Below, one piece after another: positions 1 through 64,000 of a DNA stretch of 64,000 nt. A program made the position numbers and the translations under genes. Numbering within the stretch: position 1 is the stretch's first letter; each line of letters begins with the position of its first letter. The notes under the pieces were generated by a model, which saw only the letters and a list, made by a program, of their open reading frames with translations, was not told the DNA's origin and did no database searches. Origin of the DNA: Bdellovibrionales bacterium (GTDB taxonomy: Bacteria > Bdellovibrionota > Bdellovibrionia > Bdellovibrionales > UBA1609); the NCBI GenBank assembly GCA_019637855.1, contig JAHBUX010000003.1, positions 133,431 to 197,430 of the forward strand. The letters are read 5' to 3'.

Positions 1-1
1 T

Positions 2-178
2 GATCTACAGGCCTTCTTTACCAATGTGGGAGCTGACATCGCCATGCGCGCGAACAACAAGGATCTTCCGGCGGCACAGAAGCGCGAATCCAAAACCCTT
101 GAACGCGAGGGCGATGAATCCATCGTTAGCTTTATGCTGAGAGGACTCAAAGAGGCCGCCATCGACGTCACGATGTGA
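2..178 (+). CDS. 3' end of an unidentified protein-coding gene (partial, begins upstream of the window)
   Basis: Frame 2 is open from the window edge to TGA at 176-178 (DLQAFFTNVGADIAMRANNKDLPAAQKRESKTLEREGDESIVSFMLRGLKEAAIDVTM*). Third codon positions are GC-rich as in neighbouring genes. No recognisable motif. Confidence 0.35.
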   Translation, partial: DLQAFFTNVGADIAMRANNKDLPAAQKRESKTLEREGDESIVSFMLRGLKEAAIDVTM

Positions 179-321
179 GCGCGGTTTAAAGCGTCTCTGG
201 TGTTAGGCAGTCCGGTAATTCTTTCCCAAAACCCTTCGTCAAGTGCCCAAAAACGGCTCCCTTGCTGGCACACAACGTGTACTAAGGGCCTTACGTAAAT
301 GAACCGCATGGAGGTGGTTTT

Positions 322-1155
322 ATGAAATCCAAGGCTTGGATTGTTCTCGCACTGGCCACAGCGACTCTGCTGTCGGCGTGCTCAGACGATAAAAAAGACG
401 AACCAGGTTCACCCTATGCAGGCTATTGGCTGCGCCAATCCGCTTGGGCGGCCTACAATGATTCGGCCGCGAATCTTGGCGCCTTTTGCCCAATGGTGAT
501 GAGCTCACAACAAGCGCACGGCATTCAACGCGATTCGATTCGCGATGTGGCTTGGTACATCAGCGCTAGCGGTGAAGTGTATCACTGGACGCCTAATCTG
601 CGCTGGGATGTTCCCACTCATCGCAGCTATTCGATCGGTCGCTTGGGTGGCAACGGTCGCTTTGCGATTGAACGTCCCGCCTCTGGCGCTTACGCCTATC
701 AGAACGCCAATCGCTTGAGCAATCCGTACTCGGGCGTAACGTTAGATCGTGGTCTCTTGGTGTTTGACGGTTGGGGTGGTCAGTTTGAACCATTCGTTCC
801 CGTCTCCCTCGAGCAACTAAAAGGCTATTCGATCGCCTTGCGTCGTTGCGGCTCGTGGACCTTTGCTGAGTATGGTTACGGCCAACAGTTCCCTCCCGGT
901 CGCGGCTATACCGGTGATCAAGGTTTTGCCGATGGTCCATCTCCATACGGCCCGAATGGCGCGCAGCCCTTTAATCAGATGCAGATGCCGCCGCAAGGTC
1001 AGTTCAATGATCAAATGCAGTTGCCACAAATGCAGATGCCGCAAGGTCCTCAGTTCGGTCCGCGCGGTCAACTGCCGCAGCAGATGCAGCCGCAGATGCC
1101 GGGCAACCTGCCTGGCAATCTACCGCCGCCGGAATTTCCTCCGGACCAGCGCTAA
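322..1155 (+). CDS. Putative lipoprotein with a Q/M/P-rich low-complexity C-terminus
   Basis: ATG is preceded by GGAGG (310-314). The N-terminus MKSKAWIVLALATATLLSAC has a signal peptide plus lipobox. The last ~80 aa are QMQMPPQGQFNDQMQLPQMQMPQGPQ-type low complexity. Family not recognised. Confidence 0.7.
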   Translation: MKSKAWIVLALATATLLSACSDDKKDEPGSPYAGYWLRQSAWAAYNDSAANLGAFCPMVMSSQQAHGIQRDSIRDVAWYISASGEVYHWTPNLRWDVPTHRSYSIGRLGGNGRFAIERPASGAYAYQNANRLSNPYSGVTLDRGLLVFDGWGGQFEPFVPVSLEQLKGYSIALRRCGSWTFAEYGYGQQFPPGRGYTGDQGFADGPSPYGPNGAQPFNQMQMPPQGQFNDQMQLPQMQMPQGPQFGPRGQLPQQMQPQMPGNLPGNLPPPEFPPDQR

Positions 1156-1664
1156 GGCTTTCCCTCTTCGCGCTCTCTTAATTCTAAACGAAATTGGCGG
1201 CGTCTTTCCGCTGCCTTGTAACGCCGGATCTGTTCCGGCGTTTCTGCTTTGACGGGTGGAATCGGCGTGGGCTTGCCGTCTTTACCCAAGGCCACAAAAG
1301 TGAGATAGGCCGACGCTGTATGGAAAGTCTGCTTGCCGATGGGGTTTTCGGCATCAACGCGAACGCCGACCTCCATCGAAGTGCGCGACACGTAGTTCAC
1401 ACTGGCTTTCAGATTCACAATCCAGCCTTTATACACCGGTGCCACAAAATGAAGAGCATCGATGGACGCGGTCACCACCGGCAAACTTGAATGGCGTTGA
1501 GCGGCGATGGCGGCGCAAATATCTACCCACGACATAATCACTCCGCCAAAGATGCTGTCTAAAGCATTGGTGTGCTCGGGCAGGACAAGTTCAGTCATGG
1601 TGGTGAAAGATTGGGAGACAGGGATCGGCTGTAGGCCTTCGGCTTTCTTATCGGATGGCTTCAC
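1152..1664 (-). CDS. Acyl-CoA thioesterase, hotdog fold (YciA / acyl-CoA hydrolase-like)
   Basis: 170 aa. The segment TELVLPEHTNALDSIFGGVIMSWVDICAAIAAQRH is characteristic of the acyl-CoA hydrolase hotdog family. GTG start. Its 3' end overlaps the convergent lipoprotein gene by 4 nt. Confidence 0.8.
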   Translation of the reverse strand: MKPSDKKAEGLQPIPVSQSFTTMTELVLPEHTNALDSIFGGVIMSWVDICAAIAAQRHSSLPVVTASIDALHFVAPVYKGWIVNLKASVNYVSRTSMEVGVRVDAENPIGKQTFHTASAYLTFVALGKDGKPTPIPPVKAETPEQIRRYKAAERRRQFRLELREREEGKP

Positions 1665-1676
1665 GATGCATTCCTC

Positions 1677-1703
1677 AAAAATAAAAAGAGCCCTTTCGGG
1701 CCC
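1677..1703 (-). terminator. Rho-independent terminator candidate downstream of the LuxR-type gene
   Basis: The minus strand reads GGGCCC-GAAA-GGGCTC (6-bp stem including one G-U pair, GAAA tetraloop, 1688-1703), followed by TTTTTATTTTT (1677-1687). Confidence 0.6.
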
Positions 1704-1730
1704 TTTTGATCTGCGTTTACGTTCAACAGG

Positions 1731-1756
1731 ACAGGTGCCCGGTGAAAGGCACCTGT
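1731..1756 (-). terminator. GC-rich hairpin immediately after the LuxR-type stop codon (no U-tract)
   Basis: Perfect 9-bp inverted repeat ACAGGTGCC (1731-1739) / GGCACCTGT (1748-1756) with an 8-nt loop, 24 nt downstream of the stop at 1780. It lacks a T-run, so its function (terminator, RNA stabiliser or protein site) is uncertain. Confidence 0.35.
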
Positions 1757-1779
1757 TTCAGGTCGCAGGTTGATAACTC

Positions 1780-2139
1780 TTAAACTCCGGCGTCGTTGCC
1801 GAAATCATTGCGGCGGATGTTGGCGATATTGCCAGCACCGGTCGCAAGGCTGGTCGTTCCGGCAGGGATCGACTGGCCCATGTTGATGGTGTTTTCTTGA
1901 GCTGCCGGCTTCTCTTCTTTTTCCACGAAGCCCAGGTGAGGCAAGCACCACACGATCAACTGTGCGCGCGACTTCACGTTCATTTTTTTATAGATGTTGG
2001 TCAGGTGAAACTTCACGGTTTTTTCCGTGACGAACAACTGGTTGGCAACTTCCTTGTTGGACAGTCCTTTAGTCACAAGCTCTGCGACTTCGGCTTCTCT
2101 ATTGGACAAACCTTTTTGTATTAGGACATCTCTGAGCAT
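1780..2139 (-). CDS. Small LuxR/GerE-family helix-turn-helix transcriptional regulator
   Basis: 119 aa. LSNREAEVAELVTKGLSNKEVANQLFVTEKTVKFHLTNIYKKMNVKSRAQL is a textbook GerE/LuxR HTH at the N-terminus, followed by a ~55-aa non-globular tail. SD GGAGGGAG lies upstream. Confidence 0.8.
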   Translation of the reverse strand: MLRDVLIQKGLSNREAEVAELVTKGLSNKEVANQLFVTEKTVKFHLTNIYKKMNVKSRAQLIVWCLPHLGFVEKEEKPAAQENTINMGQSIPAGTTSLATGAGNIANIRRNDFGNDAGV

Positions 2140-2342
2140 CCTTGCTCCCTCCCCTTAATGGTTATTGTACCCGCGACCCTTGGTCAGTGGCAGCCATGTC
2201 AGTTTCCGTACCAGCACGACCACCTGTATTAAAGTCTACAGATTTTAGTTTTTCGCGCAAGCGGGAAAATTTCGTCTGGACTGACTTTTGGACTAACCCT
2301 TTCGGCCTGAAAATCGAAGTGTGCGAGTTTATTGGTAAACGC

Positions 2343-4601
2343 TTATGTTACAAAGCGCTTGCGTAAGCGCTCCAGCAGCGCTTGGACCTCACCCAAAGGC
2401 CGGACTGAGAAGATATCATCGACCTGATGACCCCATGTATGAGCCCTCGCCCATCGCAAACTTAAGTTTTCTTGATGAAGCGCCTGGGCCGCCGAAAGTA
2501 AGAGGCCGCGCTGATCGCGACCGCGGAAGCTGAAAATCCACTCGTGCTCATCACTCGACATAAGGTCGATGGACTGCCACTCAACAGTCGGAATTTTGGG
2601 CGGCTGCTGTGGGGTCAGACTCATCCACTTGGCGATTTGTCGAGCTGGCTTTTCGGTCCGTAAGCAGAACCAATCATACACACCCACACCTTCGATGGTG
2701 TGCACCGACGACATCTGCACACTCAAGCCGAAGCCGAACAGCTGACTGACAAGCTTTAAAAACAGTCCGGTCTCGTCCTGCTTGCGATGAAAGCGCACCC
2801 ACACCTTGCGCGAGCGCGTCGCGATCACCTTGGGCGGCAGATCCCCCTTAGACTTATGGGCCGCCTGCAGATCTTCAATCAAAACCCGCGGGGAAATCAT
2901 TTCGAGCAAGACCGGATCCAGTTCGAGTAGCCACTTCTCCAGCTCACGCGGGCGGGGGCTTTTGGCGATCAGCTTAAGATGGGCCTGCAGGCTGCGCGCG
3001 CGCGGCGAACGCAAATTCTCCACTAGATCGAGCAGCAGCTTCGCCTTCCAATCGGTCCACGCCTCCGGATTGGTCGAACGAATATCGATGGCCGTAAATA
3101 GCGCCAATAGAAGCAGACGCCGCCCCTCCACTCCCCGTTCGAACAAGCGCTTCCATGTGGTTTGCGCCTGGGGATTCTGACGGAAGGCCGCCGTGCTGAG
3201 AATCAAATGGTTTTCGACCAACCAGTGCACATCGGCTTTGATATGCTCGGGGTACTGCCATTCCTCGAAGTATTTGTTAACGAGTTTGGCGCCCTCGCTG
3301 GAGTGATCGCCTTTGCGGCCCTTGGCCAAATCGTGAAACAGAGCACTGAGTTTAAGTATCCACCAATCGGCCGCACCCAACTCTTTGGTCAGAACCTTGA
3401 GCGGCCCCAAGGTGCGCGGAAAACTTTCCGCCCGCTGCACTTCGCGTAAGGTTTGCACCAAGTGGGCATCGGCGGTGAAACGATGATAGTGATCGTGCTG
3501 CACCAAGCCCCTGATCTTTTTAAGATCGGGAATAAAGCCCTCAAGCAAACGGGTACGGTAGAGCGCTACGATAAAACCATCTTTGACCGGACTGTACAAA
3601 GCCTTGTGCAGGGCCTTGCCAGTCTCTATCGCGGTGAGCGGCTTGAACCATTCGTTCACCGTGCGCCGTACTTCGAACTGACGCAGCTGAGTCGGATCGT
3701 CTTTGAGCTTTTGAATCACATCACCGAGCGAATGAAAAACCGTGGCTTTGCGCGCGCGGATGGATGCCGTGCAGTTGGCCACCACCCAATCGGCGTAAAA
3801 ACTCGCGCGCTCCAACTCACTTTGAATAAATGTCATCAGGGCGCGCGGGGATTCCATATTCAAACGCTTGGCCAGCTCCAGCTGGTCATGGGCGGTGAGT
3901 ATATCGCCCGAGCCCAGCAGGTGCAGATAGCTTCTTAAGAATAAAAACTCTTCCTTCAACTCCGTCAGCACTTGGAAGGGATAGGGATCGACGTTGGCGA
4001 ACTGCTTTTCGAACAGCGGTCTTAAGGCCAAGGCCTGCTCTATATCGCGCAAGCCTCCAGCGCCGAATTTGAGGTTCGGTTCGAGATAGTTGGTGATCGA
4101 ATCTTGACGTTTGCGACGTTCTTCGCGCTCGCTGCGGATGGCCTTGAAAATAGCGCGGCGATTTTCGATCACCTTGCGGCGATGGGCGTGCAAGAGCTCG
4201 CTAGTCTTGGCATTGAGTGCTTGGGCATTGAACAGCGCCAGGATATCGAAGGGCTCAACGCCGACAGTCCAATCCTTAGCGCTTTCCGGAGTACGGGCAC
4301 GGAGCTTAAGGCCGGCGCGAAAAGCCTTGGCCACAAACTCTTTGACCTGCTCCTCGGGGCCCGCGAACAAAAGGTCGATGTCGGATTTCGGCGTCAGCTC
4401 GTGGCGCGACCATGAACCCAACAGCACGGGTTGCAGGCTGTGAAAGTCACCAAGGGAATTCAGGCGCTGTAAGAGCTTGCCTTCAAGCCAAGTTGAAAAC
4501 TCTTCGCGCACCTGGCGCACGTCGGCCGGAAAACCAGCTTTCGCCAGAATCGCAAGACCTTCCGCACGGTCGGGCTCTAAGAGGAAGCTTCGCGCTGCCA
4601 T
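2343..4601 (-). CDS. glnD: [Protein-PII] uridylyltransferase-like protein (GlnD family: nucleotidyltransferase + HD + two ACT-like segments)
   Basis: 752 aa. Contains the pol-beta NTase motif GSWSRHELTPKSDIDLLFAG, GGLRDIEQ, HD-domain motifs HRFTADAHL ... LFHDLAKGR, and two C-terminal ACT-like segments. It is shorter than typical GlnD, and no PII gene is in the window. Confidence 0.75.
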   Translation of the reverse strand: MAARSFLLEPDRAEGLAILAKAGFPADVRQVREEFSTWLEGKLLQRLNSLGDFHSLQPVLLGSWSRHELTPKSDIDLLFAGPEEQVKEFVAKAFRAGLKLRARTPESAKDWTVGVEPFDILALFNAQALNAKTSELLHAHRRKVIENRRAIFKAIRSEREERRKRQDSITNYLEPNLKFGAGGLRDIEQALALRPLFEKQFANVDPYPFQVLTELKEEFLFLRSYLHLLGSGDILTAHDQLELAKRLNMESPRALMTFIQSELERASFYADWVVANCTASIRARKATVFHSLGDVIQKLKDDPTQLRQFEVRRTVNEWFKPLTAIETGKALHKALYSPVKDGFIVALYRTRLLEGFIPDLKKIRGLVQHDHYHRFTADAHLVQTLREVQRAESFPRTLGPLKVLTKELGAADWWILKLSALFHDLAKGRKGDHSSEGAKLVNKYFEEWQYPEHIKADVHWLVENHLILSTAAFRQNPQAQTTWKRLFERGVEGRRLLLLALFTAIDIRSTNPEAWTDWKAKLLLDLVENLRSPRARSLQAHLKLIAKSPRPRELEKWLLELDPVLLEMISPRVLIEDLQAAHKSKGDLPPKVIATRSRKVWVRFHRKQDETGLFLKLVSQLFGFGLSVQMSSVHTIEGVGVYDWFCLRTEKPARQIAKWMSLTPQQPPKIPTVEWQSIDLMSSDEHEWIFSFRGRDQRGLLLSAAQALHQENLSLRWARAHTWGHQVDDIFSVRPLGEVQALLERLRKRFVT

Positions 4602-7015
4602 TCAAATAGCTTATTCAAAGCTTCGAGCGGAGTCATCTGCGCTAAATTCAAAGCCTTCACCTCTTCCAACCAGGGCGGTGGTGCAGGCGCCAATTCCTCC
4701 ATATCACCGAAGCTGAGCTGCTGACTGGCCGGCCCGGCCTCAAAACCCTTCAACAAAATTTGCGCCCGGCCGGTCACCGCCGGGGGAAGCCCCGCCAGCT
4801 TCGCTACATGAATTCCATAAGAACGATTGGCCGGCCCCTCTTTAAGGGTGTGCAAGAATTGAATTTGCCCGCCTTTTTCCTGAACACTCATGTGAGCGTT
4901 GTAGATCTGCGGGTACACTTGGGTCAGACGCGTGAGTTCGTGGTAGTGGGTGGCAAAGAACAGATAGGGCCGCTTTTGCGCCACCAAATATTCGAGAATC
5001 GCTTGCGCCAAGCTTAGGCCATCGTAAGTCGACGTGCCGCGACCGATCTCATCCATGATCACAAGGGAGCGTGCATTCACCCGTTTTAAAATCTCAGAGG
5101 TTTCCGACATCTCCACCATAAAGGTTGAAAGGCCTTCATTCAAAGCATCGCTTGCGCCAATACGGGTGAAGATCTCCTCGAACACCGGCAACGTGGCTTG
5201 CGCAGCAGGAACAAAAGAGCCGATCTGTGCCATCAGCGCAATCAAAGCCACTTGTCGCATCAGCGTGCTTTTTCCCGCCATGTTCGGGCCGGTCAAAAGC
5301 AGCGCTTCACCGTCGGTCAAGCGGATGGTATTGGGCACAAAACCGCTGTTGAGCGTTTGTTCCACCACCGGGTGACGACTGAGTTCGATGTGCAAAGAGC
5401 CCTCTTCGCAAAACACCGGGCACACATAGTTGCGCTCAAGACTGAGCCAGGCCAGAGCGCTCAAAACATCCCAGCGGGTCCACTCGCGGCTCAGCCGCAA
5501 AAGGTCGGGCGTTAGCGCGATCACGTCTTGGCGCAGTTTGGAGAAAATCTCGTATTCAAGAGTGTCACGACGCGATTTGGCCGAAAGGATTTTTTCCTCC
5601 AGCTTATCGAGCTCGTCTGTGGTGTAGCGTTCGGCATTGGCCAGCGTTTGCTTGCGCCGGTAATGCTTCAGCGCTTTATGCGAATGTGTATTGGTCAGCT
5701 CAATATAAAAGCCGAACACATTGTTGTAACGCACCTTTAGTGAAGCCACACCCGTCGCGGCCCGTTCGCGCGCCTCCAACTCAAGCAGAAGTTTTTGCGT
5801 GTTCTGCGTGAGTTCAATCAGCTCATCGAGCTCAGCGACCGCTCCCTTACGGATAAGCCCGCCCTCTTTGACCGACAACGGCAGCTCGTCATTCAACGTG
5901 CGTTCGATTTTAGTGGCAAGCTCCGCCGCCGTATCCAAGCCTTGCAAGATCGGCTTAGCCGGATGCATCTCACTGACGGCGCATCCCGCCTGTACTGACT
6001 GCGCAATGGCCAAGAGATCACGACCATTGAAAGTGGTGCTATGAACTTTGCCCAGGCGACGCTCAATATCACCTAAGCGAGCGAGGGTCTGACGAAAAGT
6101 CTTTAAGACCGAGCCGCGCTCCATCCATAGGCGAATTTCCGCTTGCCGGCGCTGTAATTCGTCCACCTGCCGTAAAGGGCTGGTCAACCAGCTTTTAAGC
6201 AAACGCGCGCCCGCACTGGTCTGCGTGCGATTGATGGCTTCGAACAGACTGCCCTGTCTTTCACCGCGGCTGTTTTCGAAAACCTCAAGATGGCGCAAAG
6301 TGATCGAAGAGATACGCAGTAAAGTCTGACGCTGGCGCACCTCGAAGACGCCCAGGCCCTTCAACACCTCCGCGCCTTGCATCTTTTCGATATAGGCTTT
6401 TAAACGCTCAACACAAACTTGTTCGGACTCAAACTTCGCGTCAAGCGGCGAGCCCATGGTTTTGAAAGCCAGCAGATCGCGCTTCAACATCTGTTTGCTG
6501 GTCAACACCAACTCCACCGGGCGCAGCAAACTCAAAAGCTCTTCGCGCTCATTCTCGTGAGCGAAATCGTAAACAAAAGCTTCGCCAGTGGTGATATCGG
6601 CGAAGGCCACACGGCTCTCATCGTAAGCGGCCATGTAGTTGGCGGTAAGCTGATCAAGCGTGTCGGGATCGTACACCATTCCCGGTGTGAGCACACGCGT
6701 GACAGCGCGTTTGACGATACCCTTAGCCAGCGCCGGATCTTCGATCTGATCGCAAATGGCCACCTTAAAACCGGCTTGCAAAAGTTTGGCAATAGGACCG
6801 GCGATGCTGTGATGGGGAACACCGCACATCTTGGTCGAATCGTTGGACTTCTTGTTGCGTTGGGTGAGCGCGATATTCAAAATCGGTGCGGCGGTTTCAG
6901 CGTCCTGGTGGAACATCTCGAAAAAATCGCCCATGCGGAACAAGACGACTTCGTCTTGGTGCTGCGATTTGATTTCCCAATACTGCTGCATCAGAGGTGT
7001 TAATTTGGGTTGCAT
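4577..7015 (-). CDS. mutS: DNA mismatch repair protein MutS
   Basis: 812 aa. Has the N-terminal TPLMQQYWEIK mismatch-binding region, Walker A GPNMAGKST, and DEIGRGTSTYDG. Its 3' end overlaps the glnD-like start by 25 nt. Confidence 0.97.
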   Translation of the reverse strand: MQPKLTPLMQQYWEIKSQHQDEVVLFRMGDFFEMFHQDAETAAPILNIALTQRNKKSNDSTKMCGVPHHSIAGPIAKLLQAGFKVAICDQIEDPALAKGIVKRAVTRVLTPGMVYDPDTLDQLTANYMAAYDESRVAFADITTGEAFVYDFAHENEREELLSLLRPVELVLTSKQMLKRDLLAFKTMGSPLDAKFESEQVCVERLKAYIEKMQGAEVLKGLGVFEVRQRQTLLRISSITLRHLEVFENSRGERQGSLFEAINRTQTSAGARLLKSWLTSPLRQVDELQRRQAEIRLWMERGSVLKTFRQTLARLGDIERRLGKVHSTTFNGRDLLAIAQSVQAGCAVSEMHPAKPILQGLDTAAELATKIERTLNDELPLSVKEGGLIRKGAVAELDELIELTQNTQKLLLELEARERAATGVASLKVRYNNVFGFYIELTNTHSHKALKHYRRKQTLANAERYTTDELDKLEEKILSAKSRRDTLEYEIFSKLRQDVIALTPDLLRLSREWTRWDVLSALAWLSLERNYVCPVFCEEGSLHIELSRHPVVEQTLNSGFVPNTIRLTDGEALLLTGPNMAGKSTLMRQVALIALMAQIGSFVPAAQATLPVFEEIFTRIGASDALNEGLSTFMVEMSETSEILKRVNARSLVIMDEIGRGTSTYDGLSLAQAILEYLVAQKRPYLFFATHYHELTRLTQVYPQIYNAHMSVQEKGGQIQFLHTLKEGPANRSYGIHVAKLAGLPPAVTGRAQILLKGFEAGPASQQLSFGDMEELAPAPPPWLEEVKALNLAQMTPLEALNKLFEWQREASS

Positions 7016-7046
7016 CCCTAAGGGCTAGCTCGGGATCGAGGGACGG

Positions 7047-8975
7047 TCAACGATATCGCAGCTTTTTGATTGCCGAACGTAGAGCGTTGTGACGACGCGC
7101 TTCGAGCTTGCGGCCAGCAAAACGCACCTGGATCAGCTCGTCTAAAATCGGACGCACCTCAGCGCCGAACTCAGGGTTGGCGGACTCGATGCGCTTAAGC
7201 AGGTCCATAGGCCCTTCATTGGCGCGTTTTTCCAGACGCCAGCCTTTGAGACGGCGCAGAAAGAGGCGATACAGGCTCTCCTCCGGGCTGACCGGCTCAC
7301 GGCGCTGCGCTTCGAAATAGTAAAGCACAGCCAAAATCAAAACGATGGCCAGAATCAAAAACACCGGCAGCGCACGATAAAGCACGCCCTCCATACCGAG
7401 TTTTTCCAAAAGCTCCTTCTGCTTGGCTAAATCGAAACGCAAAAGAAAACCTGACCAGGAGGCATCGATCTCATCGAACACCGTGCGGCCATTTTCAAAC
7501 AGCTTCAAAATCGACTTAGGTATCCAAGACACATTTTCTTTTAGGTAAGATTGAGAACCTTCGCTGATGCGCAGAGGGTCGACCTGAGCCGTGGGGTCCA
7601 CTCTCAACCAGCGCCGTGTGCCGCGATCATAGTATTCAACCCAGGCATGCGCGTCCTGGGCTCGAACAGTGATGTAGTTGTCGAGGAAACTCGGTGTTCC
7701 CCCTTGAAAGCCCACCACCACTCGCGCGGGGATATCCATATGGCGTAGCAGCGTGGCCATAGTTCCCGCATAGTGCTCGCAAAATCCGGTGCGCGTTTTG
7801 AACAAGAATTCATCGACACTGGAAACCGGCGGCGGTTGCATCGAGTAGGCAAAACCGCCGTCATTGAAGCGCTGTTGAATCGCACGCACCGAGCCGGCCG
7901 TGGTCGGTTGGCGCAGCTTCGTGATCAGCTCGCGCATCTTTTCCGACGGTTTGTCGGCCATTTGAAGATAGCGCTCTTCATCGATGATCTCGGTGGGGCG
8001 TTCCTCGGCCGCGTGAATATAGTAGCGCTGACGTGACTGCAGCGGTTGGTCCAGCTCGAAGATGCGACCATCGCGCTGAGTGAGGCGCGTGCCTTTAGGA
8101 AAATCCAAGGTGGCGGTGTCGTCGAGCGAGAATAGGAATTTCTCAAAACCCATTTCCAAATACACTTCGATCTCACCCGGATCGCCGATCGGCCGCGGCC
8201 GTAATCGCGTGTCATTCTGTGAGCGCGTCCAATCGAGGCCATCCACAGTGTCCAGCACAGCTCCCCGCCAATACAACGACTGTCGTGGCGGCATCATGCC
8301 GTCCAGAAAAGTGGCACGAAAAACAAGCTCATCGGAATCAATAAGGTTCGATACCGAACCCGGTTTGAGCGAATCCGTCACCCCGGTCTTGGCCTGCACA
8401 TTGGGACCTGTGCCGAAACCCGTGGAAAAACGTGGGAACAAGATGAAGATCACAGCCATTAGCGGCAAGGCCTTGGCCGTCAACACCAGGGCCGGACGCA
8501 AACTGGTTTTCCAACCCTTCCACCGCCACGCCTCTTCTTCGAGCGCAAACATATAGGTGGTCAGCAAAATCAAATCGGCCAACAAGAACAGTGTCATCAC
8601 CAGGGTTTGATCGAGCAACAGAGCGCTCATCAACACCAAGAAACACAGAACGACCGTGATAAAGTAATCGCGCTTCGCTCTAAGCTCATAAACCTTAAGA
8701 CAGGTCAGCAGCGTGAGGAACGTGCCCGCCGCTTCATCGCCAAAGAACGAGGTGTAATGCTGCCAAATCGCCACGGCGACAGTCAGCTGGATCACCACCA
8801 TCAACGGACGGGGCGGCATCTTGGCGTCGATCAGGTGCAGCCACAAACGGTAACCGAGCAAAACCGAACAGAAAATCACCGACCATAGCGGGCGTAGATA
8901 AATGCTGGGCAGAACGTTGATTCCCACCAACAAGATCAACGGCAGAGTGAGGTGCTTTAAACCCTTTTCACTCAT
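7047..8975 (-). CDS. Transglutaminase-like membrane protein (TgpA-type: N-terminal polytopic region + transglutaminase core)
   Basis: The Cys-His-Asp core is visible (GFCEHYAGTMATLLRHMDIPARVVVGF; AHAWVEYY; WLRVDPT), and the N-terminal third has multiple hydrophobic helices. The longest ORF reaches 9020. ATG at 8975 forms an ATGA overlap with the DUF58 stop, so I prefer that start. Confidence 0.85.
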   Translation of the reverse strand: MSEKGLKHLTLPLILLVGINVLPSIYLRPLWSVIFCSVLLGYRLWLHLIDAKMPPRPLMVVIQLTVAVAIWQHYTSFFGDEAAGTFLTLLTCLKVYELRAKRDYFITVVLCFLVLMSALLLDQTLVMTLFLLADLILLTTYMFALEEEAWRWKGWKTSLRPALVLTAKALPLMAVIFILFPRFSTGFGTGPNVQAKTGVTDSLKPGSVSNLIDSDELVFRATFLDGMMPPRQSLYWRGAVLDTVDGLDWTRSQNDTRLRPRPIGDPGEIEVYLEMGFEKFLFSLDDTATLDFPKGTRLTQRDGRIFELDQPLQSRQRYYIHAAEERPTEIIDEERYLQMADKPSEKMRELITKLRQPTTAGSVRAIQQRFNDGGFAYSMQPPPVSSVDEFLFKTRTGFCEHYAGTMATLLRHMDIPARVVVGFQGGTPSFLDNYITVRAQDAHAWVEYYDRGTRRWLRVDPTAQVDPLRISEGSQSYLKENVSWIPKSILKLFENGRTVFDEIDASWSGFLLRFDLAKQKELLEKLGMEGVLYRALPVFLILAIVLILAVLYYFEAQRREPVSPEESLYRLFLRRLKGWRLEKRANEGPMDLLKRIESANPEFGAEVRPILDELIQVRFAGRKLEARRHNALRSAIKKLRYR

Positions 8976-9907
8976 GCGCTCTTGCCTTGCTGCCTGGGCA
9001 CTGCGGCCAAGGCGCGCCAACAGGCCTTGGCTTGCTCCATTCCACGACCCGGCTCGACTTTGCTATCGGGCGTCTCCAGTTCAAAGGACGCGTCTTCCTC
9101 CAGAGCATTCATCACCCAACGGCTCAACTGCCTTAAGTACTGCTCGGGATCACGACCGGGAGACCACTTCAAATCATAGTGTTTGTGTTCCGCGCCCCAG
9201 TGCACTTTGCTATAGAGATCGCCGGTTCGGGCGTAATGCTTCCAGGCGATCTGGTGATAAGACTCACCCACTTGATAGTTCTTAAGTTCGCCAAAATCGC
9301 CATCGGGCGTGGTGCGCAGTCCCGTCTCTTCTTCACCGTGCTCCGAATGCACGGAGGTCAGCTTCACATCCCCTTCCGGGCGCGGATAGACAATCAGCGT
9401 GCCCTGCGGGCGAAAGATCTTCCAAGCCCGGAACATACCGAGTGGAAAATAAGTCTCTAAAATCACTTCGGGCAAGGCATGGACCCCGCGTCGCCAGGCC
9501 AAGACTTCAATGCGCGCCGCCTTCACTTGCTCCTCGGGCAAAATGTCTTCACGCCGCTCAGAGAGCGTACGGAAGGTTTTTGAACGCGTGCGGATCTCAA
9601 GTCCACGCTTCAAGCGCGAACGCTTTTGGGTCAGATGAAACAGCAACGATTGCGGTTCGCCCTCAAAAGCTTCGTCGGCACCCGCGAATTCAAGGCGCGC
9701 GCCTTTTAAGTTGTAATGCGTTTGCAGCATGGAGACGACAAAGAGCGCGAACAGAATAAAGGCGAGAATAAAAATCAGGTTGTTCCCGTAGGTGGCCGCC
9801 GTCAAAATCATAACGACCACCGCGCCAAGAAAGAGAAACCCGCGCGGACTGGGCATAATGTAAATGCGGTTTTCTCGCACTAAGCGACGGCGCACACCTT
9901 CAAGCAT
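8972..9907 (-). CDS. DUF58 domain protein (MoxR-associated, vWA-like)
   Basis: 311 aa. Has two N-terminal TM helices and the DUF58 signature region LKNYQVGESYHQIAWKHYARTGDLYSKVH. It starts 2 nt after the MoxR stop. Confidence 0.8.
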   Translation of the reverse strand: MLEGVRRRLVRENRIYIMPSPRGFLFLGAVVVMILTAATYGNNLIFILAFILFALFVVSMLQTHYNLKGARLEFAGADEAFEGEPQSLLFHLTQKRSRLKRGLEIRTRSKTFRTLSERREDILPEEQVKAARIEVLAWRRGVHALPEVILETYFPLGMFRAWKIFRPQGTLIVYPRPEGDVKLTSVHSEHGEEETGLRTTPDGDFGELKNYQVGESYHQIAWKHYARTGDLYSKVHWGAEHKHYDLKWSPGRDPEQYLRQLSRWVMNALEEDASFELETPDSKVEPGRGMEQAKACWRALAAVPRQQGKSA

Positions 9908-9909
9908 GC

Positions 9910-10863
<954 letters not shown>

Positions 10864-10888
10864 AGCAAGGTCCAGTGCCGCTAAAAGA

Positions 10889-12301
10889 CTACTCGCCTAG
10901 TTGCTGCAGCAGCTTTTGATAAATGCCGTCGAAACCACCGTTGCTCATAATCAAAATAACGTCGCCTGACTTGGCCGTCTTTGACAACTGCGACAAGAGT
11001 CCAGGCACATCGGGCGCCGTTTCGGCGACTTTGCCTTTGCCACGCAGCTCGGAAATCAATTGATCGGTGGAGAATCGGTCGCCGGCATCGATCTTCGACT
11101 GGTCAAAGGGCTGGGCGATAAACACCACATCCGCCTGCGCGAAAGCTTTGGCGTACTCGTCTTGAAACACTTTACGACGTGAAGTGGCCGAGCGCGGTTC
11201 AAACACACCGATCACGCGGCGACCGGGATAACGCTCATGCATGCAGCGAAGGGTGAGATCCACCGCTGTCGGGTGATGGGCGAAATCCTCGAACACCGTG
11301 ATGCCCTTGATATCACCCAAGTGCTCTTGCCGGCGCTTCACGCCTTTGAAATCCGCAAAGGCCTGCAAGATCTTGCTGTGCGGCCAGTTCAGCGCATCGG
11401 CCAAGGCGAACACAGCCAGAGCGTTGAGCGAATTATGCTCACCAAAAATCTTAAGCGCCAGATCGGCGACGCGCGTTTGACCTTTAAGCACGGTGAACTG
11501 ATTGCGCCCCTGCATCACCTCACGCTCAGTCATGCGGTAGTCGCCGTTTTTCGACCCATAGCCAATTTGCCGTTTGGCTTTGCAAAACGGCAACAGGCTG
11601 ACGATGTTCTCATCGTCGGCGTGATACACCAACGTGCCATCCTCGGGAATCAGCTGCAGCAACTGTTTAAACGCCGACTTTACGTGTTCGAGATCTTTGT
11701 AAATGTCGGCGTGATCGAATTCCACCGAAGTCAAAATCACGTGCTTAGGGCGATAGTGAATAAACTTAGGAACTTTATCAAAGAAAGCCGTGTCGTACTC
11801 GTCGCCCTCGATCACAAAGGCGTTGCCTTGCGGAGCGCGGAAAGACTGGCCGTAGTTCAGCGGAATCCCGCCAATCAAAAAGCCCGCCCGCAAACCCACG
11901 CTGTCGGTGATCCACGCCATTAAGGACGTGGTGGTGGTCTTGCCGTGGGTGCCGGCGATCACAAAGCTCTCGCGCGTGCCGATGGCGTACTCACCCATGG
12001 CTTTCGGCAGGCTGGTGTAAGCGATATCGCTGGCGAGCAAAGCCTCCACTTCCGGATTGCTGCGCGAAACCACATTGCCGACGATCACCAAATCTGGACG
12101 CGGGTTCAAATTCTCTTTCTTGAATCCCAATTGAATGGGAATGCCCAGCTTTTCGAGCTGGGTGGACATCGGCGGGTACACGTTTTGATCGCTTCCCGTC
12201 ACTTTGTAACCTAGGTCTTTAAGAATTCCGGCCAGTGAGGCCATCGCTGTTCCGCAGATACCGATCAGGTGAATATGGGCGCCTTGCTTCAATGTGCTCA
12301 T
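10889..12301 (-). CDS. mpl: UDP-N-acetylmuramate:L-alanyl-gamma-D-glutamyl-meso-diaminopimelate ligase (murein peptide ligase Mpl)
   Basis: 470 aa. Mur-ligase motifs are HLIGICGTAMASLAG and GTHGKTTTTS. Length and N-terminus fit Mpl rather than MurC. It sits next to ampD and ldcA. Confidence 0.88.
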   Translation of the reverse strand: MSTLKQGAHIHLIGICGTAMASLAGILKDLGYKVTGSDQNVYPPMSTQLEKLGIPIQLGFKKENLNPRPDLVIVGNVVSRSNPEVEALLASDIAYTSLPKAMGEYAIGTRESFVIAGTHGKTTTTSLMAWITDSVGLRAGFLIGGIPLNYGQSFRAPQGNAFVIEGDEYDTAFFDKVPKFIHYRPKHVILTSVEFDHADIYKDLEHVKSAFKQLLQLIPEDGTLVYHADDENIVSLLPFCKAKRQIGYGSKNGDYRMTEREVMQGRNQFTVLKGQTRVADLALKIFGEHNSLNALAVFALADALNWPHSKILQAFADFKGVKRRQEHLGDIKGITVFEDFAHHPTAVDLTLRCMHERYPGRRVIGVFEPRSATSRRKVFQDEYAKAFAQADVVFIAQPFDQSKIDAGDRFSTDQLISELRGKGKVAETAPDVPGLLSQLSKTAKSGDVILIMSNGGFDGIYQKLLQQLGE

Positions 12302-12363
12302 GAGGTCAATCTTAAGGCTTCAGTGCGCTTGAGGGCAACCGGCAAAACTGTCATACTTTTCTC

Positions 12364-13017
12364 ATGCAAGTGTCTAATCGTTATAGCAGCCCTAATTTTT
12401 CGCCGGACCTCATTCCCGTCGAGTTTGTGGTGCTTCATTACACGGCCGCCGACCTGCGCCGCACGATGGATATCTTTGGCGACCCTGCTCGCAAAGTCTG
12501 TGCGCACTTTGTTTTGGATACGGACGGCACGGTGTATGACCTAGGCGGTTTTTTAACAGGACCAGTAAAGAAAGGCGCTCACGCCGGAGAGAGCTTTTTG
12601 ACCATCGATGGTACACAGCACACGGCACTCAATGCCAATTCCATTGGCATCGAGATCGTCAACTTGAACGGCAACTTGTTTCCTTACACCGACGCACAAT
12701 ATGCGGCTTTAGAAGAGCTGCTCAAAGCTCTAGTGCAACGCTTTGCGATTCTCAAACAACCCAGCCGTATCATCGGGCATGAGCAGATTGCCGGTCACCG
12801 CGGTAAGTGTGATCCGGGCGTGCAATTTCAATGGGAGCGCGTGCTACTTCCGCTCGGTATTCCCCTGCACGCCAATCACCGGCACACGGTGTTTAACGAG
12901 GACGATCTCAAATTCGCGCAAGATTTAATGCGTAACGAACCTCAGCGCGATGAGCACTTTTGGTCCAAGCTGTCGGCAGGTCTTGAGCAAAGAATTAAAG
13001 CTCGCCAACAGGGCTAA
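12364..13017 (+). CDS. ampD: N-acetylmuramoyl-L-alanine amidase, AmpD-like (amidase_2)
   Basis: 217 aa and cytoplasmic (no signal peptide). Carries amidase_2 motifs (VEFVVLHYTA, AHF, NSIGIEIVN, GHEQIA...KCDPG). Confidence 0.85.
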   Translation: MQVSNRYSSPNFSPDLIPVEFVVLHYTAADLRRTMDIFGDPARKVCAHFVLDTDGTVYDLGGFLTGPVKKGAHAGESFLTIDGTQHTALNANSIGIEIVNLNGNLFPYTDAQYAALEELLKALVQRFAILKQPSRIIGHEQIAGHRGKCDPGVQFQWERVLLPLGIPLHANHRHTVFNEDDLKFAQDLMRNEPQRDEHFWSKLSAGLEQRIKARQQG

Positions 13018-13933
13018 TACCTGACTCCACGACCAGCTCAGGCTTACGTCCCATACGCAGCACCGAAGGCGTATAAAACGGCAGCGGAAACTGCTGTTTT
13101 GAATTGTGGCCCACTTTGAGGCCGGCCAAAACCGGCAAGCGTTGGGCCTCGGCAAAGCGCGGGATGACATCGCTCCACAACTGACGGCGGTCCTTCGGGT
13201 CACTCAACAGGAAATGACCGAACACCACGGCCCGCGCGTTTTTAAACCAGCCCGCTTGTTCGAATTGGGTCAACATGCGATCCACCCGATGCGGGCGTTC
13301 GCCTGTGTCTTCAAAGAAGAGGATATGACCTTTGCTTTTGAGCTGCGAAGGGGTGCCTAGTGAGGATTGCAGAACCGCCATATTGCCGCCAAGAATGCGA
13401 CCGCGAATCGTCCTCTCGACATGGGCGGCGCGGTTGAGCGCTTTTAGATTTTTAAACTGCGTGTGCGTGTTCCGGCCAAAGAGCAGGCTCAAGAGTTCGC
13501 GCCGCTCGCCGGCCGACATCGCTCCCCGCCCCAAACGATCGAGCAGTGGGCCGTGCAAGGTCGGCCACTTCCATTCTTGATTCAAAAAGCTGTGCAAAGT
13601 GGTGATATCGCTATAACCGAGCACGATCTTCGCGTGCTTCGGGCGCGACATCTTGTGCAAGGCGGGCAACAGTCTTAGCGAGCCATAGCCGCCACGCACA
13701 CACCAGATCATTTTGCTATCGGGAGCCTTAAGTGCCGCTTGCAACTGGCGCAGTCGGACGGCATCTGAATTGGCGAACAACAGCGAAGGCGCAAATAGGT
13801 TTTTCGGCACACGCGGCACTAAACCCAGCGCTCTTAGCGCCTTTAGTCCGTTCCGCAATTCGAGATTCGAACAACGACTTGCCGGCGCCACAATATCGAC
13901 GATATCGCCTTCTTGTAAGGGCTGTAAAAACAT
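12995..13933 (-). CDS. ldcA: LD-carboxypeptidase (muramoyltetrapeptide carboxypeptidase, peptidase S66)
   Basis: S66 motifs: IVAPAS, GGYGS, nucleophile motif GYSDIT, FEDTGE, and GH near the C-terminus. The longest ORF reaches 13990. ATG at 13933 (MFLQPLQEGD) has a GAGGGGAG SD and gives the usual length. The 3' end overlaps convergent ampD by 23 nt. Confidence 0.85.
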   Translation of the reverse strand: MFLQPLQEGDIVDIVAPASRCSNLELRNGLKALRALGLVPRVPKNLFAPSLLFANSDAVRLRQLQAALKAPDSKMIWCVRGGYGSLRLLPALHKMSRPKHAKIVLGYSDITTLHSFLNQEWKWPTLHGPLLDRLGRGAMSAGERRELLSLLFGRNTHTQFKNLKALNRAAHVERTIRGRILGGNMAVLQSSLGTPSQLKSKGHILFFEDTGERPHRVDRMLTQFEQAGWFKNARAVVFGHFLLSDPKDRRQLWSDVIPRFAEAQRLPVLAGLKVGHNSKQQFPLPFYTPSVLRMGRKPELVVESGISPVGEL

Positions 13934-14037
13934 GGCTCCCCTCGAGCAGTTTCGTTTTGCAACCACGTCCGGTGTCGCTTCGCATTCCAAAAAGGAAACT
14001 GGTACCTTTACGATACGCGCCTTGTTAAACCGTGTCT

Positions 14038-14643
14038 ATGGACAAGCTGATTTGTGTTGGCAAAAACTATTTGAAGCATGCGCAGGAGTTGGGCGATGCG
14101 GTTCCGGAAGAGCCGCTGTATTTTTTGAAACCGCCCAGCACACTGTTTGAAATGAAAGACGACTATGCGGAGGTGGAATGGCCCGAGCATGGTGGTGAGT
14201 TGCACCATGAGTTGGAGTTGGTTTTGCGGCTTAGCCAACATGGTTCGCAGTTTTATTTTACGCATTACACTTTTGGTTTGGATATGACCTTACGGGATTT
14301 GCAGGGGCGCTTGAAGAAGGCCGGCCAACCCTGGGAAAAGGCCAAGACATTTCAAAACGCTTGCGTTGTCGGCCCCTGGCGCCCGCTTTCCAATTTGGAG
14401 ATTGTTTTGGATATCCCCTTCGCCTTGGCAGTGGATGGAATTGCCCGCCAGACTGGTCACGGCCGCGATATGCGCTGGAAGCCTGATGAGCTTTTGAAAG
14501 ACGTGGCGCGCTGGTTCCCCTTACGGGACGGTGATCTTCTTTTTACCGGCACGCCCGAAGGAGTCGGCCCGGTGAAGAACGGCGAAATCTTAGAGATCCG
14601 CGGCGGCGATATCCACTACAAGGTGAAGTGTCGGAGAGCATAG
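14038..14643 (+). CDS. Fumarylacetoacetate hydrolase (FAH) family protein
   Basis: About 200 aa. MDKLICVGKNYLKHAQELG, HELELVL and LFTGTPEGVGPV are typical FAH-family / COG0179 motifs. An alternative GTG start lies at 14032. Confidence 0.8.
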   Translation: MDKLICVGKNYLKHAQELGDAVPEEPLYFLKPPSTLFEMKDDYAEVEWPEHGGELHHELELVLRLSQHGSQFYFTHYTFGLDMTLRDLQGRLKKAGQPWEKAKTFQNACVVGPWRPLSNLEIVLDIPFALAVDGIARQTGHGRDMRWKPDELLKDVARWFPLRDGDLLFTGTPEGVGPVKNGEILEIRGGDIHYKVKCRRA

Positions 14644-14644
14644 T

Positions 14645-15901
14645 ATGGCAAAGAAAGTCATCATTGTCGGGGGTGGATTCGGCGGGATCAACGCCGCTAA
14701 GATTTTAGCCCGCGATGAAGACGTCGACGTGCTGGTTCTTGATCGCCGCAACCATCACTTATTTCAACCTCTGCTTTATCAAGTCGCCATGGCCGGCCTT
14801 AGCCCGGCTGAAATCGCTTTCCCCATTCGTAGCATCTTCCGCCGTTTCCCGCGCGTCGGCGTGTTGATGGCCGATGTGCGCGAAGTGCGACCGCAAGAAA
14901 ACAAGCTGATTACCGATCAGGGCGAATTCTCCTACGACTATTTGGTTTTGGCCTGCGGTTCGGAACACTCCTATTTCGGCCATAACGAATGGGAAGACTT
15001 CGCGCCGGGCTTGAAAACTCTGGAGCAAGCGACGGAAATCCGCCGTCGCGTTTTGGTGGCCTTTGAACGGGCCGAAGCGGAGCGCGACAAGTCCACGATC
15101 GCCCCGTGGCTGACCTTTGTGATCGTCGGGGGTGGCCCTACGGGAGTGGAGCTGGCCGGAGCCTTGGGCGAGATCACGCGCTTTACGTTGGCGCAAGATT
15201 TTCGCCATATCGACCCCAGTCATACGCGCGTGATTTTGATCGAGGCTGGCCCACGCATTCTCTCGGCTTTTCCGGATGAGTTGAGCGAGCGGGCGGAGCG
15301 CGACCTGCGCAGTCTCGGCGTTGAAACTGCGGTCAACACACGAGTGACTTCGGTGAATGCCGAAGGCGTGCGAACGGCTGATCGTTTTATTCCTGCCAAG
15401 ACGGTGATTTGGGCTGCTGGGGTTAAACCTTCGCCTTTAAATGCGCAGCTCGGTAGTGAACTCGACAAAGCGGGACGCGTGGTGGTCGATGCGAGCTTGG
15501 CACTGCCCCACTTCCCCAACATTTTCGTGGTGGGTGATCAAGCCCATGTCAAAGATGAGAGGGGCCAGCCACTCCCCGGACTGGCACCGATCGCGATGCA
15601 AGAAGGTCGTTTCGTCGGCCGCCAAATCCGCCGTGATATCGACGGCCGAGAGAGGGAAAAATTCAGTTACTGGGACAAAGGCACGATGGCCACGATCGGC
15701 CGTAAACGGGCCGTGGCCATGATCGGGCGGCTGCGGGTCAGCGGTTTTGTGGCCTGGCTGATGTGGCTGTTGATTCATATTTACTATCTGATCGGCTTTC
15801 GCAATCGAGCGTTGGTTTTATGGAATTGGACTTACTCTTACCTGACCTATCGCCGCGGAGCCCGGCTTATTACCGAGCGTGACTGGCATTTACACCAGTA
15901 G
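14645..15901 (+). CDS. ndh: Type II NADH dehydrogenase (NDH-2, FAD-dependent pyridine nucleotide-disulfide oxidoreductase)
   Basis: 418 aa. Contains KVIIVGGGFGGINAAK and a second dinucleotide motif VIVGGGPTGVELAG, plus a C-terminal amphipathic/hydrophobic tail. Starts 1 nt after the FAH stop. Confidence 0.9.
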   Translation: MAKKVIIVGGGFGGINAAKILARDEDVDVLVLDRRNHHLFQPLLYQVAMAGLSPAEIAFPIRSIFRRFPRVGVLMADVREVRPQENKLITDQGEFSYDYLVLACGSEHSYFGHNEWEDFAPGLKTLEQATEIRRRVLVAFERAEAERDKSTIAPWLTFVIVGGGPTGVELAGALGEITRFTLAQDFRHIDPSHTRVILIEAGPRILSAFPDELSERAERDLRSLGVETAVNTRVTSVNAEGVRTADRFIPAKTVIWAAGVKPSPLNAQLGSELDKAGRVVVDASLALPHFPNIFVVGDQAHVKDERGQPLPGLAPIAMQEGRFVGRQIRRDIDGREREKFSYWDKGTMATIGRKRAVAMIGRLRVSGFVAWLMWLLIHIYYLIGFRNRALVLWNWTYSYLTYRRGARLITERDWHLHQ

Positions 15902-15925
15902 CTGGCCCGAAGGGGCCAGCTACTG
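15896..15925 (+). terminator. Perfect 13-bp stem-loop spanning the ndh stop codon (terminator-like, no U-tract)
   Basis: CAGTAGCTGGCCC-GAAG-GGGCCAGCTACTG. The TAG stop (15899-15901) lies inside the 5' arm. The sequence after the hairpin is not T-rich. Confidence 0.45.
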
Positions 15926-15993
15926 CGTCTCATTGTGAAACAACTGTCTCTTGCCACTCGGTTCACATTCACGGCGCTGTTAGACTAAACCTC

Positions 15994-17541
15994 ATGCGTC
16001 CCCACATGATTTTTAGCGTCCTGGTGTCTCTTCTTTGTGTGACCTCACTACATGCCACTGAAGCTTACACATCCTCAGCCCCGCCGCCGCCTGCGGCCAA
16101 TGACAATTGGCCCTCGGCTCCCGAGCAAGGCGCGACGGGAATTCAGCCCAACAATGGCAGTGAATCCTTACTGCAGAGAACGCTGAGCGCCTGCCAAGAT
16201 GAGCTCGCCAATACTGCTCGCACTTGTAAGCCCAAAGCGGTGGGTAGCGGCGCCGGTCAAGACGTCAGCGGCTTGAGTGCGCACAAGATCGCCAAAGCTA
16301 ATTCTAAACTGATGGAAGGCATCGCCAACGAAGCCGAGGCGCAGATCAAAACCTGTCGGGAATCGGCGACCTCTTGCCATCGCCGATGCGGAGAGTTGCG
16401 CATTCAGTTTATCAGCGAGTGTACGGGCGAGAGCTGTCTGTCGGACTCCGCCCGCTTTGATCGCGAAATGCAATCTTGCTTTGCCCAGTACAGCCGGCAA
16501 AGACCCGTGCATCAAGCCAAGGATGAAGCCGATGAGGCGAGGAAGGAATCCGACACGATCGCCCAGCAAAGCGGCGATCAACAATCGACGCGACCTTCGA
16601 AGGGCGATGGTGAAATCACGGCCGGCGGCTCACGCGGCGGTGGTTTATACGATGGCTCCTATGGTGGCGGCTCAAGCGGCGGCGGAGATTCTCTCCCCGT
16701 CGGCAATGTTTCGACTATACCGGGGCAAAACAGCGCCAACGGGATGACTCCAGCCTCGACTTCAAACACGGGCAACAATGCGGGAGCAAATCAAGCACGC
16801 GCCCAAGGCGATGCAATGCCAGAGACCAGCACCAATCGTTGGGCTCAGTCGCAAGGTCTGCCTCAGGGAATGATGGGCCTTCCCTCCACGGGGATGAATA
16901 GCAACTTGGCGCATGCACAGCGACTTTACCAAGCTCTTACCGGTGGTGATGGCAAGAAGAGTGGGGCGACAAGTGCGACAAAGAGCACGGCCACACAGAC
17001 AGACTCTTCCTATGCTCCGACGGCGCGTGGACAGGGCGCTTTTGTCAACGGCTCAGCAGCCCGGGGACAAGTTGTTGGAAGCGGCAACACGGGCCTTCGT
17101 CGCGACAGCACCGGCGCATGGGTACAAGCGCCCATTGCCAACCGTGGAGCTCCGTCGGCGGGCGCTACCAACACTCCTGTTGCGCAGGTTCCAAACGAAG
17201 GATGGACGACGGCAGAGTCGCAAGCTCTAGGCACGCGGCGCGCACCGGCCTCGGCCGATACAAACTATGCTGAACTCAACGATCGCCTGCGGATGCAGCG
17301 CGGAGACACCCCGTCGGGGGCCGGAACGGGCGGTGCGATTCGCCCTGCGGGCAGCGCCGGCGCAAATATTCCCCTCTCCGAATACCTACCCAATGGCAGT
17401 CACTATCAGGGGGCGCGCGGTACAGCCGGCGCCAGTGCTCGCGCCAACGGCATTCAATCTCAGCACACGGATATCTGGGGATTGATCTCTAAACGCATGC
17501 GCTCCGCCTGCCTAGACGGCCGCCTGCGCGATTGTCGCTAA
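15994..17541 (+). CDS. Secreted hypothetical protein (Cys-rich helical N-domain + long G/A/S/T/N-rich low-complexity region)
   Basis: 515 aa. Signal peptide MIFSVLVSLLCVTSLHATEA. There are at least 9 Cys in aa ~65-165 (CQDEL...CKPK...CRESATSCHRRCGEL...ECTGESC...SC) and two more at the extreme C-terminus (ACLDGRLRDC). The middle is low complexity. No family recognised. Confidence 0.6.
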   Translation: MRPHMIFSVLVSLLCVTSLHATEAYTSSAPPPPAANDNWPSAPEQGATGIQPNNGSESLLQRTLSACQDELANTARTCKPKAVGSGAGQDVSGLSAHKIAKANSKLMEGIANEAEAQIKTCRESATSCHRRCGELRIQFISECTGESCLSDSARFDREMQSCFAQYSRQRPVHQAKDEADEARKESDTIAQQSGDQQSTRPSKGDGEITAGGSRGGGLYDGSYGGGSSGGGDSLPVGNVSTIPGQNSANGMTPASTSNTGNNAGANQARAQGDAMPETSTNRWAQSQGLPQGMMGLPSTGMNSNLAHAQRLYQALTGGDGKKSGATSATKSTATQTDSSYAPTARGQGAFVNGSAARGQVVGSGNTGLRRDSTGAWVQAPIANRGAPSAGATNTPVAQVPNEGWTTAESQALGTRRAPASADTNYAELNDRLRMQRGDTPSGAGTGGAIRPAGSAGANIPLSEYLPNGSHYQGARGTAGASARANGIQSQHTDIWGLISKRMRSACLDGRLRDCR

Positions 17542-17616
17542 AAACGGGTAGCTAAAGTCTCATGCGACTAGGACCGGCGACTTCACTTTCCAAAGCAGCG
17601 ACGGTCCATCTGAAAC

Positions 17617-19041
17617 CTATTGCGCCGCCAACGCGTCGGTGGGTGTTGGGTATTTGCCGTCAAAGCACGCGGCACAGAATTCCTTCTCATCACCACGTAC
17701 GGCTTGCATCATTCCCTGCGTGGTCAAGTAGGCCAAAGAGTCCGCATCGATGAATTCACGGATCTCATCCAGCGTGTGTTGCGCGGCGATCAGCTGCGAT
17801 TTGCCCGGCGTATCGACGCCATAATAACAAGGCCCCGTGGTGGGCGGCGAAGCGATACGAAAATGCACCTCTTTCGCGCCGGCCGAACGAATCAAACGAA
17901 TGATCTTCTGGCTCGTTGTTCCGCGCACCAAAGAATCGTCCACCACAACCACGCGCTTGCCCTTAAGCACTTCGCTCTGCGGATTGAGTTTAATCTTCAC
18001 GCCGAAACTGCGAATGCTCTGGCTAGGTTGAATAAACGTACGACCGATATAATGATTGCGAATGATCCCGAGCTCAAAAGGAATTCCACTCTCGCGTGAA
18101 TAACCGAGAGCCGCCGGCACGCCTGAGTCCGGAACAGGAACAACGATATCGGCATCAACCTTGTTCTCGCGCGCCAACATTTCACCCATGCGTTTGCGCG
18201 ATTCATACACGCTCAAACCAAACACTTGTGAATCCGGCCGTGCAAAGTACACATGCTCAAACACACACTTGGCCATGCGTTTGGTGTCACCGGGAATACG
18301 TTCGCGATGCTCGCCATTTTGGTCGAACCACACCAACTCACCCGGTTCAATCTCGCGCACCAGTTTGGCGCCGATCAAATCAAAGGCACAAGTCTCGGAA
18401 GCCACCACCCATGAGAAACTGCCGTCACCAAGAGGACGGCGGCCTAAAACAAGGGGACGAAATCCATAAGGATCGCGCGCCGCCACCAGACGGTCATCGG
18501 TCAACAACACCAAAGAATAAGCGCCCACCAATTTGGGCAAAGCCTCTTTCAAACAACCAACGATGTCATTGGACGGAATGCGCGCCAACATGTGCAGCAA
18601 GCACTCAGTGTCGTTGGTGCCCTGAAAGATAGCCCCTTGGGTCTTCAACTCCTCACGCAGATCATGCGCATTCACGATATTGCCATTGTGGGCGACCGCC
18701 ACCGGGCCATTGAGCAAATGGGCCGATAGCGGCTGGATATTGTACTGCAGACTTGCGCCCGTCGTGGAGTAGCGATTGTGACCAATGGCCGCCGCGCCTG
18801 AAAGACGATTCAGGTCAGACTCTTGAAACACGTCACCAACCAGGCCCATGCCTTTGTGGACGATATGCTGCTTATCGTGCAGCGAAACGATTCCCGAAGA
18901 CTCTTGGCCACGATGCTGTTGAGCATACAGGCCTAAGTACGTCATGCGTGCGGCTTCAGGATCACCCCAAACGCCGAACACCGCGCACTCTTCATGAAAG
19001 CCCGGGGAAATGTTTTCTCCATCCGCTTCTGTAAAGCTCAT
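17617..19041 (-). CDS. purF: Amidophosphoribosyltransferase PurF (Bacillus type, with propeptide and Fe-S cluster cysteines)
   Basis: 474 aa. The Ntn catalytic Cys sits in ECAVFGVWG, preceded by an 18-residue leader in the ATG-started ORF. PRTase motif is VVVVDDSLVRGTTS. C-terminal cluster ligands are FCAACFDGKYP. The start overlaps purL by 50 nt. Confidence 0.95.
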   Translation of the reverse strand: MSFTEADGENISPGFHEECAVFGVWGDPEAARMTYLGLYAQQHRGQESSGIVSLHDKQHIVHKGMGLVGDVFQESDLNRLSGAAAIGHNRYSTTGASLQYNIQPLSAHLLNGPVAVAHNGNIVNAHDLREELKTQGAIFQGTNDTECLLHMLARIPSNDIVGCLKEALPKLVGAYSLVLLTDDRLVAARDPYGFRPLVLGRRPLGDGSFSWVVASETCAFDLIGAKLVREIEPGELVWFDQNGEHRERIPGDTKRMAKCVFEHVYFARPDSQVFGLSVYESRKRMGEMLARENKVDADIVVPVPDSGVPAALGYSRESGIPFELGIIRNHYIGRTFIQPSQSIRSFGVKIKLNPQSEVLKGKRVVVVDDSLVRGTTSQKIIRLIRSAGAKEVHFRIASPPTTGPCYYGVDTPGKSQLIAAQHTLDEIREFIDADSLAYLTTQGMMQAVRGDEKEFCAACFDGKYPTPTDALAAQ

Positions 19042-21154
19042 GCAATCCTTTAAGGTCTTTGGTGTCTGAGCCCAAGCTCAACACACCTTTGGTCACCGTT
19101 CCAATTTTCCAAGCTTCAGATCCCGTACGTCCCGCCCGCGGGGTCACTTCTTCCAGCAGCCCGGCAGGCCCACTGAGGAGCACTTCGTATAACCGTTCTT
19201 GATAGAAATCGCCAGGCGCCTCGGCCCACGCGCCGGTCGCGACTTTGGCGCCCAACTCCTCACCGCACATGCGATAGAGCGCATAGCCTAAACCAAATTT
19301 ACCCACCACACGGCTTGCGCTCACGTGTTTGGATAAACCCATCTGGAACACTTCCATCAACCAGCGGCTGGTCATTTCGGGATCGAGCGCACCACTGAAG
19401 GCGGCCTCACGCCCGAACTGATCACTGGTGAATTTCACCGCCGGCAAACGCCACAGCACGATCTCGTCACCGTCATTCACAAACTGCGAGCGCGGAATGC
19501 CTTCAATCGAATCGCGCAGCCCCACCACACCGGTGGCCGGCGTGGACGTGATGTTGCGGTTTAAGGTTTCATTGTAGAAGCTGACGTTGCCGCTGATCAC
19601 AGGCGCATTCATCAGCTTGCTGGCATCAGCCAGAGCTTCCACCGCCGCCACAAACTCACCCATGATCTCGGGCTTCTCCGGATTGCCGAAGTTCAAACAG
19701 TCGGTCAGCGCCAACGGTTGAAAGCCTTTTGCGGCCAGCTCAAGAGACGGATAAAAGGCCGCATCGTAACCGCCGAGCTGAGCATCCACACGCATCAGCG
19801 ACGGACGGCATCCCAACACCAAACCAAGGCCACGACCAGACGGCAAGCGCTGAATAGCGATACTATCGTCACAATCGCGTACCGTCTTCGCCCCCACACG
19901 CTGATCGTACTGCTGATAGATCCAGCGCCGCGAACAGCCTTCGGCAGAAGACAAGAGTTCTTCAAGTTTAAGCGCAGTGGTCTCTAGCGCGTCACGCTTA
20001 CGTTTGGGCACCCACGGTTCATAGGGGCGTTCATACATGGGCGCGTGATCGGTCAAAAGCTTAGGGTCGATCTTGCAAATCAGATCCTTCTTCCAGAACA
20101 ACTCAATCTCAGGACCTTTGATCACTTCACCAAGCACCGAAGCATCTAAGCCCCAACGATGGAAAACCTCTTGAATGGCTTCGAGCTTCTTCGGTTCGCA
20201 CACAAGTAACATGCGCTCTTGGCTCTCGGAGAGCAGAATCTCTTCCGGCCCCACCGAAGAGTCGCGCAGCGGCACCTGATCCAAGTGCAGACGCAGACCC
20301 ACGCCACCTTTGGCCGCCATCTCAAAGCTCGAGCTCGTGATCCCTGCAGCCCCCATATCCTGAATGGCCACCACAAGGTTTTCTTTCATCACTTCCAAGC
20401 AGCTCTCAATCAAAAGCTTCTCGTAAAACGGATCCCCGATCTGCACCGTCGGACGTTTGCTTGCCGAGTCCTCTCCGAAAGCTTCGCTGGCCATACTCGC
20501 CCCATGCACACCGTCGCGGCCGGTCTTCGCACCCACGTAGACCACCAAATTGCCCACGCCGCGCGCGTTGGAAGTGACAATCGGATCGCTCTCTGTGAAC
20601 AAACCCACCGCCAGCGCATTGACCAAAACGTTTTTGTCATAGGATTCGTGAAACTCGGTTTGCCCCGTCACCGTCGGCACACCGACACAGTTGCCGTAAC
20701 CCGAGATTCCGGCCACCACGCCATCCACGATGGCGCTCATGCGCTCGGCCTGCGGACGACCAAAGCACAGATAGTTGGCCAAAGCGATGGGACGCGCGCC
20801 CATGGTGAAAATATCGCGCAAGATACCACCCACGCCGGTGGCCGCCCCTTGGTAAGGCTCGATAAAGCTCGGGTGATTGTGGCTTTCCATTTTGAACGCC
20901 ACCTTTTCGCCATGACCAAGATCGATCACGCCGGCGTTCTCACCCATGCTCTGCAAAACGCGTGAGGAGCGGAACGCGAATTTCTTCAAGTGCACGCGCG
21001 AGCTCTTGTAAGAGCAGTGCTCACTCCACAGGGCGGAAAACAGCGCCCATTCCACACCTTGCGGATCACGGCCGAGCAGCTTTTGCATCATGCCGTATTC
21101 ACCGCGCGACAGTCGGTACTTCTTTAATTTGTCGGCCAATTCCTGTTCGGTCAT
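18992..21154 (-). CDS. purL: Phosphoribosylformylglycinamidine synthase subunit PurL (small PurL)
   Basis: 720 aa. Contains EHCSYKSS, MESHNHPSFIEPYQGAATGVGGILRD and the duplicated AIR-synthase-like fold. Confidence 0.95.
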   Translation of the reverse strand: MTEQELADKLKKYRLSRGEYGMMQKLLGRDPQGVEWALFSALWSEHCSYKSSRVHLKKFAFRSSRVLQSMGENAGVIDLGHGEKVAFKMESHNHPSFIEPYQGAATGVGGILRDIFTMGARPIALANYLCFGRPQAERMSAIVDGVVAGISGYGNCVGVPTVTGQTEFHESYDKNVLVNALAVGLFTESDPIVTSNARGVGNLVVYVGAKTGRDGVHGASMASEAFGEDSASKRPTVQIGDPFYEKLLIESCLEVMKENLVVAIQDMGAAGITSSSFEMAAKGGVGLRLHLDQVPLRDSSVGPEEILLSESQERMLLVCEPKKLEAIQEVFHRWGLDASVLGEVIKGPEIELFWKKDLICKIDPKLLTDHAPMYERPYEPWVPKRKRDALETTALKLEELLSSAEGCSRRWIYQQYDQRVGAKTVRDCDDSIAIQRLPSGRGLGLVLGCRPSLMRVDAQLGGYDAAFYPSLELAAKGFQPLALTDCLNFGNPEKPEIMGEFVAAVEALADASKLMNAPVISGNVSFYNETLNRNITSTPATGVVGLRDSIEGIPRSQFVNDGDEIVLWRLPAVKFTSDQFGREAAFSGALDPEMTSRWLMEVFQMGLSKHVSASRVVGKFGLGYALYRMCGEELGAKVATGAWAEAPGDFYQERLYEVLLSGPAGLLEEVTPRAGRTGSEAWKIGTVTKGVLSLGSDTKDLKGLHELYRSGWRKHFPGLS

Positions 21155-21813
21155 TATGCCCTCAATAGCGCGCCCATAATGGCTCGCCCGTCATCGCCGC
21201 CCATCCACTCATGCATGGCTCTCTCTGGATGCGGCATCAAAGCACACACGTTTTTCTGGATATTGCTCACGCCAGCGATGTTCTCCACACTGCCGTTGGG
21301 GTTTTCCGAAGCGTATGTCCACCAGATCTGACCGCGCTCTTTCATACGCGTAAGCTCGGCCGGCTCCACATAAAAGCGCCCTTCACCGTGCGCCACCGGC
21401 AGACGGATCTTTGCACCCCGCTCAAGATTGCTCCAGGCGTTGCTGTTCTCAAGCTTAAGCTCGACCCATTTGTCGACAAACTTACGGCCTTCATTACGCA
21501 CCAAAGCGCCCGGCAAAAGCTGGGCCTCACACAAAACCTGAAAGCCGTTGCAGATTCCTAAGACCGGCAGGCCCTTTTCCGCAGCCTCTTTCAAACTCTG
21601 CATCACCGGCGACTTAGCCGCCAAAGCTCCGCAGCGCAAGTAATCGCCGTAGCTGAACCCGCCCGGCACCACAAAGGCCGAGTAGTCGTCCGGAGTAAAC
21701 GTGTCGGCGTGCCACAACCACTGCGGCGTCAGATCGAGGTTCTCAACGGCTTCCCACACATCGCGGTCGCAGTTGGTGCCGAGAAAGCGGACGATGCCTA
21801 CAGGCTTGCTCAC
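21154..21813 (-). CDS. purQ: Phosphoribosylformylglycinamidine synthase glutaminase subunit PurQ
   Basis: 219 aa. Has the GATase-1 nucleophile GICNGFQ and HPER near the C-terminus. The GTG start overlaps the purS stop (GTGA). The stop overlaps the purL ATG by 1 nt. Confidence 0.95.
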   Translation of the reverse strand: MSKPVGIVRFLGTNCDRDVWEAVENLDLTPQWLWHADTFTPDDYSAFVVPGGFSYGDYLRCGALAAKSPVMQSLKEAAEKGLPVLGICNGFQVLCEAQLLPGALVRNEGRKFVDKWVELKLENSNAWSNLERGAKIRLPVAHGEGRFYVEPAELTRMKERGQIWWTYASENPNGSVENIAGVSNIQKNVCALMPHPERAMHEWMGGDDGRAIMGALLRA

Positions 21814-22052
21814 CGTCTCACCACTTCCAATTCAAAGGTTTCGATCAAGGGATTATACAACACGAACTCGGTGATCTCTTTGGCGCGCGCCAAAGCCTTG
21901 CTCTCGTCAGTCTCAGGGATTTCGAGTTGCACGTACTTGCCGACCCGGCACTGCTCCACGCTGCGATTATGCGCGCGCAACGTACCTTCAACAGCCCGGC
22001 CTTGCGTATCCAAAACTTCGTTCTTCGGTAGAATCTTTACGCCAATTTTCAT
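21810..22052 (-). CDS. purS: Phosphoribosylformylglycinamidine synthase subunit PurS
   Basis: An 80-aa product from ATG 22052 (MKIGVKILPKNEVLDTQGRAVEGTLR...) matches PurS size and N-terminus. That ATG forms an ATGA overlap with the purC stop. The longer 117-aa ORF is an R/G-rich extension inside purC. Confidence 0.85.
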   Translation of the reverse strand: MKIGVKILPKNEVLDTQGRAVEGTLRAHNRSVEQCRVGKYVQLEIPETDESKALARAKEITEFVLYNPLIETFELEVVRR

Positions 22053-22777
22053 TTGCTCTTCTCCTTCAGTCGCTGAAGAACCTCTTGATAACTCTCTTCG
22101 ACCCGCCCCAGATCGCGGCGGAAACGGTCTTTGTCTAATTTCTCTCCGGTCTTTAAGTCCCACAGACGGCAGGTGTCCGGGCTGACTTCATCGGCCAACA
22201 CGATCTCACCGCGATCATTGCGGCCGAACTCCAGTTTGAAATCCACAAGTTCCAGACCGGCCTTTTCAAATTCGGCCCGCAGCACTTTGTTGATGGCCAA
22301 AGCTTTGGTTTTCAAAACTTCCAGGTCTTGGCGGTTCTCCACCGCTCCCATCAACATGGCCTGATCGTCGCTGATAAACGGATCACCCAGCGCATCGTCC
22401 TTGTAGTAAAATTCGACGAGCGGCGCGCGCAAGGGCGTGCCTTCCTCTTTACCGAGCTTCTTCGCGGTTGAGCCGGCCAAACGATTACGGGTCACAACCT
22501 CCAGCGGGATGATGCGCAGTTTTTCGCAGATCATCTCGTGGTCGTTGATGTTCTCAATAATGTGCGTGGGAATGCCGTTGTCCTTCAGGCGTTGATACAA
22601 CAAAGCTGTGATCTGCGCGTTGATCGCACCTTTGCCGCTAAAACTTCCCGTCTTCTGAGCATTGAAAGCCGTGAGAGAGTCTTTGTACTCCACCCACACC
22701 TCCTGCGGACGCCCTCTAACGGCGTACATCTTCTTGGCCTTACCCTCGTACAGCAGTTCGCCTTTTACTTTTTCCAT
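22049..22777 (-). CDS. purC: Phosphoribosylaminoimidazole-succinocarboxamide (SAICAR) synthase PurC
   Basis: 242 aa. LLYEGKAKKMY, IPLEVVTRN and LADEVSPDTCRLWD are classic PurC motifs. Confidence 0.95.
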   Translation of the reverse strand: MEKVKGELLYEGKAKKMYAVRGRPQEVWVEYKDSLTAFNAQKTGSFSGKGAINAQITALLYQRLKDNGIPTHIIENINDHEMICEKLRIIPLEVVTRNRLAGSTAKKLGKEEGTPLRAPLVEFYYKDDALGDPFISDDQAMLMGAVENRQDLEVLKTKALAINKVLRAEFEKAGLELVDFKLEFGRNDRGEIVLADEVSPDTCRLWDLKTGEKLDKDRFRRDLGRVEESYQEVLQRLKEKSK

Positions 22778-24129
22778 TTCAGCCTTTCGCGGCGAGCACC
22801 TTTTGCCGGGCGTCCCGTTGTGGCCGCACCACCACGTCCGCCTTTCAAAATAGAACCCAACACGGAATCGATGCGTTTTTTCTGGGTTTCGCCAGAAAAG
22901 ATGGCGCGTAGAATTTTTTTGTCGACGTAGCGGCTAGCTTCCGGATCAGCCATCAAGCGGTCTTCCAAGGAGTCACCCGGTTCCAGATCATGGCATACGC
23001 GCTGAACGATTTTGTAAGCCTCTTCGCGCAGCAACCCGCGGTCAATCATGGCCAACAACACTTGACTGCTGAACAGCTGCCCCTGTGACAGATTCATATT
23101 GCGCTTCATACGCTCGCTATCGACATAAAGACCCTCGAGCAACCCGGCCAAACGATCTAGAGCATAGTCGGCCAGAATAAAACTGTCGGGCACGATCACG
23201 CGCTCAACGGACGAGTGTGAGATATCCCGCTCATGCCAGAGCGCGACGTTTTCCAAAGCCGCTCCCGCATTGGCGCGCAAGATCCGCGCTAGTCCCGTAA
23301 GGTTTTCCGCACTGATCGGGTTTTTTTTGTGCGGCATCGCGCTTGAGCCTTTTTGGCCGGGCGTGAAACTCTCAATCACCTCGCCGACCTCGGTGCGCTG
23401 CAAGTGGCGCATCTCGACCGAGAGACGCTCAATGGCCGCACCGGTCATGGCCAAAGTCCACATCAGCTCGGCATGGCGATCGCGCGGCACCACCTGCGTG
23501 GCCAAAGTCTCGGGCGTAAGTCCCAAAGCCTCGCCCACCAGGCGCTCCACTTCCGGAGGCTGGGTGGAGTAGGTGCCGACCGCACCACTCAACTTCACCA
23601 CCCGCAATTGATCGACGGCGCGCTCTACACGCGCGCGAGTGCGGCGGAACTCGGCCAGGTGACCCGCCATTTTAAAACCAAAAGTGGTGGCCTCTGCATG
23701 CATGCCGTGGGTGCGGCCCGCGCTGAGCGTGTGCGAATGACGCTCGATCAGCTTGCTGAGCGCCATTTCCATACGATCAAAGCGCGTGAACAAAATCTTA
23801 GCGGCCTTTTGCACCTGCAGACTCAAAGCGGTGTCGAGTACATCCGAGCTCGTCATCCCGTAATGCAGGTAACGACCACTGGGCCCCACATTCTCGGCGA
23901 CGGAAGATACAAACGCGATCACATCGTGCTTGGTGGTTTTTTCGATCTCATCGATACGAGCGACGGAGAATTTAGCTTTGGCTTTGATCTCTTTGGCCGC
24001 TTTTTCCGGAATAATTTTAAGCCGGGCTTGGGCCTGCGCCACCGCCACCTCAACCTCCAGCAGACACTGAAAGCGGGCTTCCGGAGTAAAGACAGCACCC
24101 ATCTCAGGGCGCGTGTACCGAGCTATCAC
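22765..24129 (-). CDS. purB: Adenylosuccinate lyase PurB
   Basis: Fumarate-lyase signature GSSAMPHKKNP and N-terminus (V)IARYTRPEMGAVF. GTG at 24129 has an AAGGAG SD 6 nt upstream. The longest ORF (to 24183) is probably an over-extension. The C-terminus carries a G/R/K-rich tail (GGRGGAATTGRPAKGARRERLKWKK) overlapping purC by 13 nt. Confidence 0.93.
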   Translation of the reverse strand: MIARYTRPEMGAVFTPEARFQCLLEVEVAVAQAQARLKIIPEKAAKEIKAKAKFSVARIDEIEKTTKHDVIAFVSSVAENVGPSGRYLHYGMTSSDVLDTALSLQVQKAAKILFTRFDRMEMALSKLIERHSHTLSAGRTHGMHAEATTFGFKMAGHLAEFRRTRARVERAVDQLRVVKLSGAVGTYSTQPPEVERLVGEALGLTPETLATQVVPRDRHAELMWTLAMTGAAIERLSVEMRHLQRTEVGEVIESFTPGQKGSSAMPHKKNPISAENLTGLARILRANAGAALENVALWHERDISHSSVERVIVPDSFILADYALDRLAGLLEGLYVDSERMKRNMNLSQGQLFSSQVLLAMIDRGLLREEAYKIVQRVCHDLEPGDSLEDRLMADPEASRYVDKKILRAIFSGETQKKRIDSVLGSILKGGRGGAATTGRPAKGARRERLKWKK

Positions 24130-25339
24130 TCGAGGCTCCTTGCTTCTTGATTTGATCGTTACGCCATTGCTCCAAACGCACAAAGCAATCGGCTTCGCGC
24201 TCCAAGCGCGCGCCCATATCCAGGCGCTCTAAGCGCTCGGGCGCGATCCATTCGAAATTCTTCCAAGCCGGTGCGCCCCAATCTTTATGGTGCGCTTCAA
24301 AAACGGGCGAATGCGGGCAAATGCCCCACTGAGCGCTGTCCACATTCCACTTGGCCAACGACAGGCGCGAGTTCAACAGTGTCTCCGCTTCCATCGACCA
24401 GCGCCGGCGCTGGTCCGCATCGCCCAAAGTTTTGCTCGGCACCTTCATCCACATCTGGAAGTTATCGCCCTGCGTGCGGCGAACAATCACGCTGTTGGCG
24501 TACACCCAGGGTAAAAACACATCGCCGATCACCACCATGTAGCCAGGGAATCCATCTAGCCAGGGCCCCGCTTCGCAGGCCGCATGGAACGACACCCACG
24601 ACCACTCGGGCCGCCAGATGCCGCGATTGAAAATCTGCTCGGCGATTTCAGCATTGAGCATTTCGGTTTCGCGCGAAGAGAGACACCAGATCCATTGATC
24701 GGCGCCATAGGCCATGCTCTGCCCAGCGCTGACGACGATCTCGGCCAAGCGTGAACCATCGATGCCCACATCCTCAATCGTCTGACAAGAAATCACCGGA
24801 TGGCCCTGCGCTTGAAAACGCTCAAAGGTCATCACTTGTTTTTCTTCGTAAGACGGAATCAAGCCGAGTTCAGAATCAAAGGGAAACATGGAGCGCGTTT
24901 CCAAAGCCCACGACTCCATATGCAGTGGCGATGCCCACTGCAGCAGAAAACGGCGTAACCAATCGTTTTTAAATTCGGCGACAGGATGGTGCAGGGCTTT
25001 TACATCGGCGCGCGTCTCGGCGTAAAACGGAGTCATCGCGCTGTTCAGCTCCAGCGGCCCATCGGGCAACCAGAAAGCCAAGCCACGCTCGAGCTTTTCA
25101 CTCTCCGCCAAGAAAGTCTTGGCCTCCGCTCCACTCACTTCATTAGCAATCGGAAACGGACCAGGCCCACGCAAGTATTCACGCGGAAAGGCGGCGGTGA
25201 AATCGAGCACACGCACATGAAAGGCATTGTTTTGCAGTTGCTGGGCGAGGGTTTCGCCACGGCCGAAGGCGGTGACCAGATTCACTTCCCATGGAATCAC
25301 AGGTCGAGCCCCTCCCATGACGGATCGGTCAACTCCCAA
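24104..25339 (-). CDS. Hypothetical protein embedded in the pur operon (unassigned; Rossmann-like N-terminus, Trp-rich)
   Basis: A 411-codon ORF with the same codon bias as its neighbours, overlapping purM (5') and purB (3'). No Pur-enzyme motif is recognised. The N-terminus VNLVTAFGRGETLAQQLQNNAFHVRVLD resembles a beta-alpha-beta dinucleotide-binding fold. Start is TTG 25339 (AGGAAG SD) or ATG 25318. Confidence 0.7.
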   Translation of the reverse strand: MGVDRSVMGGARPVIPWEVNLVTAFGRGETLAQQLQNNAFHVRVLDFTAAFPREYLRGPGPFPIANEVSGAEAKTFLAESEKLERGLAFWLPDGPLELNSAMTPFYAETRADVKALHHPVAEFKNDWLRRFLLQWASPLHMESWALETRSMFPFDSELGLIPSYEEKQVMTFERFQAQGHPVISCQTIEDVGIDGSRLAEIVVSAGQSMAYGADQWIWCLSSRETEMLNAEIAEQIFNRGIWRPEWSWVSFHAACEAGPWLDGFPGYMVVIGDVFLPWVYANSVIVRRTQGDNFQMWMKVPSKTLGDADQRRRWSMEAETLLNSRLSLAKWNVDSAQWGICPHSPVFEAHHKDWGAPAWKNFEWIAPERLERLDMGARLEREADCFVRLEQWRNDQIKKQGASSDSSVHAP

Positions 25340-26322
25340 CCCGCTTCCTGCCCGGCCTCTGCCTTTTCAACAGTGCCGAGGTCAAAGGCTTTAAAGCCGT
25401 GTTGCACAACGATCTTGCTTAAACTTTCGAAGGATTCAGGGCTGACTACCCACACCATGCCCACGCCACAATTCAACGTGGTGAGCATCTGCGACCAGCT
25501 CATGCCCGAGCGTTTCTTCACTTCCAAAAACGGAGCCGGCACCGGCCATGGCTTGACCCGCGCCTTCGTGCCCTCAGGCAAAACACGCGGCAGATTGTCC
25601 ATACCGCCGCCCGTGATATGGGCGACCGCCTTCAACCCCTGTTGTTCAAGAGCCGCCAATACCACTTTCACGTAAAGAGCGGTGGGTTTCAGCAAAACCT
25701 CGCGCCACTGATCCAAATCGGCCGCGAACACTTTGCGTAGGAGCGAAAAACCATTGCTATGAAAACCGCTGCTCGACAGACCCAAGAGTCGGTAGCCCGG
25801 TTGGACCAGGTGCGGACCAAGCGCTTTCGGGCGATCGACCACGCCGACCGAAAATCCAGCCGCATCGAAGTCATTGCCCTCGTAAACGCCCGGCATTTCG
25901 GCAGTCTCGCCCCCGATCAGGGCGCATTCAGACTCCACACAGGAGGCCTGAACCCCCGCGAGGAAGTCCTTGGCGGCCGGCAGGCGTAGCCGGCCGCTAG
26001 CATAATAATCCAGGAAAAATAGAGGCTTAGCGCCGACACAAACCATGTCATTGACGCACATGGCGACTAAGTCCTGAGCGACCTCTTTGTAGCTTTCGAA
26101 GTGCACGGCCAGCTTTACTTTGGTGCCCACTCCATCGGTGCAGCTCACTAGGCATGGCTCTTTGTAGTCTTTGAAATCAGCGCGGAACAAGGCGGCAAAC
26201 CCGCCGATGCCGGCGACCAGGCGGTCCTGGTGCGGCCAACGCTTGGGCGCATTGGACTTGAGCCAGTCCACCAGGGCGTCACCGGCCTCAACGTCAACAC
26301 CGGCCTGCTTATAATCGATCAC
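25297..26322 (-). CDS. purM: Phosphoribosylformylglycinamidine cyclo-ligase (AIR synthase) PurM
   Basis: 341 aa. MIDYKQAGVDVEAGD, GIGGFAALF, DGVGTK and AHITGGG are classic PurM motifs. GTG start with a GAGAGGA SD. Confidence 0.95.
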   Translation of the reverse strand: MIDYKQAGVDVEAGDALVDWLKSNAPKRWPHQDRLVAGIGGFAALFRADFKDYKEPCLVSCTDGVGTKVKLAVHFESYKEVAQDLVAMCVNDMVCVGAKPLFFLDYYASGRLRLPAAKDFLAGVQASCVESECALIGGETAEMPGVYEGNDFDAAGFSVGVVDRPKALGPHLVQPGYRLLGLSSSGFHSNGFSLLRKVFAADLDQWREVLLKPTALYVKVVLAALEQQGLKAVAHITGGGMDNLPRVLPEGTKARVKPWPVPAPFLEVKKRSGMSWSQMLTTLNCGVGMVWVVSPESFESLSKIVVQHGFKAFDLGTVEKAEAGQEAGWELTDPSWEGLDL

Positions 26323-26495
26323 CGGGTATTTCCTCTCTGTACGGAAGAGCCCTGATACCTATCAAACCGGCTGGGCGAATTCAACCTTTTGAGGCCTGTC
26401 TCAAGGCGATACAGCGGTGATTCTTTTTGGAACTCACCCCCTTTCTGTGGCTTAATTTAGGATAGGGATTCCCGTGTACGATTGAAGGGCGATTC

Positions 26496-27281
26496 ATGAC
26501 GAATATGGTGCTTAGAAAAGCCGCACAGTTACTCTCACTTTGCCTGGTGCTGGCGGGCGTGGCGGCGCATAGCTCCTGGGCCGCGGCCGATCAGTACCGC
26601 CTGTTGGAAGGCACGCGCCTGGCCCAGTTCGATGCCGACGATGCCTACGACCCGTTTGCCGATTACTCCGAGTTTGAAGAGGCGCAAGAGGAAGAGGCCG
26701 ACATCAACTTTTTCCGTAACGGCCGCTTTGTGACTTTGGGCTTTATCGGCGGTATGCGCGGCTGGACCGGCGGCTTATCGGAGATGTACCGCACTTCGCC
26801 CACTTTCGGTCTGTTTTTGAGCTACTTCTTCGACCTACGCTTCGCTCTGCAGTTCTCCTTCAACACCGGCGACCACGCTTTTTCCGTGAAGTCGAAAAGC
26901 GGAACGGTCGCCAACGGCAATATCGGTATCACCAACTTCGCCTTAGACGTAAAGTACTACGTCAACACCCAGAATGTGACGAAGGGTTTGGCTAAGTTCA
27001 ACCCGTACATGATCGCTGGATTCTCACGCGTGGACCGCACCACCAACATCGAAGGCGTTGAGGGTTTCGGTAAAGAAGGCGCCATGGCCTTCGATCTGGG
27101 CGCGGGTATCGAGCTCCCTATGATGCGCAACAAGATGTTCTTCGGCGCCCAGGCCATGTACCAAATGGTCAACTTCCACGACGAGAACACCGAAGTGGAA
27201 TTCATCGACAACAGCCGCACAGGCAAATACCCCAACGGCGACAGCTACACTCTAATGGCCATCATCGGCGTCAACTTCTGA
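26496..27281 (+). CDS. Outer-membrane beta-barrel protein (small OMP with acidic N-terminal extension)
   Basis: 261 aa. Signal peptide ...LVLAGVAAHSSWA, then an acidic segment (DADDAYDPFADYSEFEEAQEEEAD), alternating beta-strand pattern, and a C-terminal aromatic residue (IIGVNF). Confidence 0.6.
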   Translation: MTNMVLRKAAQLLSLCLVLAGVAAHSSWAAADQYRLLEGTRLAQFDADDAYDPFADYSEFEEAQEEEADINFFRNGRFVTLGFIGGMRGWTGGLSEMYRTSPTFGLFLSYFFDLRFALQFSFNTGDHAFSVKSKSGTVANGNIGITNFALDVKYYVNTQNVTKGLAKFNPYMIAGFSRVDRTTNIEGVEGFGKEGAMAFDLGAGIELPMMRNKMFFGAQAMYQMVNFHDENTEVEFIDNSRTGKYPNGDSYTLMAIIGVNF

Positions 27282-27428
27282 GGTAGGGGCTAACATTTCC
27301 GGAGATATACGCGATCTGAGGTTCGGAATTCGGAATTCCGGACGAAATGGCGGTATGGCCGTGACTGCGGTGGATGCCGTGGGCAACACGATGCTCTGAG
27401 CAAGCAGGCATTTAGAATCGTTAAATCG

Positions 27429-28835
27429 TTAGAAAAGGGCGATCAGCTGGAGGACGAGTGCGAGTACCACGACGGGCGTGACGACATAGCGGAGCACGAA
27501 AATCCAATGCTTGAACAATCGCTCGCTGCCGGGAAGTTCCGGGTCGACGAACTCGGCCCGCACCAAATCTTGCTTCAACATCCAACACACCGCTTGGCTG
27601 ATCAAAAGAGCCGCAATCGGCAAACACCAGTTGATCAACGCCGCATCGAAGAAGCCCAACAAACCGTAACTACCGATACGCACATTGCTCAGCACGCTGG
27701 TCGACAACGCCGGCCCCACGGCCAGCACGAAACACACAGCCGCAACCAAAAAAGCGCCCTTCGGCCGCGGCATACGGCGAGCCTCGCGCCAGTTGGCCAC
27801 GACCGTTTCAAACAAACCAATGCTAGCGCCAAGCGAAGCCAAGTATAGGCAGAGGAAAAAGCCGACACCGAACCAATTGCCGCCGGGGATTTGCTTCACC
27901 AGATGAGGAACGGTCTGGAACAAGAGCTGCGGTCCGGAGAACTCCTGCCCACCATACACCACCAGCGGAAAAATCATCACACCGGCCCACAAAGAGATCA
28001 GCGAATCCAGCGTGCTCACGCGAAAGCCAGCCATCGGCAGATAAGCTTTCTCCGACAGATAACTGCCGAAGGTCACCATGCTGCCGAAGCCCACCGACAA
28101 AGTGAACAGCACGTGGCCTAAGGCCTGCCCGGCGGAAGCCAAGGTCAGCTTGGAAAAGTCAGGGTAAAACAAAAAGCGCAGAGCCTCGTGGGCCGACTCA
28201 AGGTTGAGCGACTTCACTGCCAACCCGATCACCAGCAACACAAAAGCCGGCATACAATAGCCGACCCATTTTTCTAAACCGAACTCCAAATCCTTGGCCA
28301 CAATAATGCCGACGGTGAGCAAATGCACACTGGTCAACAGCAGCTGCAGCCAACCGTTGTCGAGCAAAACTTTAAGCGCACCGTCGGGACGAAACCTTTC
28401 GGGATCGAAGGCCGACACCAAAAGCTGCATCAGAAAATGCAGCACCCAACCGGAGATCACCGCATAATAAGCCAGCACGATAATGGTGATCGCCATGCTG
28501 AAGCCACCCAAGTGCCTTAGCCCCAACCGCAGCCACGCCGGCGGTTGGCTGACCCGCTCACGAATATCGCGCACCTGGTACCGCTCGCCCAAGAGCTTGC
28601 CGACAGCCGGAATCAAAGAATTGCGTGAGATTTTGCCGAGCGCGAGCTCAGCGATCAGCAGAGGCATGCCGATCAAAAAAACCAAGAACAGATAGAGCAA
28701 CACGAAAGCGCCGCCCCCGTTTTCCACCGCCACGTAGGGAAAGCGCCACAGATTTCCCAAGCCAAAGGCCGAGCCAATAGCCACCAGGTAAAATCCAAAG
28801 CGCGTTCCAAAAACCGTGGTCTTGGAATCCCCCAC
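27429..28835 (-). CDS. Sodium-dependent transporter, neurotransmitter:sodium symporter (NSS/SNF) family
   Basis: 468 aa and polytopic. Has the NSS signature AIGSAFGLGNLWRFPY. The GTG start directly abuts the der stop (no intergenic base). Confidence 0.9.
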   Translation of the reverse strand: MGDSKTTVFGTRFGFYLVAIGSAFGLGNLWRFPYVAVENGGGAFVLLYLFLVFLIGMPLLIAELALGKISRNSLIPAVGKLLGERYQVRDIRERVSQPPAWLRLGLRHLGGFSMAITIIVLAYYAVISGWVLHFLMQLLVSAFDPERFRPDGALKVLLDNGWLQLLLTSVHLLTVGIIVAKDLEFGLEKWVGYCMPAFVLLVIGLAVKSLNLESAHEALRFLFYPDFSKLTLASAGQALGHVLFTLSVGFGSMVTFGSYLSEKAYLPMAGFRVSTLDSLISLWAGVMIFPLVVYGGQEFSGPQLLFQTVPHLVKQIPGGNWFGVGFFLCLYLASLGASIGLFETVVANWREARRMPRPKGAFLVAAVCFVLAVGPALSTSVLSNVRIGSYGLLGFFDAALINWCLPIAALLISQAVCWMLKQDLVRAEFVDPELPGSERLFKHWIFVLRYVVTPVVVLALVLQLIALF

Positions 28836-30158
28836 CTATTCGCCGCCCTTTTTCATAACGAAAATGCGCATGGGCACGCCTTTCAAGTCCCACTGTTCTT
28901 GAATCTTACGAATCAAAAAGCGGCGATAGGCCGGAGTTACCCCATCGGGATGATTAGCAAAGGCGATAAAGCTCGGCGGAGATTGGTTGGTCTGCGTGAG
29001 GTAGTAAAACTTCACGTTTTCGGTTCTATACACCGGCGACGGCGCCTGCTTGATCACTTCCGTAAAAAACTTGTTCAACTTCGACGTCGAGATACGAATC
29101 GCCAGTTTCTCGCGCAGGTCTTCGATCTTGCGGAACAGTTCCTCCAAGCCCGTTCCATTCTTGGCGCTGACGAAGGCCAAAGGAATATCGGAGAAATAAT
29201 GGAACTCACGCTCGACACGTTCGCGAAACCAATCACGAAAATTCTCATGCTGTTCACGGCCCAAATCGGTTTTGTTGGCCACGACGATAATCGCCTTATG
29301 CTCTTCCAAGCACATCTCAATAATGCGCGAATCCTGGTGCGACGGACCTTGGGTGCCGTCAATCACCAGAAGGATAAGATCGGATTTATGAACGGCATCG
29401 CGCGTCTTGAAGCCGGAGAGAACTTCAACCCCATCCTTCTGCTTACCCGCCCGCCGCAGACCGGCCGTGTCCGCCAGGATGTACTCTTTGCCATTGAATT
29501 CAAATTCCGCCTCCACCGCATCGACCGTGGTGCCGGCTAGTTCGGAAACGAGCATGCGCTTTTCACCCAGCAAGCGATTGGCCAAGGAGCTCTTGCCCGC
29601 GTTCGGTTTGCCCACGATGGCCAAGCGAAAACCATCGCGCACCGTATGCTCTTTGTCACCTAAGTGAGCCAGCAGCCACTCGACCACCACATCCACGTTG
29701 TAGTCGCGCTCGAAGGCCGCGGGGATCAGGTCCTCACCAAACTCATAGAAATCGGCCAAGTACTCATCGGGTTCCAAAGTGCGATCGCATTTGTTCACCA
29801 CGGTCACAAATGGAAGACCCGTGGCTTTGATGGTGCGATAGGCAACGCGATCTTCGGGCACAATGCCAGCGCGGCCATCGACGACAAAGATCACCAAATC
29901 GACGGAGTTCAAAAAATCCACCACAGTCTCGCGGATCAAAGGCGTGAAGCCATCTTTGCCTTCACTGATCCCTCCGGTATCGACCACTTCAAACGACTTA
30001 CCCCACCACTCGGTAGGCTCGATTTGAATGTCGCGAGTGACACCCGGTTCATCCTTAACCACAGCTTTACGACTGCGGGTCAAACGGTTGAAAAGAGTGC
30101 TCTTGCCCACATTGGGTCGGCCCACAAGGGCGACGCGCTTAAGCTTTTGGTACGACAT
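28836..30158 (-). CDS. der: Ribosome-associated GTPase Der (EngA), tandem G domains
   Basis: 440 aa. Two P-loops (GRPNVGKSTL and GKPNAGKSSL), two NKxD motifs (NKCD, NKTD) and a KH-like C-terminus. Confidence 0.95.
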   Translation of the reverse strand: MSYQKLKRVALVGRPNVGKSTLFNRLTRSRKAVVKDEPGVTRDIQIEPTEWWGKSFEVVDTGGISEGKDGFTPLIRETVVDFLNSVDLVIFVVDGRAGIVPEDRVAYRTIKATGLPFVTVVNKCDRTLEPDEYLADFYEFGEDLIPAAFERDYNVDVVVEWLLAHLGDKEHTVRDGFRLAIVGKPNAGKSSLANRLLGEKRMLVSELAGTTVDAVEAEFEFNGKEYILADTAGLRRAGKQKDGVEVLSGFKTRDAVHKSDLILLVIDGTQGPSHQDSRIIEMCLEEHKAIIVVANKTDLGREQHENFRDWFRERVEREFHYFSDIPLAFVSAKNGTGLEELFRKIEDLREKLAIRISTSKLNKFFTEVIKQAPSPVYRTENVKFYYLTQTNQSPPSFIAFANHPDGVTPAYRRFLIRKIQEQWDLKGVPMRIFVMKKGGE

Positions 30159-31038
30159 AGCCCAAGTCCTTCATCATGCCGGTGTTTTTCTGCCAGTTGG
30201 TTTTCGAAGTCACATTCAAATCCAAGTACACTTTACGACCCAAAAGCTTCTCCATCTCCTTGCGCGCCTCCGTGCCGATCTTCTTCAGCACAGAACCGCC
30301 CTTACCGATCACGATGGGGCGATGGTTCTCTTTAGCGACCATGATTTCTGCGATGATCTTCACCAACGCATCGCTCTCTTCATCAAAACGCATGATCCGC
30401 ACGGCCAAACCGAACGGCACCTCTTGGTGCAGAGTTTCGAAACATTTCTCACGCACGATCTCAGCGCACAGTTCGCGTGTCGGGCTTAAAGTGTAGAGCT
30501 CTTGATCGTAAAGAGGCGCGGTCGCCACCGGCAGCAGGGGCTTAATTGCCGCCAAAATCGATTCGCGAATGCTATCGGGTTCAGTCATCGCCGAACCCTG
30601 CACGACCTGAACACCAGAGTCGCTCAACCGTTCGCGCAAAATCTGCGGGCGATGCAAGAGCGGCAAGTCCGTTTTGTGAATGAGGGCGATCCAAGGCTTG
30701 CCCGACTCGCGCACAAGCTTGAGCATTTCGTCTAGGTGCTCGAGGCTTTTCTCATCCACGTTAAGCACGGCGATCAGCACATCGCTTTGCGTGATCACGT
30801 CATGGGCTTCATCGCGCAGAAACTGGTTCAACCCCGACTTGGCTTGCACCAATCCTGGAGCGTCCACGAATACCGCTTGCATATCTTCGCGCGTGACGAT
30901 GCCGATCACACGTCGACGCGTGGTCTGCGGCTTGGCGGTGACGATCGACACCTTCTCGCCGACCAAGGCGTTCATCAAGGTGCTCTTCCCCGAATTGGGT
31001 AAGCCGATCAATCCGACAAATCCGGCGTGATAACTCAT
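30139..31038 (-). CDS. era: GTPase Era
   Basis: 299 aa. P-loop GLPNSGKSTL, DAPG, HKTD and a C-terminal KH domain (IVIGKGGSVLKKIG). ATGA overlap with the rnc stop, and a 20-nt overlap with der. Confidence 0.95.
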   Translation of the reverse strand: MSYHAGFVGLIGLPNSGKSTLMNALVGEKVSIVTAKPQTTRRRVIGIVTREDMQAVFVDAPGLVQAKSGLNQFLRDEAHDVITQSDVLIAVLNVDEKSLEHLDEMLKLVRESGKPWIALIHKTDLPLLHRPQILRERLSDSGVQVVQGSAMTEPDSIRESILAAIKPLLPVATAPLYDQELYTLSPTRELCAEIVREKCFETLHQEVPFGLAVRIMRFDEESDALVKIIAEIMVAKENHRPIVIGKGGSVLKKIGTEARKEMEKLLGRKVYLDLNVTSKTNWQKNTGMMKDLGYVVPKA

Positions 31039-31739
31039 AAACTCTCTCCTAATTTTTCAATCGCTGAACGAGCCGCAGCCTGTTCGGCGTTTTTGCGCGA
31101 ACTACCCTCTCCACTACCCAAAACTTTTCCATCAACGATAACTTCAAAAACAAAATGTTTGGCATGCTCCGGCCCCTCACTCTGGGCCAGGCGGTACTCC
31201 GGCGTGACGTGAAAGCGCTTTTGCGTCCACTCCTGCAAGCGTGTTTTAAAATCCTGGGCGAACTCATTGTCCAATGACAAGGCCTTGACCTTGTCGTCAA
31301 ACTCGCGCGCGATCAGAGCCCGCGCGGCCTCCATCCCACCATCCATATAAACCGCGGCCACCAGCGCTTCAAATGCGCTGGCCAGCAGGCGCGGACGAGC
31401 GTTGTCTCGTTGCGCCTCTTCACTGCGCCCCAAGAACAAATAGCGGCCGAGCTCCCAGCTCTTGCCGATCTCAGCCAACGCCGCTTCATTCACCAGGCTG
31501 GCGCGCCATTTCGACAGCGTGCCCTCTTCCACATCGGGATAGGTGTTCATCAAGGTCTCTGACAGAACCAAATCCAAGACCGCATCGCCTAGAAATTCGA
31601 GGCGTTCAAAATGACCGGAACTGTCCTTCTTATGTTCAAAATGATAGCTGCGATGAGTGAGCGCCACGCGCAGCAACTGAGTGTTTTGAAAGCTATGGCC
31701 AAGGCGGCCCTGCAAAGTCTCAAACATGAGGTAGATCAT
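31035..31739 (-). CDS. rnc: Ribonuclease III
   Basis: 234 aa. RNase III signature ERLEFLGDAVLD and a C-terminal dsRBD (FVFEVIVDGKVLGSGEGSSRKNAEQAAA). An alternative ATG lies at 31727. Confidence 0.93.
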   Translation of the reverse strand: MIYLMFETLQGRLGHSFQNTQLLRVALTHRSYHFEHKKDSSGHFERLEFLGDAVLDLVLSETLMNTYPDVEEGTLSKWRASLVNEAALAEIGKSWELGRYLFLGRSEEAQRDNARPRLLASAFEALVAAVYMDGGMEAARALIAREFDDKVKALSLDNEFAQDFKTRLQEWTQKRFHVTPEYRLAQSEGPEHAKHFVFEVIVDGKVLGSGEGSSRKNAEQAAARSAIEKLGESL

Positions 31740-31793
31740 CCCGGGCTAAACAGCCCAACTTAGAGGGCTTTATAGCCAGGGTTAGGCGTTGCG

Positions 31794-33077
31794 TCAATAA
31801 GGGACTTGGCCGAGCAGTTGAGCGCCTTCTCCGACACCTGTAATGCGGATAAAGAGCTCCTTATTCATAGGGTAAGTCTGATCGCTCTTCACGCTCCAGT
31901 AATCCCTGGTCAGCAGACCGCCATTACGCAGGCTGAGGGCCTGTTTCAGCGACCCAACTTGGGCTGCGGCTTGCTCTGCCAGACGCGAGGCCGAGAGCTC
32001 GCGCAGCAGCTGTGCCCGCTTCTTGATGGAAACCGGGGGCACTAAATCCTTACGGCGAGCCGCAAAAGTGCCAGGGCGCTGCGAATAGGGAAATACATGC
32101 AATTTAGTCCACGGCAAACGGTGCAGGCGCTCAAGCGAGTCAAGAAACTCTTCGTCACTCTCGCCGGGGAAACCCGCGATCACATCCATCCCGACGTAGC
32201 TACCGGGGACTTTCTGATGGATAGCCAACAGCGATTCTTCGACCGCTTCGGCCGTGTATTGTCGCTTCATCTCGAACAGCACTTTGCTGTTGGCGCTTTG
32301 AATGCTCATATGAAAATGCCGGCACAGGCGTTCGTCGCCATAGAGCTCGAGCAAACGCGGGCTGAGCTCACCGGGCTCAAGGCTGCTCAAGCGCAGACGC
32401 GGAACCGTGGTTTGCTTTAAAACTTGCTCCACCAAATCCTCGAGCCCGTTTTCACCATCGCGATAGTCTGCGATATGCACTCCGGTCATCACAATCTCGC
32501 GCACGCCAGAGGCTTCTAACTCGCGCACGCGCGCCACGATCTCGCGCACGCCCAAACTGCGGCTCTTTCCACGCGCGAAAGGTATCACGCAGAAGGTGCA
32601 AAATGAATTGCAGCCATCTTGGATTTTCAGAAACGCACGTGTGTGCTCACGCTCCTCACCACCGCCGGCTTCCAGGTCTTCTTTCTTAAAAATATTCGAC
32701 TTGTGCACGCGGTCGCGCAAGGCGCCGCTGTAGTAATCGCGAATCAATTGCTCGAGCTGGCCTTTATGCGAATTGGCCACCACCAAATCCACACCAGGAA
32801 CATGAGTGAACTCTTCCGTGTCGACCTGAGCCGCGCAGCCCGTCACCACCACCAGCGCCAGCGGATTCTTAGCCTTCAAACGACGCGCCGTCTTCACGGC
32901 TTCGCGCGTGGCCTCCTTAGTCACTGCACAGGTGTTGAGGATATGCACCAATGGTTCTGGACCTGCCGTAGTCTCGGCGGCCGCGTCTTTAAATCCACTG
33001 CGCCGCAAGCGCGCTTGCAAGAGGCCAGAATCGTAGGTGTTGACCTTACAGCCATAAGTGTGGAGACGAAAATTCAT
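31794..33077 (-). CDS. mtaB: Radical-SAM methylthiotransferase of the MiaB/RimO/MtaB family (closest by motif to MtaB)
   Basis: 427 aa. N-terminal UPF0004 domain ([12 protein letters not shown]) and radical-SAM cluster [15 protein letters not shown]. Size and motif wording fit MtaB better than MiaB or RimO, so the subfamily call is tentative. Confidence 0.72.
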
Positions 33078-34192
33078 ACGATCCAGCCGCCGCCGATCAG
33101 CTGCCGCTCACGATACAGAACGGCCGCCTGGCCGGGCGTGATGGCCCGTTGAGGCTCGGTGAACTCGATGTCCAAAACATCTTCCCGGCGGCTTTTTACC
33201 CGAGCCAAAGCGCCTTTGTGTTGAAAGCGGATCTTCACTGTAAATTCATCGCCTTCCCGCACATCGCTCAACCAATTGGTGTTTTTCACGGTCAAAGTGC
33301 GGGAGTAAAGATGCTGCTCCTCACCCAACCAAACCGTATTGGTAGTGGCATCGATGCGCACCACATACAACGGTTGACCCGTGGCCACGCCCAAGCCTTT
33401 GCGTTGCCCATAAGTGAAGTGATGAATCCCTTGATGCGTCGCCAGTTGATCACCGGACGGGTAATGGCGAATCGCTCCCGGGCGCAGCAAATCCTTGGCC
33501 ACGTGCTCTTCAATAAACTGGGCGTAGCCGCCCTTACCGATAAAGCAAATGCCGGTGGAGTCTTTCTTTTTCGCCACGACCAGGTCACGCTCCGCCGCGA
33601 TCGCGCGCACTTCAGGCTTTTGCAAATGGCCGACGGGAAACAAAATATGCTTCAAGATATCTTTGCTCAGCGTGAACAAAAAGTAAGTCTGATCTTTCCA
33701 CGAGTCTTCGCTGGACACCAAGCGCGGATCGCCGTCTCGATCTTCGATCCGTGCGTAGTGGCCGGTGGCGATGTAATCACACTCGAGCTCCCGCATCTTC
33801 TGGATCAAATGATCGAATTTCAAATAGGTGTTGCAATTCGAGCAAGGGATCGGCGTACGACCCTCCAAATAAGACCCGATAAAATCATCGATCACGTAGG
33901 CCTGGAATTTGGCTTCGCAGTTGATCACATAAAACGGAATGCCCAATCGGTCGGCAACAGCGCGCGCATCATCCACGTCAGTGCTTGAACAGCAAGTGCC
34001 GTTGCCCTCTTGGATATCGCAAGCGTCGGCCGAGTAGTCCCACACTTGCATGGTGGCTCCGATCACGTCATAGCCTTGCTCCACGAGCAACGCCGCCGCC
34101 ACGGAGGAGTCCACGCCACCGCTCATGGCCACGAGGACCCGGCCTTTTTTGCTTTCGCCGAATTTATACGCCATAGGCAAAACACTCTCCAT
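33074..34192 (-). CDS. mnmA: tRNA-specific 2-thiouridylase MnmA
   Basis: 372 aa. PP-loop [11 protein letters not shown], catalytic Cys regions (IPCSNCN; DSTGICFIG) and KDQTYFL. ATGA overlap with the downstream methylthiotransferase. Confidence 0.93.
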
Positions 34193-35369
34193 GTTTGAAG
34201 CCGCGCAAACGATGCACGACGTTCTTCAGCTCATCCACGAACAGATCTATCTCTTCGCGCGTGGTGCCCCAACCCAAGCTGACGCGCAAACTGCTCTGCG
34301 CCTCCTCCCTAGTCAGGCCCATCGCCAGCAAAACCGGCGAAGGCTCAGGACTGCCCGAGCTGCAGGCCGCACCCGTGCTTACGGCAAAGCCTCGCACATC
34401 CAAGTTCATCAACAGAGTTTCACCATCAACGCCGTTCAGAATCATGCTTGAGGTGTTGGGCAAACGGCTCCCCAGCGGGCCGTTGACTTTCACGCCGCTG
34501 ATTTCCGAGAGAACGCGCGCTTCCATGTGATCGCGCAGTTCGCGTAAACGCAGAGCTTGCGGCAAAATCTCATCGGCCAAACCACAGACCCAACCGAAGC
34601 TGGCGATGCTCAGCAAGTTTTCCGTACCCGCGCGCCGACCACGCTCTTGAGCGCCGCCATCGATCAGACTTTTTAAATTCAAACCGCGCCGGGCATACAA
34701 AACCCCAGAGCCTTTTAACGAGTAAAATTTGTGGGCCGATAAGCTCACCAGATCCGCGCCAAGGTCGGGCAGATGCAGCGGAATTTTACCTAAAGCTTGA
34801 ACCGCATCACAATGCACCCAAGCGCCCACGGCATGCGCACGACGGGAGACATCATTGACCGGCATCAGATGACCGGTCTCATTGTTGGCGAGCATCACCG
34901 AGACCAAAAAGGTTTTCTCTGAGAGAAGCGCCTGTAAACCATCTATGTCGAGCTCACCATCACGGTTGACACCGATCACGTCGACGCGAAAACCGCGGCC
35001 GATCAGGGCTTCCGCCGTTTTGCGCAAAGACGGATGTTCGACTGCCGAGATCACGATTTGATCGCGACCGTTCACCGGTTTTTCGCACAGGCCTTTTAAA
35101 GCCAGGTTATTTGACTCACTGCCGCCACTGGTAAAAATCAGCTCCAGTGGCTGAACCCCGAGCAGACTTGCGATTTTTTGTTTACTGTCGCGATATAGAC
35201 TCTTCGGGCCACGACCGGCCCAATGAATCGAACTGGGATTTCCCCAAAACTCGGCCCACTCCGGCAACTTGGCGCGGATAGCGGGATGCAGCGGGGTAGT
35301 CGCATTATGATCTAGATAGATAGTTCTGAACACGGGGGGACGTTTAACACAAATAACACCTCGCTTCAA
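34164..35369 (-). CDS. Cysteine desulfurase (class I NifS/IscS-like, PLP-dependent)
   Basis: 401 aa. [13 protein letters not shown] lysine in [15 protein letters not shown] and the active-site loop STGAACSSG. Sits directly upstream of mnmA (sulfur relay context). Confidence 0.9.
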
Positions 35370-35437
35370 CCGCCGTCCCTTGGTCCAGGAAGTCCCTACT
35401 CACGTTAAGACTCACCCGCTTAAAGCCGAAGAGATCC

Positions 35438-36607
35438 GTGGGCATGAATAACTCGCAGACTTGGGTGGAAGCCCTTAATATTAATCCGGAAAAGCTAAAC
35501 GAGTGGAGCTCGCAAGCGCCCTCGGGCAAACCTTTGTTGGTATGGTGCCTGGAGGAAGGCCACGTGGATCTGCAGGAGTACCTCCTGTGGGCTTCGGAGC
35601 GTTTTGGTCTGCCCGTTCTTTCTAGCGCCTTTTTTGAATCTGGCGGCATGGACCCGCAATTCATGATCAGCCAACGTCATACCGGCAACTGGAGTCCCTG
35701 GTGTTTTCCTATCGATCGTTGGGACGGCATCACCTATGTCGCTTGCGTTGAGCCACCGGAAGAGCGCCACGCCGATGTTCGCTATGTACTGGCCGATCCA
35801 CGCGTGATGCTTGATGCTTGGGAAATGACGGGCACAGGTGTTCCAGTAGGTGAGGAAGCACCGATGCGTGAGTTGGATGCTCCGATCGGTATGAACCTGG
35901 AGACCAAGGCGTTCACGCTGAACTTCGATGATTCCATCATGCAACCGTCCACGGTAGCTGCACCAAAAAAACCCGAGGTCGCAAAGCCAACACCACAAGC
36001 ACCGCCGCCGCCGACGCCGGCGACTCCGGTAAAAACAGCACCTGTCGAAGAAAAAACCACCGTCGCCCAAATGCCTATTGTCGCCAACGACGATCTCGAC
36101 GCCACCCAGATCGACATGTCCGGAAAAACCATGCTGGTGCGACCGACCGCGCCGGTTGAAAAGCTCAATCTGCCCAGCAACGAAGCTCAAGCTTTACAAA
36201 AGGCCTTCGACTATCTAAACAAAATATATAAACACAGCTGTGTATTGCGCGTTAACGGCAACGACGCCAGCTTCTACAAAGCCGATGCCGCGCTGAAAGC
36301 GGACCCCTCCGCTCATATGGATCTGGAACAGCCCAGCTGCCTGCGCATCGTAATCAAAACCGGTTTGCCTTATCACGGCTACTTGGTCGACTCGCCCACT
36401 CACCGCGAGTTCTTCCGCGCCTTGGCAGGCAATGAGATGCCCGATTGCGTGACGGCGGTACCGCTCAAAGTGAATGGTCAGATCTGGGGCCTGCTGATGG
36501 CGCTCGGTACGGAAGAGCTGCAGAATCTGGAAACGCTAGGCATGGTGGAAGGCACTGCGGTGCAATTGATGACAGCGCTTGGGCCTACTTGGTCCCGGGC
36601 TTCTTAA
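35438..36607 (+). CDS. Hypothetical two-domain protein (T2SS-E N-terminal-like region, Pro-rich linker, GAF-like C-terminal region)
   Basis: 389 aa. The N-terminal pattern (EYLLWASERFGLPVLS...PWCFPIDRWDGITYVACVEPPEE) resembles the GspE/PilB N-domain. The linker is PKKPEVAKPTPQAPPPPTPATPVKTAP. The C-terminal pattern (IKTGLPYHGYLVDSPTHREFF...VTAVPLKVNGQIWGLLMALG) resembles GAF. Start is GTG 35438 or ATG 35444. Domain calls are by eye only. Confidence 0.65.
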   Translation: MGMNNSQTWVEALNINPEKLNEWSSQAPSGKPLLVWCLEEGHVDLQEYLLWASERFGLPVLSSAFFESGGMDPQFMISQRHTGNWSPWCFPIDRWDGITYVACVEPPEERHADVRYVLADPRVMLDAWEMTGTGVPVGEEAPMRELDAPIGMNLETKAFTLNFDDSIMQPSTVAAPKKPEVAKPTPQAPPPPTPATPVKTAPVEEKTTVAQMPIVANDDLDATQIDMSGKTMLVRPTAPVEKLNLPSNEAQALQKAFDYLNKIYKHSCVLRVNGNDASFYKADAALKADPSAHMDLEQPSCLRIVIKTGLPYHGYLVDSPTHREFFRALAGNEMPDCVTAVPLKVNGQIWGLLMALGTEELQNLETLGMVEGTAVQLMTALGPTWSRAS

Positions 36608-37040
36608 GAGTTACCGTCAGACGTCGTCCCTGCTCGCTGATTTTCTCCAAATTCAAAAACAAACGCTGCCAGGACTGCGGCCACACGTCTTCCGGCAAAC
36701 GATCGGCCCACTCGACAAATACCAGGCCTTGATCGGCCGCAAACAGATCCCAAAAGCCAGAGGCTTCCAAATCGCCATCGCTCTCCACGCGGTAAAGATC
36801 GACGTGATCCACACCCCCATAAGCGGTGCCGTACTCATGATGTATGGCGAAGGTGGGTGAAGCCACTTCACTGGCGCCAACCTCGCTGAGAAACCAGCGT
36901 ACGAACTGAGTTTTTCCGGCCCCCAAAGGCCCCGAAAGAAGCACCACGGAGGGCCGCTTCAATTCAGCAGCACAGGCTTTCACCCAAGCATGGGCCGCAA
37001 CCAGAGACGCAAGCTCGAACGAACCGTTTTGCAGCGCCAT
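36585..37040 (-). CDS. tsaE: tRNA threonylcarbamoyladenosine biosynthesis ATPase TsaE (YjeE)
   Basis: A 151-aa product from ATG 37040 with P-loop SGPLGAGKTQFVR and HVDLYR. That ATG overlaps the nnr stop by 1 nt (TGATG). The longer 186-aa ORF runs back into nnr. Confidence 0.85.
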   Translation of the reverse strand: MALQNGSFELASLVAAHAWVKACAAELKRPSVVLLSGPLGAGKTQFVRWFLSEVGASEVASPTFAIHHEYGTAYGGVDHVDLYRVESDGDLEASGFWDLFAADQGLVFVEWADRLPEDVWPQSWQRLFLNLEKISEQGRRLTVTLKKPGTK

Positions 37041-38554
37041 CAGAACAAGCTTCCACCCAGACGCAAGCGCGAAACCACCTGCGGCAATAGAGCACGCAAA
37101 TCCGACGCCGTCATTGACGACTTGTCGTTGCCTGAACGCACCCACTCATCGGCCAAGCGGCCGTGCAGATAGGCTGCCGTCCCCGTCGCTTGCGGAGTAT
37201 CCAACCCCTGCGCCAAGAGACCGCCGATCATGCCGGTCAGAACATCTCCGGTCCCCGCTTTGGCCAAAGCCGCATTGCCCGCATGCACGATCATGCAACG
37301 CTGGCCATAGGCGATCAGACTGCGAAAGCCCTTTAAAAGCACGTGGCACTTCGCTTTTTCATAGGCCGCAAAGGCAGCCTGAAAGCGGTCACGCTCAATG
37401 TCTTGAACATGGACTTTCAAAATACGCGACAGTTCACCGGCGTGCGGAGTGATCACCCAGTTCTCCGGCAAAGGAAACAATCCGTGGTCCACACAGGCAT
37501 CTAGCGCATCGGCGTCTACCACCACGGGCACGCCCTGAAGCCCCTTCAAACGCTCAATCACTTCGGCTGTCGCCTTACCCGATCCCAGGCCGGGGCCGAT
37601 GCACACGGCGGAGATCTTTCCGCGCCATAGTTTATCGTCATTCACCTGCGCCGTCAGAACCTCGGGAACTTCACGCAAAGATTCATAGGGGGCTTCGAAG
37701 CTGGCCCAGGTCACATAGCCCGCACCCACGCGAAAGGCGCTGCTTGACGCCAGTATACCCGCGCCCCACAAGCCGGGACTGCCAGCAATCACCAGAAGGC
37801 GGCCATGATCCGATTTGTTCGAGGTCTCTTTGCGCACCGGCAAATAGCGGCGCACCAAACGCTCAGTAAACAAAAAATGACTAGTGGCGATGCCGCGCAA
37901 AGCTTCATAGGGAAAACCAATGGGCAACACGCGCAGTTTACCGATATGCGCAGGGCCTTCGCTGACAAAAAATCCCGGTTTAGCCAGACCGAAAGTGACG
38001 GTCATTGAAGCCTTCACCGCCGCCCCTTCCACACGCCCCGTACCACAGTTCAAGCCTGAGGGCGTATCGAGAGCCACCTTGGGCGCCTTGGCCGAATTCA
38101 TAACTTCGATCACTTTTAAATAGGGCTCCGTGATCTGACCACTAAAGCCGATGCCAAAAACACCATCGACGATCAACTCGGCCGATTTGATCTGCTCCAC
38201 GCGTTCTGGAATTTCCAACAAATCCACACAGCGGATGCCTTGCAGCTCGCAACGCTGTCTTTGCAGCTTAAACAAGGCCGATTGTTTTTCGGGCGGCGCG
38301 ACCAGATAGATTTGCAGATCGCGAAAGCCGGCCGAATGCAGGTGGCGCGCCACCACTAAGGCATCACCGCCATTGTTGCCAGGGCCACAAACAACCGCCA
38401 CCGACCCGCGCGTCAGCTCGGGCAAATAGGTGAGGTCGATCTCGCGTGTGGCCAGTGCGCCCGCCGATTCCATCAATGACTCCCCGGTCAATCCGTAAAC
38501 GGACTGCGAGATCTCATCGATCTGACGGGCCTGGCCAACCGTGGCTAAACGCAT
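37040..38554 (-). CDS. nnr: Bifunctional NAD(P)H-hydrate repair enzyme Nnr (YjeF epimerase + ADP-dependent dehydratase)
   Basis: 504 aa. N-domain motif GPGNNGGDALV. C-domain carbohydrate-kinase motifs DADAL and KAGTGDVLTG. Confidence 0.9.
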   Translation of the reverse strand: MRLATVGQARQIDEISQSVYGLTGESLMESAGALATREIDLTYLPELTRGSVAVVCGPGNNGGDALVVARHLHSAGFRDLQIYLVAPPEKQSALFKLQRQRCELQGIRCVDLLEIPERVEQIKSAELIVDGVFGIGFSGQITEPYLKVIEVMNSAKAPKVALDTPSGLNCGTGRVEGAAVKASMTVTFGLAKPGFFVSEGPAHIGKLRVLPIGFPYEALRGIATSHFLFTERLVRRYLPVRKETSNKSDHGRLLVIAGSPGLWGAGILASSSAFRVGAGYVTWASFEAPYESLREVPEVLTAQVNDDKLWRGKISAVCIGPGLGSGKATAEVIERLKGLQGVPVVVDADALDACVDHGLFPLPENWVITPHAGELSRILKVHVQDIERDRFQAAFAAYEKAKCHVLLKGFRSLIAYGQRCMIVHAGNAALAKAGTGDVLTGMIGGLLAQGLDTPQATGTAAYLHGRLADEWVRSGNDKSSMTASDLRALLPQVVSRLRLGGSLF

Positions 38555-38557
38555 GCA

Positions 38558-39916
38558 CTAACTCAATTCGGTTTGTAGGAACTTGGAAATCTGTTCGGCC
38601 AGACGGCTGATCTGTGACTTGTCCCGTCCTTCGACCAAAACGCGAATCACAGGCTCGGTGCCCGAAAAACGCACGAAAATTCGGCCTTCGCCCTTGAGCT
38701 GGGCCTCGGCGTTTTCAATCAGCTTCGTGTAACCATTAAGGCTCGAGAGCTCTTTGCGTGCACCGACCCGTGTGTTGATCAACACCTGAGGGACGTCCTC
38801 CATGGTGCTCTTCAGCTGCGAGAGCGAGCGGTTTTCGCTGCGCATGACCGCAAGCACGCGCAAGGCGGCCACACAGCCATCGCCGGTGGTGGAGTGAGAC
38901 ATATGAATGATGTGACCACTCTGCTCGCCGCCGAGCGAGTAGCCGTTTTGGCGCATGGCCTCGACCACATTTTTGTCACCTACATCGGTGCGCACCACGT
39001 AAATGCCATGTTTTTTCATAGCGTGATCCAGGCCGACGTTACTCATCTGGGTAGCCACAATCGTGTTCTGCGGGAGCATTTGATTTTTAGCCAAGTGAAT
39101 CGCACATACCGCCAAGATATGATCGCCGTTCACGATCTCACCGCGATCGTCGACCATGATCACACGATCACCGTCGCCGTCTAAGCTAATACCCACATCG
39201 GCGCGATACTTCAAAACCGCCTCACACACCCGCTCAGGGTGAAGGGCACCGGCCTTGTCGTTAATGTTGTAGCCGTCCGGTTCATCTCCAATCACCACCA
39301 CGTCGGCGCCAAGCTCAGAGAAGATCGCCGGCGCCACCTTGTAGGCCGCACCATTGGCGCAGTCCAAAACAATGCGCATGCCTTCCAAAGAAGAGTTGAG
39401 AGGAAAAGCGTTTTTCACATAAACAATATAGCGGCCAGCCGCATCGTCAATGCGACGGGTGCGCCCGATGGTATCGCCTGAGGCCAGCTGCATACCGCCT
39501 TCTTCGACAAGACGCTCGATCTCGCGCTCTTGCGCATCGGGAATTTTAAAACCATCGGCGCCAAAGATCTTAATGCCGTTGTCATTGTAAGGATTGTGCG
39601 AGGCCGAAATCAAAAGCCCCGCATCCACACGCATATTACGCGCTAAAAAGCCAATTCCCGGCGTGGGCAGCGGACCCGTCAGCTGCACATTCACACCCAT
39701 CGAATTCAACCCACTGGCCAAGGCTTGCTCAAGCATATAGCCAGAAAGCCGGGTATCCTTGCCAATCAAGACCGTACGACGGTTGGCTTGACGGCCCGGC
39801 ATCTTCTTAAGCAAAACACCCAAGGCCTGCCCCACCTTCAACACCACGTCGGGTGTCATGGGGAATTTATTGGCCTCACCGCGAATACCATCGGTTCCAA
39901 ACAAACGTTTAGCCAT
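38558..39916 (-). CDS. glmM: Phosphoglucosamine mutase GlmM
   Basis: 452 aa. N-terminus RLFGTDGIRG, phosphoserine loop ISASHNPYNDNGIK, metal loop SLDGDGDR and GGEQSGH. Confidence 0.95.
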   Translation of the reverse strand: MAKRLFGTDGIRGEANKFPMTPDVVLKVGQALGVLLKKMPGRQANRRTVLIGKDTRLSGYMLEQALASGLNSMGVNVQLTGPLPTPGIGFLARNMRVDAGLLISASHNPYNDNGIKIFGADGFKIPDAQEREIERLVEEGGMQLASGDTIGRTRRIDDAAGRYIVYVKNAFPLNSSLEGMRIVLDCANGAAYKVAPAIFSELGADVVVIGDEPDGYNINDKAGALHPERVCEAVLKYRADVGISLDGDGDRVIMVDDRGEIVNGDHILAVCAIHLAKNQMLPQNTIVATQMSNVGLDHAMKKHGIYVVRTDVGDKNVVEAMRQNGYSLGGEQSGHIIHMSHSTTGDGCVAALRVLAVMRSENRSLSQLKSTMEDVPQVLINTRVGARKELSSLNGYTKLIENAEAQLKGEGRIFVRFSGTEPVIRVLVEGRDKSQISRLAEQISKFLQTELS

Positions 39917-40306
39917 CTACTTCTCCTCCGCCGGGCGCGCTTGGCGGATCTGCACAGTGAACGAGTCCGGTGAGATGCTCAAGACCTTGGCGCCAATGGG
40001 AAGGTTCAAACCTTCGCGACTGAGTTGCACCACTTGGCGACCGGGTTGAGCCGAGGTCAGGTCCAAAGTGAACACCGGATTCAATTGATTGAGTTTTTTC
40101 AAAGCCACGCGCGGACCGGCCACCTCGACGGTTACCACCTGCGGGATCTGCGTGGTCATTTCAAGATTCGATCCGAGCAGGACCTCCAACCGGAAGTCCT
40201 TGTTCAAAGTGGTGTCTTTGCGTCCCAGCATCGACATCCACAGAATCACCGCCACACCCAAAGCCACGAACTTATAACTGAGATTGTCGGACACACGCCA
40301 ATTCAT
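39917..40306 (-). CDS. cdaR: Short YbbR-domain protein (minimal CdaR-like, one TM + one YbbR-type repeat)
   Basis: 129 aa. Has an N-terminal TM helix (FVALGVAVILWMSML), then a beta-rich segment of YbbR type (VPVEV-like: IPQVVTVEVAGPRVAL...PDSFTVQI). It lies between cdaA and glmM, as in the conserved cdaA-cdaR-glmM cluster. Assignment is mainly positional. Confidence 0.6.
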   Translation of the reverse strand: MNWRVSDNLSYKFVALGVAVILWMSMLGRKDTTLNKDFRLEVLLGSNLEMTTQIPQVVTVEVAGPRVALKKLNQLNPVFTLDLTSAQPGRQVVQLSREGLNLPIGAKVLSISPDSFTVQIRQARPAEEK

Positions 40307-41115
40307 ACCTGCACCACCCGCTCGCGCTCGAGCTTCTTCGACAGACCATACAGTTCATACAACGTCTGACGAATCGCCAAGTGATCCATGTCCATCTGCA
40401 AGATGCCCGAATGCGCAATGCCGACGGAGCGATTCTCTTCGCTCACCACAAACACATAGGCGTCGGTCTCTTCGGTCAAGCCAATGGCCGCGCGATGACG
40501 CGTGCCCAGATTCTTATCGAGCGCGGAGTTCTTACTGAGCGGCAAGAAGCAGCCCGCCGAAACCAAACGCCCTTGGCGAATCAGCACCGCGCCATCGTGC
40601 AAAGGCGCTGCGGGATGAAAGATCGACTGAATCAGCTCGCTAGTGACTTCCGCGTTGATGGGTCGACCTTCCTCGATGAAATAATCCAAAGAGATTTCGC
40701 GCTCGACCACAACCAGTGCGCCAAAGCCGCGCTGAGCACAGGCCACCAAACCCTTGGCCAACTCCTCAATCATGTAGGTCTCTTCCGCCTGACTGCTGCC
40801 GCTTAAGAACGGATTGCTTCCGATCTGAGCCAGAGCCCGACGAATCTCACCCTGAAACAAGATCACCACGATCACAAACAGGTTGGAGAAGAATTTTTCA
40901 AGAATGTAGTTGAAGGTGATGAGCTCAAGCCAGATCGACAACATGTAGGCGATGGCCAGAATGCCGAGACCCGAGAGAATCTGCACGGCGCCGGATTTTT
41001 TGATGAGCAAGAGAATGCGGTACACCACCAGCCATACCAGAAACAGATCGACAAAGTCCTGCACCCGCAATTGCGTGAACAGGCCATGCCAGTTGTTCCA
41101 TATGCTGCTAATCAC
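40303..41115 (-). CDS. cdaA: Diadenylate cyclase CdaA (membrane-anchored DAC domain)
   Basis: 270 aa. Three N-terminal TM helices, then DAC motifs GALVVVER, HDGAVLIR and GTRHRAAIG. Confidence 0.92.
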   Translation of the reverse strand: MISSIWNNWHGLFTQLRVQDFVDLFLVWLVVYRILLLIKKSGAVQILSGLGILAIAYMLSIWLELITFNYILEKFFSNLFVIVVILFQGEIRRALAQIGSNPFLSGSSQAEETYMIEELAKGLVACAQRGFGALVVVEREISLDYFIEEGRPINAEVTSELIQSIFHPAAPLHDGAVLIRQGRLVSAGCFLPLSKNSALDKNLGTRHRAAIGLTEETDAYVFVVSEENRSVGIAHSGILQMDMDHLAIRQTLYELYGLSKKLERERVVQV

Positions 41116-41157
41116 CGCTGTCTCCCACCCACGTTCTGTTAACGGCTTACCTAAAAT

Positions 41158-43173
41158 TTATGCAGTTACAGGACCCGATTGACCGACCGGATCACTTCCT
41201 CCACCAGAACCCTGCTGGGCTTTCTTGGCGGCGGCGGCAGCGCGATCCAGTTTCTCTTGCGCTTCCGCAACCTGTTTACGATCGCGCTCGACTTGCTCTT
41301 TTTTGGTGTCGCGCAGTTTTTTGAGTTCTTCCAATGAGCCGCCCTGAACTAAAAGATTCACTTCATCGGCATCGATGGTTTCGAACTCAAGCAGCGCTCC
41401 TGCCATATTGTGCAGAACTTGCATATTGTCGCCCAAGATCTTCAGCGCCACCTCGTGACCTTCATTGATCAAGCGATAAACTTCGGCGTCGATCTCCTGT
41501 GCCTTCGACTCGGAGTAGTCGCGGCTCGACGACTGCTGCATGCCCAAGAACACCGGGCCTTCGCGCTTTTCATAGGCCAGCGGACCCAGCTTCTCACTCA
41601 TGCCCCATTCGCACACCATCCGGCGGGCGATCTCGGTGGCTTTCTCGATATCGTTGCCGGCACCGGTCGTGTAGTCCTTGAACACCAGTTCTTCCGCCGC
41701 CCGTCCCCCAAAAGAGAACGCGATCAAATTGGTGGCCTTGCTCTTGGTGAGACTGAGCTGGTCGTCTTCCGGTAAAGTCATCGTCAGACCAAGCGCCATA
41801 CCACGCGGGATAATGGTCACCTTGTGTACCGGGTCCAATCCGGGCAAAGAGCGACCGACGATGGCGTGACCGGCTTCATGATAGGCCGTTAAGCGTTTCT
41901 CTTTCTCGCTGATCACCATCGACTTGCGCTCGGAACCCATCAGGACTTTGTCTTTGGCTTTTTCGAAATCTTCCATCTCCAAGCGCGCTTTGTTCTCACG
42001 CGCGGCCTGTAAAGCCGCTTCGTTCACCAAGTTTTCCAAATCCGCACCGGAAAAACCGGGGGTTCCGCGAGCCACACGGGCCAGATCCACGTCGTTGGCC
42101 ATGGGCGTGCGACGGGTGTGCACTTTCAAAATCTCTTCGCGGCCCTTTAAATCAGGTTTGTTGACCACCACACGACGGTCGAAACGACCCGGTCGCAACA
42201 AGGCCGGATCCAAAACGTCAGGACGGTTAGTGGCGGCGATCAAGATCACGCCGTCGTTGGATTCAAAACCATCCATCTCAACCAGCAACTGATTGAGCGT
42301 TTGTTCGCGTTCATCATGACCGCCGCCCATACCGGCGCCGCGATGGCGTCCAACCGCATCGATCTCATCGATAAAGATCAAGCACGGGGCGTTTTTCTTT
42401 CCTTGCTCGAACAGGTCGCGCACGCGGGACGCGCCCACACCAACGAACATCTCAACGAAGTCCGAGCCCGAAATGGTAAAGAACGGCACATTGGCCTCGC
42501 CGGCCACAGCCCGCGCCAACAGTGTCTTACCCGTGCCCGGGTGACCTACGAGCAGCACGCCCTTCGGAATACGGCCGCCGAGTTTGGTGAATTTTTTTGG
42601 ATCTTTGAGGAATTCAACGATCTCGCGCAACTCTTGTTTAGCTTCTTCAACACCGGCCACATCTTTGAACGTGACGCGATTTTTATTCTCGGTCAGCAGG
42701 CGCGCGCGGCTCTTGCCAAAGGCCATGGCCTTACCGCCACCGACCTGAATCTGGCGCATAAAGAACATGAACATGGCGATGATGATGATCAGCGGCAACC
42801 AGTTCAGCAGCACGCTGGCCATAAACGAGTTGTCTGAGTTAACGAACGAAGGAGTGATCTTACGCTCCACTAAAGCGTCATAGCCCTTTTCGCCGGGAGG
42901 AGCTTTCACTTTAAACTGTTTTGCTCCGCCATTGGCTTTGCTGCCGGCATCGTTGAAGTGGCCTTCGATCTCGCCGTTTGAGGTGTTCATCACGAAGCTG
43001 TCTTTGTCGACCTGCTCGCTTTCGATTGCGGTGATCAGTTGACGCCATTCGAACTTACGGGCGACCTGACTGGCTTGGCGTTCCCAGATATTGAAAAGCA
43101 AAACCGCCAGCACGAAGAGCAGTACCCAAAGAGTCATTGTTTTTGAGGGAGAGCGCATTCGGCGTCCTTTCAA
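41158..43173 (-). CDS. ftsH: ATP-dependent zinc metalloprotease FtsH
   Basis: 671 aa. Walker [19 protein letters not shown], Walker [12 protein letters not shown] region and zinc motif HEAGHAIV. Acidic/Gly-rich C-terminal tail. Confidence 0.97.
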
Positions 43174-43210
43174 AGTTTAGTCTTGAGAATAACATTGAAT
43201 AGATTCGATC

Positions 43211-44143
43211 TCAAACTCGACTCGCCCACAGAAGGTCGGGCGTGACACGAAAACGAAAGCCTAGCATGTCGAAGTGAAACTCGCGTCGATTTGTGTCGAG
43301 CCGCTTCAAAATTTCCTCGACGTGCGCACGGCCATAGCCCTGAATCCCCAGCGCGCGCAGGTATTCGGCCACTACGGCTTGCTGACGCGTGAATGAAACA
43401 CGCTGTATATCTTTGCGCCGCAGTCCGACATACTGCCCTAACTGCGTGTCGCCGATGTCCGGAGACAAAATCTCCAGCGAACGACTAAGAGCTTTCAATG
43501 CCCCTTTTTGCTTGCTTTCCAATTTCGGAAGCCATTCCTGCCGCAGCCAGTTGCGCAGCGGCCCGTGCGTGCCGTTGGACGGATCTTCACACCACTCGAG
43601 CTGACGCTCACGCGCATAGAGTTCAAGCTCTTCCCGCGTGACCGAGAGAAGCGGACGCAAAATGGTCGGCGCACGCAGGCGCATGGCGGTGAGTCCTTGC
43701 GCCCCTGACCCGCGGATCAAACGCAGCAAACGAGTTTCCAAAAGATCGTCGCGGTGATGAGCTAAGACGGTGAGATCGTACCCGTAGTGTCGACGCCAGC
43801 GTTCAAGCGTGCCGTGCCGCAAAGCCCTGAGCTCAGCTTCTGAATTCAGAGCGCGCGGCCGCGCTTTCAGAGTGTAAAAACGCAGTCGGTGCGCCTTTGC
43901 CCAAGCCCGCACCTGCGCTTGTGCTTTGGCGCGATAGGCATCCTGCGGAGTGTTCGCAAGGCCGTGGTGAATATGGCCGATGGCCAGTTCCACTCCCAAA
44001 TAACGGCGCCAACGATACAGAATTTCCGCCAGCACCATGGAATCGAGCCCGCCAGAGACCGCGAGCAGCCAGCGCGGCGGCAAGGCTTCGCGTTTCAGGG
44101 CTTTGACCACCCGATGTTCCAATCGCAGGCTCAGCTGACTCAT
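43211..44143 (-). CDS. tilS: tRNA(Ile)-lysidine synthetase TilS (short form)
   Basis: 310 aa. PP-loop LLAVSGGLDSMVL and HHRDDLLET. Lacks the long C-terminal domain of E. coli TilS. Confidence 0.88.
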   Translation of the reverse strand: MSQLSLRLEHRVVKALKREALPPRWLLAVSGGLDSMVLAEILYRWRRYLGVELAIGHIHHGLANTPQDAYRAKAQAQVRAWAKAHRLRFYTLKARPRALNSEAELRALRHGTLERWRRHYGYDLTVLAHHRDDLLETRLLRLIRGSGAQGLTAMRLRAPTILRPLLSVTREELELYARERQLEWCEDPSNGTHGPLRNWLRQEWLPKLESKQKGALKALSRSLEILSPDIGDTQLGQYVGLRRKDIQRVSFTRQQAVVAEYLRALGIQGYGRAHVEEILKRLDTNRREFHFDMLGFRFRVTPDLLWASRV

Positions 44144-44328
44144 TCTGGAACATCTAATACAGCGACTTTGCAGAGTAATTTGGCGCTGCGTTGCGGAGTG
44201 ATCAAAACACCGACACTGAGCGTCTCAGAACGATGCTACGTTACGCGGTAAGTTATTGATATTTCTAGACTCTGCCCTTATGTCGCATGGCCCTATAATT
44301 GCTTTAATAAAGGCCAGGAGGACGCGAT

Positions 44329-45021
44329 ATGCGCCTGATTGCTTTAGGAACCACACTTTTGACCTGTCTCAGCTTGAGCCTGTCCGCCCTGGCTGCTGAG
44401 CGTTCTGTCATTGAAGTGAAGTCGGATTCCTTACGCTTCCTCCAAGATCTGCGTTCGGAAAACGTGAAGCGTCTGAAAGAGATCGATCAAACTTTGTCGC
44501 GCAAAATCGAAGAGGCGACCTCAGCCACTTTGGAAACCGAAGTGGGCAGCCTACGCAGCGCTAAACGCGAACACACTCTGCGCCAGGAATTCCTGGATCG
44601 TTTGATCTTCCAAATCGACACCAAATTTGCCGGCGGTGATTTGCGCGCGTTCTTGGAACGCTCGCTTACCGATATGGCCAAAGTCGACGCTGTTTCATCG
44701 GCAAACGAAACTGGCTTGTGGAAATTTATGAAGTACGCGGCCGATGCCGTACGCCGTTTGCCTGAGAAGAAAGAAAACGTGTTGGCTTTCTTGGAAGGCT
44801 ACATGACCAAGTCGGTTTCCAATCCATTGCGCCCTGAGGACTATCTTTCGGCCCGCAACTACACCAATGGTTCGAAGAGCGAAGAGGGTTCTCCCCTGAG
44901 CCGCGAAGACGTCGGCGCCATCGCCGATCGCCGTCTGCAAGAGTTGAATGAAACCCAGGCTCCGCAGAAAAGCCGCGTCGGTGGACAGCAGGCCCCGGCC
45001 GTAACCGAGACCCTGCGCTAA
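44329..45021 (+). CDS. Secreted hypothetical protein (mostly helical)
   Basis: 230 aa. AGGAGG SD and signal peptide MRLIALGTTLLTCLSLSLSALAAE. No family recognised. Confidence 0.6.
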   Translation: MRLIALGTTLLTCLSLSLSALAAERSVIEVKSDSLRFLQDLRSENVKRLKEIDQTLSRKIEEATSATLETEVGSLRSAKREHTLRQEFLDRLIFQIDTKFAGGDLRAFLERSLTDMAKVDAVSSANETGLWKFMKYAADAVRRLPEKKENVLAFLEGYMTKSVSNPLRPEDYLSARNYTNGSKSEEGSPLSREDVGAIADRRLQELNETQAPQKSRVGGQQAPAVTETLR

Positions 45022-45413
45022 TCTTGAATTTTCACCTTAGTTTTTAAGTGCAAAGCGGAATCACTGGATTCTTTTTTGACCACTTCGATTTCGGCATTGA
45101 TGCGGAACTTGTGTTCTTCCACAAAACGCGACGCCTCTTTTACAAAATCGATTTTAGAAATCAGCTTGATCGTTTCGTTACCGATGCGGTTGAGCAAATC
45201 TTCCTTGCCGCGATTGGCTTGGCTGAGAATCGTACTTAAAACCTCTTTGGGAAGGTTCAAACCGCCAAGCGCGCTGCGCACCGATTCTTCCGTCATAAAC
45301 GCGGCGCCAAGGCCCACGCTCATCACTTTGCGCACCATCTCGCTCCATTTAGGAGCATCTTCTTCTTCACGCTCGTGGTGGCGCTCTTTGTCGTGCGGGT
45401 GTTTTTTATCCAT
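45018..45413 (-). CDS. Hypothetical protein, His/Glu-rich N-terminus; weak resemblance to phasin-like (COG3937-type) proteins
   Basis: 131 aa. Begins MDKKHPHDKERHHEREEED. VRKVMSVGLGAAFMTEESVRSAL resembles the N-terminal motif of COG3937 proteins. This is a resemblance by eye only. Confidence 0.5.
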   Translation of the reverse strand: MDKKHPHDKERHHEREEEDAPKWSEMVRKVMSVGLGAAFMTEESVRSALGGLNLPKEVLSTILSQANRGKEDLLNRIGNETIKLISKIDFVKEASRFVEEHKFRINAEIEVVKKESSDSALHLKTKVKIQD

Positions 45414-45834
45414 ATTTGCTCTTCACACGTTGCTGATAGGCCTTCATCATTCCAGGCAGATTCACATTCACCAAGGCCTTGGCCACCGGGCCCGGAACGA
45501 AGACTTTAAAGGTCGCTTCGACCGCATACTTGGCTTGTGTTTTCCCACCATTGTCGGTCAAGTCCCATGAGCCTAAGGACGTCTTGAACAAGTCACCAGA
45601 ATCGAGCGTCCATGACATACGCTTGGGCGCCTCTTCCGTGACCCAAAGCCGATAACTGAAGGTCTTAATCACGGCGACTTGAAACTCCACTAGCTTTTTA
45701 TTGCCCTTGGTCTCCAAGACTTTGCATTGCTTCACTTCCGTCAGAAATTCCGGATACTTTTCGAAGTCAGAAATAATCGTGAAGAACTGTTCTGGGGTAC
45801 AATTAAATGTCTCAGTGGTCGATGCGGCAGCCAT
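45406..45834 (-). CDS. SRPBCC-superfamily protein (polyketide cyclase/dehydrase, RatA/COQ10-like)
   Basis: 142 aa. FNCTPEQFFTIISDFEKYPEFLTEVKQCKVLE...LVEFQVAV...SWTLDSGDLFKTSLGSWDL follows the SRPBCC/START-like pattern. 8-nt overlap with the downstream gene. Confidence 0.65.
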   Translation of the reverse strand: MAAASTTETFNCTPEQFFTIISDFEKYPEFLTEVKQCKVLETKGNKKLVEFQVAVIKTFSYRLWVTEEAPKRMSWTLDSGDLFKTSLGSWDLTDNGGKTQAKYAVEATFKVFVPGPVAKALVNVNLPGMMKAYQQRVKSKYG

Positions 45835-45843
45835 AACTCTCCA

Positions 45844-46257
45844 TTACTTAAACTGGCACTGTCTGAGAGATACGATAATACGATCTAGCTCGTTGGCCAA
45901 CAGTTCCGAATTGTCGAAGGCCAAATTAGTGATGTTGGAGATTTGCTCCGCACCGCTTTGCAGAGGTTGAAACGTGTCGGCTGGAATGGCTTGAGTCGTC
46001 CCCTCCAACGGCTGTAAAAGCGAATACCAGTTCATCACCCTCTCCACCACTTGGCTCAAGAAACCCGACACGCTCTGGTCATGGCTGCGGGCCATGTTGT
46101 TGTAGTCCACCAGGCGATCGGCGATTTCCGCGCAAGCGTAGTTGGAGCCATCTTCTTTATTGATGGGCAAACGGTCGGTCGGCGCCTCAGGTAGAGGTTC
46201 GAGCGTGAGTGCATGAACGTTGAGCGAGAAAAACAGCAATAAAAGCGTACGGATCAT
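45844..46257 (-). CDS. Small secreted hypothetical protein
   Basis: 137 aa. Signal peptide MIRTLLLLFFSLNVHALT and two Cys. No family recognised. Confidence 0.55.
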   Translation of the reverse strand: MIRTLLLLFFSLNVHALTLEPLPEAPTDRLPINKEDGSNYACAEIADRLVDYNNMARSHDQSVSGFLSQVVERVMNWYSLLQPLEGTTQAIPADTFQPLQSGAEQISNITNLAFDNSELLANELDRIIVSLRQCQFK

Positions 46258-46411
46258 AACTACCCCCGTTAACGGATTTAGGCCCCAGCCGATGGGGAGT
46301 CAAGGCACCCACCCTCTATATATTGCGGGCCAATCGCCGCCGAAATTGCGCTTCAAAGCCAAGCTTTGTCACCGCTTGGGGCCTGGCAGCGAATTTAATG
46401 GGGGCCGAGCA

Positions 46412-46427
46412 TGGTCACCCCCTTGCA
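46412..46427 (+). promoter_or_regulatory. Candidate sigma-54 (-24/-12) promoter upstream of the vWA lipoprotein gene
   Basis: TGGTCAcccccTTGCA has GG and GC separated by exactly 10 nt with a perfect TTGCA -12 element. The -24 element is imperfect (TGGTCA vs TGGCAC). It lies 60 nt upstream of ATG 46487. Motif match only. Confidence 0.25.
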
Positions 46428-46486
46428 TTTTTTGCCCTATCGGAGCTCCCCCTGATTTAGGGGACGGCTCTATTTATGAGGTAGTT

Positions 46487-48979
46487 ATGAACAAGCTAAC
46501 GTTTATGGCCGTGGCCTCCCTCAGCATCGTGCTGGCGGGTTGTCAGAAGGCGAAAATGACCAGTGCTCCGGCAAGTTCGCCGGCTCAGTACACTCCGGGT
46601 CCCGTGGGTCCGGGTGGTCCGTCGCTGCCCCCTCCGATGCCGCCGCGTTATCCGGAGCATGAGCCCATCGACGTACCGCCACCACCGCCGCCGCAGCCGC
46701 CCGTGGTGATTCCTCCTCCGCCGCCTCCGGTTGTGATTCCGCCACGTCCGACCGATCGTGAACCGATCGATCCGATTCGTCCGTCGCCGCCGATTCCGCA
46801 GAATCCGCCGCCGACCGTATATCCGCCACAGCCTCCGACGATGACTCCGATTGACCGTCAGACGCCGGTGGTTCCGCCACCCCCGCCGGTGCGCCCGCCC
46901 GTGGTGAATCCTCCGGTTGTGAATCCTCCAGTCGTGAATCCGCCGCCGGTACAACCTCCGCCGGTTGTGAATCCGCGACCCACAGTTATAAACCCTCCGC
47001 CGCTGCCGACAACGCCAATGGCGACGCAAATTCCTGAGCCGCCGCGCCGGCCATTGATCAACAATCCTCCGGTTCCGGTTCCCAAACCCGTGAGAGAGAC
47101 CGAACTGCCGTCAAATCCGCCGCTGCCCGTGCCCAAGCCGGCCGAGCTGCTGAAGCCGACGCCGATCACGCCGACGCCTGTGTCAACTCCGATCGCCAAA
47201 CCCGTGCCCGTGCAACCGCCGCCGCCTGTTTATGACCCGATCGACGGCCAGTGCGAAGTGGAGCCAGTGACGATTCCGCCCAAGCAAGAGAAAACCAAAC
47301 TGGATATTCTCTTCGTGGTCGACACTTCAGGCTCCATCCGTAAGGGTCCGAACAACAATCGTTCCGAAGGTGGAGAGCTCGCCAAAATGGCCGAGCAGAT
47401 GGATAGCTTCGTGAACAATCTTAAGTCCGGCACGGATACCAACATCGGTGTGATGTTGGCGCACGGACCCAAGTCGCCCTACTTCGGCAAGCTATTTAGC
47501 GCTGGCGAAGTGGCTGTGATTAAGAGCGAGAGCTATAAAAAAGATCGCGCCGGTATGTGGAAACTCCTGCGCAATAAAATGACCAAAGTGCCGGATGACA
47601 AATGGAATCCCCACCAAGGTGAGGCTCCGTTGATGGGCATTTTCGCGGCGATTGCGAGCAATCAACGTCGTAACGCGATTATCGAAGCCGGTCTGTTCCG
47701 CAAGGACGCTAACCTGGCCATCATCATCGTGACCGATGAGAACGACGTGTGCTGGCAGTATCCGAAACCTTTGTCAGATTTCGTGGCGGATGACCAAGCG
47801 GCGTTCCTCGCCGGCAATGCGCCCGTGCTCAAGAAGTATGTGGTGAGCAAAGCGAAGTCGACGATCTCGCCCGATCGCTTAGAAATGCAAGCGCAGAAGC
47901 TGTGCTCTATCAAAGGCACCGACGGCAAAGAGCGCGTGATTGACTACAAAGTCGTGGCTGAAAAGATCCGAGCGCTGACTACACCTGATGCCAAAGGCCA
48001 AGCCTTGATCGAAGGCAAGGTCATGGTGAACGGTATCGTTTATCTGAAGAACGACGGTTTGAAGTCGCTCCCGGGTAACGAAGACGAGAACGAGATGGCT
48101 CACGGTGTGCTGGAGCTGATCCACGAAGTCGGTGGCAAAGCCGCCGATATGGCTGAAGTGCGCCAAGGTGGCGAATCGAATTTCGCCAGCGCCCTCGATC
48201 TGCTTGGCAAGACGACCAGCTTCCAAGCCAAACACAATGTGAATTTCGTGTGCCGCTCGGGTCTGAACGATGGCAAAGGCTTTCACGCTAAAGCCATCGA
48301 TATGGAGACCGTGGACCTGCAGATCATTGAATCGAACCGTAGCGAGTTGGATAGCTTCAACAAAGAGCGTCCGAACTTAAGCGATTTCGGTACGAAGATC
48401 GCGACCTACTCGACTCGTTGCTCAGACAAAGGCGCTTGCAACACAGCCAACGGTGGCCTGCGCGTTGAATCCATCGCCGGTAACACCATTCGTGTCACTC
48501 CGGCCAATGCGACTGAGTACGAGAAGGTGATGAAAGAGCGTGGCATCGACACGGCCAAATACAAGATCACCTTTAAGACCAAGCGTGGCGTAAACCCGCA
48601 CACCGGTGTGGCCGCTGAGCAAGAAGGCAAAGTGAAGAGCGAAGCTCCGGGCCCGAAGGTGCCGGTTGAAACCAAGGCTTCGAAGGCAAACACGTCGTCG
48701 GCAAAAGCCGCGACGTCGGCCAAGACGCCTGTGAAAACCTCAGCAAAAACTGCGGCGCCTTCACCTAAAGCGACCTCGACCAAAGCACCTTCGACTGCCC
48801 CGAAAGCAACGTCGAACAAACCCCTCGATATCAAATCGAGCGCCGCTACGACCGGGTCCAAGACGTCCACCGTAACGAAAACCGCGGACGTATCGGCGGT
48901 CGCCAAGAAGGTGACCACCAGCCCGGCGGCTAAACCCACGGCCAAGAAAATCACCCAAGGCCCCCTACCGAAACTCTAA
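46487..48979 (+). CDS. Large lipoprotein: ~215-aa proline-rich spacer + von Willebrand factor A domain + K/A/S/T-rich C-terminal tail
   Basis: ATG 46487 (GAGG SD) gives MNKLTFMAVASLSIVLAGC (lipobox LAGC). Residues ~36-250 are P-rich (PPPPPPQPPVVIPPPPPPVVIPP..., PVVNP x3). The vWA MIDAS motif LDILFVVDTSGSIR lies at nt ~47300-47335. The last ~125 aa are AKxS/T-type low complexity. The upstream part of the 919-aa ORF (46220-46486) has no signal peptide and overlaps the divergent gene. Confidence 0.8.
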   Translation: MNKLTFMAVASLSIVLAGCQKAKMTSAPASSPAQYTPGPVGPGGPSLPPPMPPRYPEHEPIDVPPPPPPQPPVVIPPPPPPVVIPPRPTDREPIDPIRPSPPIPQNPPPTVYPPQPPTMTPIDRQTPVVPPPPPVRPPVVNPPVVNPPVVNPPPVQPPPVVNPRPTVINPPPLPTTPMATQIPEPPRRPLINNPPVPVPKPVRETELPSNPPLPVPKPAELLKPTPITPTPVSTPIAKPVPVQPPPPVYDPIDGQCEVEPVTIPPKQEKTKLDILFVVDTSGSIRKGPNNNRSEGGELAKMAEQMDSFVNNLKSGTDTNIGVMLAHGPKSPYFGKLFSAGEVAVIKSESYKKDRAGMWKLLRNKMTKVPDDKWNPHQGEAPLMGIFAAIASNQRRNAIIEAGLFRKDANLAIIIVTDENDVCWQYPKPLSDFVADDQAAFLAGNAPVLKKYVVSKAKSTISPDRLEMQAQKLCSIKGTDGKERVIDYKVVAEKIRALTTPDAKGQALIEGKVMVNGIVYLKNDGLKSLPGNEDENEMAHGVLELIHEVGGKAADMAEVRQGGESNFASALDLLGKTTSFQAKHNVNFVCRSGLNDGKGFHAKAIDMETVDLQIIESNRSELDSFNKERPNLSDFGTKIATYSTRCSDKGACNTANGGLRVESIAGNTIRVTPANATEYEKVMKERGIDTAKYKITFKTKRGVNPHTGVAAEQEGKVKSEAPGPKVPVETKASKANTSSAKAATSAKTPVKTSAKTAAPSPKATSTKAPSTAPKATSNKPLDIKSSAATTGSKTSTVTKTADVSAVAKKVTTSPAAKPTAKKITQGPLPKL
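46898..46942 (+). repeat. Three tandem 15-nt coding repeats (PVVNP)3 inside the proline-rich spacer
   Basis: cccgtggtgaatcct / ccggttgtgaatcct / ccagtcgtgaatccg, in frame, with a fourth degenerate copy (ccgccggttgtgaatccg) about 20 nt downstream. Confidence 0.75.
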
Positions 48980-49032
48980 AAGATGGCCTTTGTCCGTCCG
49001 GGGACCGCGTAGGTTTCCGGAAATGTTAGGCC

Positions 49033-50409
49033 CTACCTTTTAACTTTGAATTCGACGCGGCGGTTGAGTTGGCGGCCTTGGAAGTTGCCGTTGTCGGCGA
49101 TGGGGCGGGAAGCTCCGTAGCCGATGCCGCGTACGCGAGCCGCGGGCAGCCCGAGCTCAACCATGGCTCGACGGACGCTGTCGGCGCGACGTTGGCTCAA
49201 ATCCAAATTGTAGATAACGCTACCGACGGAGTCGGTGTGCCCCTCAATCACCAGAGACTTAAAACCCGGCGGGCGACGCAAGTAATCCACCAAGCGCTTC
49301 AGGCTAACGATCGCCTTTGGATTCAAAGTGTCTTTGTTAAACTCAAACAACACGTCGCGAGCGATAAAGGCTTCGGCCATCTCGGGCTGACCGGCGAAGG
49401 GATCGGCGCTGGAAAGGTCTTCGAGCGAACGCAGCGGCTGATCTTTCACCCGCACAAACACTTCATTGGGCCTTGAAAACAGTGGGCCGATCACCCAGTT
49501 GATACCCGTATAGACACGCCAATCCGGAGACGATGTTCCGTGAATCACTTCGGTGCCCGCACCGGCATGGAAAGCCAGAGAGCGATTGATGTCATGTTTC
49601 ATACCGAGCAGAAACTCGGCGGTTTGATCGTCGCGATCCGAGACAAACTCACGCGATTTGGCCGGCCAGCTGGCAAAGATCTCGGCAATCACTTTAGTGT
49701 CCCAAGAAGGAATCAAATAGCTGGCGGCGGTCGAAGCGATGTACTGATTGCCAAAGGGCTGAATGGGAATTCCCGGCAGCTTCTCGCCCGGATCACGCAA
49801 GCGAATGCCGGCGTTGAGACCAACCGCAAACTTGCCGAAACTTTTGTCTCCCACCAACTCAAAGTTGAAGGTAGGCCCGGCTCCCGTGCCCAAGAAGGGG
49901 TTGTCACCGATCTGGTTGATGTTGACCGAGAGCACAGCGCCAAAACCTTTATCGGCATCTCCCCAAAAACGCGCTTTGGTCATCGCGCGCAACTCCGTCA
50001 ACCCGGTTTGCGAATAATAGCCGCGGAAAGTGTCCACATCGCTATCGACCTTCTGGCTCAAAACGGCCGGAAAACTCAGTCCCGCCTCCCAACCCCGGCG
50101 AATACCAAACGCGAAGTTCAAATCCGACGAGATGAGTGAATCACGAAAGTTCGTGCGCTTCTGTGTGCCAGCGTCTTCGTAGTTGGGCAAACTGTTGACC
50201 GCGTAGTTCAGAAAGAAACCCATGTTGAGCAGACCCGGAGTCAGCGTCTCTGAGGAGTGAACCGTCACAAAGTCCAGGCCGTCATTGGTCGGATTAAAAT
50301 TCTGTGTGTCCGCACCGACCACGTTGGCGAAGGCCGAAAACGGTAGAACAAGGCCACTGAAAGCCAATATAAGTACAGGAAACAAGCGCTGAATTTTCAT
50401 GATGATCAT
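49033..50409 (-). CDS. OmpA-family outer-membrane protein (N-terminal beta-barrel + C-terminal OmpA peptidoglycan-binding domain)
   Basis: 458 aa. Signal peptide ...LPFSAFANV. The C-terminal OmpA domain has HTDSVGS..YNLDLSQRRADSV...GYGASRPIADN...GRQLNRRVEF. An alternative ATG lies at 50400. Confidence 0.85.
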   Translation of the reverse strand: MIIMKIQRLFPVLILAFSGLVLPFSAFANVVGADTQNFNPTNDGLDFVTVHSSETLTPGLLNMGFFLNYAVNSLPNYEDAGTQKRTNFRDSLISSDLNFAFGIRRGWEAGLSFPAVLSQKVDSDVDTFRGYYSQTGLTELRAMTKARFWGDADKGFGAVLSVNINQIGDNPFLGTGAGPTFNFELVGDKSFGKFAVGLNAGIRLRDPGEKLPGIPIQPFGNQYIASTAASYLIPSWDTKVIAEIFASWPAKSREFVSDRDDQTAEFLLGMKHDINRSLAFHAGAGTEVIHGTSSPDWRVYTGINWVIGPLFSRPNEVFVRVKDQPLRSLEDLSSADPFAGQPEMAEAFIARDVLFEFNKDTLNPKAIVSLKRLVDYLRRPPGFKSLVIEGHTDSVGSVIYNLDLSQRRADSVRRAMVELGLPAARVRGIGYGASRPIADNGNFQGRQLNRRVEFKVKR

Positions 50410-50589
50410 CTTGTTTAAGGATCGCGAGAACCCAAGTCTGGGTCAAGCGGGTTTGTGAATGCGCAATGAATTCACTTTCACTACAATGGACGAAGCTGGA
50501 AATTTGAACGAGGATCTTCGGATGGCTAAATTTATTGTTGTGATGGCAGTCGTGCTCCCGTTGTTGGTGGCCGCAGCTTTCATTCGCAC

Positions 50590-52626
50590 CTAGTGCGACA
50601 CGTGTTCCAAAAGGCTGTCGATCAGTTGGCGACGACTGATTGGCTTGGTCAGATGACCTGAGCAGCCGGTTTGCATGCAGCGCTCGCGCTCTTCGTTAAG
50701 AGCGTGAGCAGTCAACGCAATGATGGGTTTGTCATAGCCTTTCTGGCGCAACTCAGTCGTCGCCTGATAGCCATCGACTAGCGGCATTTGAATCTCCATC
50801 AACACCACTTCGTAATCATTGGCCAAGGCTTTGCTGATCCCCTCGCGCCCATTGCTGGCGGTGTCGAGAATCGCTCCCGTGCGGCTAAGAAACTGCTTAA
50901 TTAAAAACTGATTGTCTTCGGCATCCTCAACCAAAAGGATGCGCTTGCCCTTGAGCGATTCGGCGCGATTGGGGTCGGTGACCTGCTGCGGTGTCGGCTG
51001 TTCGGGTTGCGAATGCTCGATCCATTCGGTGTGAGGTGGAACTTCCACCGCGATCGTGACTTCAAAGGTGCTGCCCTGACCGGGCGAACTGTTGAGCAAG
51101 CGCACGTCGCCGCCAAGGGCACGCGCCAGCTTGCGCGCCAAAGCCAAACCTAAACCCGTACCTCCGAAAAGGCGCGTCGTCGAGGTGTCCGCTTGCGAGA
51201 ACGGCTGAAAAATGCGCTCGGCCGCGATGCGATCGATGCCCACACCGCTGTCTTGAATCAAAAAATGCAGGTGTGAAACTTCGTCCACTCGCGAACTGAA
51301 GGAGGTGATCAATGCCACTCGCCCCTCGCGCGTGAATTTGATGGCGTTGCCGATCAAGTTCAAAAGAATCTGACGCACGCGCGTGGAGTCTGTTTTCACC
51401 AAAGTCGGTACGCGGGAGCCGATCTCAAAGGCCAACGTCACGTTCTTTTTCGCCGCCTGCACGTTCATCAAAGTTTTAACTTCGTTGAGCATATCGAAAA
51501 GCGGCAATTCCACCTCTTCCAATTCAAGGCCGCCCGCTTCCACTTTGGAAATATCAAGGATCTCATCCACGATCTTCATCAACGCATGGCCATTGCGACG
51601 GACAATGGAAACGCTTTTGTTTTTTTCCTCATCACTGATGTGCGGATCGAGCAAGAGTTCGGTAAAACCCATAATGGCGTTAAGGGGGGTGCGAATCTCA
51701 TGGCTCATATTGGCCAGAAATTGTGTTTTGGCGTGATTCGCCGACTCCGCCTTTTGCTGCGCCTCTTTCAACTCATCTTCGAATGTCTTGCGATCATGGA
51801 TATCTGTACAGGTGCCAAGCCAGGCCATCACTTCGCCGCGATCATTTAACTCCGGCTCGGCTTTCACCCAATGCCAGCGGAAAACGCCATCATAACGACG
51901 AATCTTACACTCAGTTTCATAACGCGTGCGTTTGCGCATGGCCCGATACCAGACACTCAAAACACTTTGCAATTGGTCGGGACAAATCGCCGATTGCCAG
52001 CCCATGCCCAAACTCTCAGAAAGACTTAAGCCGGTATACTCAGTCCACAGGTGGTTGTGATATTCCAAATCGCCATCGGGTAGCGCGCGCAAAACGATAT
52101 GGGGGATGGCATCGGCAAGATTGCGGTAGCGCCGCAGATTCTCCATCTCGACGGACTGAATCTGAGCTTTGCGTTCCATGGCCTCGCGCTCGGCCAAAAG
52201 ACGCGATTGCAGCTGTAAACGCCGATTTTTCAAATGCAATTCAGCGAAGACCGCGACTTTCTTCGATAGAATCACCGGATCAAAAGGCTTAAAAACATAG
52301 TCTACAGCACCTGCTTCAAAGCCGCGATAGACGTAACGTTCGTCTTTGTTAATGGCCGTAACGAAGACGATCGGCACTTGTGCGTAGTTCGGTTGACGAC
52401 GAATCAGCTCCGCAGTTTCAAAACCGTCGAGCTCAGGCATCTGAACGTCGAGCAAAATCAGCCCAAAATCATATTTATCCAAAAGCGAAAGTGCGGCGCG
52501 CCCCGAAGTGGCCTTGACCAAGCGGTAGCCCGGATTTTCTCCAAGTACAGCTTCAAGGGCGATCAGCCCGTCCTCCCGATCATCGACCAGGAGGATATCC
52601 ACTTTCTCGTCAATTTGCGCGGGCAT
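50590..52626 (-). CDS. Soluble hybrid sensor histidine kinase (REC - PAS - HisKA - HATPase_c - REC)
   Basis: 678 aa. N-terminal REC ([10 protein letters not shown]...[11 protein letters not shown]), PAS-like region, H-box [16 protein letters not shown] boxes ([22 protein letters not shown]) and C-terminal REC ([10 protein letters not shown]...[10 protein letters not shown]). No TM segment. The start overlaps the upstream kinase by 17 nt. Confidence 0.92.
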
Positions 52627-55600
52627 CCGATCTCACCATCAACCAATCGTAAATCGTTGCAAGTAGCGTCTCTTCATCCACAGGCTTGGTGATGTAATCG
52701 GAAGCGCCGGCCTCTAAACATTTCTCGCGGTCACCCTTCATGGCTTTGGCGGTCAAAGAAACAATCGGTAGGTTATGATACACGGGATTCTCACGGATGC
52801 GACGAGTGGCTTCCAAACCATCCATCTCGGGCATCATGGTGTCCATAAGAACCAACTCCACATCGCTGTGCTTGTCCAGCAGGTCCAGCGCGTGCTTACC
52901 ATTTTCGGCATGCATGATGTTCATTCCGCGCGCCTTCAATATGGAGTTGAGCGCGAAAACGTTGCGCATATCATCGTCCACAATCAGAATCGTGCGACCG
53001 GTGAAGTCAATACCTTCCGGCATATGCAGCCGCGGGGTGATCGTCTCGGAGTCAAAGTCGCTGCTCGCCACCGTATCCGGTCCCGAATAACGCTGCGGCA
53101 AAAACAGACGGAAAGTCGAACCTTGGCCAGGCACGCTCTCCACCTGGATGTAGCCGCCGAGCAGACGCGCAATCTCGCGACTGATCGTTAACCCCAAACC
53201 GGTACCGCCGTATTTGCGGCTGGTCGTGCCATCGGCCTGTTGGAATGCTTCGAAGATAAGCTTTTGCTTTTCCATCGGGATGCCAATGCCCGTGTCGGTT
53301 ACCGAGAACACCATCATGCCATTGCCTTGTCCAGGCTGGGTCAAGCCGATCTCGAATTTGACCTGCCCCGAGTCGGTAAACTTAAAGGCGTTAGACAGCA
53401 AATTCTTAAGAATCTGCTGTAATCGACTCTCATCAGTGAACATCTTCGACGGCACTTTGGAGTCAGCCACGATCTTGAATTCCAAATTCTTGTGCTCGGC
53501 CACGGGGCGGAACGTTTGCTCCAGGTAACCTACTACGTCTTGGGTATGCACGTCTTTCGGGTCAACCGGCATTTTTCCGGCTTCCACTTTGGACAGATCC
53601 AAGATCTCGTTGATCAACGCCAACAGATCATTGCCAGCCGAGTGCACCGTTTTGGCGTACTTGACTTGTTCGGATGACAAGTTGCCATCTTTGTTCATGG
53701 CCAGCGTCTTCGACAGAATCAAGAGACTATTGAGCGGCGTGCGCAGCTCATGTGACATATTGGCCAAGAATTCCGACTTATATTTGGAGATAAGCGAAAG
53801 CTGCTCGGCTTTTTCTTCCAGAGAACGCGAGGCCAGCTCGACCTCCTGGTTTTTGACCTCCAGCAGACCGGCTTTGTCCTCAAGCTCGGTGGCTTGCGCT
53901 TCGAGTTCGGCGTTGGAGCGTTTCAGCTCCTGCAGCAGCTCCTCGGTACGCATCGAGCTTGAGATCATATTCAAGATAACACCCACTGAATCCATGAGCT
54001 GATCCAGGAAGTAGATGTAGTTTTCAGTGAACGGCTTGAGCGAGGCCAGTTCAATCACCGCCTTCAGCTCACCCTCGAACATCACAGGCAATACGATCAC
54101 ATTGCGCGGTGTGAGCTCAAGCAGCGAAGAGGAGATTTTCACATAGGTCTCATCCGGCTGAATGATCAAGATACGCTTTTTCTCAAACGCACACTGACCG
54201 ATCAGCCCCTCTTTGAGCTTGAAGCGGCTGGACACCGAACGGCGCTCGGTGAAGGCGTAGGTCGCGATCAAATTGAGCGATGCCTGATCAACATCGTCGT
54301 CACCCATATCGGCAAGATAAAATGTCCCCTGGCGCGCATCCACAAGCGGCGTCAGTTCAGACATAATCAACTGAGCCACGGCCGTGATCGAGCGCTGACC
54401 TTGCATCATCGAGGAGAAGCGCGCCAGGTTGGTCTTCAACCAATCTTGCTCGGTGTTCTTGGCCGTGGTGTCTTTCAGATTGGAGATCATCTGGTTGATA
54501 TTGTCTTTCAACGCCGCAACTTCGCCTTGAGCTTCCACTGTGATGGCTCGACTCAAATCGCCTTTAGTCACCGCGGTCGACACTTCCGCGATTGCGCGCA
54601 CCTGCGAGGTCAAGTTACCGGCCAGCTGGTTCACGTTGTCAGTCAAATCTTTCCATGTACCCGAAGCGCCTGGCACTTTGGCCTGGCCACCCAGCTTGCC
54701 CTCAATTCCCACCTCACGTGCCACCGAGGTCACCTGATCGGCAAAGGTCCGCAAAGTGTCGGTCATCGAGTTGATGGTTTCCGCCAGAGCGGCCACTTCA
54801 CCTTTGGCTTCGATAACGAACTTTTGGTTCAAATCCCCGTTCGCAACGGCCGTCACAACCTTAACGATACCACGCACCTGCTTGGTAAGGTTTGAGGCCA
54901 TGAAGTTCACGTTGTCGGTTAAGTCTTTCCATGTACCCAGAGCACCAGGCACCTTGGCCTGACCGCCCAGCTTGCCTTCAATTCCCACCTCACGTGCCAC
55001 TGTAGTCACCTGATCGGCAAAGGTCCGCAAAGTGTCGGTCATCGAGTTGATGGTTTCCGCCAGAGCGGCCACTTCACCTTTAGCTTCGATAACGAACTTT
55101 TGGTTCAAATCCCCGTTCGCAACGGCCGTCACAACCTTAACGATACCGCGCACCTGCTTGGTGAGGTTTGAGGCCATGAAGTTCACGTTGTCAGTTAAAT
55201 CTTTCCACACACCGCTCACACCGCGCACTTCGGCTTGTCCGCCTAGCTTGCCTTCCGTGCCCACCTCTTTCGCCACACGAGTCACCTCGGCAGCAAACGA
55301 GTTCAGCTGATCCACCATCGTATTGATCGTGTTCTTAAGCTCGAAGATCTCACCGCGTGCATCCACTGTGATCTTTTGCGACAAATCCCCGTTCGCCACC
55401 GCGGTTGTCACCTTCGCGATGTTACGAACTTGGTTGGTCAAGTTACCGGCAAGATGATTCACATTGTCGGTCAGGTCTTTCCAAGTGCCGCTCACACCGC
55501 GCACTTCGGCTTGTCCGCCTAGCTTTCCTTCCGTACCCACCTCTTTCGCCACACGAGTTACCTCTGCAGCAAACGAGTTCAGCTGATCCACCATCGTATT

Positions 55601-58138
55601 GATCGTGTTCTTAAGCTCCAGGATCTCGCCACGCGCATCCACTGTGATCTTTTGCGACAAGTCTCCGGTGGCCACCGCGGTCGTCACCTTAGCGATGTTA
55701 CGAACTTGGTTGGTCAAGTTACCGGCAAGATGGTTCACGTTGTCGGTCAGATCTTTCCACACACCGGAAACGCCTTTCACGTCGGCCTGACCGCCAAGCT
55801 TTCCTTCCGTGCCCACTTCTTTCGCCACACGAGTCACCTCGGCAGCGAACGAGTTCAGTTGATCCACCATCGTATTGATCGTGTTTTTAAGCTCGAAGAT
55901 CTCACCACGCGCATCCACCGTGATCTTTTGCGACAAGTCTCCGGTGGCCACCGCGGTCGTCACCTTAGCGATGTTACGCACCTGAGCAGTTAAGTTGCCA
56001 GCAAGGTGGTTCACATTGTCGGTCAGATCTTTCCAAGTGCCTGAGACACCTTTCACATCGGCCTGACCGCCAAGACGGCCTTCCGTACCCACCTCTTTCG
56101 CAACGCGAGTCACCTCAGCCGCAAACGAGTTCAGTTGATCCACCATCGTGTTGATGGTGTTTTTTAGTTCCAAGATCTCGCCGCGCGCATCCACCGTGAT
56201 CTTTTGCGACAAATCGCCTTTCGCCACCGCGGTCGTCACTTTGGCGATGTTACGCACCTGCTCGGTCAAGTTGCCGGCCAAGAGGTTCACGTTGTCGGTC
56301 AGATCTTTCCAGGTGCCTGAGACACCTTTCACATCAGCCTGACCGCCGAGCTTGCCTTCCGTACCCACCTCTTTCGCAACGCGTGTCACCTCAGAAGCGA
56401 AGGAGGATAGCTGATCCACCATCTTATTGATCACATCTTTAATCTGCAGAATCTCACCGCGCACATCGACCGTGATCTTCTGCGACAAGTCTCCGGTCGC
56501 AATGGCGGTGGCCACTTTCGAAACGTCGCGCAATTGAACCGTCAAGTTCGAGGCCATCGCATTCACGTTGTCGGTCAGATCTTTCCACGTGCCGGACACA
56601 CCTTTCACATCGGCTTGTCCGCCGAGCTTTCCTTCTGTGCCCACCTCTTTCGCCACACGAGTCACCTCAGCAGCGAAGGAGCGCAGCGTATCCACCATCG
56701 TATTGATGGTGTCTTTGAGCTCCAAGATCTCGCCCTTCGCATCGACCGTGATCTTCTGCGACAAATCGCCGTTCGCCACCGCAATGGTCACTTTCGCGAT
56801 GTTACGCACCTGAGCGGTCAAATTGTTGGCCAAACCATTCACGTTGTCGGTCAGGTCTTTCCAAGTGCCGGAAACACCTTTCACATCGGCCTGACCGCCA
56901 AGACGGCCTTCCGTACCCACCTCTTTTGCAACGCGCGTCACCTCAGCAGCGAAAGAGCGCAGCTGATCCACCATCGTGTTGATCGTGTTCTTCAACTCCA
57001 AGATCTCACCGCGCGCATCCACCGTGATCTTCTGCGACAGGTCCCCGTTGGCAACAGCGGTCGTCACCTTGGCGATGTTACGCACCTGAGCGGTCAGATT
57101 GTCGGCCAAGCCATTCACGTTGTCGGTCAGGTCCTTCCACACACCGGAAACACCTTTCACGTTCGCCTGACCGCCCAGTTTTCCTTCCGTACCCACGTCC
57201 TTCGCAACGCGCGTCACCTCGGCGGCGAACGAGGACAGCTGATCCACCATTACGTTAATGGTGTTCTTCAACTCAAAGATCTCACCACGCGCATCCACCG
57301 TGATCTTCTGCGACAAATCGCCTTTCGCCACCGCGGTCGTCACCTTAGCGATGTTACGCACCTGATCGGTCAAGTTGCCGGCCAAAACGTTCACGTTGTC
57401 AGTGAGGTCTTTCCACACACCGGAAACGCCTTTCACCTCGGCCTGACCGCCGAGCTTGCCTTCCGTACCCACCTCTTTCGCAACGCGTGTCACCTCAGAG
57501 GCAAATGAGTTCAGCTGATCCACCATCGCGTTCACCGTGGTGCCGATGCGCAAGAACTCCCCTTTGACCGGGCGCGAATCCACTTCCAAATACATCTTCT
57601 GCGACAAATCGCCCTTCGCCACAGAGGTGATCACACGCGCCACCTCTGTGGTCGGATGCACAAGATCGGTGATCATCAAGTTCACAGAGTCCACCGAAGT
57701 GGCCCAGGAGCCTTTGACCGAGCCCATATTCACCCGCTCAGTCATGCGCCCTTCCAAACCAATGATGTTACGCACACGCACGAACTCATTGGCCATGTTC
57801 TCGTTCTGCTCGATGATGTCGTTTAACACTTCACCGATCTCCGACACGATTCCTTCGCTATCAAGGCTCATGCGCACGGAGAAATCACCGGAACGAACGG
57901 CTTTCACCACCTGATGAAGCGAGCGCAGCTGCCCGCGCAGCTTTTGCGGATCGAACGCCGACACACTGTCAAAATCAGAATGGCGCGCGGCCTGGTAAAC
58001 TGTTTTTACATTAGCCGCGCGTGGTGTGGGGGGGACAGGACGATTGGTGGAAGTTTTTCCAGCATCGTTGGGGGTGCCTTTATCCTTGGAACTGCGTTTC
58101 GAAGACTTCTTCGGCGGTACCGCTGCGTTAGGCTGCAT
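52610..58138 (-). CDS. Giant soluble hybrid histidine kinase: K/P-rich N-tail, ~13 x 92-aa poly-HAMP units, GAF, coiled coil, HisKA, HATPase_c, REC
   Basis: 1842 aa with a GGAGGAG SD. The WKDLTDNVN signature recurs 11 times at exact 92-aa spacing. GAF-like segment: [15 protein letters not shown]...[19 protein letters not shown]-box [14 protein letters not shown]; DTGIGI; GGTGLGL. C-terminal REC: [10 protein letters not shown]...[10 protein letters not shown]. No TM helix. Confidence 0.93.
54467..57943 (-). repeat. In-frame tandem array of 276-nt (92-aa) HAMP-pair coding units within the giant kinase gene
   Basis: The period of 276 nt is visible in the DNA and in mirrored antisense ORFs (e.g. 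54756 vs 55032; 55599 vs 56148). The conserved core is 54656-57415 (11 units), with two more divergent units upstream. Units 9 and 10 are nearly identical. Confidence 0.9.
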
Positions 58139-58416
58139 AGATTACTCCTCCCATGCTCCCTCAATACAATGTGGAACGACTATTTTTGGTCTCGGCCGCC
58201 TAAAAAGTTAATCTAAAATATTGTATGTGCCCGAAGTGACTGCAGCAGATGCGTGGTTTCATACTTGCTATGTGCGGAGAAATGTCCCGTGAACAAAGGC
58301 ACCGTATTTTGCAATAGACCGCTGCTGCCCCAAGTTGCTCAAATACTAGGCTGCGAATACGTTCACTAAACGAACTTAGTGAATCTTAAAAATACTTTCG
58401 GCGTGGTGAGCCAAAA

Positions 58417-58839
58417 TCAGTAGGCTTTGTCGGCGGAGTTGAGAGCTGGCAATTCATAGCGCGAGTAGTCCTCCAGCGCGCCTTCGATCTGATAGATCGA
58501 CTCTTGACTCAAGTGAGAGCGCTGCTCAAGCAACAAGATGCGCAGGCGCTTTCCCAGCGTACCGAAGTCTTCGGCATCATCATAAAGAGCGGCACGATCA
58601 ATCGTGAAAGCATAAGCGGTTTTCAGCTTTCGGGCCTGCCAGTACAAGGTTCCGCCCCAGGAGCGATAGAAGCGAACCACCTGGCTTACGACCTCGCTGA
58701 GACTGTCAGGGTTGACATAGACGACATGAGCCGCCGCAAGCGACCGCTCACACTGCTCAAGTGTCGTCACATCCGCCGCTGCGAAGGGACCCGAAACTGC
58801 AACTGCCAGCGCAACCACAACCTTCAACAATTTGATCAT
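58417..58839 (-). CDS. Small secreted hypothetical protein
   Basis: 140 aa. Signal peptide MIKLLKVVVALAVAVSGPFAAA. No family recognised. Last gene of the 61749-58417 string. Confidence 0.55.
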   Translation of the reverse strand: MIKLLKVVVALAVAVSGPFAAADVTTLEQCERSLAAAHVVYVNPDSLSEVVSQVVRFYRSWGGTLYWQARKLKTAYAFTIDRAALYDDAEDFGTLGKRLRILLLEQRSHLSQESIYQIEGALEDYSRYELPALNSADKAY

Positions 58840-58865
58840 GGGTGCTCTCTAAGCAATCTCAGTGC

Positions 58866-59159
58866 CTAGTTTTTCTTCTTAAAGAGGGCTTCCGCCGCAG
58901 CTAGCATTGCATCGCGCGTATTGGCCCCGGAACCGACCCCTTTTCCAGGTGAGAAGTACTCACAATGGTTGGCGCGGTCTTTTTCGCGCACGCGTTCGGC
59001 CGAAGGTTCGCGACATTCATTGTAGGCCTTTTCATCGTAGAACTGGCAGTTCTTACAGACATGCACATCTTCGTGACACTTGGGACACTCCTCCCTGAGA
59101 CCGATGCGATCGGCATATTTGAGAGGCGATGAGCAATGAAAGCAGTTCAGTTCGATCAC
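58866..59159 (-). CDS. Cys-rich zinc-ribbon-like small protein
   Basis: 97 aa with three CxxC pairs (CFHC, CPKC, CKNC) plus two further Cys. The ATG overlaps the glpX stop by 1 nt. Family not recognised. Confidence 0.6.
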   Translation of the reverse strand: MIELNCFHCSSPLKYADRIGLREECPKCHEDVHVCKNCQFYDEKAYNECREPSAERVREKDRANHCEYFSPGKGVGSGANTRDAMLAAAEALFKKKN

Positions 59160-60121
59160 TACACCTTCACCTTGATATTGAAGTTGTGATCAGCTTCGAT
59201 ACGACGAACGGTGCCGGTGGCCGAGCGCATAACGATCGAATGCGTTTGGCCACGATTGCCAGGCAACATACGCACACCTTTAAGCAAGGGGCCATCCGTC
59301 ACCCCGGTGGCACAAAACATCACCGAGCCGCGGGCCAATTCGTCACGCTTGAAAATCCTATCCGGCTCGGAAATTCCCATCTTCAAAGCGCGCTCCCGTT
59401 CTTGAGCATTGCGAAATTTCAAGCGCCCTTCAAAATCACCGCCCAAACATTTCAAAGCAGCCGCCGTAATCACACCCTCCGGCGCGCCACCGATGCCCAT
59501 AAGCAGATCAATGCCGGACTCTTCCCAGCAAGGGGCGATCCCGGCGGAGACATCGCCGTCTCCAATCAAGCGAATGCGGGCGCCGAGCTTGCGCACCCGC
59601 TGGATAAGGTCGGCGTGGCGCGGACGATCCAAGATCACCACCGTCACATCCTCTACGCGCTTGTTCAAAACTTCAGCCACGACACTCACGTTTTCTTCCG
59701 GCGTTTTCTCCAAAGACACACGCCCGGCCGCACGCGGACCACAGGCGATTTTCTCCATATATGTATCGGGGGCGTGCAAGAAGTTGCCGCGTTCCGCAAC
59801 AGCGATCACGGCAATCGCGCCCACGCCGCCATTGGCGCAAATCGTGGTGCCTTCCAAAGGGTCCAGAGCGATATCAACCGCGGGCGAATTGGCCGCCCGA
59901 CGCCCCACATTCTCGCCAATATAGAGCATAGGCGCCTCATCACGCTCACCCTCTCCAATCACCACGGTGCCTTCGACATCAACCGAATCAAACGCCTTGC
60001 GCATGGCATCCACCGCCGCCTGATCGGCGCGCTTCTCATCACCTCGTCCCATCAAACGAGCGCTGGCAATAGCAGCGGCTTCGGTGATCCTTACGAATTC
60101 GAGAGCCAGGTTTCGATCCAT
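59159..60121 (-). CDS. glpX: Class II fructose-1,6-bisphosphatase GlpX
   Basis: A 320-aa product from ATG 60121: MDRNLALEFVRITEAAAIASARLMGRGDEKRADQAAVDAMR...VVIGEGERDEAPMLYIGE aligns by eye with E. coli GlpX from residue 1. The longer 389-aa ORF is an R-rich extension over the thioesterase gene. Confidence 0.93.
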   Translation of the reverse strand: MDRNLALEFVRITEAAAIASARLMGRGDEKRADQAAVDAMRKAFDSVDVEGTVVIGEGERDEAPMLYIGENVGRRAANSPAVDIALDPLEGTTICANGGVGAIAVIAVAERGNFLHAPDTYMEKIACGPRAAGRVSLEKTPEENVSVVAEVLNKRVEDVTVVILDRPRHADLIQRVRKLGARIRLIGDGDVSAGIAPCWEESGIDLLMGIGGAPEGVITAAALKCLGGDFEGRLKFRNAQERERALKMGISEPDRIFKRDELARGSVMFCATGVTDGPLLKGVRMLPGNRGQTHSIVMRSATGTVRRIEADHNFNIKVKV

Positions 60122-60507
60122 GCTTCCTTCTCCAATTGGGCGGACAACTCGGGCGCCGGCTTCATCGGCCTTAACGCGCTGTTGACCGGAATATGTAGGG
60201 TCTCGGCTTCGGCGATGCGTTCGCCGTTCTTTAAAACCGCGTACTGAAAATGAATCTTGGCACCCTCGCGCCGCACTTGCAGCTGTACCACCAAAAGATC
60301 GTCGAACGTGCAGGGCTTCATATGCCACACTTGAAAGCGCAGCACGGCTAAGACGTGATCAGCCTTCGGATAGTGAATGCGCGACAGATCCTTGGATCGC
60401 ATCCAGGCCACCCGCGCCTCTTCAAAGTAGCGCACATAATTGGCGTGATGAGTGACGCCCATGGCATCGGTGTCGGAAAACGCGACCCGCCGTTCGTAGG
60501 AAAACAA
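60091..60507 (-). CDS. 4HBT/YbgC-type acyl-CoA thioesterase (hotdog fold)
   Basis: YERRVAFSDTDAMGVTHHANYVRYFEEARVAWMR is the YbgC/4HBT signature, with catalytic Asp in DTD. TTG at 60507 (GGGAG SD 6 nt upstream, 1 nt after the PilZ stop) gives the usual ~138 aa. The longest ORF (to 60678) would overlap the PilZ gene by 170 nt. Confidence 0.75.
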   Translation of the reverse strand: MFSYERRVAFSDTDAMGVTHHANYVRYFEEARVAWMRSKDLSRIHYPKADHVLAVLRFQVWHMKPCTFDDLLVVQLQVRREGAKIHFQYAVLKNGERIAEAETLHIPVNSALRPMKPAPELSAQLEKEAWIETWLSNS

Positions 60508-60508
60508 A

Positions 60509-61135
60509 TCAAACTCCCAAAGCGAAAGTGCGGACGAATTCTTCCATAGGGAGATCGGGTTTGTCCATCTGCGAAAGGACCAGCAAGGCTTTGCGTTGTT
60601 CCCGTGAGAAGACCACGCGGGGCTGACCGCGTTCAAAAAATACAGATTCTGTGCCGAAATCGACGTTGATGCGATCAATCAGACGGTTCGAGTTCATCCA
60701 AACGAACACATGCACTCCTCCAGGCCCCTGATACCAAGAGGTGAAGCTTGAGCTAGCTGAAAACAGCACCTTTTCCACCGGACGCATGGCCGCCCCGAGC
60801 AGCTTAGCATCTAAAAAGTCCGTCATAGCTTGATGGCCTTCGGCGGGCACTTCATTGAATTCCAGGCCCACCCACTCCAGATTGCTCCAAGCCACACGGG
60901 CAAACACCTCAAAGGGCTTATCGATGCCGAGCTTCACTTGCACTGGCATCTGGTTTTGCACCGCCACAGGGAACATCCCCGGTCGGCGCACGGCCGCACC
61001 TTTGTAGCTTAAATCGAGCACATCCGAAGCTTCATCATTGGGCCAAGTGACCTGTGCGCCTAAGACCGCAATCACTTCGGCCAATGCGGGTTTCAGCAGA
61101 GCGCGCGGATAACGGCGTTGCTCACGAAAGTTCAT
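60509..61135 (-). CDS. PilZ-domain protein (putative c-di-GMP receptor) with an uncharacterised C-terminal half
   Basis: 208 aa. PilZ motifs RRxxxR (EQRRYPR) and D/NxSxxG (DLSYKGAAV) occur at the expected spacing. The C-terminal ~100 aa are unassigned. Confidence 0.75.
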   Translation of the reverse strand: MNFREQRRYPRALLKPALAEVIAVLGAQVTWPNDEASDVLDLSYKGAAVRRPGMFPVAVQNQMPVQVKLGIDKPFEVFARVAWSNLEWVGLEFNEVPAEGHQAMTDFLDAKLLGAAMRPVEKVLFSASSSFTSWYQGPGGVHVFVWMNSNRLIDRINVDFGTESVFFERGQPRVVFSREQRKALLVLSQMDKPDLPMEEFVRTFALGV

Positions 61136-61749
61136 TTCATCACCGTTGCGCGCGCTGCGGCCTCCGCCTGCTGGCGTAAACGCGTCGCGATTTTCTGGAA
61201 GACCACTTCCATTCCGAACTCCAGAAAAAACTTGGGGATCGGAAATTCATCGTAGCTATAAAAACCTTCGATTCCAACTTCTGTTTTGCCCGCGCTCAAA
61301 GGCGTAAAGGAGATCGTGTTACGCATGCCCTTCAAGGGCCCTTCAACCACAGTGAATTCGACACGCTTGGGCTCGGCCTCCGCTTGGGCCTTGACCTGAA
61401 GCTTGAGTTCGGCCCGATGCCCCATGGCCGCCACACTCAGACGCAAAGTCTGTGCGGAGCTGTCATAATAAGATTTCTCAATAAAACCACTTAAGCGCGC
61501 GACCTGAGCGAAGTCTTGAGCGTAGTTAAAGACAAAGTCACGCCCAGCGCGCACTTGGCCACCACCGTTGATCGACAGCTTGCGCTTAAAAGGCGGTTCG
61601 GGCTTAACCGTGGTAACGGACACGACGATATCGCCGTTTTGAATGCGCTTATAGACTTTCTCTTTGGCTTTCCAAAACGGTTCGGCGGCGTCCGCCGCAA
61701 GCGCGATGGTGGCAAAAAAGAGGACTAGAATTCCCATGGGTGCGCGCAT
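61132..61749 (-). CDS. Secreted hypothetical protein, possibly START/SRPBCC-like
   Basis: 205 aa. Signal peptide MGILVLFFATIALAADA. Its size and beta-rich-then-long-C-terminal-helix pattern suggest an SRPBCC fold. Fold call is weak. 4-nt overlap with the PilZ gene. Confidence 0.5.
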   Translation of the reverse strand: MRAPMGILVLFFATIALAADAAEPFWKAKEKVYKRIQNGDIVVSVTTVKPEPPFKRKLSINGGGQVRAGRDFVFNYAQDFAQVARLSGFIEKSYYDSSAQTLRLSVAAMGHRAELKLQVKAQAEAEPKRVEFTVVEGPLKGMRNTISFTPLSAGKTEVGIEGFYSYDEFPIPKFFLEFGMEVVFQKIATRLRQQAEAAARATVMK

Positions 61750-61789
61750 CCGCTCGACTCCGTTCCCGAGTTACGTTATAAAAAACTAA

Positions 61790-62341
61790 ATGCAGACCAA
61801 TTGGAAGCACAACCTGCCGATGGTTCTTACCTATGCCCGGGCCGCAACGGCTCCGGTGATCCTCGGCATTTTGATGTCAGGTTGGGCTTATGCCGGATGG
61901 ACTTCGGCGATTTTGTTTATTCTCTCTTCACTGACCGATTGGCTGGATGGAGCTTTGGCGCGCAAATACGGCGTTGAAAGCAATATGGGACGCTTTATGG
62001 ATCCCATCGCCGATAAAATTCTCGTGCTCGGCGCGATCGTTATGCTGCTTTCCATGGGACGAGTCGACCCCATGATGGTTTTTTTAATGCTTGGCCGCGA
62101 TATTTTTATCGGTGGAATTCGCGCCGTGGCGGCCTCAAACAATCAGATCATTGCTGCCAAACCTTTCGGCAAATGGAAGACCGCCTTTCAAATGGTGGCC
62201 ATTCCCTGTCTTCTCATCTACGAACCGCTGTTCGGTGTTCCGCTTGGCGATATCGGCTACTACATGCTGTGGGTGAGTGTGGGCTTGAGTTTGATCTCCG
62301 GAGCCGAGTACACAATCGGTTATTACAAGAGCCGCCCCTAG
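61790..62341 (+). CDS. pgsA: CDP-diacylglycerol--glycerol-3-phosphate 3-phosphatidyltransferase PgsA
   Basis: 183 aa. CDP-alcohol phosphatidyltransferase motif DWLDGALARKYGVESNMGRFMDPIADK and four or more TM helices. Confidence 0.92.
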   Translation: MQTNWKHNLPMVLTYARAATAPVILGILMSGWAYAGWTSAILFILSSLTDWLDGALARKYGVESNMGRFMDPIADKILVLGAIVMLLSMGRVDPMMVFLMLGRDIFIGGIRAVAASNNQIIAAKPFGKWKTAFQMVAIPCLLIYEPLFGVPLGDIGYYMLWVSVGLSLISGAEYTIGYYKSRP

Positions 62342-62350
62342 AATTTTGCG

Positions 62351-63634
62351 TTGCTTCACGGGTTTACAGCGAGCCCAATCATTGAAACAGTAATTGGCTT
62401 GGAACTTCTAAGAGCCAATCTCTACGAGATTAAAAAATCCGGATCGCTCAAAACGCTCGGCGGCCTGCTGGCGCTGTTTCATTTGCTGCAGTTTTACCTG
62501 TGGTACGACCAGGGGCATTTGCCGCTGAAGTTCGTGCAGCAGGGACTGCCGATGTGCCGCTCGCTGTTTGAAACCTGCGATTGGCTGAACGTCATTCCCT
62601 TTGGCCTATTGAGCACTTTCTATTGGACCTATGCCATTTTTATGGGCATTGCCGCTTTGGCGTTGCTGCTCACCGATCTGGTGGCACTTGGTTACTATCT
62701 CATGCTGATCGCCTCACTCTGCGGTCTGGTTCTTTACTTTCAAGATCTGCGCTTAAGTTCAAACGAAGGTTATTTCATTTTTATGATGACCTTCGCCTAC
62801 ATGTTCGTGCCTTCCAAACATCGCTTGATGCGCTGGATGGTGGTCTCCTTCTTTGTGGCCCGAGGGATGTCCCAGGCCTCACCCGACTGGCTGACCGGCA
62901 ACTGGTATATGGAGCATTTGTCCCTACCGGTGAAGCTAGCCGAGTGGTTGGCGGCGGTCAGTGTGTTGGTGCAGATGATCGGCGGCGCGATTTTGTTGTT
63001 CCGCGACGGCCGCTACTTTTGGACCGGCTGGGTTTCCCTGTTCGCCTTTGAGTGCGCCAATCTCTATATGGGAGAGGTGTTGCAAGGCTCGATCTCTTTG
63101 GGTGCACTTCTCTACGTGGCCTTCGATGAACTTGAGCTACGCAAGGCCGAGCGCGAATATCTGTATCAATCCTTTATTCGTCCCGAGCCGTCTTTTGTAT
63201 GGGGCGGAATTCTGCTCGCCTTTTTCTGGTGTGCGCAGTTGGCGCCGATGGTCAGCATGGGTAAAGCCGGTGGCGGTGTGAAAGCCTTCTTGGATGTGTT
63301 TGCTCTACACCCTGAGGCCGCGCATGAAGACTGCGAACAGCATACCTTTGCCATCTATAAAGATCGGGTCGAAGAGATCGATGTGAAGGCGCAGATCTCC
63401 CGCCAGGCTTCGATGGTGTGCAATGTGTATATGCGCTTTTTGGATTTAAAGGGAACCTGCAAACAGTTGCAAGAGAACTCCAGCGACTTCATCACTTTGG
63501 CGAGCGAGCTGCAGGTGCGCAACTATCGCGAGAAAACCGCGGTCCGCGCCTTTGAAGTGGCCGACTTTTGCAATCCGGATTTGACCTTTAAACGTTTGAG
63601 TGAGGTTGAGTGGAATACGAATCGCGACAAGTAA
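62351..63634 (+). CDS. Polytopic membrane protein with a ~160-aa soluble C-terminal domain (hypothetical)
   Basis: 427 aa with a TTG start 9 nt after pgsA. About 8 hydrophobic helices, then a Cys-containing soluble tail. Family not recognised (HTTM-like is only a guess). Confidence 0.6.
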   Translation: MLHGFTASPIIETVIGLELLRANLYEIKKSGSLKTLGGLLALFHLLQFYLWYDQGHLPLKFVQQGLPMCRSLFETCDWLNVIPFGLLSTFYWTYAIFMGIAALALLLTDLVALGYYLMLIASLCGLVLYFQDLRLSSNEGYFIFMMTFAYMFVPSKHRLMRWMVVSFFVARGMSQASPDWLTGNWYMEHLSLPVKLAEWLAAVSVLVQMIGGAILLFRDGRYFWTGWVSLFAFECANLYMGEVLQGSISLGALLYVAFDELELRKAEREYLYQSFIRPEPSFVWGGILLAFFWCAQLAPMVSMGKAGGGVKAFLDVFALHPEAAHEDCEQHTFAIYKDRVEEIDVKAQISRQASMVCNVYMRFLDLKGTCKQLQENSSDFITLASELQVRNYREKTAVRAFEVADFCNPDLTFKRLSEVEWNTNRDK

Positions 63635-64000
63635 AATGGTATTGGCTGCTGCTGTTCATTTTGTTCTGCAGCGGTGTCGTGTACCTTTTATTTTCCGGCA
63701 ATCCGTATCTGTACTCGCATCACGAGCTGCGCTCCGCCTTGAGCGTGGGAGACGTCAGCCAGCGCCAAACTATTCCCAGCCGCCCCCAAGCGCCGGAGAA
63801 GCTAAGCCCGCCAACGTTTTATTCACGCTTCAACTTTGAACGTACGGCCATGGAACCTGGCACCTCACCGCGCAGCCGCGTTTATCTCGAGCATGAGCAC
63901 AATGTGGTCAACATGGGCGATAGCGCCTTTGAAGTGCAAAATGTTTCAGGCGACAGCTCGGGCTTTTATCTAAGCGGAAAGAGCCCGTGGGTGCTGGCGG
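63610..64000 (+). CDS. 5' part of a membrane-anchored hypothetical protein (partial, continues past the window)
   Basis: This frame is open from the TGA at 63607-63609 to the window end. GTG 63610 gives (M)EYESRQVKWYWLLLFILFCSGVVYLLF... (N-in signal anchor), followed by a GC3-rich coding-like sequence. It is preferred over the 79-aa ORF 63600-63839 in another frame. Confidence 0.45.
   Translation, partial: MEYESRQVKWYWLLLFILFCSGVVYLLFSGNPYLYSHHELRSALSVGDVSQRQTIPSRPQAPEKLSPPTFYSRFNFERTAMEPGTSPRSRVYLEHEHNVVNMGDSAFEVQNVSGDSSGFYLSGKSPWVLA

What the first reader, a model, noticed from the sequence alone, without database searches (positions are those of the whole stretch)
54467..57943. About 3.4 kb of exact-period 276-nt units: a ~13-unit (roughly 25-HAMP) rod inside a soluble 1842-aa hybrid kinase
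- **Repeat structure.** Eleven consecutive units start with the identical WKDLTDNVN signature at exactly 92-aa spacing (ORF residues 242, 334 ... 1162, i.e. nt 57415 down to 54655). Two more divergent units precede them (residues ~66-241).
- **Unit composition.** Each unit reads as two HAMP-like helix-connector-helix modules. One is canonical ([42 protein letters not shown]). One is divergent ([49 protein letters not shown]).
- **Flanking domains.** The array is followed by GAF, a coiled coil, HisKA/HATPase_c and REC. There is no TM helix and no recognisable ligand-binding domain, and the N-terminus is a K/P/S-rich disordered tail.
- **Known context.** Alternating canonical/divergent HAMP concatenation is known from Aer2-type poly-HAMP and from the ~90-aa repeats of fungal group III hybrid kinases (Nik1/OS-1). 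Those typically have around half a dozen units.
- **Open question.** What a cytoplasmic rod of this length senses or transmits is not known.
Basis: partly seen in the sequence, partly recalled or inferred. Interest (0 to 1): 0.65.

Follow-up and report, generated by a model that had tools for sequence, protein, structure and literature searches.

The report
Ordinary 25-HAMP AskA-type hybrid kinase
The 3.4-kb repeat is real and encodes a rod of 25 back-to-back HAMP signalling domains in a soluble hybrid histidine kinase. This is a typical member of the described AskA/AskB poly-HAMP kinase family, and 25 was the commonest array length in my similarity-selected samples.

Summary
**Observation: confirmed exactly.** ORF 52610-58138 (-) encodes 1842 aa. 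WKDLTDNVN recurs 11 times at 92-aa (276-nt) spacing with no indels.

**Interpretation: right, novelty overstated.**
- Residues 65-348 match the crystal structures of the Myxococcus xanthus AskA poly-HAMP array (PDB 9trk/9trj) at E 5e-114.
- The match includes the special first HAMP, the Pro kink and linker insertion of HAMP3, and the junction Trp.
- The array is one D1 HAMP plus 12 non-canonical/canonical pairs: 25 contiguous HAMPs (residues 67-1221). GAF, coiled coil, HisKA, HATPase and REC follow.
- This architecture is published (Coles et al. 2026; Marcos-Torres et al. 2020). AskA has 21 HAMPs and AskB has 31.

**How it compares.**
- The identical protein is already in NCBI, from a Bdellovibrionales MAG.
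- Relatives occur in many phyla.
- 25 HAMPs was the commonest length in my samples (51 of 78 genomes), and both samples were selected by similarity to this protein.

**Not an assembly artefact.** Units are 62-90% identical in DNA, with a longest shared exact run of 77 nt.

**Partner gene.** A REC-PAS-HK-REC kinase overlaps the stop codon. A REC-led gene follows the kinase in 46 of 74 related genomes, as askC follows askB.

**Open.** What the rod senses remains unknown.

**Verdict.** New member of a known kind; low interest.

The parts
52610..58138 (-). Whole gene: 1842-aa soluble poly-HAMP hybrid histidine kinase (AskA/AskB type)
   Evidence: - ORF and translation.
- 100% identical to the NCBI entry 'MAG: HAMP domain-containing protein [Bdellovibrionales bacterium]' (P0005).
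57941..58138 (-). N-terminal low-complexity basic tail (residues 1-66)
   Evidence: - Net charge +8 over residues 1-45. The tail has 9 Pro and 13 Ser+Thr, and no Pfam hit.
- Five close orthologues also have basic tails (+5 to +8) with no sequence conservation.
57803..57940 (-). HAMP1: the specialised first canonical HAMP ('D1' type), residues 67-112
   Evidence: - Aligns to the first HAMP of the AskA crystal construct 9trk.
- Weak Pfam HAMP hit when scanned alone (18 bits).
- Unit-HMM hit at 67-112.
57662..57802 (-). HAMP2: first non-canonical (C-type) HAMP, residues 113-159, carrying the junction Trp145
   Evidence: - Aligns to AskA HAMP2 in 9trk.
- No Pfam hit when scanned alone.
57512..57661 (-). 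HAMP3: canonical HAMP with Pro162 in the input helix and a 5-residue linker insertion ([11 protein letters not shown]), residues 160-209
   Evidence: - Aligned without gaps to AskA HAMP3.
- The Pro kink and the beta-hairpin insertion are described as hallmarks of AskA-like arrays (PMC13446029).
- Pfam HAMP scores 26 bits.
54476..57511 (-). HAMP4-HAMP25: eleven exact 92-aa (276-nt) di-HAMP modules (non-canonical then canonical), residues 210-1221
   Evidence: - Unit-HMM hits tile this stretch edge to edge.
- 44 of 92 columns are invariant, including 8 Gly and the Trp.
- TRF reports period 276 with 0% indels.
53972..54394 (-). GAF domain (residues 1249-1389), set between two long helices
   Evidence: - Pfam GAF_2 at 2e-13.
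- AlphaFold2 model has mean pLDDT 87.5.
- Foldseek returns generic GAF folds at 13-20% identity.
53780..53971 (-). Helical coiled-coil linker from GAF to the DHp domain (residues 1390-1453)
   Evidence: - The model ends in a long helix, H158-185, which corresponds to protein residues 1372-1399.
- The sequence that follows is heptad-like and Glu/Leu-rich. Calling it a coiled coil is an inference.
53576..53779 (-). HisKA/DHp domain with an intact H-box (H1463, HELRTP)
   Evidence: - Pfam HisKA.
- H-box motif found by pattern scan.
53093..53437 (-). HATPase_c catalytic domain (N, G1 and G2 boxes present)
   Evidence: - Pfam HATPase_c.
- Motifs found by pattern scan.
52652..52990 (-). Single C-terminal receiver domain (acceptor Asp in [11 protein letters not shown])
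   Evidence: - Pfam Response_reg, one stretch.
- Acceptor motif found by pattern scan.
50590..52626 (-). Partner gene, probably co-transcribed: 678-aa REC-PAS-HisKA-HATPase-REC hybrid kinase whose start overlaps the poly-HAMP gene's stop by 17 nt
   Evidence: - ORF coordinates and Pfam domains.
- The same two-gene module occurs in Bdellovibrio sp. HCB337.
- A REC-led gene lies directly after the stop in 46 of 74 related genomes.

Best explanation
**What it is**
- This is a Bdellovibrionales orthologue of the bacterial 'kinase-associated poly-HAMP' hybrid histidine kinases. The reference members are AskA and AskB of Myxococcus xanthus. The fungal relatives are the group III kinases (Nik1/Os-1).

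**Shown here**
- The repeat encodes one specialised first HAMP plus 12 non-canonical/canonical pairs, giving 25 contiguous HAMPs.
- These are followed by GAF, a helical linker, a catalytically intact DHp/CA kinase core and one receiver domain.
- There is no membrane segment.

**Inferred from the AskA crystal structures and the published model**
- The protein dimerises into one continuous supercoiled four-helix rod.
- My own estimate of its length is roughly 60 nm. This was not measured.
- Each output helix runs on into the next input helix.
- Neighbouring HAMPs are locked together by glycine caps and by a Trp-backbone hydrogen bond.

**Proposed mechanism (inferred)**
- The two HAMP types rotate in opposite senses (x-da versus da-x packing). 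The rod would therefore behave as a chain of coupled two-state switches.
- A shift in this equilibrium would pass through the GAF-flanking helices to the DHp domain. It would set the balance between kinase and phosphatase activity.
- The input most likely acts at the conserved N-terminal 'head' (the basic disordered tail plus HAMP1-3), along the rod itself, or both.
- Output goes to the protein's own receiver domain. From there it enters a multi-kinase relay with the overlapping REC-PAS-HK-REC partner gene, much as AskB works with AskC.
For: **Family identity**
- PDB 9trk and 9trj (AskA 6-HAMP and 4-HAMP constructs) match residues 65-348 at E 4.7e-114. [quoted passage not shown] The match includes HAMP3's Pro and linker insertion.
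- The 25 HAMPs tile contiguously.
- Each of the 12 non-canonical HAMPs has exactly one Trp at the junction position, and the array has no other Trp.
- Eight Gly positions are invariant in each module.
- GAF, HisKA, HATPase and REC follow the array. The H, N, G1 and G2 boxes and the acceptor Asp are intact.
- There is no transmembrane helix.

**Published description**
- The family, its architecture and the coupled-rotation model are described in PMC13446029.
- Functional work on AskA, AskB and AskC is in PMC7643160.

**Comparative evidence**
- More than 8000 homologues scored E <= 1e-30.
- At least 598 matches were found among species-representative genomes of many phyla.
- Array lengths are always odd, and 25 was the commonest value in both samples.
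- Bdellovibrio sp. HCB337 has an orthologue that is 83% identical, also carries 25 HAMPs and has the same partner gene downstream.
- HAMP1-3 and the last two modules keep their positional identity across phyla.
Against: **Mechanism not tested**
- Nothing about the mechanism was tested here. Dimerisation, helix rotation and phosphotransfer are all taken from relatives.

**Input unknown**
- The input signal is unknown, both for this protein and for the family as a whole (PMC13446029).
- The array contains no Cys, so the Cys-modification route proposed for fungal kinases cannot act on the rod here.
- The GAF domain could be the true sensor.

**Partner and relay**
- I could not obtain the AskC sequence, so I could not show that the partner kinase is an AskC orthologue.
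- No HPt domain was found in the genes I scanned.
- The partner's second receiver carries Glu instead of the acceptor Asp in this genome.
Confidence: 0.8

Rival explanations
1. The GAF domain is the real sensor. The HAMP rod is mainly a rigid spacer, ruler or docking scaffold for partner proteins. It is not a signal-conducting switch.
For: - The GAF domain is confidently modelled (pLDDT 87.5). It is strongly conserved, with 28 invariant columns over 25 diverse sequences.
- Array length is held at 25 in many distant phyla, while module content drifts or is homogenised. This is what a length constraint would produce.
- AskA, AskB and AskC bind each other and transcription factors in vitro (PMC7643160).
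Against: - Junction Gly and Trp, and the core positions, are invariant in every module. That goes beyond what a simple spacer needs.
- In fungal group III kinases, point mutations at HAMP junctions and cores change signalling (PMC13446029).
- The fungal relative P0062 has no precomputed GAF Pfam domain, yet it keeps the array.
- The nearest solved GAF structures share only 13-20% identity, so no ligand can be assigned.
Confidence: 0.25
2. The repeats are arrays of partial helix-turn-helix DNA-binding motifs (SpoIIID/DeoR-like and RpiR-like), and the rod binds DNA directly. This was suggested for AskA and AskB.
For: - Whole-protein Pfam scores for SpoIIID (51 bits) and HTH_6 (38 bits) exceed their cut-offs.
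- AskB bound the mrpC promoter in vitro (PMC7643160).
Against: - No single stretch passes threshold for either family ('0 stretches').
- One di-HAMP unit scanned alone gives SpoIIID E = 0.085 at 13 bits, against a cut-off of 27. The whole-protein score is therefore a sum over 11 repeats.
- The 28-residue matches lie on the non-canonical-to-canonical junction (for example residues 791-818). That junction is a continuous bundle helix in the AskA crystal structure (PMC13446029).
- If this protein binds DNA, the basic N-terminal tail is the more plausible element.
Confidence: 0.03
3. The array length is an assembly artefact: a collapse or expansion of a repeat in a metagenome-assembled genome.
For: - The source is a MAG.
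- Modules 10 and 11 are similar to each other (about 90% in DNA).
Against: - Units are only 62-90% identical in DNA.
- The longest exact run shared by any two units is 77 nt.
- Differences concentrate at third codon positions: 1822, against 746 and 546 at the first and second positions.
- The reading frame is intact across all 25 domains.
- A complete Bdellovibrio genome (CP178621.1) encodes an orthologue that is 83% identical and has the same 25 HAMPs.
- 51 of 78 other genomes also have 25 HAMPs.
Confidence: 0.02

Closest known systems
AskA (MXAN_0712) and AskB (MXAN_6735) of Myxococcus xanthus; Amb07 of Sorangium cellulosum: bacterial kinase-associated poly-HAMP hybrid kinases (PMC13446029, PMC7643160; PDB 9trk, 9trj)
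   Same: - A D1 first HAMP, followed by repeating non-canonical/canonical 92-aa modules.
- HAMP3 carries the Pro kink and the linker insertion.
- Junction Trp and Gly are conserved.
- GAF-DHp-CA-REC lies downstream.
- Soluble, with no upstream sensor domain.
- Residues 65-348 align to AskA at E 5e-114.
- A second hybrid kinase gene lies directly downstream, as askC does after askB.
   Different: - 25 HAMPs, against 21 in AskA and 31 in AskB.
- One receiver domain, whereas AskA has at least three ('Rec3').
- The host is a Bdellovibrionales bacterium with no fruiting-body development, so the biological role must differ.
- Orthology of the partner gene to AskC was not shown.
Fungal group III hybrid histidine kinases (Nik1, Os-1, Bos1, TcsC, Drk1)
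   Same: - The same C/D-type HAMP pairs with a repeat of about 92 aa.
- Soluble, with HisKA-HATPase-REC output.
- Coles et al. place them in the same kinase-associated poly-HAMP class.
- A fungal protein (Calocera cornea, P0062) is among the top hits.
   Different: - The fungal proteins I recall usually have far fewer HAMPs. This is from my own knowledge, not from a tool result.
- The fungal hit P0062 shows no precomputed GAF Pfam domain.
- They feed the Ypd1-Ssk1-HOG pathway.
- The proposed Cys-modification input cannot apply here, because the array has no Cys.
Chemoreceptor-associated poly-HAMP arrays (HAMP types A/B) and FrzCD
   Same: - Long arrays of alternating canonical and non-canonical HAMPs.
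[quoted passage not shown]
- No upstream sensor.
- FrzCD has a basic N-terminal extension that binds DNA.
   Different: - The output is a methyl-accepting domain, not a kinase.
- The HAMP sequence types differ and are of independent origin.
- The junction residue is usually Phe rather than Trp.
Aer2 (Pseudomonas and Vibrio): a 'multi-HAMP' receptor (PDB 3LNR, cited from my own knowledge)
   Same: - Alternating x-da and da-x HAMP conformations.
- Tight HAMP2-HAMP3 packing through Gly caps.
   Different: - Only five diverse HAMPs, interrupted by a haem-PAS sensor.
- Chemoreceptor output.
- No repeating di-HAMP module.
- Coles et al. class it separately from poly-HAMP arrays.

Membership tests
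Kinase-associated poly-HAMP hybrid kinases (AskA-like) | The array starts with a specialised canonical 'D1' HAMP | tested here: met
   - Residues 67-112 align to the first HAMP of AskA in 9trk.
- They diverge from the internal canonical HAMPs: 17 bits, against 61-103 bits on the unit HMM.
Kinase-associated poly-HAMP hybrid kinases (AskA-like) | Repeating di-HAMP modules (non-canonical C, then canonical D2) joined without linkers | tested here: met
   - 12 C-D2 pairs, 11 of them exactly 92 aa, tile residues 113-1221 edge to edge.
- The total is therefore odd (25), as in all 193 relatives measured.
Kinase-associated poly-HAMP hybrid kinases (AskA-like) | [quoted passage not shown] | tested here: met
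   - The array holds 12 Trp, one per non-canonical HAMP, all at the same position.
- Gly is invariant at module positions 15, 18, 21, 22, 28, 31, 64 and 76.
Kinase-associated poly-HAMP hybrid kinases (AskA-like) | The third HAMP has a Pro in the input helix and an insertion in the connector | tested here: met
   - Pro162 and the 5-residue-longer connector ([11 protein letters not shown]) are aligned without gaps to AskA.
- The feature is described in PMC13446029.
Kinase-associated poly-HAMP hybrid kinases (AskA-like) | Downstream GAF, DHp/CA kinase core and at least one receiver; no TM segment and no upstream sensor domain | tested here: met
   - Pfam domains.
- GAF model.
- Catalytic motifs.
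- Hydropathy scan.
- The N-terminal tail has no Pfam hit.
Kinase-associated poly-HAMP hybrid kinases (AskA-like) | Dimeric continuous four-helix rod with alternating packing states | not testable with these tools
   - Only monomer prediction is offered.
- The feature is inferred from the close match to the solved AskA segment (E 4.7e-114).
Ask system of M. xanthus (AskA/AskB with AskC) | A partner hybrid kinase (AskC) encoded immediately downstream and interacting with the poly-HAMP kinase | tested here: inconclusive
   - A REC-PAS-HK-REC kinase overlaps the stop codon here.
- A REC-led gene follows the stop in 46 of 74 related genomes.
- The AskC sequence and architecture could not be retrieved: the figure is held only as an image, and no M. 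xanthus protein appeared in the hit lists.
HAMP domain as defined by Pfam (PF00672 / PF18947) | Each half-unit scores above the Pfam gathering threshold | tested here: not met
   - Canonical halves pass, at 26-45 bits.
- Non-canonical halves (residues 113-159 and 210-255) give no hit when scanned alone. D1 alone scores 18 bits, below the cut-off of 25.
- The 12 HAMP and 12 HAMP_2 stretches probably lie on the same canonical domains. In single units both models hit the canonical half.
Fungal group III hybrid histidine kinases | Eukaryotic kinase in which the HAMP array is joined to HisKA-HATPase-REC without a GAF domain, feeding the HOG pathway | tested here: not met
   - The context is bacterial: the window carries MutS, FtsH, TilS and pur genes.
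- A GAF domain is present here.
- The HAMP types and repeat length are shared, so this is the same superfamily.
Aer2-type multi-HAMP or chemoreceptor poly-HAMP | A methyl-accepting signalling domain as output (plus a PAS-haem sensor in Aer2) | tested here: not met
   - No MCP-signal or PAS domain is found in this protein.
- The NCBIfam Aer2 model hit (356 bits, against a cut-off of 1200) is confined to HAMP repeats.

The most novel reading that the evidence does not exclude
**Proposed reading**
- The array is a molecular ruler held at exactly 25 HAMPs by selection across distant phyla.
- It has a polar design: a conserved 'head' (basic tail plus HAMP1-3), a homogenised core, and position-specific last modules.
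- It works as an obligate two-kinase unit with the adjacent REC-led partner.
- The basic tail would anchor one end to the nucleoid or to an anionic membrane. The kinase end would then sit about 60 nm away.

**Why it is not excluded**
- The published view, by contrast, is that array length is freely tuned by gain and loss of modules.
Probability: 0.2. Interest if true: 0.5.

Novelty: new member of a known kind. Interest (0 to 1): 0.22.

Why it matters
**What is open**
- Poly-HAMP kinases are widespread in soil and water bacteria. Their fungal members are the targets of phenylpyrrole, dicarboximide and ambruticin fungicides.
- What the rods sense, and why they are so long, is still unsettled.

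**What this window adds**
- It does not open that question any further than the M. xanthus and fungal models already do.
- It does show that predatory Bdellovibrionota carry the standard 25-HAMP version together with a conserved partner kinase.
- The cultivated strain Bdellovibrio sp. HCB337 has the same module, so it could serve as a small-genome test bed.

**Leads and a practical warning**
- The census made here gives two modest leads for the field. In these similarity-selected samples 25 is the commonest length, and the ends of the array keep positional identity while the centre is homogenised.
- Pfam counts only the canonical half of these arrays.

Tried and rejected
**Corrected reading**
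1. I first read Pfam's 12 HAMP plus 12 HAMP_2 stretches as 24 separate domains. Scanning single half-units showed that both models hit the canonical half and that the divergent half is invisible to Pfam.

**Explanations tested and rejected**

2. SpoIIID and HTH_6 'DNA-binding' hits: rejected as sums over sub-threshold repeats.
3. Assembly artefact: rejected on unit divergence and on orthologues of the same length.
4. Recent tandem amplification.
   - Synonymous codon differences outnumber non-synonymous ones (1274 against 845). Units are 62-90% identical in DNA.
   - The array is therefore old.
   - Modules 10 and 11 may reflect a lineage-specific conversion.

**Searches that led nowhere**

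5. Attempts to prove that the partner kinase is AskC.
   - The AskC architecture in the paper's supplement is held only as an image.
   - Homologue searches with the window's partner and with a Myxococcaceae partner listed no M. xanthus protein among the top 120.
6. The look-up of encoding contigs had no record for P0034 or P0005.
7. The promoter and terminator scan around the operon found nothing above the shuffled background. The one exception is a terminator-like hairpin at 58396-58416, just downstream of the upstream small gene.
8. The GAF fold search gave only generic GAF neighbours at 13-20% identity, so no ligand could be assigned.

Full report
**1. The observation**

The ORF at 52610..58138 on the - strand encodes 1842 aa. 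The nonapeptide WKDLTDNVN occurs 11 times, at residues 242, 334 ... 1162. Every interval is exactly 92 aa. The first bases lie at nt 57415 ... Tandem Repeats Finder gives period 276, no indels and 83-90% matches over 54629-57528. Over the eleven exact modules, 44 of 92 columns are invariant.

**2. What the units are**

- Pfam scores HAMP (400 bits, 12 stretches) and HAMP_2 (325 bits, 12 stretches). It also finds GAF_2 (1249-1389), HisKA (1454-1521), HATPase_c (1568-1682) and one receiver (1717-1829).
- Scanning single half-units changed my first reading. Both HAMP models hit the canonical half ([11 protein letters not shown]...GDLSQKI...MVDQL).
- The divergent half ([23 protein letters not shown]...WKDLTDNVN) gets no Pfam hit on its own.
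- A profile count with Pfam therefore gives 12-13 domains, not 25.
- The divergent halves are HAMPs by another route. Residues 65-348 match PDB 9trk and 9trj at E 4.7e-114 and 4.1e-67. The only gap is a 2-residue difference at the N-terminal end.
- These entries are the 6-HAMP and 4-HAMP segments of Myxococcus xanthus AskA fused to GCN4. In them the corresponding segments fold as non-canonical HAMP four-helix bundles (PMC13446029).
- HMMs built from the window's own half-units tile residues 67-1221 edge to edge. The one exception is HAMP2 (113-159), which the AskA alignment covers.
- The array is one special first HAMP ('D1', 67-112) plus 12 non-canonical/canonical pairs. That makes 25 HAMPs, at nt 54476-57940.

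**3. Family membership**

Coles et al. (Protein Sci 2026, PMC13446029) define 'kinase-associated poly-HAMP arrays' by the features below. Each was checked here and is present.

- A D1 first HAMP.
- C/D2 repeats.
[quoted passage not shown] The array has 12 Trp, one per non-canonical HAMP and none elsewhere.
- Conserved Gly in the helix caps. Eight Gly positions are invariant per module.
- A third HAMP with a Pro kink and a connector insertion that forms a beta-hairpin. Here these are Pro162 and [11 protein letters not shown].
- A downstream GAF-DHp-CA-REC module.
- No upstream sensor. There is no transmembrane segment, with a maximum hydropathy of 1.53, and the tail has no Pfam hit.

The kinase looks catalytically competent. 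The H-box HELRTP, the N, G1 and G2 boxes and the receiver acceptor Asp are all present.

AskA has 21 HAMPs and AskB has 31. The group III kinases of fungi belong to the same class. The protein is therefore a member of a described family. The identical sequence is already in NCBI as 'MAG: HAMP domain-containing protein [Bdellovibrionales bacterium]' (P0005).

**4. How unusual is the length?**

- The protein search returned the maximum of 8000 hits at E <= 1e-30. The listed relatives are 1800-3035 aa long. They come from Acidobacteriota, Planctomycetota, Verrucomicrobiota, Myxococcota, Gemmatimonadota, Betaproteobacteria and a fungus.
These include Nostoc, Fischerella, Bradyrhizobium, Streptomyces, Flavobacterium and Eremiobacterota.
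- I located the start of each array with the HAMP1-3 segment and its end with the last canonical HAMP. Lengths could be measured in 193 of 200 proteins.
- 94% of measured lengths fall within 0.1 HAMP of an integer, and every rounded count is odd (21 to 55).
- 25 is the commonest value: 51 of 78 species-representative genomes and 28 of 115 database clusters.

| Sample | Selection method | Likely bias | Arrays with 25 HAMPs |
|---|---|---|---|
| Species-representative genomes | 80 best tblastn matches to a 25-HAMP query | Probably favours 25 | 51 of 78 |
| Database clusters | Ranked by summed HMMER score | Favours longer arrays | 28 of 115 |

Both samples are biased, so the distribution is not unbiased. 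Even so, a 25-HAMP array is plainly ordinary for this family. The cultivated Bdellovibrio sp. HCB337 (complete genome CP178621.1) has an orthologue of 1836 aa that is 83% identical and also carries 25 HAMPs.

**5. Artefact or recent amplification?**

- The ten 276-nt units compared (residues 262-1181) are 62-90% identical in DNA.
- The longest exact run shared by any two units is 77 nt.
- Differences fall mainly at third codon positions: 1822, against 746 and 546 at the first and second positions.
- Synonymous codon differences outnumber non-synonymous ones, 1274 against 845.
- Each unit is therefore individually recognisable, so a mis-assembled copy number is unlikely. The array is old and under purifying selection. 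It is not a fresh expansion.

**6. Internal polarity of the array**

- Compared module by module with relatives, the last two modules of the window best match the same positions in Bradyrhizobium, Nostoc, Eremiobacterota, Bacteroidia and Acidobacteriaceae.
- Modules 2-9 match no particular position, and they are 76-96% identical to one another within the protein.
- The HAMP1-3 triad is found as a unit in 193 of 200 relatives.
- In distant phyla, the window's modules 10 and 11 both best match position 11. In close relatives they match positions 10 and 11 respectively.
- It appears that module content changed in this lineage while the count stayed at 12 modules.
- This fits a constraint on length, but it is an inference from a biased sample.

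**7. Surroundings**

- Directly downstream, a 678-aa REC-PAS-HisKA-HATPase-REC kinase (50590-52626) starts 17 nt before the poly-HAMP gene's stop.
- Its identical sequence is annotated on a contig of the same length (215,877 bp) as the one carrying the poly-HAMP protein.
- The same pair, 16 nt apart, occurs in Bdellovibrio sp. HCB337, with unrelated genes on either side.
- Among 74 related genomes with enough downstream DNA, 46 have a gene that begins with a homologous receiver directly after the stop. The median gap is 28 nt. Thirty of these genes also carry a kinase core.
- In M. xanthus, askC lies immediately downstream of askB. AskC binds AskA and AskB, and it mediates ambruticin sensitivity (PMC7643160).
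- I could not retrieve AskC's sequence or architecture. The equivalence is therefore suggested, not shown.
- The rest of the window is housekeeping chromosome: MutS, purine synthesis, Der, Era, MnmA, GlmM, FtsH and TilS.
- No HPt domain was seen in the genes scanned.

**8. Possible inputs**

- *N-terminal tail.* Residues 1-45 carry net charge +8. Five close orthologues also have basic tails (+5 to +8) with no sequence conservation. Across 85 annotated relatives the tail is positive in 69%, with a median charge of +2. Coles et al. note that the basic N-terminal extension of FrzCD binds DNA and that AskB binds DNA in vitro.
- *HTH-like Pfam hits.* The SpoIIID and HTH_6 hits that Marcos-Torres et al. 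read as partial helix-turn-helix motifs recur here. No single stretch passes threshold, and one unit scanned alone scores E 0.085. I treat these hits as repeat-summation artefacts.
- *Cysteine modification.* The array has no Cys. The Cys-modification route discussed for fungal kinases therefore cannot act on the rod here.
- *GAF domain.* It models well (pLDDT 87.5, pTM 0.82) and sits between two long helices. Its nearest solved relatives are generic GAFs at 13-20% identity: fRMsr, the PtsP GAF and the cAMP-binding Lcd1 GAF. No ligand can be named.

**9. Mechanism**

*Shown:* the domain order, the contiguity of the array, the conserved junction residues and the intact catalytic motifs.

*Inferred from AskA structures and the published model:*
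- The protein forms a parallel dimer in which the 25 HAMPs make one supercoiled four-helix rod.
[quoted passage not shown] - Each pair therefore reverses the sense of helix rotation and then restores it.
- The rod would act as a chain of coupled switches whose equilibrium sets the state of the DHp/CA core through the helices flanking the GAF domain.

*My commitments and rough likelihoods:*
- The input most likely acts at the conserved head (basic tail plus HAMP1-3), along the rod, or both.
- Output enters a multi-kinase relay with the overlapping partner gene.
- I hold the family identity at about 0.95.
- I hold the mechanism at about 0.4-0.5.
- The rod length of about 60 nm is my own estimate. 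It assumes roughly 2.5 nm per HAMP, from helices of about 18 residues, and was not measured.

**10. Verdict**

The feature is a typical member of a described and structurally characterised family, and its length is the commonest one in my samples. Novelty: new member of a known kind. Interest: low, about 0.2.

A few modest leads remain:
- the apparent constancy of 25 HAMPs across phyla;
- the polar design of the array;
- the conserved REC-led partner gene;
- the Asp-to-Glu change in the partner's second receiver.

Noticed in passing
window 50794-50796 (codon 611 of the partner kinase gene 50590-52626, - strand): The C-terminal receiver of the downstream REC-PAS-HK-REC kinase has Glu at the phospho-acceptor position (VVLMEIQMP). 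118 of 120 homologues have Asp there. This could be a phosphomimetic pseudo-receiver in this lineage, or a single-base error in the MAG.
   Followed up: partly
window 54476-57940 (the HAMP array): Pfam HAMP and HAMP_2 detect only the canonical half of each unit. The non-canonical HAMPs get no Pfam hit when scanned alone, so Pfam-based domain counts for this family are about half the true number. The homologues' precomputed annotation lists a newer family, PF26769, which did not appear among the hits of the Pfam scan run here. I could not find out what it is.
   Followed up: partly
window 54752-55303 (modules 10 and 11, residues 946-1129): These two adjacent modules are near-duplicates (87% protein identity; the overlapping DNA units are about 90% identical). 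Both best match position 11 in arrays from distant phyla. In close relatives they match positions 10 and 11. This suggests a lineage-specific conversion that changed content while the module count stayed the same.
   Followed up: partly
window 46220-48979 (+): A 919-aa ORF with a long Pro-rich region (PPVVNPPVVNPPVVN repeats) and a Ser/Thr/Ala/Lys-rich C-terminus. It has no Pfam hit. It may be a surface or secreted protein.
   Followed up: no
P0062 (Calocera cornea, fungus): A 3035-aa fungal histidine kinase with about 55 HAMPs by my count. That is far above the handful of HAMPs I recall for typical fungal group III kinases.
   Followed up: no
window 59159-60328 (-) and 59129-60247 (+): The glpX-type fructose-1,6-bisphosphatase ORF, as listed from its GTG start, carries about 70 residues ahead of the Pfam domain. 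Its true start is probably the internal Met. The 372-aa ORF on the opposite strand looks like a shadow ORF.
   Followed up: no
window 58396-58416 (-): A terminator-like hairpin sits just downstream of the small secreted-protein gene 58417-58839 and upstream of the poly-HAMP gene. This suggests that the two kinase genes form their own transcription unit. The scan as a whole was not above the shuffled background.
   Followed up: no
L019 68-8172 (Myxococcaceae MAG): A poly-HAMP kinase with three C-terminal receivers is followed by a 706-aa REC-PAS-HK-REC gene whose ATG overlaps the upstream gene's stop by 1 nt. This is the same two-gene layout as in the window, in the family that includes M. xanthus.
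   Followed up: partly
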